Notes under the pieces: model-generated
The model's database searches: none
Seen by the model: the letters and a program-made list of their open reading frames with translations, nothing else
Told to the model about the DNA's origin: nothing
Translations under genes and position numbers: made by a program
Source: Candidatus Saccharimonadota bacterium
GTDB lineage: Bacteria > Patescibacteriota > Gracilibacteria > UBA4473
Reading direction: 5' to 3'
Length of the DNA: 32,000 bases
Assembly (NCBI GenBank): GCA_963677105.1
Contig: OY781871.1
Coordinates: forward strand, 780,001-812,000
Part shown: piece by piece, positions 1-32,000 of the stretch
Layout: every line of letters begins with the position of its first letter
Position numbering within the stretch: the first letter of the stretch is position 1

Positions 1-534
1 CTTCGAGAAAAAGAAAAACAAGTGTTATTAGATGATGATGTCTTGGTTCAAACAAATTTTTCAGACTATGTATTCCCGAAAGATCTTATTGGAACAGAAA
101 GACAAACGGTTCCTGTATCTGGGAAAATGAGTGTTGCGGGACTTGTGTTTTCTGAATCAGAAGTAGAGCGATTAGTCCTTTCAAAATTAGAATCAACATT
201 GGATGATCGTCAACGATTACTAAAAATAGATAATCATTCTGCAGAATATCGAGTGTTAGATGCGACCAAATTTTTAGAAGATAAATGGGTAAAATTATCG
301 GTAAAAATGATTGGAGTGCGAAGTTTAGATTTCGAATCATCATCGCCACAAAACCTTGCTTGGAGACGAGCATTACAAAAGGAAATATCACAAAAAAGTG
401 TTGATGAAGCGAGAGCAGTATTAGTGAATCAGCCAGAAATTGAGCGTGTAATCAATATTCAAACTTTTCCTTCATGGAGAAAGGTCTTACCGGAAGTGTT
501 GCAGCGCATTGAGTTACGTACAGCGTTTGATTAA
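1..534 (+). CDS. hypothetical protein, C-terminal part (frame open to the window edge)
   Basis: Frame 1 is open from nt 1 (LREKEKQVLLDDD...) to TAA at 532-534, so the GTG at 22 in the ORF track is probably internal. No motif recognised. Confidence 0.5.
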   Translation, partial: LREKEKQVLLDDDVLVQTNFSDYVFPKDLIGTERQTVPVSGKMSVAGLVFSESEVERLVLSKLESTLDDRQRLLKIDNHSAEYRVLDATKFLEDKWVKLSVKMIGVRSLDFESSSPQNLAWRRALQKEISQKSVDEARAVLVNQPEIERVINIQTFPSWRKVLPEVLQRIELRTAFD

Positions 535-576
535 AAAGAGATTGATTTTAAATTTTAGACAACAGATAGAGAGTAG

Positions 577-604
577 TTGACGAAATTATTGTTTTGAGTA
601 CATT
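577..604 (+). promoter_or_regulatory. candidate sigma70-type promoter for the helicase gene
   Basis: TTGACG (577-582), 16-nt spacer, TACATT (599-604), about 25 nt upstream of the TTG start at 630. Confidence 0.3.
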
Positions 605-629
605 TGCGTCCAATTAAGACCACAATCAT

Positions 630-2183
630 TTGACTACAGAAATACCGTTTCACCAATTAGGACTGAGTAAAGACATTTTGAAAACCATTGAAAAGAAAGG
701 TTTTGAGTTTGCCACTGAAATTCAAGCAAAATCAATTCCTGTAATTCTCGATGAAGAACATGATATTGTTGGAGTTGCTCAAACAGGAACGGGAAAAACA
801 GCGGCATTTGGGCTTCCATTAATGGATCGTCTCAAGAGCCACAATCAAAATGTAAAATGTATAATTCTGACTCCAACTCGAGAGCTAGCTATACAAGTAG
901 CAAAAGAACTTGATTCTTTTAAGGGAGAGAAACGAATAAAAACACTTCCGGTTTACGGAGGACAAGATATTTCTTCTCAAATTAGAGAGTTAAAACGAGG
1001 TGTTGATATTGTTGTTGGAACTCCAGGACGAGTTCAAGATGTAATTCGTAGAAAAGTATTAGACCTTTCTCACTTAGAATATTTTATTCTCGATGAAGCA
1101 GACGAAATGTTGAAAATGGGATTTGTTGATGAGATTGAAGCAATACTCGAAGAAACACCAAAAGAGAAACGTGTATTTTTGTATTCTGCAACAATTCCAA
1201 CACGAATCAAAGATTTATCTAAAAAGTATATGAAAAATCGGGTTATGTTGGAGGTAAAAGGGCAAAATAAGAAACGAGATAATATAGAGCAATTATTTTA
1301 TCGAGTAAGACGATCAGATAAGTTTGAGGTAATTAAAAATATTATTGCGTTAACAGACGAATTTCATGGGATAATTTTTTGTCAAACAAAAGTAATTGTA
1401 AATGAGATTTCGGATATGTTGAAAAAAGAGAAATTGGATGTGGATTGTATTCATGGAGACGTAAATCAATCTGGTCGAGAGCGAATTTTGAAAAAATTCA
1501 AAGAAAAGAGAATAAATGTTTTAGTTGCGACTGATGTGGCGGCGAGAGGAATTGACGTACATGATTTAACGCACGTGATTAATCATACGCTTCCACGAGA
1601 AATGGATAGTTATATTCATCGTATCGGACGAACTGGAAGAGCAGGAAAAAAGGGAGTTGCGATTACGTTTATTGATAATAGGGAAGAATATAAGATTAAG
1701 CGTCTTATTCAAGACACGGGAAATACGATTCTTGAAGGAGAACTCCCATCTCGATCAGCTGTTGCGTTGAAAAAAATGGAGAAATTAGTTTCTGCACTTG
1801 AAGAAATCATGACCAAGGAAGATACATCTTTTTATAAAAATGTAAGTAAACAGCTCGTTCAAGAATTTGGAGATACGGAAGTAGTTTCAGCTCTTTTATA
1901 TCAAATAAATGGTTCGGGGAAACCAGAACAGAAAAAAGAACGATATGATCATGATGAATATCGTGAGAGTCGGAATCGTCGAAGTGGAGGAGGATCGCGT
2001 GGTTCCCATACACTGGGGAGAGAAGGACGAAAATCGCGAAAAGAAAAAAGTTTTGAAAAGAATCGTGCTACTCGTCGTGCTGAGAAAAAAAGAGCAGATG
2101 ATCCATTTAAAAAATCAAAAAAACCGTTTAAGAAATCAAGTAATGGATATAAAGGAGGATTTTCAAAAAAGAAAAAAAAGTAG
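630..2183 (+). CDS. DEAD-box ATP-dependent RNA helicase with a Lys/Arg/Gly-rich C-terminal tail
   Basis: Q motif (GFEFATEIQ), motif I AQTGTGKT, Ia PTRELA, Ib TPGR, II DEAD, III SAT, V ARGID, VI HRIGRTGRAG. The TTG start is supported because the family-typical N-terminus (FHQLGLS) follows immediately and no in-frame ATG is nearby. Stop is TAG. Confidence 0.93.
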   Translation: MTTEIPFHQLGLSKDILKTIEKKGFEFATEIQAKSIPVILDEEHDIVGVAQTGTGKTAAFGLPLMDRLKSHNQNVKCIILTPTRELAIQVAKELDSFKGEKRIKTLPVYGGQDISSQIRELKRGVDIVVGTPGRVQDVIRRKVLDLSHLEYFILDEADEMLKMGFVDEIEAILEETPKEKRVFLYSATIPTRIKDLSKKYMKNRVMLEVKGQNKKRDNIEQLFYRVRRSDKFEVIKNIIALTDEFHGIIFCQTKVIVNEISDMLKKEKLDVDCIHGDVNQSGRERILKKFKEKRINVLVATDVAARGIDVHDLTHVINHTLPREMDSYIHRIGRTGRAGKKGVAITFIDNREEYKIKRLIQDTGNTILEGELPSRSAVALKKMEKLVSALEEIMTKEDTSFYKNVSKQLVQEFGDTEVVSALLYQINGSGKPEQKKERYDHDEYRESRNRRSGGGSRGSHTLGREGRKSRKEKSFEKNRATRRAEKKRADDPFKKSKKPFKKSSNGYKGGFSKKKKK

Positions 2184-2491
2184 AGGGTTAAGACCTACAT
2201 TCAGTATATTGTAAAAGATCAACAAAACTTTTTTGTTAGAGGAAGAAGGGATGTGAACATATTGATAAATTGTTTATAGAAGTGTGTAACTAGAATCCTC
2301 TTTTGAGAAATTTTTAAAAGTCGGCGCTGTCGAACTTGTCGAGTTCAATTCAGTCTTGCAACACGAGACGAGTAAAAAACAAAAACCTCGCGATGCAGAG
2401 TTTGTATTCGCGTAACGAGAATCTTCATCCGCGTTGCGGATTCAGCTGCGTCGAACTCTAGTCGTTCGATTTAGTGACTTCGTCACATACA

Positions 2492-2528
2492 AAAATATCT
2501 TCAAGCCAGAAGGGCTTAAAAATATTTT
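2492..2528 (-). terminator. AT-rich hairpin plus U-tract immediately downstream of tRNA-Gly
   Basis: Arms 2492-2507 and 2513-2528 pair at 14 of 16 positions around a 5-nt loop. On the minus strand the 3' arm ends in UUUU followed by UGUAUG. Confidence 0.35.
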
Positions 2529-2530
2529 CG

Positions 2531-2605
2531 TGGAGCGCGTAACGAGAATCGAACTCGTGTCTCAGCCTTGGCAAGGCCGTATAATAGCCACTATATTATA
2601 CGCGC
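2531..2605 (-). tRNA. tRNA-Gly (anticodon GCC), CCA encoded
   Basis: The reverse complement folds as a cloverleaf. Acceptor GCGCGTA/TACGCGC. Anticodon stem CGGCC/GGCTG with loop TTGCCAA. T arm ACGAG-TTCGATT-CTCGT. Discriminator T plus CCA. Length 75 nt. Confidence 0.9.
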
Positions 2606-2615
2606 GAAAGAACTT

Positions 2616-2650
2616 ACGGAGAGAAGGATTTCTTCTCTCCGTTTTTTTTA
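2616..2650. terminator. strong GC-rich hairpin flanked by an A-run and a T8 run (bidirectional terminator geometry), 6 nt past the rpoB stop
   Basis: ACGGAGAGAAG (2616-2626) pairs with CTTCTCTCCGT (2632-2642), an 11-bp stem. T8 follows on the plus strand. On the minus strand the stem is preceded by A8 and followed by GUAAGUUCUUUC. Confidence 0.6.
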
Positions 2651-2655
2651 ATATA

Positions 2656-5600
2656 TTATTCTTCGGTTACTTCTGATTTTAGTTCTCCTGCCATTTCTTC
2701 TTCAAGTCCTACCTCTTCTCCCTCAATTGACATTCCGGCTTCTACACTTTCTTCTACTAGAATTTCCACATCTTCAGATTCAGCAAGCATTTCTTCTTCT
2801 CCTTCTGGAGACGGATTTGCTTTAGTGATTACATCAGGAGATTCTTTTCTTTCTCCAGGATCCACAACTCCCTCTTCAGTGTGAAGGTCTACACGTAATC
2901 CGAGAGATTGGAGTTCTTTTATCAACACGTTGAACGATTCAGGTAAGTGTGCTGCAACAATTTCTTCGCCTTTTACAATTGCTTCATATGCTTTTGCTCG
3001 ACCTTTCACATCATCAGATTTGATAGTCAACATTTCTTGTAGAATGTGAGAAGCTCCGTGTGCTTCAAGCGCCCAAACCTCCATTTCTCCAAAACGTTGT
3101 CCTCCATTTTGAGCTTTTCCTCCAAACGGTTGTTGTGTAACAAGTGAGTATGGTCCAACAGAACGAGCGTGGATTTTGTCTTCTACCATATGAATCAATT
3201 TCAACATGTATACAATTCCAACAACCGTTTTATGATCAAATGGTTCTCCAGTACGACCATCAAAGAGTTGTTGTTTTCCGTCTTCATCAAATCCATTTTC
3301 TCGTAAGAAGTCTTGAATTTTATCGTTAGAAATTCCATTCAAAATTGGTGTTGCAATCTTAATTCCCATTTTTTCAGCAGCAAGACCAAGGTGAGTTTCA
3401 AGAATTTGTCCAATATTCATACGACTAGACACCCCAAGTGGATTCAAAATAATATCAACTGGACGACCATCTTTTGTATATGGCATATCTTCTGCAGGAA
3501 CAACGAGTGAAATCACACCTTTGTTTCCATGACGTCCGGCCATTTTATCTCCAGCTTCTAAATGACGAAGTTGAGCAACACGTACTTTAATACGTTTCAA
3601 AACTCCAGTTGGAAGTTCGTCTCCTTCAGATTTTTCCAAAACTTCTACTTCAATTACTTTCCCTCCTGATCCACGAGGAAGACGAAGAGATGAATCTTTT
3701 ACATCATGTGCTTTTTCACCGAAGATTGCTCGCAAAAGTCGATCTTCAGCAGTAAGTTCTGTTTCACCTTTCATCGTAACTTTTCCCGCCAAAATATCTC
3801 CAGAAAGAACCGTTGCCCCGATTCGAACAATTCCTTGTTCGTCTAAGTTTTTCAATTTAGCCGTTGCAACATTTGGGATATCTGCAGTAAGTTCCTCGGG
3901 TCCAAGTTTCGTGTCTCGTACATCAAGATCATATTCTTCAATATGAATAGAATTGAATGTTCCATCGCGGACAATACGGTCTGAAATAATAATCGCATCC
4001 TCATAGTTGTATCCGCTCCATGTTTGATACGCAACAAGTAGATTTTGTCCAAGAGCTAATTCTCCGTGATCAACAGAAGTTCCATCAATCATTGGATCGT
4101 TTTCTTTCAATTCTTCTCCTGTCACGACAACAGGACGCTGATGATGACATGTTGATTGGTTTGTTCGTACAAACGTTTCAATAGTGTATTCATATTTTTT
4201 CCCAGATTTTCCCATAAACACAAGATGTTTTGCATCTACAGATTTCACAGTTCCATCTTCAGGTGCTCTAACACATTGTTCTGAAGCGGTGATATCTTCA
4301 ATTCCAGTTCCCACAAAAGAAGCAGCTGGTTTAATAATAGGAACAGCTTGACGTTGCATATTTGATCCCATCAAAGCACGGGTATTATCATCATGTTCAA
4401 GGAAAGAAATGAGCGAAGTAGAAAGGGACACAATTTGTTGTGGAGACACATCCATATGAGTAATTTGTGACTCATGAACACTTGATGGTTTAAAGTTTTG
4501 ACGAGCAGAAATTTGTTCGTTTACAAATTCTCCGTTCTTTTTCAAAAAAGTATTCGCTTGCGCAACACACATAGTTTTTTCCACTTCAGCATCGTAGTAT
4601 GCAACTTCGTTGGAAATATATGCACGAACTGGAACAACATCCAATTTTTTTATCTTTGCAAGATCCTGTGCATTTGTTTTTGTGATTTCAGTATCTTTTT
4701 TAAGCACTACTTTTTTTCCATCTAAAATATCAATACTTGTTGTTCTTCCAACAGCTGATTTTCCGTCATTTTTAACTGTATGTGCAACAGTTCGGTATGG
4801 TGTTTCAATAAATCCAAAATCGTTTACACGAGCATACGAAGCTAAGTGCAATACTAAACCAATATTTGGTCCTTCAGGTGTTGTAACAGGACAAATTCGT
4901 CCATAATGACTTGGGTGTACATCACGAACATCAAATCCAGCTCGTTCTCGTGAAAGTCCTCCTGGACCCATTGCAGAGATTCGTCGTTTGTGTTCTAGCG
5001 CCGCTAATGGATTTACTTGATCCATAAACTGAGACAATTGTGAACTTGCAAAGAATTCATGCATTGCTGCCGTAATTGGTCGACAGTTAACGATTTGCGT
5101 TGGTGTTACTACTTCAAGATCAACAATAGACATTCGATCACGAATGATACGTTCTGTTCGAAGCAACCCAACACGGAATTTATTTTGAATTAATTCACCA
5201 ACAGCACGAATACGACGATTTGCAAGGTGATCAATATCATCTTGTTCAAGTAATCCAGCGTTTGCTCGAATCAATCCTCGAATCATTTCAATAAAATCTT
5301 CCAGTCGGAACACACGACCTTCGTGGTCATCTTTTGTTTTTAATCCAAATCGGTGATTTATTTTATGTCGTGCAATAGGACCAAGATCGTATTTTCGGAA
5401 ATTGAAGAAGAGATCATTCAAAAAAGCTCGCGCATTTTCTGGAGTAGCTAAATCTCCAGGACGAATTCTTCGATAAACCCCTTGCCAAGCATCAGCTGGA
5501 GTTTCAGAGTCATCTTTTTCAAGTGTTTTCAAAATAGGATTGTCTGTTTCAGAGAGTCCACATTCTTTTATTACTTTTTTAAATTCTCCAAGAATTTGCT

Positions 5601-6231
5601 CGTTTGTATCATAACCAAACGCTCGCATAAACATTGTTACTGGAATTTTTCGTTTTCGATCAACTTTTACCCAAATAAGACCTTTTTTATCTGTTTCCAA
5701 CTCAAGCCATGCTCCTCGTTTTGGGATCATTTTTGATTGGAATTTTCCACTTTGACCTTTGTCTTCAAGGAAAAATATTCCAGGGCTTCGCACGATTTGT
5801 GAAACAATCACACGTTCAACTCCGTTAATAACGAAAGAACCTTCTTTTGTAATTTGTGGAATTTGTCCAAAATATACGTCTTGTTCTTTAATTTCTCCGT
5901 TTTCAAGATTCGTTAACGCAACATGTGCACGAATAATTGATTCATATGAAACTCCTTTTCGACGACAAAATTCAAGAGAATGTTTCGGGTCTTCGATTTC
6001 ATAGCTCATAATTTCGAGCTTCAATTTTTTTCCAGTCGGATCTACGATAGGATTAATTTCTTCCAAAAGTTCATTAATTCCTTTTTCGAGGAACCATTTA
6101 TATGAACGAGTTTGAATTTCAGTCAGATCTGGAAATGGAAATTGTTTTCCAATATCTGAAAAAAAATACCGTCCTGATTTTTCAAGGGTCGGTTTGAGCG
6201 TTGCCGGGAAATTTAACGTTTTTTTCGCCAT
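2656..6231 (-). CDS. rpoB: DNA-directed RNA polymerase subunit beta
   Basis: 1191-aa ORF with many RpoB signatures (FFGSSQLSQFMDQ-like FFASSQLSQFMDQVNPL, GPNIGL, NMQRQAVP, GYNYEDA, GRHGNKG, NPLGVSSRMN, GGQRFGEMEVWALEA). It ends in a 70-aa acidic extension. Confidence 0.97.
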   Translation of the reverse strand: MAKKTLNFPATLKPTLEKSGRYFFSDIGKQFPFPDLTEIQTRSYKWFLEKGINELLEEINPIVDPTGKKLKLEIMSYEIEDPKHSLEFCRRKGVSYESIIRAHVALTNLENGEIKEQDVYFGQIPQITKEGSFVINGVERVIVSQIVRSPGIFFLEDKGQSGKFQSKMIPKRGAWLELETDKKGLIWVKVDRKRKIPVTMFMRAFGYDTNEQILGEFKKVIKECGLSETDNPILKTLEKDDSETPADAWQGVYRRIRPGDLATPENARAFLNDLFFNFRKYDLGPIARHKINHRFGLKTKDDHEGRVFRLEDFIEMIRGLIRANAGLLEQDDIDHLANRRIRAVGELIQNKFRVGLLRTERIIRDRMSIVDLEVVTPTQIVNCRPITAAMHEFFASSQLSQFMDQVNPLAALEHKRRISAMGPGGLSRERAGFDVRDVHPSHYGRICPVTTPEGPNIGLVLHLASYARVNDFGFIETPYRTVAHTVKNDGKSAVGRTTSIDILDGKKVVLKKDTEITKTNAQDLAKIKKLDVVPVRAYISNEVAYYDAEVEKTMCVAQANTFLKKNGEFVNEQISARQNFKPSSVHESQITHMDVSPQQIVSLSTSLISFLEHDDNTRALMGSNMQRQAVPIIKPAASFVGTGIEDITASEQCVRAPEDGTVKSVDAKHLVFMGKSGKKYEYTIETFVRTNQSTCHHQRPVVVTGEELKENDPMIDGTSVDHGELALGQNLLVAYQTWSGYNYEDAIIISDRIVRDGTFNSIHIEEYDLDVRDTKLGPEELTADIPNVATAKLKNLDEQGIVRIGATVLSGDILAGKVTMKGETELTAEDRLLRAIFGEKAHDVKDSSLRLPRGSGGKVIEVEVLEKSEGDELPTGVLKRIKVRVAQLRHLEAGDKMAGRHGNKGVISLVVPAEDMPYTKDGRPVDIILNPLGVSSRMNIGQILETHLGLAAEKMGIKIATPILNGISNDKIQDFLRENGFDEDGKQQLFDGRTGEPFDHKTVVGIVYMLKLIHMVEDKIHARSVGPYSLVTQQPFGGKAQNGGQRFGEMEVWALEAHGASHILQEMLTIKSDDVKGRAKAYEAIVKGEEIVAAHLPESFNVLIKELQSLGLRVDLHTEEGVVDPGERKESPDVITKANPSPEGEEEMLAESEDVEILVEESVEAGMSIEGEEVGLEEEMAGELKSEVTEE

Positions 6232-6340
6232 TTTATAAAGGGTAAAAGGCGGTCAGACGTCCGAAATCACTGGTTCTTAACCAGTCTCTTTCACAGATTT
6301 ACTGCCGAGGCCGAAGAGAAAAAGTTTTCAATTCAGCGAG

Positions 6341-6368
6341 AGTTTAGTTGTAGAAAGGGGAAAGTCAA
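6341..6368 (-). promoter_or_regulatory. candidate rpoB promoter
   Basis: On the minus strand: TTGACT (6368-6363), 16-nt spacer, TAAACT (6346-6341). This implies a leader of about 100 nt that contains a perfect ACTGGTT/AACCAGT hairpin and a locally GC-rich stretch (6250-6320). Confidence 0.3.
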
Positions 6369-6496
6369 GTTTTTATAACGCTCAAAGATTCTAATTTTTT
6401 CTGAATAAAAATGTTTTAAATCCCACCCTATTGAAAGATGAAATTTTTCTGTATTTTTTCTTTAACAGAACTTAAAATCGAAGTAGACTTTCTCTG

Positions 6497-6883
6497 ATGT
6501 TTAAGTATTTCTTTTGGACAACGTTTACATTGATTTTATGTATTGGTGTGTTAATTTTCACACTTACACAACTTGATCCGCTTGGAGTACAAGCAATTTT
6601 GGCTCTTTCCTTGTTTTTTATTTCACTTTTTGGAACGGTTATGTCTGTTCTGACATATTTATTTTTCTTTGGAGCAGAATTATTTGTCGGGAAAAATCTT
6701 TCAACAAAAAACTTCAAACAATCGCTTCGAAGAGGTTTTTTGGTCGCATTATTTGTAGATATGATTATTGGACTTCGATTATTTAATTTACTTGGATGGG
6801 GAGAATTTGTTTTGCTTGCTCTATTTATATTTTTAATAGAGTTGATTTTCTCCTCTGAATCGCTAGCATCCTCTTCGAAATAA
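6497..6883 (+). CDS. small integral membrane protein (about 4 predicted TM helices), function unknown
   Basis: 128-aa ORF made almost entirely of hydrophobic helices. It ends 14 nt before pyk on the same strand. Confidence 0.6.
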   Translation: MFKYFFWTTFTLILCIGVLIFTLTQLDPLGVQAILALSLFFISLFGTVMSVLTYLFFFGAELFVGKNLSTKNFKQSLRRGFLVALFVDMIIGLRLFNLLGWGEFVLLALFIFLIELIFSSESLASSSK

Positions 6884-6897
6884 CTTTTATTAATTAC

Positions 6898-8307
6898 ATG
6901 AGAAGAACAAAAATTGTGTCCACGCTAGGTCCGTCATCGCATACAATTGAGAACATTGAGCGACTTATTCACGCAGGAGCAAATGTGTTTCGTTTGAATT
7001 TTTCACACGGAGACTTTGAAGAACACGGTCATCGGATTGAACAGATTCGTCGTATCGAAGAAAAAATGGGAAAAAGATATCCAATTATTCTCGATACAAA
7101 AGGACCAGATATTCGAACAGAAGATGTGGATGAAAAAATTATTGTAAAAGAAGGCGACACATTTACTTGGACGATTGATCAGGAAAATGTGTATGCAAAA
7201 ACAGGAAAGAATAAAGTAAGTTACGTTGAATTTATTAATGATGTAGAAGTAGGAGATACTATTGTAGTTGATTCTGGAGCGTTTACTATGAAAGTTCTTG
7301 AAAAAAAGGGGAAAGACGTGATTTGTCACGTAAATCAGGATGGAAAAATTGGTTCACGTCGTCACATAAATTTACCAGGAAAGAAAATTTCGTTACCAAC
7401 TATTACTGAAAAAGATTGGAAAGACATTGAGTTTGGAGTGAAACACAATTTAGATTTTTGTGCGCTTTCGTTTGCTTCATCATCAGCAGATATTTACGAG
7501 CTTCGTGAATATTTAAACGAGAAAAAATCACAAATGAAGATTATTCCAAAGATTGAGAATGTAATCGCTGTTGATAATTTAGAAGAAATTATTGAAGCGG
7601 CAGATGGAGTCATGGTTGCTCGTGGAGATTTGGGAGTAGAAATTCCATTTGAAGATGTGCCAAGGGTACAGCATGATTGTATTAATTTCGCCGCAAAACA
7701 TAGAAAAATGACAATCGTTGCAACAGAGATGTTGGACTCAATGATTACCACTCCAACGCCAACGCGTGCGGAAGTAGCAGATGTTGCAAATGCAGCATTT
7801 CAGAGAACAGACGCAACAATGTTGTCAGGAGAAACGGCAAATGGAGATTTTCCAAAAGAAGCAGTTATGGCTATGGCGAGAATATCTGCAAAGAGTGAAG
7901 AAAATATGTTTCAATTAAAATCGTTGCGAAAACTTCCGATTAATACAGTACAAGAAGCGATGTCTCATAATGTAGCGCAAATTGCTGCAGATCTAAATGA
8001 CATTGCTGGAATTGTGGTAATGACAAAATCAGGAACAACAGCGATTAGTGTTGCAGAGTATCGTCCTCAAGCACCAATTTTTGCATTTACAAACAACACC
8101 ACAACGTGTCGTCAATTACAATTACTGTGGGGGACGGAACCGCATCATATTAATTTTTATGAAGATGATGCAGAAAAAACAGTACGAGCTGCTTTGAAAA
8201 AATTACGTGAAGAACATCCGAAAATGGAAGGGAAAAAAGTTATTGTATATTCAAGCGTTCTTGTTGATGGAGAATTCTGTTTGACGACACAGATTCGCGA
8301 ATTGTAA
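6898..8307 (+). CDS. pyk: pyruvate kinase
   Basis: MRRTKIVSTLGPSS, NFSHG, DTKGPDIRT, MVARGDLGVEIP and the C-terminal regulatory-domain region. 469 aa. Confidence 0.95.
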   Translation: MRRTKIVSTLGPSSHTIENIERLIHAGANVFRLNFSHGDFEEHGHRIEQIRRIEEKMGKRYPIILDTKGPDIRTEDVDEKIIVKEGDTFTWTIDQENVYAKTGKNKVSYVEFINDVEVGDTIVVDSGAFTMKVLEKKGKDVICHVNQDGKIGSRRHINLPGKKISLPTITEKDWKDIEFGVKHNLDFCALSFASSSADIYELREYLNEKKSQMKIIPKIENVIAVDNLEEIIEAADGVMVARGDLGVEIPFEDVPRVQHDCINFAAKHRKMTIVATEMLDSMITTPTPTRAEVADVANAAFQRTDATMLSGETANGDFPKEAVMAMARISAKSEENMFQLKSLRKLPINTVQEAMSHNVAQIAADLNDIAGIVVMTKSGTTAISVAEYRPQAPIFAFTNNTTTCRQLQLLWGTEPHHINFYEDDAEKTVRAALKKLREEHPKMEGKKVIVYSSVLVDGEFCLTTQIREL

Positions 8308-8332
8308 GAGTTTATATTCCTAAGACCAAGAG

Positions 8333-8360
8333 AATCCCTTGTCTTTACGAGGGATTTTTA
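8333..8360 (+). terminator. rho-independent terminator after pyk (overlaps the miaA stop)
   Basis: AATCCCT (8333-8339) pairs with AGGGATT (8350-8356), followed by TTTTAT. Confidence 0.5.
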
Positions 8361-9137
8361 TTTATACACAATATCTTCAGCATAAACCCACAAAATATCT
8401 TCTCGTCCTCTCCACCAAGTAAGTTGTCGTTTTGCATAATTCCTATTTCTTTTTTGATTTAATTCCAGTGCTTTTTCTTTTGAGATTTTTCCTTCCAGAA
8501 AAGCAGCAATTTCTTGGTACCCAAAACTAGTAAGCGTAGAGCGAGAAACCGATTTTTTTAGCATCTCTTGTGTCTCTTCAATCATTCCATTTTTAAACAT
8601 TTGTATAGAACGGAGATTCAACCTTTCATAAAGTCTGTTTCGACTACAATGCATTCCGATTTTTAAAATTGGCCACAATGGTTTTCCACATTGTGTAGAT
8701 TTTTCATTTGGATTATCGGTGAAAATATAATTTTCACTTATAGCATCAAGCCAGAGCATTGTTCCACCACATAAAATAGGAACGTTTCCTCGAGAAAGAA
8801 TTTCTTCAATTTTTTCAAATGCATATTTTTGAAACTGAACAACTGAAAAAGTTTCTGTTGGATCAGCGATATCAATTCCATAATGAGGAATTCCGAATTT
8901 TTCTTCTTCGGTTATTTTTGCTGAAGAGATATCACATCCACGAAATATTTGACGGGAATCAACGCTTATAATTTCACATTTTTTCCCGAGTTTTTTTTCT
9001 ATCCATTTTGCAATATGAATAGAGAAACCACTTTTTCCACTGGCAGTTGGACCAAGTATTTCCAACACACCAGAAGGCTCTTTTTTAAGAAAAGACCCAA
9101 CTTTTTGTTCTATATCGGCTTGCGAAAAAAGGTTCAT
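8358..9137 (-). CDS. miaA: tRNA dimethylallyltransferase
   Basis: P-loop GPTASGKS, DSRQIFRGCDISSAKIT, GIPHYGIDIADP. The longest ORF (to 9167) would overlap the tRNA-Arg gene, so the internal ATG at 9137 (MNLFSQ...) is preferred. Confidence 0.88.
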   Translation of the reverse strand: MNLFSQADIEQKVGSFLKKEPSGVLEILGPTASGKSGFSIHIAKWIEKKLGKKCEIISVDSRQIFRGCDISSAKITEEEKFGIPHYGIDIADPTETFSVVQFQKYAFEKIEEILSRGNVPILCGGTMLWLDAISENYIFTDNPNEKSTQCGKPLWPILKIGMHCSRNRLYERLNLRSIQMFKNGMIEETQEMLKKSVSRSTLTSFGYQEIAAFLEGKISKEKALELNQKRNRNYAKRQLTWWRGREDILWVYAEDIVYK

Positions 9138-9159
9138 CGAAGCAAAATGTAGCAGGTTT

Positions 9160-9233
9160 ATCCTCATAGTTCAATGGAAGAATAACTCCCTCCTAAGGAG
9201 TAGATCCAGGTTCGATCCCCGGTGAGGATACCA
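9160..9233 (+). tRNA. tRNA-Arg (anticodon CCT), CCA encoded
   Basis: Acceptor ATCCTCA/TGAGGAT. Anticodon stem ACTCC/GGAGT with loop CTCCTAA. T arm CCAGG-TTCGATC-CCCGG with one A-C mismatch. Discriminator A plus CCA. Length 74 nt. Confidence 0.8.
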
Positions 9234-9236
9234 CGT

Positions 9237-9266
9237 CGGAATAAGCTTCGCTAGTTCCGTTTTTTG
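9237..9266 (+). terminator. hairpin plus T6 after tRNA-Arg
   Basis: CGGAA (9237-9241) pairs with TTCCG (9255-9259), with inner AGC/GCT pairing, followed by TTTTTTG. Confidence 0.45.
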
Positions 9267-9332
9267 TTTCACAAAAAAACTTCACCGCGTCGCTATTCCT
9301 CCTCTTCAAATCAAAACACCTTCTTCCTCAGC

Positions 9333-9395
9333 TTTTGGGAATTTTGATTTGGGAAAAAATACTTGAAGTTTGAAATTTGTACTTTGATATTTTGA
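9333..9395 (+). repeat. degenerate tandem heptamer array (about 9 units, consensus A-Y-T-T-T-G-A)
   Basis: Read in register: ttttggg aattttg atttggg aaaaaat acttgaa gtttgaa atttgta ctttgat attttga. Confidence 0.6.
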
Positions 9396-9416
9396 AGGAT
9401 AAGCTAAGCTTATCCT
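9396..9416. promoter_or_regulatory. perfect 10-bp-arm palindrome (possible operator) just upstream of the 9422 ORF
   Basis: AGGATAAGCT-A-AGCTTATCCT. It ends 5 nt before the ATG at 9422 and overlaps a possible -10 element, TAAGCT (9400-9405). Confidence 0.35.
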
Positions 9417-9421
9417 GAACT

Positions 9422-9709
9422 ATGGTTTCTATTATTTTGGCTATCGTGGGAGGAATGATGATTGTTTCAGGAATTGGTCTGCGAGGACTCATTCATTCAT
9501 TTGGAAATGCAATCTGTTTATTAGGATTTTGCTTTGTGTTAGATGCAGGAATTGGATGGATATTTGATTTTTCAGATCACAAAAAAGTCATTATAGCCGG
9601 AGGAATATTATTTGTTTTCTCTGTGGTAACAGCGATTTGGCAGTTACATGTTAAGTTTAAAGAAATGCAAAAAAAAGCAGAAGAGCAGAAAAAAAGTGAC
9701 ATAAGTTAA
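9422..9709 (+). CDS. small membrane protein (about 3 TM helices) with a charged C-terminus, function unknown
   Basis: 95-aa ORF. Hydrophobic helices are followed by KEMQKKAEEQKKSD. Confidence 0.5.
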   Translation: MVSIILAIVGGMMIVSGIGLRGLIHSFGNAICLLGFCFVLDAGIGWIFDFSDHKKVIIAGGILFVFSVVTAIWQLHVKFKEMQKKAEEQKKSDIS

Positions 9710-9719
9710 TACGTGTTTT

Positions 9720-11012
9720 TTATTTTTCTTGAATAGGAATTTCAAATGGAATGTTTTCTGGTGCAGTTGGAATTGGATCAGCCTTTTGCATTGGAAATGA
9801 AGTCGTTTCTTCGGTTGGAAATTTAAGTTCTTCAAGAGTTACTTTTCGAATATCTGTTTTCTCAATATGAAGACGACGTTCTTGCCAATCTGCAACAATT
9901 CTCAATGCATGAGATTGGATTTCCGGAACAGATTTTCCTTCTATAAGAAGATCAAATCCGTGAAGAACACTTTCTATTTTTCCTTCAAACATATTTGCTA
10001 AAGAATCCAAAGATATATCATTTGCTGTGCGGACTTGAATAAGCGCATTTCCCTCTTTTTCTACAAAAGAGATGACAATGTCTGCTCCATTAATATGTCG
10101 AATAAGTTGATCAGACCAACCATCAAGATCATGAAATGTTGTTTCAGTGAGTTCGAAATCTGAAGCGGTTAAATTTGTCCATGCTAAATGATGTACAGAA
10201 TCGAATTGCAGATTTCCTAAAAGACGTCCGAGAACCCGAAGATTGGCAAACGATTTTTGTTTAAATAAAGACTCAATTACATCGGACTGATTTGCTCCAC
10301 GAGATTGAAGTTCTGCGGCTAATTCAAGAGATCGCGCGCTCGTATTTGATGCGAGAAAACTATCAGTTGCAGCAAGGATTCCAGAAAGTAATGTCGTAGA
10401 AAGATCTGCATCAAGATGTTTTTCGAAATCTGGATCAGAAGTGATGAAGTCAGTGATAAGTTCACATACAGCACTTGCAGAAGAATCAACGAAATTTACT
10501 CGTCCAAAAAATTCATTTGCTGGAGAAACAGAAATATTAATTATAGGAGTTTCAGAAAAAAGTTTTGGATGATCAGTAAATAATTTTTCACAATCTTCTA
10601 ATGCATCTGCACCAACGACAACAATTACATCAAATCGTTCAAGATGATGTCGAAAACTTAATTCAGAAGGATCAATAGTTCCGTCTGTTTGTAAAACCAA
10701 ATCAACAACGCCGTCATGTTCAGTAGCGTGAACATTTTTAATTTTTGTAGATTTCGTAGGAATAGAGATAACAAAATCATTTCCTGTTCCTAATGTTTGA
10801 GAAACGGCATCAGAATTTGGTAAAAAGTGTAATTGACGAGGAACAGTTTCTGGGGCAACCGCAATGGAAGTTTTTCCAGATTTTTTTAAAACAGTATTGA
10901 GAGCAAGAACTCCAGCTGCCACATCAGAATCCCAGTGATTTGGGCCAATGATGAGGATTTCCTTCGCTTGTTTGAGAAGTCCGAGTACTTGCTTTTGAGG
11001 GGGTTTATGCAT
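9720..11012 (-). CDS. DHH/DHHA1-family (NrnA-like) phosphoesterase homolog with degenerate catalytic motifs and a C-terminal extension
   Basis: Collinear with NrnA-type proteins. Motif I region ILIIGPNHWDSDVAAG. VDSSASAVCELI matches the conserved VDTSASS(V/T)xE block. GILAATDSF aligns to GIxGDTGxF. The DHH triad position reads ISVSP and no GGGH motif is visible. Confidence 0.55.
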   Translation of the reverse strand: MHKPPQKQVLGLLKQAKEILIIGPNHWDSDVAAGVLALNTVLKKSGKTSIAVAPETVPRQLHFLPNSDAVSQTLGTGNDFVISIPTKSTKIKNVHATEHDGVVDLVLQTDGTIDPSELSFRHHLERFDVIVVVGADALEDCEKLFTDHPKLFSETPIINISVSPANEFFGRVNFVDSSASAVCELITDFITSDPDFEKHLDADLSTTLLSGILAATDSFLASNTSARSLELAAELQSRGANQSDVIESLFKQKSFANLRVLGRLLGNLQFDSVHHLAWTNLTASDFELTETTFHDLDGWSDQLIRHINGADIVISFVEKEGNALIQVRTANDISLDSLANMFEGKIESVLHGFDLLIEGKSVPEIQSHALRIVADWQERRLHIEKTDIRKVTLEELKFPTEETTSFPMQKADPIPTAPENIPFEIPIQEK

Positions 11013-11167
11013 TTGTTTTTTGATACAAGACGCAATATTACAACGTTTTAATTAAAATGTCAAACGGGTTTTGTCAAGGAGGAAGAGAAATGTTGAAATG
11101 AATTCAATTTAGAATTGAGAAAAATAAGAGATTCGGCTACGATTCGTGCGTATTAAAACTTTTGATT

Positions 11168-12427
11168 ATGCTTGATATCAAAGCCATTCGTCAAAATCCA
11201 GAAGAATTTCGAACCAGTCTCGCTCGAAAAGGTGTGGATTCATCGATTATTACAGAACTATTAGAAGCGGATGAACGACGTCGTTCATTACAGTCTCAAT
11301 CTGATGAATTGAAATCTCAGCAAAATGAAGCCTCAAAAAAAATTCCTCAATTACAAGGAACGGAGAAAAATGAGTTATTAGAGGCAATGAAATTGTTGTC
11401 CGAGAAAAAGAAAACGTTGGATCAAGAACAATCAGATGCGGAAGTTACAGTTGATACAATTTTGAAAAAATTACCAAATCCTCCGCATGTAGATGCTCCA
11501 GATGGAAAATCAGATGAGGAAAATGAAGTGATTCGTATAGAAGGGAAGAAGCCCAAATTTAATTTTCCGGTTCGTGATCATGCTGAAATTGCAGAATCGC
11601 TTGATTTGCTCGATACAGAACGTTCAGCAAAAGTGTCAGGTGCTCGGTTTTATTACATGAAAAATGAGCTTGCGATTTTACAACGAGCGTTGATTTTTTG
11701 GGCATTTACTGAAGTACAAAAGAAAGGATTTGCACCAATGATTCCTCCATTCCTCACGAAACAAAGAGCGATAGAAGGGACGGGATATTTTGCTCATGAT
11801 GAAAATTATTGTGTAAATCCAGGAGAGGATGATTTATTCCTCATTGGAACATCAGAAGTACCGATGGTTTCCTACCATTCAGATGATATTTTAGATCTTG
11901 CTACACCAAAAATGTATGTGTCATATTCACCATGTTTTCGTCGTGAAGCGGGTTCTTATGGAAAAGATACAAGTGGGATTTTCCGCGTTCATCAATTTGA
12001 AAAAGTAGAAATGGTGATTTTTTGTAAACCAGAAGATACCGATCGTTTACACGAATTAATTCGAGAAGTAGAAGAAGAATTGCTTCAAAAATTAGAATTG
12101 CCGTATCAAGTAGTAAATGTTTGTTGTGGAGACTTAGGAATTTCTGCAGCGAAGAAATATGACTTAGAAGCGTGGTTGCCAGCGCAAGAACAATATCGAG
12201 AAATGACATCAACTTCGATTTGTACGGACTTTCAGGCGCGTCGTTTGAACATTCGATATCGAGACGAAAATAATAAATTGCAATTTGCCAACATTCTTAA
12301 TGGAACAGCTGTGAGCTCACGTCCTTTGGTTGGAATTTTAGAAAACTTTCAACAAAAAGATGGTTCCGTGATTATTCCAAAGGCACTTCGTTCATTGTGT
12401 GGGTTTGATAAGATTAGCCCGAAGTAA
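11168..12427 (+). CDS. serS: seryl-tRNA synthetase
   Basis: MLDIKAIRQNPEEF N-terminus and coiled-coil arm. Class II motifs FRVHQFEKVE, TSTSICTDFQARRL and LNGTAVSSRPLVGILEN. The ATG at 11168 is preferred to the TTG at 11162 used in the ORF track. Confidence 0.95.
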   Translation: MLDIKAIRQNPEEFRTSLARKGVDSSIITELLEADERRRSLQSQSDELKSQQNEASKKIPQLQGTEKNELLEAMKLLSEKKKTLDQEQSDAEVTVDTILKKLPNPPHVDAPDGKSDEENEVIRIEGKKPKFNFPVRDHAEIAESLDLLDTERSAKVSGARFYYMKNELAILQRALIFWAFTEVQKKGFAPMIPPFLTKQRAIEGTGYFAHDENYCVNPGEDDLFLIGTSEVPMVSYHSDDILDLATPKMYVSYSPCFRREAGSYGKDTSGIFRVHQFEKVEMVIFCKPEDTDRLHELIREVEEELLQKLELPYQVVNVCCGDLGISAAKKYDLEAWLPAQEQYREMTSTSICTDFQARRLNIRYRDENNKLQFANILNGTAVSSRPLVGILENFQQKDGSVIIPKALRSLCGFDKISPK

Positions 12428-12508
12428 AAAACGTAGTGAATTGCATTTTTTTCAAAAAATAAGGATGTATATTCTTTAGTGAGTATTAAAATAACATAAA
12501 TTTAATGT

Positions 12509-12536
12509 TTGCATATTTTTGTTTTTTGCGTACACT
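12509..12536 (+). promoter_or_regulatory. candidate promoter for the secreted CTD protein gene
   Basis: TTGCAT (12509-12514), 16-nt spacer, TACACT (12531-12536). The roughly 32-nt leader carries AGGAG at 12559-12563. Confidence 0.3.
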
Positions 12537-12568
12537 CGGCTCGCTCTTTGACGGAATCAGGAGACCAT

Positions 12569-13321
12569 ATGGTTCAAAAACTCATAATAGTTCTGTTTCT
12601 GTTTCTTTCAGCGCAATTATTTGCGCAAGATGGAGCAGATCTATTTTTTCAAAATCCCTATCTCGAAAACGAAGGGCACAATTATGTGACCATCTCCACA
12701 GAGATAGAGTTGACAGTCGAACACTGTCTGGTAAATGCGGATACATTATCATGGCGCGTAGGTGTGTCATACTATTATTCGTCATTACCAGAACCAACAT
12801 CGGAAGCTGTTCTTTTGGGAGAAGACCATTCATCTCTCGGGAATGGCGTTGATTACGAAATGGAGTCTGCTTATTTGCAGATTCCAGAAAATGCTCTCTT
12901 AGGGGTCGGATATATCCTTATTGTATCCGATCAAAATGGGATATATTCCCATCTTGAGCAAAATCTCGAAAATAATACTTTCCCTTTACCCATCTGGGTA
13001 AATGAGGAAAACAACGTTAACGTCGCACAACAGGATATTGAAGGAATAGACACTTCGGTGTTTGTTTATCCAAATCCTGTTGGATCAGGAAATCAGCTTA
13101 ACATTGAGTTGATTGCAAATAAGAACCATCGTTCATCAAACAACTCGGCTTTTGCCGTGACAATGGTAAATATTAAAGGGCAAGTAGTAGACAAATACTA
13201 TGGCTCGAGTGGTCAAATGGTAGCGTCTTTAGACGTTAGTCATCTATCATCGGGCACGTATTTTCTACGTGTGTCCGACGGGAACACCTTCACTAACAAG
13301 AAAGTAGTTCTCGTAAAATAA
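12569..13321 (+). CDS. secreted protein with an N-terminal signal peptide and a C-terminal T9SS-type (Por secretion tail) sorting domain
   Basis: The start at ATG 12569 is preceded by AGGAG. Signal peptide MVQKLIIVLFLFLSAQLFA/QDG. The C-terminus VFVYPNPVGSGNQLNIEL...LDVSHLSSGTYFLRVSDGNTFTNKKVVLVK matches the YPNP...G(V/T)YF(L/V)R...K(L/V)V pattern of type A CTDs. Confidence 0.75.
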   Translation: MVQKLIIVLFLFLSAQLFAQDGADLFFQNPYLENEGHNYVTISTEIELTVEHCLVNADTLSWRVGVSYYYSSLPEPTSEAVLLGEDHSSLGNGVDYEMESAYLQIPENALLGVGYILIVSDQNGIYSHLEQNLENNTFPLPIWVNEENNVNVAQQDIEGIDTSVFVYPNPVGSGNQLNIELIANKNHRSSNNSAFAVTMVNIKGQVVDKYYGSSGQMVASLDVSHLSSGTYFLRVSDGNTFTNKKVVLVK

Positions 13322-13357
13322 TCATCGAAAAAATCTCAAAAATTCCGTCACTGAGAA

Positions 13358-13388
13358 GGAACCTCTGTTTACAGAGGTTCCGTTTTTC
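13358..13388 (+). terminator. rho-independent terminator
   Basis: GGAACCTCTG (13358-13367) pairs with CAGAGGTTCC (13372-13381) around a TTTA loop, followed by GTTTTTC. Confidence 0.75.
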
Positions 13389-13438
13389 TCGTACTTCAAA
13401 ATCCATTCAATAGATTTTTTTGATATGTAAGCAAAAAA

Positions 13439-13738
13439 TTATTTCTTAAGAAATTGCAAAAATGCGTTCAAGTTTACCGCGCGCGTCATAGGAACACTGT
13501 CGATATCTTCTGTATAGGTGAGGATTCCATCTTTTATTTCAGCATCGAGAATAGGATGCGTTGAGAGAATATTTTCAAATGAATCGTCAGCAGTACTTTT
13601 TAAAATAAGTCCTGTGTCACCAGACTGAATCGTGAAAGACTCAATACTTGGAGGAATTACTACAGGATTTTCTTTTTCCATAAATGAACAGCCAGAGAGA
13701 AGTGTAAAGGTGAAAACGAGAAATAATTTTTTCATCAT
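13439..13738 (-). CDS. small lipoprotein, function unknown
   Basis: MMKKLFLVFTFTLLSGCSF gives a signal peptide with the lipobox LSGC. The start is trimmed to the ATG at 13738, directly after the ung stop. Confidence 0.6.
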   Translation of the reverse strand: MMKKLFLVFTFTLLSGCSFMEKENPVVIPPSIESFTIQSGDTGLILKSTADDSFENILSTHPILDAEIKDGILTYTEDIDSVPMTRAVNLNAFLQFLKK

Positions 13739-13739
13739 T

Positions 13740-14417
13740 CTAAGTCTGCCAGTCGATTGGTTGTTTGCCAAGTTTTTCCAAATACTCATTCGTTAATTTG
13801 AAATGATTGCATCCAAAAAATCCATTATTTGCACTAAAAGGGGATGGATGTGAAGCTTCAAGAATAAGATGTTTTTTGGAGCTTATGATCACTTTTTTTG
13901 TTCGAGCGTGGCGTCCCCATAATAAAAAAACAATATTTTCTTTTTTCTCAGAAAGATTCTTAATTGCTGCAGTAGTAAATTCTTCCCAGCCCTTTCCGGA
14001 ATGACTCATTGGTTGGTGAGCACGAACGGTCAACGTTGTGTTGATCATAAGAACTCCTTGTTTGCACCAAGCACGAAGATCGCCATTGTCTGGGATTTTG
14101 AAATTGGGAAATTCTAATTTCAGTTCTTTAAAAATATTTTTCAAACTTGGCGGAAGAGGAATTCCTGGATTCACAGAAAAGCAGGGACCATGACATTGTC
14201 CACGTCCGTGATATGGATCTTGTCCGAGAATCACTACTTCCACCGAATCAAATGGACATAAGTCGAATGCTGCAAAGATTTGATTTCCAGGAGGATAAAT
14301 TTCATGTCCAGACTTAATTTCTTCTTTCACGAAATTCGTGAGATTGTGCCAATATTCTTTTTCAAATTCAGGAGCAAGTACGGATTTCCAGCTTGCTTCA
14401 ATATTTACATTACTCAT
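13740..14417 (-). CDS. ung: uracil-DNA glycosylase (family 1)
   Basis: GQDPYHG water-activating loop, the GVLMINTTLTV block (canonical GVLLLN), and HPSPFSA. 225 aa. Confidence 0.95.
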   Translation of the reverse strand: MSNVNIEASWKSVLAPEFEKEYWHNLTNFVKEEIKSGHEIYPPGNQIFAAFDLCPFDSVEVVILGQDPYHGRGQCHGPCFSVNPGIPLPPSLKNIFKELKLEFPNFKIPDNGDLRAWCKQGVLMINTTLTVRAHQPMSHSGKGWEEFTTAAIKNLSEKKENIVFLLWGRHARTKKVIISSKKHLILEASHPSPFSANNGFFGCNHFKLTNEYLEKLGKQPIDWQT

Positions 14418-14429
14418 TTTGCTGAGAGT

Positions 14430-16046
14430 TTATTTTTTTTCTTTTCTACAAGCAAGTAATGCAGCTATTACAATAGTTAAAATGACAGGAAGTCCGCCCC
14501 AAATCCATAATTGATTCATTGGATAATCACCATAAGGTTTTGCGAATTCAGTTGGTAAAGATGATATATAAAACCAAATTAAAATAGAGGGTGCAATCAG
14601 TTTCGGAATCCATGTCCACCATTTCCCAAGTTGTAGTCTGGATACAGAATTAATATATAAACGTAATTTTTCTGCGGGCATCATCCATCCGATAAGAATG
14701 AGTTGAAAAATAATTGCCGGATAGAGTAAATGTTCAAATAAAAAGTGATCGGTAATATCAAGACGATAAAGACCATTTCCGCCAGAGAAGGCGAGTGACC
14801 ATACAAAGAAAACGATACACAATATTCCAACGGAAAGTTCACGTTTCATATTTTTAAAGATATGAAATTGGTTTTTGAAACTTGCAATTACGGCCTCTGC
14901 TACAGCAAAAACAGAATCTATTCCAAGTGAAATAAGTGTGAGGAAAAATAATACTGAAAAGAAAGGTGCTCCAAATGGCAATTGTGCCAAAGCCGCAGGA
15001 AAAGTGACGAATGAAAGTGTTACACCAGATTCAACAACTTCACTTATTGGTACTCCTTTGGTTTGTGCCAGCCATCCTAATGTTCCAAAAATAGCAAATC
15101 CAGCCAATAAAGAAACGGAGAAATTTCCAATAGCAATCCAAATACTGGGTCCAGTTATATCTTGATCTTTTTTATTACAACTTGCATAGAATACAGTTAG
15201 AGCAACTCCAACATTAGCAGAAAACAAAGCTTGTGCACCGGCTGCTTTCCATAACGTTGGATCGGCAAGACGTATCCAATCTGGTTTCAAGAAAAATTCA
15301 AATCCTTCTTTAGATCCCGGTAAAAATAAAGAATTAATTAACAAAATCGCAAGTAATATGAAAGGTAACGTTGCAGTCCATTTTATTACGCGTGTTACGG
15401 ATTTTACTCCTTGAAATATTGAAAAATAAATGGTTGCATATGTAGCTAAAAGACCAATTATGACGGGTTTTGATAATCCGCCCCAAATAGAAATATTATC
15501 AGAGATATTTAGGATTTTGCTATAAAAGAATTCTTCTGCACCAGTAGACCATGCAACAGAAGGAGAAAACCAAAGAAAGTCAAAACTCCAAGCAATAATA
15601 CAAGAGTAATAACCAATGACAACAAACAAAAGAAGAATAGGAAGCCATCCTGTAAATTTTCCAAACCAATTATGTTTTACATCAAAAGCTTCAACAATCG
15701 ATTCTTGTTTTTCTTTTTTTACCCAACAAACAATTTGATGTAGCAAATTTTTTGGATGATGTTCTTTTTTTCCAAAACTATCGACGACTTCAAGTTGATG
15801 TTTTTGTCCGAATCCAACTTCCATTACAACTAATGGAATTACAATAGCGAAAAGCAATATAATATAAGCAAAAAGGAAAGCTCCTCCTCCGTTTGCATAT
15901 ACTTGATACGGAAATCGCCATAAGTTCCCAAGGCCTGCAGCTGCTCCAATCGCAGCTAAAATAAATATTAGGCGAGAACTCCATTGTTGATTGTTGGTAT
16001 TGTGAGACATGAATACAAGTGAATAATACTGTCTTTCATTCTTCAT
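14430..16046 (-). CDS. sodium-dependent transporter, SNF/NSS family
   Basis: Hallmark AAIGAAAGLGNLWRFPY in TM1 and about 11-12 hydrophobic helices. The true start may be the ATG at 16010 (MSHNTNN...). Confidence 0.9.
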   Translation of the reverse strand: MKNERQYYSLVFMSHNTNNQQWSSRLIFILAAIGAAAGLGNLWRFPYQVYANGGGAFLFAYIILLFAIVIPLVVMEVGFGQKHQLEVVDSFGKKEHHPKNLLHQIVCWVKKEKQESIVEAFDVKHNWFGKFTGWLPILLLFVVIGYYSCIIAWSFDFLWFSPSVAWSTGAEEFFYSKILNISDNISIWGGLSKPVIIGLLATYATIYFSIFQGVKSVTRVIKWTATLPFILLAILLINSLFLPGSKEGFEFFLKPDWIRLADPTLWKAAGAQALFSANVGVALTVFYASCNKKDQDITGPSIWIAIGNFSVSLLAGFAIFGTLGWLAQTKGVPISEVVESGVTLSFVTFPAALAQLPFGAPFFSVLFFLTLISLGIDSVFAVAEAVIASFKNQFHIFKNMKRELSVGILCIVFFVWSLAFSGGNGLYRLDITDHFLFEHLLYPAIIFQLILIGWMMPAEKLRLYINSVSRLQLGKWWTWIPKLIAPSILIWFYISSLPTEFAKPYGDYPMNQLWIWGGLPVILTIVIAALLACRKEKK

Positions 16047-16075
16047 ATCTCTTAAATATTGTCAAAATTGTTTTG

Positions 16076-16110
16076 CTTAAAAAAATCCCTCTCAACAGAA
16101 AGGGATTTTA
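16076..16110 (-). terminator. rho-independent terminator after secF
   Basis: AAATCCCT (16083-16090) pairs with AGGGATTT (16101-16108). On the minus strand the stem is followed by U7. Confidence 0.6.
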
Positions 16111-16129
16111 AAAAACAGGATAAAATGAG

Positions 16130-17041
16130 TTACTTTCGGTGATCTACTAAGTTTTTCCAAGTAACTAATAATGGAGCAGCAATAAATATTGATGAATATG
16201 TTCCCACAACAATACCAATCGTTAACGCAAGCATAAAGTAGAAGATAGAACTTGCTCCAAAGAGAAGGAGAAAAATCAAAGGAAAGAGTGTTGAAATAGA
16301 AGTGTTTATAGACCTTCGTAATGTTTGTTGTACAGATTTTTCAATCACATCTTCGAATGTTTCTTTTGATTTTTGTTTATTCAAATTTTCACGAACACGA
16401 TCCAAAATTACAATGGTATCATTCACTGAAAATCCAAGAGTTGCGAGTAACGCAGTAATGAATTGTAGATCCAGTTCTACGTCTGCAATAGCACCAAGAA
16501 CAGCAAATACTCCAACAATGATTAATACATCGTGGAAAAGTGCGATAATTGCTACTCCACCAAAACGCCAAGGATTAATAGTTTCTGGAATTTTTCGAAA
16601 AGCAAGAGCCACGAATAAAACAATTGCCACAAGTGCTAAACCAATAGCAATAAGTGCCTCACGTTGAAAGTGTTTTCCAATAGAATTACTTACACGGCGA
16701 AAAGAAGTGATTTCGAACGTACCTATTTCCTTCTTTAAATTTGTTGAAAGAGTTTCAAATTTTGATTCACTTAATTCTTCAAGTGTTATTAAAAAGCTAT
16801 TATCTCCAGATGATTGAATAATTGCTTCTTTTTCTAGTAATTCACTGGTTTCAAAAAACGTAGTGAGTTGTTCAGTTGCAACAGGTGTGGCTGAGTCAAA
16901 TTGAACATTCAAACGAAGTCCACCAAGAAAGTCGAGTCCTAAATTGAAGCCGAAGATTCCAACCATTGCAAGTGATGCTGCAACAAGTCCACTAGAAATA
17001 GTGATCCATGTTTTTCGATGTCGAGTTATATTGAATTTCAT
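16130..17041 (-). CDS. secF: protein translocase subunit SecF
   Basis: LGLDFLGG motif, a short periplasmic domain and a C-terminal TM bundle. Its ATG overlaps the secD TGA (ATGA). Confidence 0.92.
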   Translation of the reverse strand: MKFNITRHRKTWITISSGLVAASLAMVGIFGFNLGLDFLGGLRLNVQFDSATPVATEQLTTFFETSELLEKEAIIQSSGDNSFLITLEELSESKFETLSTNLKKEIGTFEITSFRRVSNSIGKHFQREALIAIGLALVAIVLFVALAFRKIPETINPWRFGGVAIIALFHDVLIIVGVFAVLGAIADVELDLQFITALLATLGFSVNDTIVILDRVRENLNKQKSKETFEDVIEKSVQQTLRRSINTSISTLFPLIFLLLFGASSIFYFMLALTIGIVVGTYSSIFIAAPLLVTWKNLVDHRK

Positions 17042-19152
17042 TTTTTTGAAGAGTTTTTAGAAACACCGAAGAGAATCGGATTGTTCAATAATTTACATTT
17101 CAGAGAGAGTCGCAATAAATTACGTGAAATTATTACGGCAGTGAACATTGAAAGAAGAGTTCCTACAATTAGTGTAATAGCAAATCCACGGATCATTGCA
17201 CTTCCTAAATTATACAAAATCAAACAGGTGATAAGCGTTGTAATATTTGAATCCCGAATTGCTGTCCATGCACGATCAAACCCGAGTTCAATTGATTCCC
17301 AAAGAGATCGTCCGTCTTTCAGTTCTTCTTGTACTCTTTCAAATATTAAAATATTTCCATCAACAGCAAGTCCGATTGATAATGCAATACCAGCCATTCC
17401 AGAAAGAGAAACCACAACTGGTCCACCAAAAGATTCTGGCCAGAATTTTAGAATGAAAATGTAGAGCCCAGTGTAGAGCAGCAATGCAATTGCGGCAATA
17501 ACTCCGGCAAATCTATATGAAGCAATCATAAATAACATAGTTGCTAACAATCCGAGTGCTCCAGCATAAATACTTCGATTTAATTGGTCTTTTCCGAGAG
17601 ACGGTTCAATAGTTATTTGTCCAGCTAATTTTACTGGTGCATCAATTGCCCCGAGATTTAATCCATCAGATAATTCTTTTGCACTGTCGAATGTGAAATT
17701 TCCGGAAATCTGAGCCGAAGTTCCAATGATCTTTTTTCGTACAGTTGGAGTAGTAATCCATACTCCACCAACTTTAATTCCTAATCTACAAACACCATCT
17801 TTACATGTTCGAGAAGCAACATCTTCTGTTATTTCCGCAAACATATCTCCTCCTTCTTTGTTGAAGAGTAAATTTACAATTGGTTGTCCGATTTCATCAA
17901 ATCCAACAACAGAATTTTCCATTTGTGCTCCTCCGAGACTTGTTTTTCTCCAACCAAGTTCGCTTCGATCCCAACCAAGTAATTCATATCCGACACGTGG
18001 TTCAGAAGAAGTTTCAGTGTGTTCAGGATTGATTGATAACACTTCAATAACGTGAAATCCAAATTCACTTTCAACGATATGATCAATAAGTTTTGGTTCC
18101 GTTGTAGCAAAAACAGCTTCATCAAATTCTTTTACCATTTGACCAGGAGAAAATGTTCCTAAATTTCCACCAGATTCTTGGGCAGCACCTTCTGTAGAAA
18201 ACTCTTTCGCGAGATCTTCAAAAGATTCTGTTCCTTCAGACTGCAAGCGTTGTAACATTTTTTCCGCTTCTACTCGTGCCATTTTTTCATCTTCATACTT
18301 CACGTCTTTATCTGCACGAGATGCACCAGGAAATCCAAATAAAATGTGTCGAGCAGTAGCTTTTGCTGGAATTGTTTTTTCGCGTGTTTCCTGTGTATTT
18401 GAAGTAATTTTTACGATAGCCAAAAGTGGACGTGGCATACTTTTAATTTGCATTTGTCCATTTTCATCGACGGTATATTCAAGTTCAGTTTGTGTCTCAA
18501 CTAAATCAGGTAAAATAGTATTTGCACGTGCAGATAATAACGTTTCCTTAATATTTGGATCATGAATTTCATCAGACCATCGTGGTTCAAATATTTGATG
18601 AATAATCTTTTTTCCATCAGCCAATTCTTTTACACGACGATCCCAATTACTATTGTTAATGGTTCGTTGTTGTTGACGAATTTCTGATCGAACGAGCTCT
18701 TCCATAGCTGGATCTTCTGCGAAAAACTCAAGACGATTGTCTCGTTCAGCATCTTTTTTTGCTTGAATAACGTTTGAGCTTGGTGGCATTTGAATCAACA
18801 CATGTTGTTCATCATCGATTTGAGATCGTTTTACCAAAATTTCTCCCACACCAGCAGGATTTACGCGTTGTTCTAGAGCATCTCGAACAGATTCTGCAAT
18901 AGATTCTAAATTCACATCATTTTGAGGATCGTCATCATTATTTTGTGCGATCGCATCAGAAAGATCGATTTTGTAATCGAGTTCAGTTCCTCCAGCGAGG
19001 TCCAAACCAAGTGTTACCTTGTAGTTCTGCATTTTATTTCCAAACCAATTATCGCCCCATGTTTTTTCGGGAACGGCAAATATCACAGCAAGAAGGGTGC
19101 AGAAACCTACGAGTGCGACTCGAGACCAAGATTTTTTATTCATATAAGACAT
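17038..19152 (-). CDS. secD: protein translocase subunit SecD with an inserted parvulin-type peptidyl-prolyl isomerase domain
   Basis: N-terminal TM helix, LGLDLAGG and RVNPAGVGE, a C-terminal TM bundle with the GLAVDGNILIFER motif, plus an internal ARHILF...GGNLGTFSPGQMVKEFDEAVF...FGFHVIEV rotamase signature at aa 262-374. Confidence 0.9.
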   Translation of the reverse strand: MSYMNKKSWSRVALVGFCTLLAVIFAVPEKTWGDNWFGNKMQNYKVTLGLDLAGGTELDYKIDLSDAIAQNNDDDPQNDVNLESIAESVRDALEQRVNPAGVGEILVKRSQIDDEQHVLIQMPPSSNVIQAKKDAERDNRLEFFAEDPAMEELVRSEIRQQQRTINNSNWDRRVKELADGKKIIHQIFEPRWSDEIHDPNIKETLLSARANTILPDLVETQTELEYTVDENGQMQIKSMPRPLLAIVKITSNTQETREKTIPAKATARHILFGFPGASRADKDVKYEDEKMARVEAEKMLQRLQSEGTESFEDLAKEFSTEGAAQESGGNLGTFSPGQMVKEFDEAVFATTEPKLIDHIVESEFGFHVIEVLSINPEHTETSSEPRVGYELLGWDRSELGWRKTSLGGAQMENSVVGFDEIGQPIVNLLFNKEGGDMFAEITEDVASRTCKDGVCRLGIKVGGVWITTPTVRKKIIGTSAQISGNFTFDSAKELSDGLNLGAIDAPVKLAGQITIEPSLGKDQLNRSIYAGALGLLATMLFMIASYRFAGVIAAIALLLYTGLYIFILKFWPESFGGPVVVSLSGMAGIALSIGLAVDGNILIFERVQEELKDGRSLWESIELGFDRAWTAIRDSNITTLITCLILYNLGSAMIRGFAITLIVGTLLSMFTAVIISRNLLRLSLKCKLLNNPILFGVSKNSSKK

Positions 19153-19167
19153 GAAAAATTCGTGGAT

Positions 19168-19195
19168 ACAGTACTCAAAATCTCATATCTGTCAA
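19168..19195 (-). promoter_or_regulatory. candidate secDF promoter
   Basis: On the minus strand: TTGACA (19195-19190), 16-nt spacer, TACTGT (19173-19168). This implies a very short leader of about 9 nt. Confidence 0.3.
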
Positions 19196-19220
19196 AAAAC
19201 AAGAGAGGAGAATTTAAACT

Positions 19221-21363
<2,143 letters not shown>

Positions 21364-21432
21364 TCACGGCAATATTGGAAACGAAGTTCGGCGCGAAATC
21401 GTCGAAGTGCATTTGGTGGAACGGTAAAATCA

Positions 21433-21552
21433 ATGGAAGAAATTGCCGCATTGAGTGAAAAAATTTCTAAACATGAAAAAATAGAATCAGATGTCGCTGA
21501 TGAGATGCTTGATTCTGAATGGAAAAAGGTTGAAAAAAAGCCGAATAACTGA
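21433..21552 (+). CDS. possible small acidic protein (39 aa); alternative 67-aa reading from ATG 21349
   Basis: MEEIAALSEKISKHEKIESDVADEMLDSEWKKVEKKPNN. Another 35-aa ORF (21320-21427) lies just upstream in a different frame. None carries a recognisable motif. Confidence 0.2.
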   Translation: MEEIAALSEKISKHEKIESDVADEMLDSEWKKVEKKPNN

Positions 21553-21558
21553 TATAAT
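21530..21558 (+). promoter_or_regulatory. near-consensus sigma70 promoter positioned for a leaderless transcript
   Basis: TTGAAA (21530-21535), 17-nt spacer, TATAAT (21553-21558). The last T of the -10 element plus 7 nt falls on the A of the ATG at 21565. Confidence 0.5.
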
Positions 21559-21564
21559 CACGCG

Positions 21565-21672
21565 ATGGATAAAAAATCATCACCTTCAGTAAAAGAGCAA
21601 TTGCTTGTGTTGGCAGAATTTAATCGTTTGCTAAAAGAGCGTATTGCTGAGCTTAAAAAAGCAAAACAATGA
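21565..21672 (+). CDS. 35-aa helical peptide, translationally coupled to the 680-aa ORF
   Basis: MDKKSSPSVKEQLLVLAEFNRLLKERIAELKKAKQ. Its TGA overlaps the next ATG (ATGA at 21669-21672). Too short to appear in the ORF track. Confidence 0.35.
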   Translation: MDKKSSPSVKEQLLVLAEFNRLLKERIAELKKAKQ

Positions 21673-23711
21673 GTCCTGAAACAAACGCTAATATGCCAGA
21701 CAATTTAGAATCTTCAGTAGATATTGCTGAGGAGACAAATTCTGCTTTGAGCGATCTTGCGGCAGATGTTTTGCAGCCGCTAACGGATGTTCCAGCAAAA
21801 ATTGAAGCGATAAAACAAGAAACAGGACAGGACTTAGAGAAGTTACAACAAGAAATATTGGATACAGCTATCGCAGATACAAAAAAGAATATTGAGGAAT
21901 ATTCACAAAAAATGGAAGGACTTACTGAGGCAGAAAAAATAACAGAAGCAGAGTTGTATGAATTATTGCAAAAAGCAATGGAGACGGCGATTGGTTCTAC
22001 AGAAGAACTTGCGAAATATTCGACACTTCTTGGATTAAAACAAATTTCAGGTATAGCGGAATTAGCAGGGAAAGATGATGATATATATTTGGACGAAGAA
22101 GAAATGCTTCAGTCTACATACGATGAAAATGTTGATCCACATACACAATTGGATTCACATGTTTTGAGTGTATTTAGTGAGTATTCTAGTGAAATGGAAG
22201 CGGTTACATCTCCAGAAGAGTTGAAAACATTCCTTCTTGAAAAGTGGGATGAAGTGAGAACTTTACTCGTGCAAAAATACGCACCCAAAACAGAAAAAAC
22301 TGCACATGAAACATCTATGAAAATGGGTGATGAAGGAATGATGGCGGGATTACAAGGTTTGATTTCTCAAGTTCCAGGAAATCACACAGAACTTGATAAA
22401 TTTTACAATGCAATCGCTTTTGTAGGAGGATTTGTAGATGATGGAGAATATGTAGATAGAGATGGACGACTGAATGAAGCAAAAGCAGATCAAGCTATTC
22501 GAACACAGATTGATTTGATTTGTGAGAAAGCAACGCCAGAGACGTTTAATGAATATAAAGAGGCAACAAAAGAACTTACTAAAACTCAGCAAAATGAGAA
22601 AAAGGAAACATTGTTGAAGTCTATTCCCGAGAACTTTCAGGGAAGTGAGTTTGAAAGAAAATATACGGTTTATATTGAACAATCATTTATAAATAAAAAC
22701 TGGATCCCAAAAGGATTTGATGAATGGCTTGTGGAACGTCCAAAACCAGGAGGAATTGGTGGAATGCTTGATTCTTTGAAAGTTTTAATTGCTCAATCTG
22801 GACTTGGTAAATTTTTCAAAGATATTTTTGGAAAAGGATCTTGGATTGGATCGCTTTTGGGGTATGGAGAGAAAAAAGAAGACAAAAAAGAAGTAGCTGA
22901 AGGAGAAGAAAAACCAGAAGAAAAAAAGAAAAGAATAGAAAAAGAAGATAAAATTATTGAAGAACTTCAAGAGCCGTCAAAATGGGATGATGTGAATATT
23001 TCTGGTATAAAGAAAAAAGATTTTTTGGGCACAGGTACAGAACTATCTGAAGAAAATAGAAAACATTTAGAAATTCTTCAAAAAGCTTTAAACGCAACAC
23101 CGGGAACAATTTTAGCTGTTGCAAGAACAAAAGGATTAACAATTGAAAGCATAAAAACACTCGATGAAATGGGAGAAAAAGTAATATTTTCTGCAGAGAA
23201 CGAATCATTTACTATTAAAGGGGATTTAGATAAAACCCCATATGAATTGAATGATACGGATATTACAAAAGCAAAAGAGGTTGTTCCGAAAGATGATATT
23301 GAAGCAATTTTAGGAAAAGACTTTGCAAAGAGATTTGACGTGGAGAAACTTCCTGATGGATTGTTCAAATCAGGAGAGAAAACTTCAGATAATTTACATA
23401 AATCAGTGCAATATTTATTAAAACTTCCTAATACGGTGTGGGGAAAATATAAATTTACTGAAAAAGATTGCGAGCTTCTTGCAGAAAAGATTAAGAGTGG
23501 AGCGATTCATGAAGACCTTTTCATATTGGATAGGGACAATGATTTTGATGTATTACAGGCTGATGGTACTACAAAAGAGGTTGATCGTAAGACGAAAAGG
23601 GATGTTATACAGATAGATGGGACAACAAATAAGTGGGCATTTTGGGATCCTTGGGATGTTCGAGTGGAAAATATAGAAACACTTATGGCTTGGTTAAAAC
23701 ACAATATCTAA
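21669..23711 (+). CDS. large acidic hypothetical protein (680 aa) with a central glycine-rich amphipathic segment
   Basis: Long clean ORF. No signal peptide and no known motif. Coiled-coil-like acidic N-terminal half, GGIGGMLDSLKVLIAQSGLGKFFKDIFGKGSWIGSLLGYG at aa 361-400, then a Lys/Glu-rich linker. Confidence 0.7.
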   Translation: MSPETNANMPDNLESSVDIAEETNSALSDLAADVLQPLTDVPAKIEAIKQETGQDLEKLQQEILDTAIADTKKNIEEYSQKMEGLTEAEKITEAELYELLQKAMETAIGSTEELAKYSTLLGLKQISGIAELAGKDDDIYLDEEEMLQSTYDENVDPHTQLDSHVLSVFSEYSSEMEAVTSPEELKTFLLEKWDEVRTLLVQKYAPKTEKTAHETSMKMGDEGMMAGLQGLISQVPGNHTELDKFYNAIAFVGGFVDDGEYVDRDGRLNEAKADQAIRTQIDLICEKATPETFNEYKEATKELTKTQQNEKKETLLKSIPENFQGSEFERKYTVYIEQSFINKNWIPKGFDEWLVERPKPGGIGGMLDSLKVLIAQSGLGKFFKDIFGKGSWIGSLLGYGEKKEDKKEVAEGEEKPEEKKKRIEKEDKIIEELQEPSKWDDVNISGIKKKDFLGTGTELSEENRKHLEILQKALNATPGTILAVARTKGLTIESIKTLDEMGEKVIFSAENESFTIKGDLDKTPYELNDTDITKAKEVVPKDDIEAILGKDFAKRFDVEKLPDGLFKSGEKTSDNLHKSVQYLLKLPNTVWGKYKFTEKDCELLAEKIKSGAIHEDLFILDRDNDFDVLQADGTTKEVDRKTKRDVIQIDGTTNKWAFWDPWDVRVENIETLMAWLKHNI

Positions 23712-23734
23712 AATAAATATAAATATTCATAAAA

Positions 23735-24184
23735 ATGACAGATGCAACATTGGCTCCGGTAACAAATACAACAACTGATTTGGCAACAATTCGTACGCCA
23801 AAAACAGGGAAAATGCTGAGTGATTTTCAAGTTCCTGAAAAATTTATAGCAGAGCATTCTGATCTTGTAGCAATGGTGTTGCTTTCAGAATCAATGAATG
23901 ATGGAGAACGTCAGTATTGGTTTAGTTTGACCGAAGTTATGAATGCAGAACAGATTGAAAAATTGCGAGGAATCTTAACTCGTGAACGAGAAAAATTAGC
24001 TGCAATTGAGAAAAAATATGGACCATCAAAACCAACATTAACACAGGAACAAATTGTAGAGAGAAATAACGAAATGCAACAAGAACGTGCTCAAAAACAA
24101 GCAGAATTGCGTGCGCGAGAGGAAGCTGCAATGGCCGAAGAAGGCAATGATGAAGACATTTTGTCTGAACTTGATAACCTATAG
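23735..24184 (+). CDS. hypothetical protein (149 aa) with a coiled-coil C-terminus
   Basis: ORF starts 23 nt after the preceding gene. Contains SESMNDGERQYWFSLTEVMNAEQIEKLRGIL followed by a charged helix. No family name recognised. Confidence 0.6.
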   Translation: MTDATLAPVTNTTTDLATIRTPKTGKMLSDFQVPEKFIAEHSDLVAMVLLSESMNDGERQYWFSLTEVMNAEQIEKLRGILTREREKLAAIEKKYGPSKPTLTQEQIVERNNEMQQERAQKQAELRAREEAAMAEEGNDEDILSELDNL

Positions 24185-24219
24185 TCAAATTTCAATTATC
24201 GAAGTACAAAGTGCAAAAG
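24185..24219 (+). repeat. heptamer array (5 units); left copy of a ~33-nt imperfect direct repeat
   Basis: Read in register: tcaaatt tcaatta tcgaagt acaaagt gcaaaag. It fills the whole 36-nt gap between two convergent stop codons. Confidence 0.6.
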
Positions 24220-24220
24220 G

Positions 24221-25012
24221 TTACTTTTCTGAGTCTTTGAATTTATCTCGAAGAGCGTAATTCGTGAACACAAAAACTGCTCGCCAAATTCGTTTTGCTC
24301 TTGTTTTCGGTTCTTGTGCCAATCTCCATAACCATTCAATTCCTATTTTTTGTGCAAAATTTGGCGCTCTTTTTACTTTTCCAGCCCAAAAATCAAACGT
24401 TCCGCCAATTCCAATTCCAATACGAAGAGAAGGGATTTCTTTGTGAAACTTTTTAATCCATTTTTCCTGCGCTGGTGCACCGTATGCAACAAGAATTGCG
24501 TCTGGTTTTGACTCAATTACTTCGTTTAAAAGTTCATTAGGAGTTCCTTCTGAAAATCCTGCAATTTTTAAATTGGGATATTTTTTTTTCATTTTTAATG
24601 AAGCTTCTTTTGCGACATTACGACCACCCAAAAAGAATATTTTCTTTTTCTCATGTGCACAAATTTTGCACAACAATTCTGCCACTTCTACGCCAGTAAT
24701 TCGTTTGATATTTTTTCTGTGCAATAGTTTGCTCAGGAGCTGAATTCCAAACCCATCACAGATATTGAGTTCCGTGTGATTGAGAATTTGTTTGAAATCA
24801 GAATCTGTTTTCGCTGTTACAAGAAATTCAGGATTGACTGTTGCTACATGACAAAACTTGCTTCCATTGAGTTTTTCCGCAAAAATTCTTGCGAGATCGT
24901 TCTTTGAGAACGAATCGATGCGAACGCCAAGAAATTTAAATTCCACAAAGACACGATGCCAAAAGTTTTTGAAAAAATCAACGATTCCTTCATTTGTGAA
25001 ATATGTGGACAT
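24221..25012 (-). CDS. WecG/TagA/CpsF-family glycosyltransferase
   Basis: FLGVRIDSFS, VATVNPEF, NICDGFGI, KIFFLGG, ILVAYGAPAQEKWI, GIGIGGTFDFWAG..KRAP, IEWLWRLAQEPKTRAKR. The start is ambiguous: ATG 25048, ATG 25012 or GTG 24946. Confidence 0.88.
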   Translation of the reverse strand: MSTYFTNEGIVDFFKNFWHRVFVEFKFLGVRIDSFSKNDLARIFAEKLNGSKFCHVATVNPEFLVTAKTDSDFKQILNHTELNICDGFGIQLLSKLLHRKNIKRITGVEVAELLCKICAHEKKKIFFLGGRNVAKEASLKMKKKYPNLKIAGFSEGTPNELLNEVIESKPDAILVAYGAPAQEKWIKKFHKEIPSLRIGIGIGGTFDFWAGKVKRAPNFAQKIGIEWLWRLAQEPKTRAKRIWRAVFVFTNYALRDKFKDSEK

Positions 25013-25276
25013 GAAAATCCACCAGCAGAAAAAACGTGCAGAAATCACTGTTGCAAATGTCTATCTTCCAAACATGTAGACAATTTACCGGGAGATCGTG
25101 CATGTGATTGTCACGGAATATTGAATGCAATTGGATTAGAATATGTCGGTGGTGAAGCGCGTCAAATCGTGTTTCGGTGCAAAAAATGTGGAAAACTTGG
25201 ACGCAATAAAATTGCTTCAGATGATGATAAGGAATCGCTCTTGAAATTAGCTGGAAAACCAGTTCCGGAATTTTAA
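24956..25276 (+). CDS. RNHCP-domain zinc-ribbon protein
   Basis: FICEICGHEN...CRNHCCKCLSSKHVD...FRCKKCGK matches the RNHCP domain pattern (C-x2-C ... RNHCP-x-CL-x-S-x-HVD ... C-x2-C). 106 aa. Confidence 0.7.
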   Translation: MPKVFEKINDSFICEICGHENPPAEKTCRNHCCKCLSSKHVDNLPGDRACDCHGILNAIGLEYVGGEARQIVFRCKKCGKLGRNKIASDDDKESLLKLAGKPVPEF

Positions 25277-25288
25277 AACTACTATTTT

Positions 25289-25329
25289 AAAATTTTAATT
25301 ATCAAATAACAAAGTGCAAAGTACAAAAA
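25289..25329 (+). repeat. heptamer array; right copy of the ~33-nt imperfect direct repeat
   Basis: ...aaaattttaattatc aaataac aaagtgc aaagtac aaaaa. The core AATTATC.AA..ACAAAGTGCAAA matches 24194-24217 at 21 of 24 positions. Confidence 0.6.
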
Positions 25330-25387
25330 TGGATTTTTTTATTTCTTGTTTCTTGCAATCACAGAAGCTTTTAATCCCGTTTTTTGC

Positions 25388-25416
25388 TTGTAAAAAAGAC
25401 TATTTTGAGGTAGAAT
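25388..25416 (+). promoter_or_regulatory. candidate promoter positioned for a leaderless transcript
   Basis: TTGTAA (25388-25393), 17-nt spacer, TAGAAT (25411-25416). The -10 end plus 7 nt falls on the A of the ATG at 25423. Confidence 0.4.
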
Positions 25417-25422
25417 AGAGAG

Positions 25423-26697
25423 ATGAAAAATTTCTTTCAGTTCAATACAAATACTTCTGGAACATTTTTGTTCTTGGAAGGTGTTGAAGGAGGAAGAGAA
25501 ACAGTTGTCGTGAATGAAACAAAAGAAATTACTGCTGAAGAAATACAAAATCAAGATGAAAAACAACAAGAACGTGTTGAAGCTGTTGAGAGAACGCAAA
25601 AATTAGAGCAAAAAGATAAAAACTTTGCCGATGCAGAACTTTCTCTTTTTTCTGATCCTGAAGCTTTTCAAAAGCTTCCAGCATCAACATTTTTATCATT
25701 TACTCCAGATCAGCTTCAGTCATTATTTTTAGATGAAGGAACCGTTGATTTTCGTGGGAATTATTCTGCACGTCGAAGAATTGGTGCAGGGGACTTATTT
25801 GATGCATCACAAAAATTTATAAAAGTGAATGGTGTTGTGGGACAACGTTCAATTGATTCTAACTTTAATGCTAATAAAGTTGGTTATATTGACCGATCTG
25901 GAAATTATTTACCCATTACTGGTGGAGAACAAATTTCAACAGATGTTTCAACAGAAGAAGAAAAAGGATTTGAACCATCAAAAATAGATACTTCGTTTCA
26001 ATACACAAATGAAAGTGGAAAAGTATTTACCGGAGAGGCTGCTTATCGAGAAGAATTTGTAAAAGAAGTAGAACAAGAAGAAGTGCGAGAAAGAGAAATG
26101 CAAAAAGAAATGGATGAAGCTTTAGATGGAATGAATGGACTGGAATCAATGGAATGGAAAGATAAATACGTTGCAACTGCGAAACAATATGCAAAAGTAG
26201 TGGAAAATAATATGGGAATTCCATACCAAGTTACGTTATTACAAGCATGTTTAGAAAGTGGATATGGAAGACATGCCGTTGGAGGAAATCATTTTGGAAT
26301 AAAATCATTATCTTCTTCAGAAAATACATTTAGAACAACGGAATATTTTACAGCAGATGAATTAGCGAGTTGGAAACGACAAAATCCTCAATTAGTTTCT
26401 CAGGCAAAAGCAGAATATCAACCAAATACCGGAAAATATAAATGTTCATTACCAGATAATTTTAGATCGTATGGATCAATGAGAGATAGTTTTATGGATT
26501 ACGCACGATTTATAAAAAAACCAGATGCAAATGGAAATCCACAAGGACGTTATAGCGATGCATTTAATTACCAAGATGATCCGCGAAAATTTCTAGAAAC
26601 AGTTATTGCAGATGGATATGCTACTGATCCAGAATATGTAGAAAAAGCTGATAGAATCGCTCAAGAACTAGGATTAGATGGATGGCAAATAGCATAA
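25423..26697 (+). CDS. peptidoglycan hydrolase-like protein with a C-terminal glucosaminidase (FlgJ/LytD-type) domain
   Basis: The C-terminal ~170 aa read GIPYQVTLLQACLESGYGRHAVGGNHFGIK...FRSYGSMRDSFMDYARFI...GYATDPEYV, which matches the Glucosaminidase-family pattern (QAxLESGWG...NNxFGIK...FRxY...S..DY). The N-terminal ~250 aa are acidic and unassigned, with no obvious signal peptide. Confidence 0.75.
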   Translation: MKNFFQFNTNTSGTFLFLEGVEGGRETVVVNETKEITAEEIQNQDEKQQERVEAVERTQKLEQKDKNFADAELSLFSDPEAFQKLPASTFLSFTPDQLQSLFLDEGTVDFRGNYSARRRIGAGDLFDASQKFIKVNGVVGQRSIDSNFNANKVGYIDRSGNYLPITGGEQISTDVSTEEEKGFEPSKIDTSFQYTNESGKVFTGEAAYREEFVKEVEQEEVREREMQKEMDEALDGMNGLESMEWKDKYVATAKQYAKVVENNMGIPYQVTLLQACLESGYGRHAVGGNHFGIKSLSSSENTFRTTEYFTADELASWKRQNPQLVSQAKAEYQPNTGKYKCSLPDNFRSYGSMRDSFMDYARFIKKPDANGNPQGRYSDAFNYQDDPRKFLETVIADGYATDPEYVEKADRIAQELGLDGWQIA

Positions 26698-26869
26698 GTT
26701 TTTAAAGGAAAGAAAATAGTTTTTCGTGAAATAGGATAGAAGAAATTTTTAAAAAAAGAGGAAAATGTTGAACACATTTCTTGAAACATAGATACAGTGC
26801 GGGCTATCAAGTTTTTATATATTAAAACAAGTTTCATGTGTTATGCAACCACTTTTTCGTACAAACCGC

Positions 26870-26899
26870 TTGCCAAGAGCCAATCTATGCGACTAAGAT
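26870..26899 (+). promoter_or_regulatory. candidate hup promoter
   Basis: TTGCCA (26870-26875), 18-nt spacer, TAAGAT (26894-26899). Confidence 0.25.
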
Positions 26900-26932
26900 T
26901 CCGTCGACGCTATTTTTTAACCCCTAATCAAA

Positions 26933-27211
26933 ATGGCTTACTCAAAAGGTGATCTCGTAACAGACATGTCAGCTGCAGCAGGAATTACTAAAAAAGCAGG
27001 AGCAGACGCTCTAGAAGCTTTGCTTAGTACAATTACTGGAGAACTTAAAAAAGGAGGATCAGTTACATTGACTGGATTCGGAACTTTCAAAGTTTCAGCA
27101 CGTGCAGCACGAACTGGTGTTAACCCACAAACTGGTGCAGCAATCAAAATTCCAGCACGAAATGTTCCTACATTCAAAGCTGGTAAAGGTCTTCGAGAAG
27201 CAGTTCGATAA
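26933..27211 (+). CDS. hup: DNA-binding protein HU
   Basis: 92 aa. GFGTFKVSARAARTGVNPQTGAAIKIPARNVPTFKAGKGL is the classic HU/IHF arm. GC content is locally higher than in the neighbouring genes. Confidence 0.95.
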   Translation: MAYSKGDLVTDMSAAAGITKKAGADALEALLSTITGELKKGGSVTLTGFGTFKVSARAARTGVNPQTGAAIKIPARNVPTFKAGKGLREAVR

Positions 27212-27236
27212 AATTGCTATTTATCTTAAAAAAAGG

Positions 27237-27266
27237 AAAACTCGTCCATAAGGACGAGTTTTTTTT
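27237..27266. terminator. bidirectional rho-independent terminator between hup and the convergent 27284 gene
   Basis: AAAACTCGTCC (27237-27247) pairs with GGACGAGTTTT (27252-27262) around an ATAA loop. T8 follows on the plus strand and a T-rich run follows on the minus strand. Confidence 0.8.
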
Positions 27267-27283
27267 AGGATCAAAATGAGTTC

Positions 27284-28369
27284 TTAAGCAGCTTTTTTGT
27301 GCTCAGATCGTTGTTGATTGTGTTGAGAACGATGTTGTATTTTTTCCCCATTATTTCCGTTTAATCCACCAAAATTTTGTGTTAAATCTTGTAGTTCTTT
27401 TAATATGTTTGTATAAGCACTTCCTTTTTCTCGTAAGAGAACCTTTTCTTCTTGAATTTTTTTCTCAAGTTTTCCAATTTCTTCTTGGAATGATTTTATG
27501 TTTTTCTTATGAAATTCTACAAAAGCTACAATATCGCGTTTCACTTGTTTTACAGCTTCCATTGGATCTTTGTCATCGCTTGACGCAACTTTTTGAGGCT
27601 CAGCAATTTGAGATTGTTTTTCCTTTTGAGAATCTTCCATAACAGGTTTTGATATTGGTGCAGAAAAAGGATTTTCAGAAGTCGCAGGTTTTTTCTCTTC
27701 TTTCTTTTCTTCTGGTTTAGAAGTAAACGGTTTCACAATTGGGATTTTTTTTGCAAGATCTTCTTCTTTTGGTTCTTCTGTTACTGGTGTATTAGAAGGA
27801 AGAGATGGAATTATAGGTTTTGATGAAACCTCGTTTGTTCGGGGTTCTTCTTTCTTTTCTTCGAGCGTAGGTGTTGTTGGTCCAGCAAATGGATTTGCTG
27901 GGGCTTTTACCTCAGGTTTCTCATCAGAATTTTCTTTTTGAACTGGTTCAATGATTGGATTAACTGGGGCAGCAATTTCTGGTGTTTTTGTTTCTTCTGG
28001 TTTTGGTAATTCAGTTTCAATTTTTTCAACGGGAGTTTCTGCTGGAGCTGGCGCAGAAAAGGGATTCGCTGGAGCTTCAATATTTTTTTCTTCAACGGTA
28101 GTAGGTGTCGAGGGAACAATTGGTTCAGGAGTAGGAACTTCTACAGTTGGAGTTTCACTTTTATTTTCAGAAACTACTTCTGGAGCAGGTTTTACTTCTT
28201 CTTTCATCGGTGCAGTTACCGGTGGAACTACGGGAGTTTTTGGTGTTTCGACTGGAGCAGAAACAGAATTTTCATTTGTAGTTGAGTTATCCTGCGTTAT
28301 TACTGGATCAGTTGCTGAACCATTTCCTTGAGCATTATTTGCACCGAGACCGAAATTAAAATTAACCAT
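27284..28369 (-). CDS. Pro/Glu/Thr/Lys-rich low-complexity protein with repeated NPF motifs and a C-terminal coiled coil
   Basis: Start trimmed to ATG 28369 (MVNFNFGLG...). Recurring APANPFSAP, APANPFAGP and SENPFSAPISKP motifs. C-terminal helix VKRDIVAFVEFHKKNIKSFQEEIGKLEKKIQEEK. Confidence 0.65.
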   Translation of the reverse strand: MVNFNFGLGANNAQGNGSATDPVITQDNSTTNENSVSAPVETPKTPVVPPVTAPMKEEVKPAPEVVSENKSETPTVEVPTPEPIVPSTPTTVEEKNIEAPANPFSAPAPAETPVEKIETELPKPEETKTPEIAAPVNPIIEPVQKENSDEKPEVKAPANPFAGPTTPTLEEKKEEPRTNEVSSKPIIPSLPSNTPVTEEPKEEDLAKKIPIVKPFTSKPEEKKEEKKPATSENPFSAPISKPVMEDSQKEKQSQIAEPQKVASSDDKDPMEAVKQVKRDIVAFVEFHKKNIKSFQEEIGKLEKKIQEEKVLLREKGSAYTNILKELQDLTQNFGGLNGNNGEKIQHRSQHNQQRSEHKKAA

Positions 28370-28410
28370 TTTTATGTGTTTTTTTGTGTCAATAAAACTC
28401 GAGAGAAAAC

Positions 28411-28439
28411 TTGACTTTTTATGACTATTTCGCAATATT
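28411..28439 (+). promoter_or_regulatory. candidate pheS promoter
   Basis: TTGACT (28411-28416), 17-nt spacer, AATATT (28434-28439), about 40 nt upstream of the ATG at 28481. Confidence 0.3.
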
Positions 28440-28480
28440 CTACCGGAAAATCCATCTTCAATCAAGTCTTTTTATTGCGA

Positions 28481-29533
28481 ATGACAAAAACAAACATTAT
28501 ATCTCGGGTCATTGCGATTTCTGATCAGGCGCGAGAAAAATTCTCTCAGGTGCAAACAATCGATCAACTTGCAGATTTTGAGGCACAATTTCTTTCCAAA
28601 AAATCGGAGATTGGACAGATTTCAAAAAACATGAAGGAATGTTCTCCAGAGGAAAAAAGAGAAATAGGTCAGGCTCTTGCATCATTTCGTTCAGAGTTTG
28701 TCGATTCTTTTGCCCTAAAAAAACAAGAATTAGAAACACAAGAGTTAAATATCCGACTTAAACAAGAATCAATTGATGTGACACAACAATTTCCACTAGA
28801 ACATGGATCAATTCATCCGATTAGTCATGTGCAAAGACATGTAGAGCAGATTTTCACAAGTATGGGATTTGAAATTGCTGATGGACCAGAAATTGAGTCG
28901 GAATGGCACAATTTTGACGCGCTAAACATTCCTGCAGCACATCCAGCAAGAGATATGCAGGATACGTTTTGGGTTTCCAAAAATTCTTCAGATTCTCATG
29001 AAAATTTTGTGTTACGGACACAAACATCAAATGTTCAGATTCGTAAAATGCGTGAACACGGTGTGCCGATTCGGCTTATTGCTCCGGGACGTGTATTCCG
29101 AAATGAAGATGTCGATGCGACACATGATGCAGTTTTCTATCAAGTAGAAGGACTGTTAGTTGATAAAAATATTTCTTTGGCTCATTTAAAAGGGACAATT
29201 GAGACGATGCTTTCGCAGCTTTTTGAGCGTGAAACCATAGTTCGTCTTCGTCCAGGATATTTTCCATTTGTAGAGCCAGGATTTGAAGTAGATTTTAGTT
29301 GTGCGCTTTGTGGCGGTCAGGGATGTAAAACCTGTAAAAATACTGGATGGATTGAATTTATGGGCGCGGGAATGGTTCACCCAAACGTGCTACGCAATTG
29401 CGATATTGATCCAACAGAGTTTAGTGGTTTTGCATTCGGATTCGGTCTTACGCGTTTAGCAATGATGAAATATGGGATTGGTGATATACGATTATTGTCT
29501 TCCCAAAAAATTGAATTTTTATCCCAATTTTAA
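28481..29533 (+). CDS. pheS: phenylalanyl-tRNA synthetase alpha subunit
   Basis: [70 protein letters not shown]. Start trimmed to ATG 28481 (MTKTNIISR...). Confidence 0.93.
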
Positions 29534-30816
29534 TGACAGATAAAAAAGCTGGTTCAACTGTGAAAGCAGAAAAAGAAAAAAAGGTTTCTAAGCCTGGAAC
29601 ACGAGGTGGAGGAAAAATAATGCCTCAACACCTTCCTCCGAAATTATTAGAACAAATAAAGGAGTTTCCTCAGGAGATCCAAGATTTGATAAAGAAAGGA
29701 CGTGAACAACGATTCGTTACAGAACAAGAATTGTTTCGTGTTATGCCAGAAGTAGAAGAAAATCTAGATCAACTCGATGAAATATACGAATTATTGCTTG
29801 AGCTTGGTATTGAGGTTTTAGAAGTGCGAGAAGAAAAGATTTGGCGAGAAAAACAGAGACAACAAGAACGAGAAGAAAAGCAAGTACAAAAGGCCGTAGA
29901 AGAAGTTCAAGTAGAAGTTACAGGAAAAGATGATGATGAAGATGCTTCAGAAGAAGAAATTGCGATAGAGCCGAAAAAAGGAATGGATTTAACAGAGATT
30001 TCAAACGATTCAGTTCGTATGTATTTGAATGAGATTGGAAGAGTAAATCTTTTGACAGCGCAAGAAGAAGTTGATTTAGCAAAACGTATTGAGAAAGGAG
30101 ATTTATCAGCAAAACAACGTTTGGCAGAGTGTAATCTTCGTTTGGTTGTTTCTATTGCAAAACGATATATAGGACGAGGACTTCCATTTTTGGATCTTAT
30201 GCAAGAGGGAAATCTTGGATTGCTTCGTGCCGTTGAAAAATTTGATTATCGAAAAGGATTTAAATTTTCTACATATGCTACTTGGTGGATTCGTCAGGCA
30301 ATTACACGAGCAATTGCAGATCAAGCACGAACAATTCGTATTCCTGTTCATATGGTAGAAACCATTAATAAATTGCGTTATACGCAACGTCGACTGCAAC
30401 AAGAACTCGGACGAGATCCATTGTCAGAAGAAATTGCAGTAGAAATGAATTTGGATTTGAAAAAAGTGAATTATATTCTCAAGATTTCTCAAGACATTGT
30501 GTCTCTGGAAGCGCCAGTGGGAACAGAAGAAGATTCGAAATTATCGGATTTTATTGAAGATGATAAAATGTTATCTCCATTTGAGGTGACACATCGACAA
30601 CTGATTAAAGAAAATATTGAAGACTTGTTGACCTACTTATCAGCGCGTGAACAGAAAATTATAAAAATGCGTTTTGGATTGGACGATGGAGTTCCTCATA
30701 CGTTGGAAGAAGTTGGAAAAGAGTTTAACGTTACACGAGAACGAATTCGTCAGATTGAAGGAAAAGTACTTGAAAAATTACGTACTCATCCAATGGCGAA
30801 TAAAATTGAGATTTGA
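29533..30816 (+). CDS. rpoD: RNA polymerase primary sigma factor (group 1)
   Basis: Region 1.2 [11 protein letters not shown], region 2 [46 protein letters not shown], region 4 [20 protein letters not shown]. The ATG overlaps the pheS TAA (TAATG). Stop is TGA. Confidence 0.95.
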
Positions 30817-30877
30817 TTTTTATTTCCTGGTCGCTAAACTGCGCCCGGGTTTCCTTACTATTTTACCCACTTGAACC

Positions 30878-31360
30878 ATGGCAAAAGCTGACGACAAGAA
30901 CAAAAAAATACTGCTTACCGCAGCAGGATTACAAAAATTACAAGACGAACTTGAGGAATTAAAAACGACTGGACGACTAGAAGTTGCAGCACGTTTGAAA
31001 ACAGCGATTGAGTTCGGAGATTTATCTGAAAATGCAGAATATGATGAGGCGAAAAATCAACAAGCATTTGTTGAATCGCGTATTTCAGAACTGGAATCTC
31101 AGTTGAAAAATGTTGAAGTGGTTGAAGAATCAAAAACAGGTACAATTCAGATTGGTTCAGATGTTGTATTGAAAATGAAAGGAGAAAAAGAATCTCATAC
31201 ATACACAATTGTAGGTTCTACGGAAGCAGATTCTTTGGTTCACAAAATTTCAAATGAGTCTCCAGTTGGAGCAGCAATTTTGGGAAAGAAAAAAGGCGAA
31301 AAAGTAAAAGTAGCAGCACCTGGAGGAGAATTTGAATATGAAATCATTGAGGTAAAATAA
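30878..31360 (+). CDS. greA: transcription elongation factor GreA
   Basis: LTAAGLQKLQDELEEL...FGDLSENAEYDEAK coiled-coil tip with acidic residues, plus a C-terminal FKBP-like domain (SNESPVGAAILGKKKGEKV). Confidence 0.93.
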   Translation: MAKADDKNKKILLTAAGLQKLQDELEELKTTGRLEVAARLKTAIEFGDLSENAEYDEAKNQQAFVESRISELESQLKNVEVVEESKTGTIQIGSDVVLKMKGEKESHTYTIVGSTEADSLVHKISNESPVGAAILGKKKGEKVKVAAPGGEFEYEIIEVK

Positions 31361-31387
31361 TTGCAAAATAAAGAGCATTTAATAAAT

Positions 31388-31415
31388 GAAGGTGAAAATT
31401 GGAATTCTCACCTTC
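31388..31415 (+). terminator. long hairpin after greA (weak U-tract)
   Basis: GAAGGTGAAAATT pairs with AATTCTCACCTTC (13 bp, one mismatch), followed by GTTGTATTG. Confidence 0.4.
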
Positions 31416-31458
31416 GTTGTATTGATGTAATAAAATTTTTTATGATACACTTTTCATA

Positions 31459-31875
31459 ATGAAAAATTACAGACCTGTTGCGGCGATTTCAGTTGAGAGA
31501 GAAGGGAAGTGCTTGCTGGTGCGAAAGCCAAGAAAAGAAAATGCGTGGCAATTTCCTCAAGGTGGAGTTGACAAAGGAGAAACGTTTTTACAAGCAGCAG
31601 AACGAGAATTGAAAGAAGAATGTGGAGCAAATTTGAAAATAAAAATTTCACCAGAATGTATTACAGAATATAGATATGATTTTCCTGCAGATTTTTTACG
31701 TCATCATGGGGAATTTGCAGGAGCGAATGTAAAATTCTTCCACGCAAAATATATTTCTGGCGAACCAGAAGTTGATACGAAAGAAATTGTGGAAGCTCGT
31801 TGGTGTTTTCCGGAAGAAATACAAAAATTAGTAGAGAAGGAGTATTGGGAAGTTGTGAAAGAGATCGTGAAATAA
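31459..31875 (+). CDS. Nudix hydrolase (RppH-like size)
   Basis: Nudix box GGVDKGETFLQAAERELKEECG (GX5EX7REUXEEXGU). 138 aa. Confidence 0.85.
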   Translation: MKNYRPVAAISVEREGKCLLVRKPRKENAWQFPQGGVDKGETFLQAAERELKEECGANLKIKISPECITEYRYDFPADFLRHHGEFAGANVKFFHAKYISGEPEVDTKEIVEARWCFPEEIQKLVEKEYWEVVKEIVK

Positions 31876-31879
31876 ATTT

Positions 31880-31999
31880 CTATTCCCACGAAAGGAATTT
31901 ATCTTTGTAAACGATTTTCGTATTTCCAATATTTTTAAAAGTATTTCCTCGAGGATTTTCTTTCAACCAACGCAAACAATCATCTATTTCAGAGGCACT
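31880..31999 (-). CDS. 3' end of an unidentified gene entering from beyond the window
   Basis: The minus-strand frame is open from the window edge (…EIDDCLRWLKENPRGNTFKNIGNTKIVYKDKFLSWE) to TAG at 31882-31880. Only 39 codons are visible. Confidence 0.3.
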   Translation of the reverse strand, partial: SASEIDDCLRWLKENPRGNTFKNIGNTKIVYKDKFLSWE

Positions 32000-32000
32000 T

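What the first reader, a model, noticed from the sequence alone, without database searches (positions are those of the whole stretch)
18031..18369. Parvulin PPIase (PrsA/SurA-like) domain nested inside the periplasmic P1 loop of SecD
The 704-aa secD ORF (17038-19152) has normal SecD ends: an N-terminal TM helix, LGLDLAGG and RVNPAGVGE P1-base motifs, the post-P1 block (IGQPIVNLLFNKEGGDMFAEIT...ISGNFTFDSAKELSDGLNLGA), a C-terminal TM bundle, and an ATGA overlap with secF. About 250 additional residues (aa ~145-400) lie between the P1-base elements. Their core (aa 262-374) reads ARHILFGFPG...FEDLAKEFSTEGAAQESGGNLGTFSPGQMVKEFDEAVFATTEPKLIDHIVESEFGFHVIEV. That is the HIL / GG-x-LG / FG-x-H-(V/I)-I signature of PpiC/PrsA/SurA rotamases. 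The ORF is uninterrupted across both junctions. In other bacteria the foldases that receive chains leaving SecYEG (PpiD, PrsA, SurA) are separate proteins. Here a prolyl isomerase or chaperone would ride on the mobile P1 head that contacts the emerging substrate. I do not know this architecture as characterised.
Basis: partly seen in the sequence, partly recalled or inferred. Interest (0 to 1): 0.7.

Follow-up and report, generated by a model that had tools for sequence, protein, structure and literature searches.

The report
Prolyl isomerase built into SecD
In this small candidate-phyla-radiation bacterium, the protein-export helper SecD carries a conserved, apparently active prolyl-isomerase folding domain spliced into its outward-facing loop, so export and folding sit on one polypeptide; the layout is common in several uncultivated lineages, but I found no paper describing it.

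Summary
secD is a 704-aa ORF at window 17038-19152 on the minus strand, overlapping secF by ATGA. Residues 258-372 match Pfam Rotamase_3 (E 1.3e-22). The match lies between the SecD P1-base (SecD_1st) and P1-head domains, where plain CPR SecDs have 17 residues or fewer.

It is not an assembly artefact. More than 100 independent homologues share the layout, and 65 of the 150 best 50%-identity cluster representatives are full-length SecD or SecDF with a nested parvulin. Named sources are Gracilibacteria, Peregrinibacteria/Peribacterales (as SecDF fusions) and Moranbacteria.

Both catalytic histidines (H269, H367) and two of the three proline-pocket residues (L331, F343) are invariant in 74 relatives; the third, M339, is in 72. 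The AF2 model superposes on Pin1 and PrsA PPIase domains at about 2 Å.

One refinement: the 250-aa insert holds two modules. Residues 148-258 look like a degenerate, circularly permuted parvulin. Covariation suggests the intact parvulin sits in its β4'-β1' hairpin.

The P1 head is kept, so it is decorated rather than replaced. The most likely role is a translocon-tethered, PrsA-like foldase or holdase. I found no paper describing this architecture. Verdict: new variant of a known kind, interest about 0.6.

The parts
17038..19152 (-). secD ORF, 704 aa. The conserved Met is aa 4, so the true start may be 19143.
19075..19137 (-). N-terminal transmembrane helix (aa 6-26). It is preceded by K/K/R residues, which places P1 outside the cytoplasm.
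   Evidence: AF2 DSSP; sequence
18715..19035 (-). P1 base, N-terminal part (aa 40-146). Contains LGLDLAGG and RVNPAGVGE and ends with the LEF strand.
   Evidence: Pfam Sec_GG and SecD_1st; BLASTP to plain CPR SecD
18370..18711 (-). Insert module 1 (aa 148-261). A degenerate parvulin-like body with element order α1'-α2'-β2'-α4'-β3'-β4', no N-terminal β1 and no catalytic His. Its last strand (242-261) runs into a β-ribbon.
   Evidence: AF2 DSSP; hhalign against the parvulin profile, E 6.9e-5, probability 63%; the equivalent region of P0131 and P0147 scores as Pfam Rotamase; covariation
18028..18369 (-). Insert module 2 (aa 262-375). An intact parvulin (PpiC-type) PPIase domain in standard strand order, with H269, S319, E321, L331, M339, F343 and H367.
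   Evidence: Pfam; PDB sequence hits to PrsA and Pin1; conservation; Foldseek TMt 0.84-0.89 at rmsd about 2 Å
17953..18027 (-). Return strand after the parvulin (aa 376-400). Residues about 383-395 covary with 244-256 and with 184-192. It is the inferred displaced β1' that completes module 1.
   Evidence: AF2 DSSP strand 378-395; MI-APC register scans
17617..17952 (-). P1 head plus the return to base (aa 401-512). The head is retained. It contains two conserved cysteines, C450 and C455.
   Evidence: Pfam SecDF_P1_head, profile positions 17-113 of 114; alignment to TtSecDF 159-254
17083..17616 (-). TM2-TM6 bundle (aa 513-690). Includes the invariant D598 in the VDGN motif, which aligns with T. 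thermophilus SecDF D340.
   Evidence: Pfam SecD_SecF_C; alignment; invariance
16130..17041 (-). secF, 303 aa. Its ATG overlaps the secD TGA stop (ATGA).
   Evidence: (SecD_SecF_C, E 6e-56)

Best explanation
This is a genuine SecD whose extracytoplasmic P1 domain carries a roughly 250-residue insert. The insert lies in the short connection between the P1 base (after the LEF strand) and the P1 head.

The insert has two parts. The first is a degenerate, circularly permuted parvulin-like scaffold (aa 148-261 plus the strand at about 383-395). The second is an intact parvulin peptidyl-prolyl isomerase (aa 262-375) at the tip of the scaffold's long β4'-β1' ribbon.

SecD-SecF sits next to the SecYEG exit, and its P1 domain captures emerging chains. 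The fused parvulin is therefore most likely a translocon-tethered, PrsA-like foldase or holdase. It would bind exported polypeptides as they leave the channel and catalyse (or at least chaperone) prolyl-limited folding on the outer face of the membrane of a wall-bearing, monoderm-type CPR cell.

What is shown:
- The architecture, its topology and its spread across CPR lineages.
- The intact active-site residues and the predicted parvulin fold.
- Retention of the P1 head and of the proton-path aspartate.

What is inferred:
- PPIase activity and action on Sec substrates.
- Any coupling to P1 movement.
- Replacement of a separate PrsA.
- The nested, permuted topology of module 1.
For: Architecture:
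- Pfam and NCBIfam hits as in the observation check. The ORF is continuous, with secF overlapping.

Not an artefact:
- All 120 listed homologues from independent NCBI, JGI, ENA and Logan assemblies carry the Rotamase, P1_head and, in all but two truncated entries, SecD_SecF_C domains.
- 65 full-length proteins and 14 fragments among the best 150 50%-identity representatives have a parvulin between the P1 base and head.
- The same layout is found in Moranbacteria and in Peregrinibacteria/Peribacterales SecDF fusions.

Selection:
- H269, H367, S319, L331, F343, F364 and G365 are invariant in 74 of 74 relatives, and M339 in 72 of 74.
- Mean pairwise identity in the parvulin is 53%, against 64-69% for the SecD core and 32% for module 1.

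Fold:
- The full-length AF2 model has pLDDT 84.7 and the insert-only model 90.5.
- Foldseek aligns about 115 columns to the Pin1 and PrsA PPIase domains, with TMt 0.84-0.89 and rmsd 2.0-2.4 Å.

SecD core intact:
- D598 aligns with TtSecDF D340 and is invariant.
- The P1_head profile is covered from position 17 to 113, much as in plain CPR SecDs.

Functional precedent:
- SurA's parvulin domains are modelled on the SecDF P1 head (PMC9987972).
- PrsA-like Mdp proteins form a dome with SecDF at the M. pneumoniae translocon (10.1101/2025.04.25.650208; 10.1101/2024.09.05.611430).
Against: - No activity, substrate or localisation data exist. The organisms are uncultivated.
- The residue at the Pin1 C113 / PrsA Asp position is Glu (E321) and is not universally aligned: E or D in 50 of 74, gapped in 24.
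- A Peregrinibacteria subclade keeps the domain but has lost both histidines and the S-x-D/E loop. Module 1 is also degenerate. In at least some lineages, therefore, catalysis is dispensable and a binding or structural role suffices.
- pTM is only 0.55-0.62 and I had no model coordinates. The position of the active site relative to the SecY exit or the P1 head is unknown.
- The presence or absence of a separate PrsA in this genome was not testable. One survey reports PrsA annotations across CPR classes without saying whether they are stand-alone genes (PMC9166423).
Confidence: 0.62

Rival explanations
1. The insert is a non-catalytic substrate-binding (holdase) extension. The parvulin modules enlarge the polypeptide-binding surface of P1, in the way the inactive parvulin domains of PpiD and SurA-P1 do. 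Prolyl isomerisation plays no role in function.
For: - Module 1 has lost its catalytic residues.
- A Peregrinibacteria SecDF subclade keeps the domain while losing both histidines.
- From background knowledge, PpiD's parvulin and SurA P1 are inactive, and the PPIase activity of B. subtilis PrsA is reported to be dispensable in vivo.
Against: - In the window's lineage and in Moranbacteria the two histidines are invariant (74 of 74 and 119 of 119), and the L and F proline-pocket residues are invariant in the window's lineage with M339 in 72 of 74. This is hard to explain without selection on the active site.
- The parvulin is far better conserved than module 1: 53% against 32%.
Confidence: 0.25
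2. The insert is a structural spacer or docking module for envelope partners. The rigid β-ribbon and domains would serve to reach through or attach to the cell wall or S-layer, or to recruit another machine such as YidC, signal peptidase or the pilus-assembly apparatus, rather than to handle Sec substrates.
For: - The same junction hosts unrelated inserts in other phyla. Bacteroidota SecDF has about 150-200 extra residues there with no parvulin, and E. coli SecD has about 300 residues before the aligned head region.
- Other CPR variants add further unassigned segments.
Against: The conserved residues are the parvulin catalytic and proline-pocket positions, not a novel surface. No partner is indicated by the gene neighbourhood, which is ligA-secD-secF followed by an SNF-family transporter.
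Confidence: 0.08
3. The fusion is an artefact. A chimeric assembly, a frameshift, or misreading of an alternative genetic code (Gracilibacteria code 25) has joined a separate PPIase gene to secD.
For: Homologues are labelled Gracilibacteria, a group known for UGA=Gly recoding. The secD stop codon is TGA.
Against: - The reading frame is uninterrupted across both junctions.
- More than 100 independent assemblies, including contigs of up to about 1.3 Mb, carry the same nested order.
- SecD segments lie on both sides of the insert, which a simple end-to-end join cannot produce.
- No large ORF in the window contains an in-frame TGA, and coding density under table 11 is about 90%.
- Reading through the TGA would add only four residues, GNSI.
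Confidence: 0.01

Closest known systems
SecD/SecDF (T. thermophilus SecDF, PDB 3AQP/5YHF; TIGR01129)
   Same: TM1, then P1 (base plus head), then TM2-6. It has the GG motif, the LEF strand, the P1 head and the TM4 Asp (D598 = Tt D340), with an adjacent secF.
   Different: It carries about 250 extra residues (two parvulin-type modules) at the base-to-head connection. Plain CPR SecDs have 17 or fewer there.
PrsA (Bacillus/Listeria/Staphylococcus extracytoplasmic foldase lipoprotein)
   Same: A parvulin PPIase on the outer face of the membrane of a monoderm-type cell. PrsA PPIase domains are the best sequence and structure matches (6xd8 E 1.2e-12; TMt 0.89).
   Different: There is no lipobox anchor and no NC (SurA/trigger-factor-like) chaperone domain. 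The anchor here is SecD itself. No dimerisation module is evident.
M. pneumoniae 'dome' complex (Mdp444/436/489 with SecDF-SecYEG-SecA)
   Same: PrsA-like parvulin domains are held directly over the Sec exit by association with SecDF. Some copies are catalytically intact and others degenerate.
   Different: There, the proteins are separate large lipoproteins that form a non-covalent heterotrimeric dome. Here, a single-chain fusion lies inside SecD P1. The two are not related in sequence beyond the parvulin fold.
E. coli PpiD-YfgM and SurA at the holo-translocon
   Same: Parvulin-containing chaperones are recruited to the periplasmic side of Sec. AlphaFold models place the SurA P1 and P2 parvulin domains on the SecDF P1 head (PMC9987972; PMC9643414).
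   Different: Those are separate proteins with transient interactions in diderm bacteria, and PpiD's parvulin is inactive. The CPR protein makes the association covalent and stoichiometric.

Membership tests
SecD (NCBIfam TIGR01129; Pfam SecD_1st + SecDF_P1_head + SecD_SecF_C) | Score above the curated family cutoff | tested here: met
   TIGR01129 scores 291.2 bits against a cutoff of 244.4, spanning aa 48-680 over model positions 1-397. P1_head E 2e-16 and SecD_SecF_C E 2.4e-10.
SecD (NCBIfam TIGR01129; Pfam SecD_1st + SecDF_P1_head + SecD_SecF_C) | Topology: N-terminal TM helix, large extracytoplasmic P1, five C-terminal TM helices | tested here: met
   The AF2 model has helix 6-26 and long helices at 518-570, 583-612, 617-649 and 652-685. 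Foldseek matches SecDF 5yhf at E 5.7e-19.
SecD (NCBIfam TIGR01129; Pfam SecD_1st + SecDF_P1_head + SecD_SecF_C) | Conserved TM4 aspartate of the proton pathway (TtSecDF D340) | tested here: met
   D598 in AVDGNILIFER aligns with Tt AVDGNVLSFER. It is invariant in 74 of 74 sequences.
SecD (NCBIfam TIGR01129; Pfam SecD_1st + SecDF_P1_head + SecD_SecF_C) | Partner SecF encoded adjacently or fused | tested here: met
   secF lies at 16130-17041 with an ATGA overlap; SecD_SecF_C E 6e-56.
SecD (NCBIfam TIGR01129; Pfam SecD_1st + SecDF_P1_head + SecD_SecF_C) | PMF-dependent stimulation of Sec translocation | not testable with these tools
   This needs biochemistry or genetics.
Parvulin PPIase (Pfam PF00639/PF13616) | Profile score above the gathering threshold | tested here: met
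   Rotamase_3 scores 81 bits (cutoff 22.5) and Rotamase 67.7 bits (cutoff 21.7).
Parvulin PPIase (Pfam PF00639/PF13616) | Parvulin fold (β1-α1-α2-α3-β2-α4-β3-β4) | tested here: met
   The AF2 elements at 264-375 follow that order. Foldseek to the Pin1 and PrsA PPIase domains gives TMt 0.84-0.89, rmsd 2.0-2.4 Å over about 115 columns. This is a prediction, not an experimental structure.
Parvulin PPIase (Pfam PF00639/PF13616) | Dual catalytic histidines and a hydrophobic proline pocket (Pin1 H59/H157; L122/M130/F134) | tested here: met
   H269 and H367 are present in 74 of 74 sequences, L331 in 74, M339 in 72 and F343 in 74.
Parvulin PPIase (Pfam PF00639/PF13616) | Cys/Asp at the Pin1 C113 position | tested here: inconclusive
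   The window protein has Glu (E321). The column is E or D in 50 of 74 sequences and a gap in 24. The correspondence was judged by eye against the PrsA 'STD' and Pin1 'SDC' motifs.
Parvulin PPIase (Pfam PF00639/PF13616) | Measured cis-trans isomerase activity | not testable with these tools
   This needs an enzyme assay.
PrsA / SurA / PpiD-type foldases | N/C chaperone (SurA_N / trigger-factor-like helical) domain flanking the parvulin | tested here: not met
   No such Pfam family matched the whole protein at E<=0.1 or aa 146-264 alone at E<=1. The flanking module is parvulin-like instead.
PrsA / SurA / PpiD-type foldases | Own membrane anchor (lipobox or N-terminal TM) or a soluble periplasmic protein | tested here: not met
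   The domain is internal to SecD (aa 262-375 of 704) and anchored through the SecD TM helices.

The most novel reading that the evidence does not exclude
In several CPR lineages the only extracytoplasmic prolyl isomerase is built into SecD. Its construction is nested: an active parvulin inserted into the β4-β1 hairpin of a circularly permuted parvulin, which is itself inserted at the hinge of the P1 domain. Because the insert sits on the base-head hinge, the PMF-driven swing of P1 would move the isomerase towards and away from the SecY exit. SecDF would then be a mechanically coupled pull-and-fold machine. The Moranbacteria single-domain form would be a natural, catalytically intact circular permutant of the parvulin fold.
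Probability: 0.2. Interest if true: 0.8.

Novelty: new variant of a known kind. Interest (0 to 1): 0.6.

Why it matters
How chains leaving SecYEG are handed to folding factors is an open question in bacterial secretion. The current evidence is indirect. It comes from PpiD/YfgM cross-links, low-resolution SurA-holotranslocon maps with AlphaFold docking of SurA's parvulin domains on the SecDF P1 head, and the 2025 Mycoplasma dome complex.

A natural covalent fusion of a conserved, apparently active parvulin into SecD P1, fixed across large CPR clades, gives independent Rosetta-stone evidence that SecD-P1 and parvulin foldases work together. It also offers a compact single-chain object for structural and biochemical tests.

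It affects annotation too. These genes are labelled simply 'SecD', or occasionally 'PrsA'. Metabolic surveys that score PrsA presence in CPR may therefore be counting SecD.

The apparent circularly permuted and nested parvulins are of interest for protein-fold evolution.

Tried and rejected
1. Plus-strand reading of the given coordinates gives only stops. The feature is on the minus strand.

2. Code-25 artefact: rejected. There is no in-frame TGA in any large ORF, and read-through of the secD TGA would add only GNSI.

3. Chimeric assembly: rejected on the breadth of independent homologues.

4. The idea that aa 148-258 is a SurA/PrsA-type helical chaperone domain: no Pfam support. The order of secondary-structure elements, hhalign and the homologues all point to a parvulin-like body instead.

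5. Foldseek on the insert-only model could not identify module 1, because every hit was dominated by the intact parvulin.

6. Moving the trailing β1 strand of the Moranbacteria domain back to the front gave only small gains. Pfam rose by 1.8 bits, with coverage extended from profile position 32 to 15. phmmer against PDB did not align the HIL strand to PrsA β1. The permutation therefore rests mainly on the invariant HIL strand after β4 and on covariation in the Gracilibacteria family.

7. Bacteroidota SecDF loci picked up by the genome scan have a long P1 but no parvulin, so the architecture was not found outside CPR.

8. Taxon names for many divergent variants could not be obtained, because most clusters are unnamed.

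9. A genome-wide search for a stand-alone prsA/ppiD/surA was not possible. Only the 32-kb window is held, and it contains no other parvulin.
Full report
**1. Observation**

The window (36% G+C) encodes a 704-aa ORF at 17038..19152 on the minus strand. The plus-strand translation of the reported coordinates is full of stops. On the minus strand, 18031-18369 is exactly aa 262-374.

Pfam gives the following hits on this protein:
- Rotamase_3, E 1.3e-22, aa 258-372.
- Rotamase, E 1.9e-18.
- SecD_1st, aa 89-145, and Sec_GG, on the N-terminal side.
- SecDF_P1_head, aa 402-504, E 2e-16, and SecD_SecF_C, aa 513-681, on the C-terminal side.

NCBIfam TIGR01129 (secD) scores 291 bits, above its cutoff of 244. 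secF follows at 16130..17041, and its ATG overlaps the secD TGA (AAAAAATGAAATTC).

The surrounding genes are housekeeping: rpoB, pyk, serS, ligA, pheS, rpoD and greA.

**2. Organism and genetic code**

Named homologues are 'Candidatus Gracilibacteria'. Some Gracilibacteria read UGA as Gly, so I checked the code.
- Under table 11 the window is about 90% coding.
- No large ORF, including the 1191-aa RpoB, contains an in-frame TGA.
- Only 2 of 24 ORFs end in TGA.
- Reading through the secD TGA would add just four residues.

The code does not affect the finding.

**3. Size and position of the insert**

A plain CPR SecD (Paceibacteria, L008, 443 aa) aligns to window aa 14-148 and 424-680. In L008 and L007 the Pfam SecD_1st and P1_head domains are 17 residues or fewer apart. 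Here they are 256 residues apart.

The P1_head profile is matched from position 17 to 113, much as in the plain proteins. The head is therefore retained and decorated, not replaced. The insert occupies the base-to-head connection just after the LEF strand.

**4. Is it real?**

All 120 listed homologues, down to 35% identity, carry the Rotamase and P1_head domains and, except for two truncated entries, SecD_SecF_C. They come from NCBI, JGI, ENA and Logan assemblies, some on contigs of about 1 Mb or more.

I ran an exhaustive HMMER search of 1.84 billion cluster representatives and annotated the hits with HMMs built from this family. Among the best 150, 65 are full-length SecD or SecDF with a parvulin between the P1 base and head, and 14 more are fragments with one. 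The full-length proteins break down as:
- 43 SecD with a single parvulin.
- 7 SecD with a double parvulin.
- 13 SecDF fusions with a single parvulin.
- 2 SecDF fusions with a double parvulin.

Follow-up searches name two further groups. The approximately 565-aa single-parvulin form belongs to Candidatus Moranbacteria / Parcubacteria group. The approximately 1040-aa SecDF fusions belong to Candidatus Peregrinibacteria / Peribacterales. One Moranbacteria-type protein is auto-annotated as 'foldase protein PrsA precursor'. Bacteroidota SecDF loci found in the genome scan have long P1 domains but no parvulin.

**5. Is the parvulin functional?**

In a 74-sequence alignment the following are invariant: H269 (β1 'HIL'), H367 (β4 'FGxH'), S319, G329, L331, F343, F364 and G365. 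M339 is present in 72 of 74. These correspond to Pin1 H59 and H157 and the L122/M130/F134 proline pocket. The Pin1 C113 / PrsA Asp position is Glu (E321), with E or D in 50 of 74 sequences.

Mean pairwise identity by region:

| Region | Identity |
|---|---|
| Parvulin (aa 259-375) | 53% |
| SecD core regions | 64-69% |
| Module 1 (aa 148-258) | 32% |

The AF2 models are confident (pLDDT 84.7 for the full length and 90.5 for the insert). The domain superposes on the Pin1 and PrsA PPIase domains at rmsd 2.0-2.4 Å over about 115 columns, with TMt up to 0.89. D598 aligns with the TtSecDF proton-path residue D340 and is invariant, so the SecD motor is also intact.

**6. Anatomy of the insert (new here)**

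Residues 148-258 have no Pfam hit. Three lines of evidence suggest they are a parvulin body without β1:
- The AF2 secondary-structure elements follow the parvulin order, α1'-α2'-β2'-α4'-β3'-β4'.
- The family profile aligns to the parvulin profile (hhalign E 6.9e-5, probability 63%).
- The equivalent region of relatives P0131 and P0147 scores as Pfam Rotamase.

In Moranbacteria the single nested parvulin matches Pfam only from profile position 32 onwards. An invariant 'H-I-L' strand follows β4 after a short hairpin, and H237, H257 and D189 are present in 119 of 119 sequences. This is the signature of a circular permutation with β1 moved to the C-terminus.

For the window's family I computed APC-corrected mutual information on 108 sequences (Neff 83).
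- The strand after the intact parvulin (about 383-395) covaries in antiparallel register with 244-256. The peak is at i+j=639, with mean 0.074 and maximum 0.359.
- The same strand covaries with 184-192. The peak is at i+j=577-578, with maximum 0.294.
- The background 99.9th percentile is 0.196.
- The known β1/β4 pairing of the intact parvulin, used as a positive control, peaks at 0.045.

The trailing strand therefore lies between β2' and β4' of module 1, which is the β1 position in a parvulin sheet.

The most economical reading is this. Module 1 is a degenerate, circularly permuted parvulin. The intact parvulin sits at the tip of its elongated β4'-β1' ribbon (AF2 strands 242-261 and 378-395). 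This is an inference, because I had no model coordinates.

**7. Catalysis is not always kept**

A Peregrinibacteria SecDF subclade of about 1013 aa retains the domain but has replaced both histidines and deleted the S-x-D/E loop. This supports a binding or scaffolding contribution that does not depend on catalysis, as in PpiD or SurA P1. It is the main argument for the holdase rival.

**8. Mechanism**

The following is established background (Tsukazaki 2011 and Furukawa 2017, as cited in the papers read). SecDF uses the PMF to swing the P1 head between the F and I forms, and so captures and pulls chains that emerge from SecYEG.

Placing a PrsA-type parvulin on the hinge of that domain puts a foldase or holdase within reach of every emerging chain, at 1:1 stoichiometry. 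This fits CPR cells, which have small genomes and a monoderm-type envelope. PrsA is the essential post-translocational foldase in the Bacillus model.

I give about 0.6 to the catalytic tethered-foldase reading. I give about 0.25 to a purely chaperone or binding role, and less than 0.1 to a structural or docking role.

**9. Literature**

Six full-text searches combined SecD or SecDF with parvulin, PpiC, rotamase, PPIase domain, CPR lineage names and circular permutation. None found a description of a SecD-nested PPIase.

The closest published systems are:
- The M. pneumoniae dome complex, in which PrsA-like Mdp lipoproteins sit on SecDF-SecYEG.
- PpiD-YfgM at SecYEG.
- SurA at the holo-translocon, with AlphaFold placing SurA's parvulin domains on the SecDF P1 head.

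A freshwater-CPR survey lists SecD and PrsA as present across CPR classes and does not mention a fusion. Subscription-only literature was not searchable.

**10. Verdict**

The architecture is real and ancient within CPR, and its active-site residues are invariant in the window's lineage. It is visible in databases but, as far as I could find, undescribed. It is a new variant of known kinds (SecD plus a parvulin foldase), not a new category.

The main unknowns are activity, orientation relative to the Sec exit, coupling to P1 motion, and whether it replaces a stand-alone PrsA.

Noticed in passing
Protein P0139 and 118 relatives (Candidatus Moranbacteria SecD, about 565 aa); not in the window: The single nested parvulin appears circularly permuted. 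Pfam matches only profile positions 32-115. An invariant x-H-I-L strand (H257) follows β4 (F-G-W-H237) after a short hairpin, and H237, H257 and D189 are present in 119 of 119 sequences. No paper combining 'parvulin' and 'circular permutation' was found.
   Followed up: partly
Proteins P0432, P0441, P0453, P0460, P0463, P0467 (Peregrinibacteria-type SecDF, about 1013 aa): This subclade keeps the nested parvulin-sized domain but has lost both catalytic histidines and the S-x-D/E loop. It no longer scores as Pfam Rotamase.
   Followed up: partly
window 12509-13318 (+): A 270-aa ORF has a C-terminal Por_Secre_tail domain (the type IX secretion sorting domain, E 9e-15). This is in a CPR-type genome where a T9SS would not be expected.
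   Followed up: no
window 17788-17805 (-), SecD aa 450-455: Two cysteines in the P1 head (RTCKDGVCR) are conserved in at least 90% of 74 relatives. They may form an extracytoplasmic disulfide.
   Followed up: no
whole window: The closest relatives are labelled Gracilibacteria, yet the window shows no sense use of TGA. No large ORF contains an in-frame TGA, and TGA ends only 2 of 24 ORFs (secD and rpoD). TAA ends 18 of 24.
   Followed up: partly
window 21669-23711 (+), 9720-11012 (-) and 27284-28465 (-): Three large ORFs (680, 430 and 393 aa) have no Pfam match at E<=0.001. The 680-aa protein is acidic and rich in Glu and Lys.
   Followed up: no
Loci L002-L006 (Prolixibacteraceae/Mariniphaga SecDF) and E. 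coli SecD (PDB 5mg3_D): The same P1 base-to-head junction holds about 150-300 extra residues of a different, unassigned kind in other phyla. This junction seems to be a general hot spot for insertions in SecD.
   Followed up: partly
window 19143-19152 (-): The ORF has two in-frame ATGs (aa 1 and aa 4). Met4 is the one conserved in at least 90% of homologues, so the true start may be 19143.
   Followed up: no
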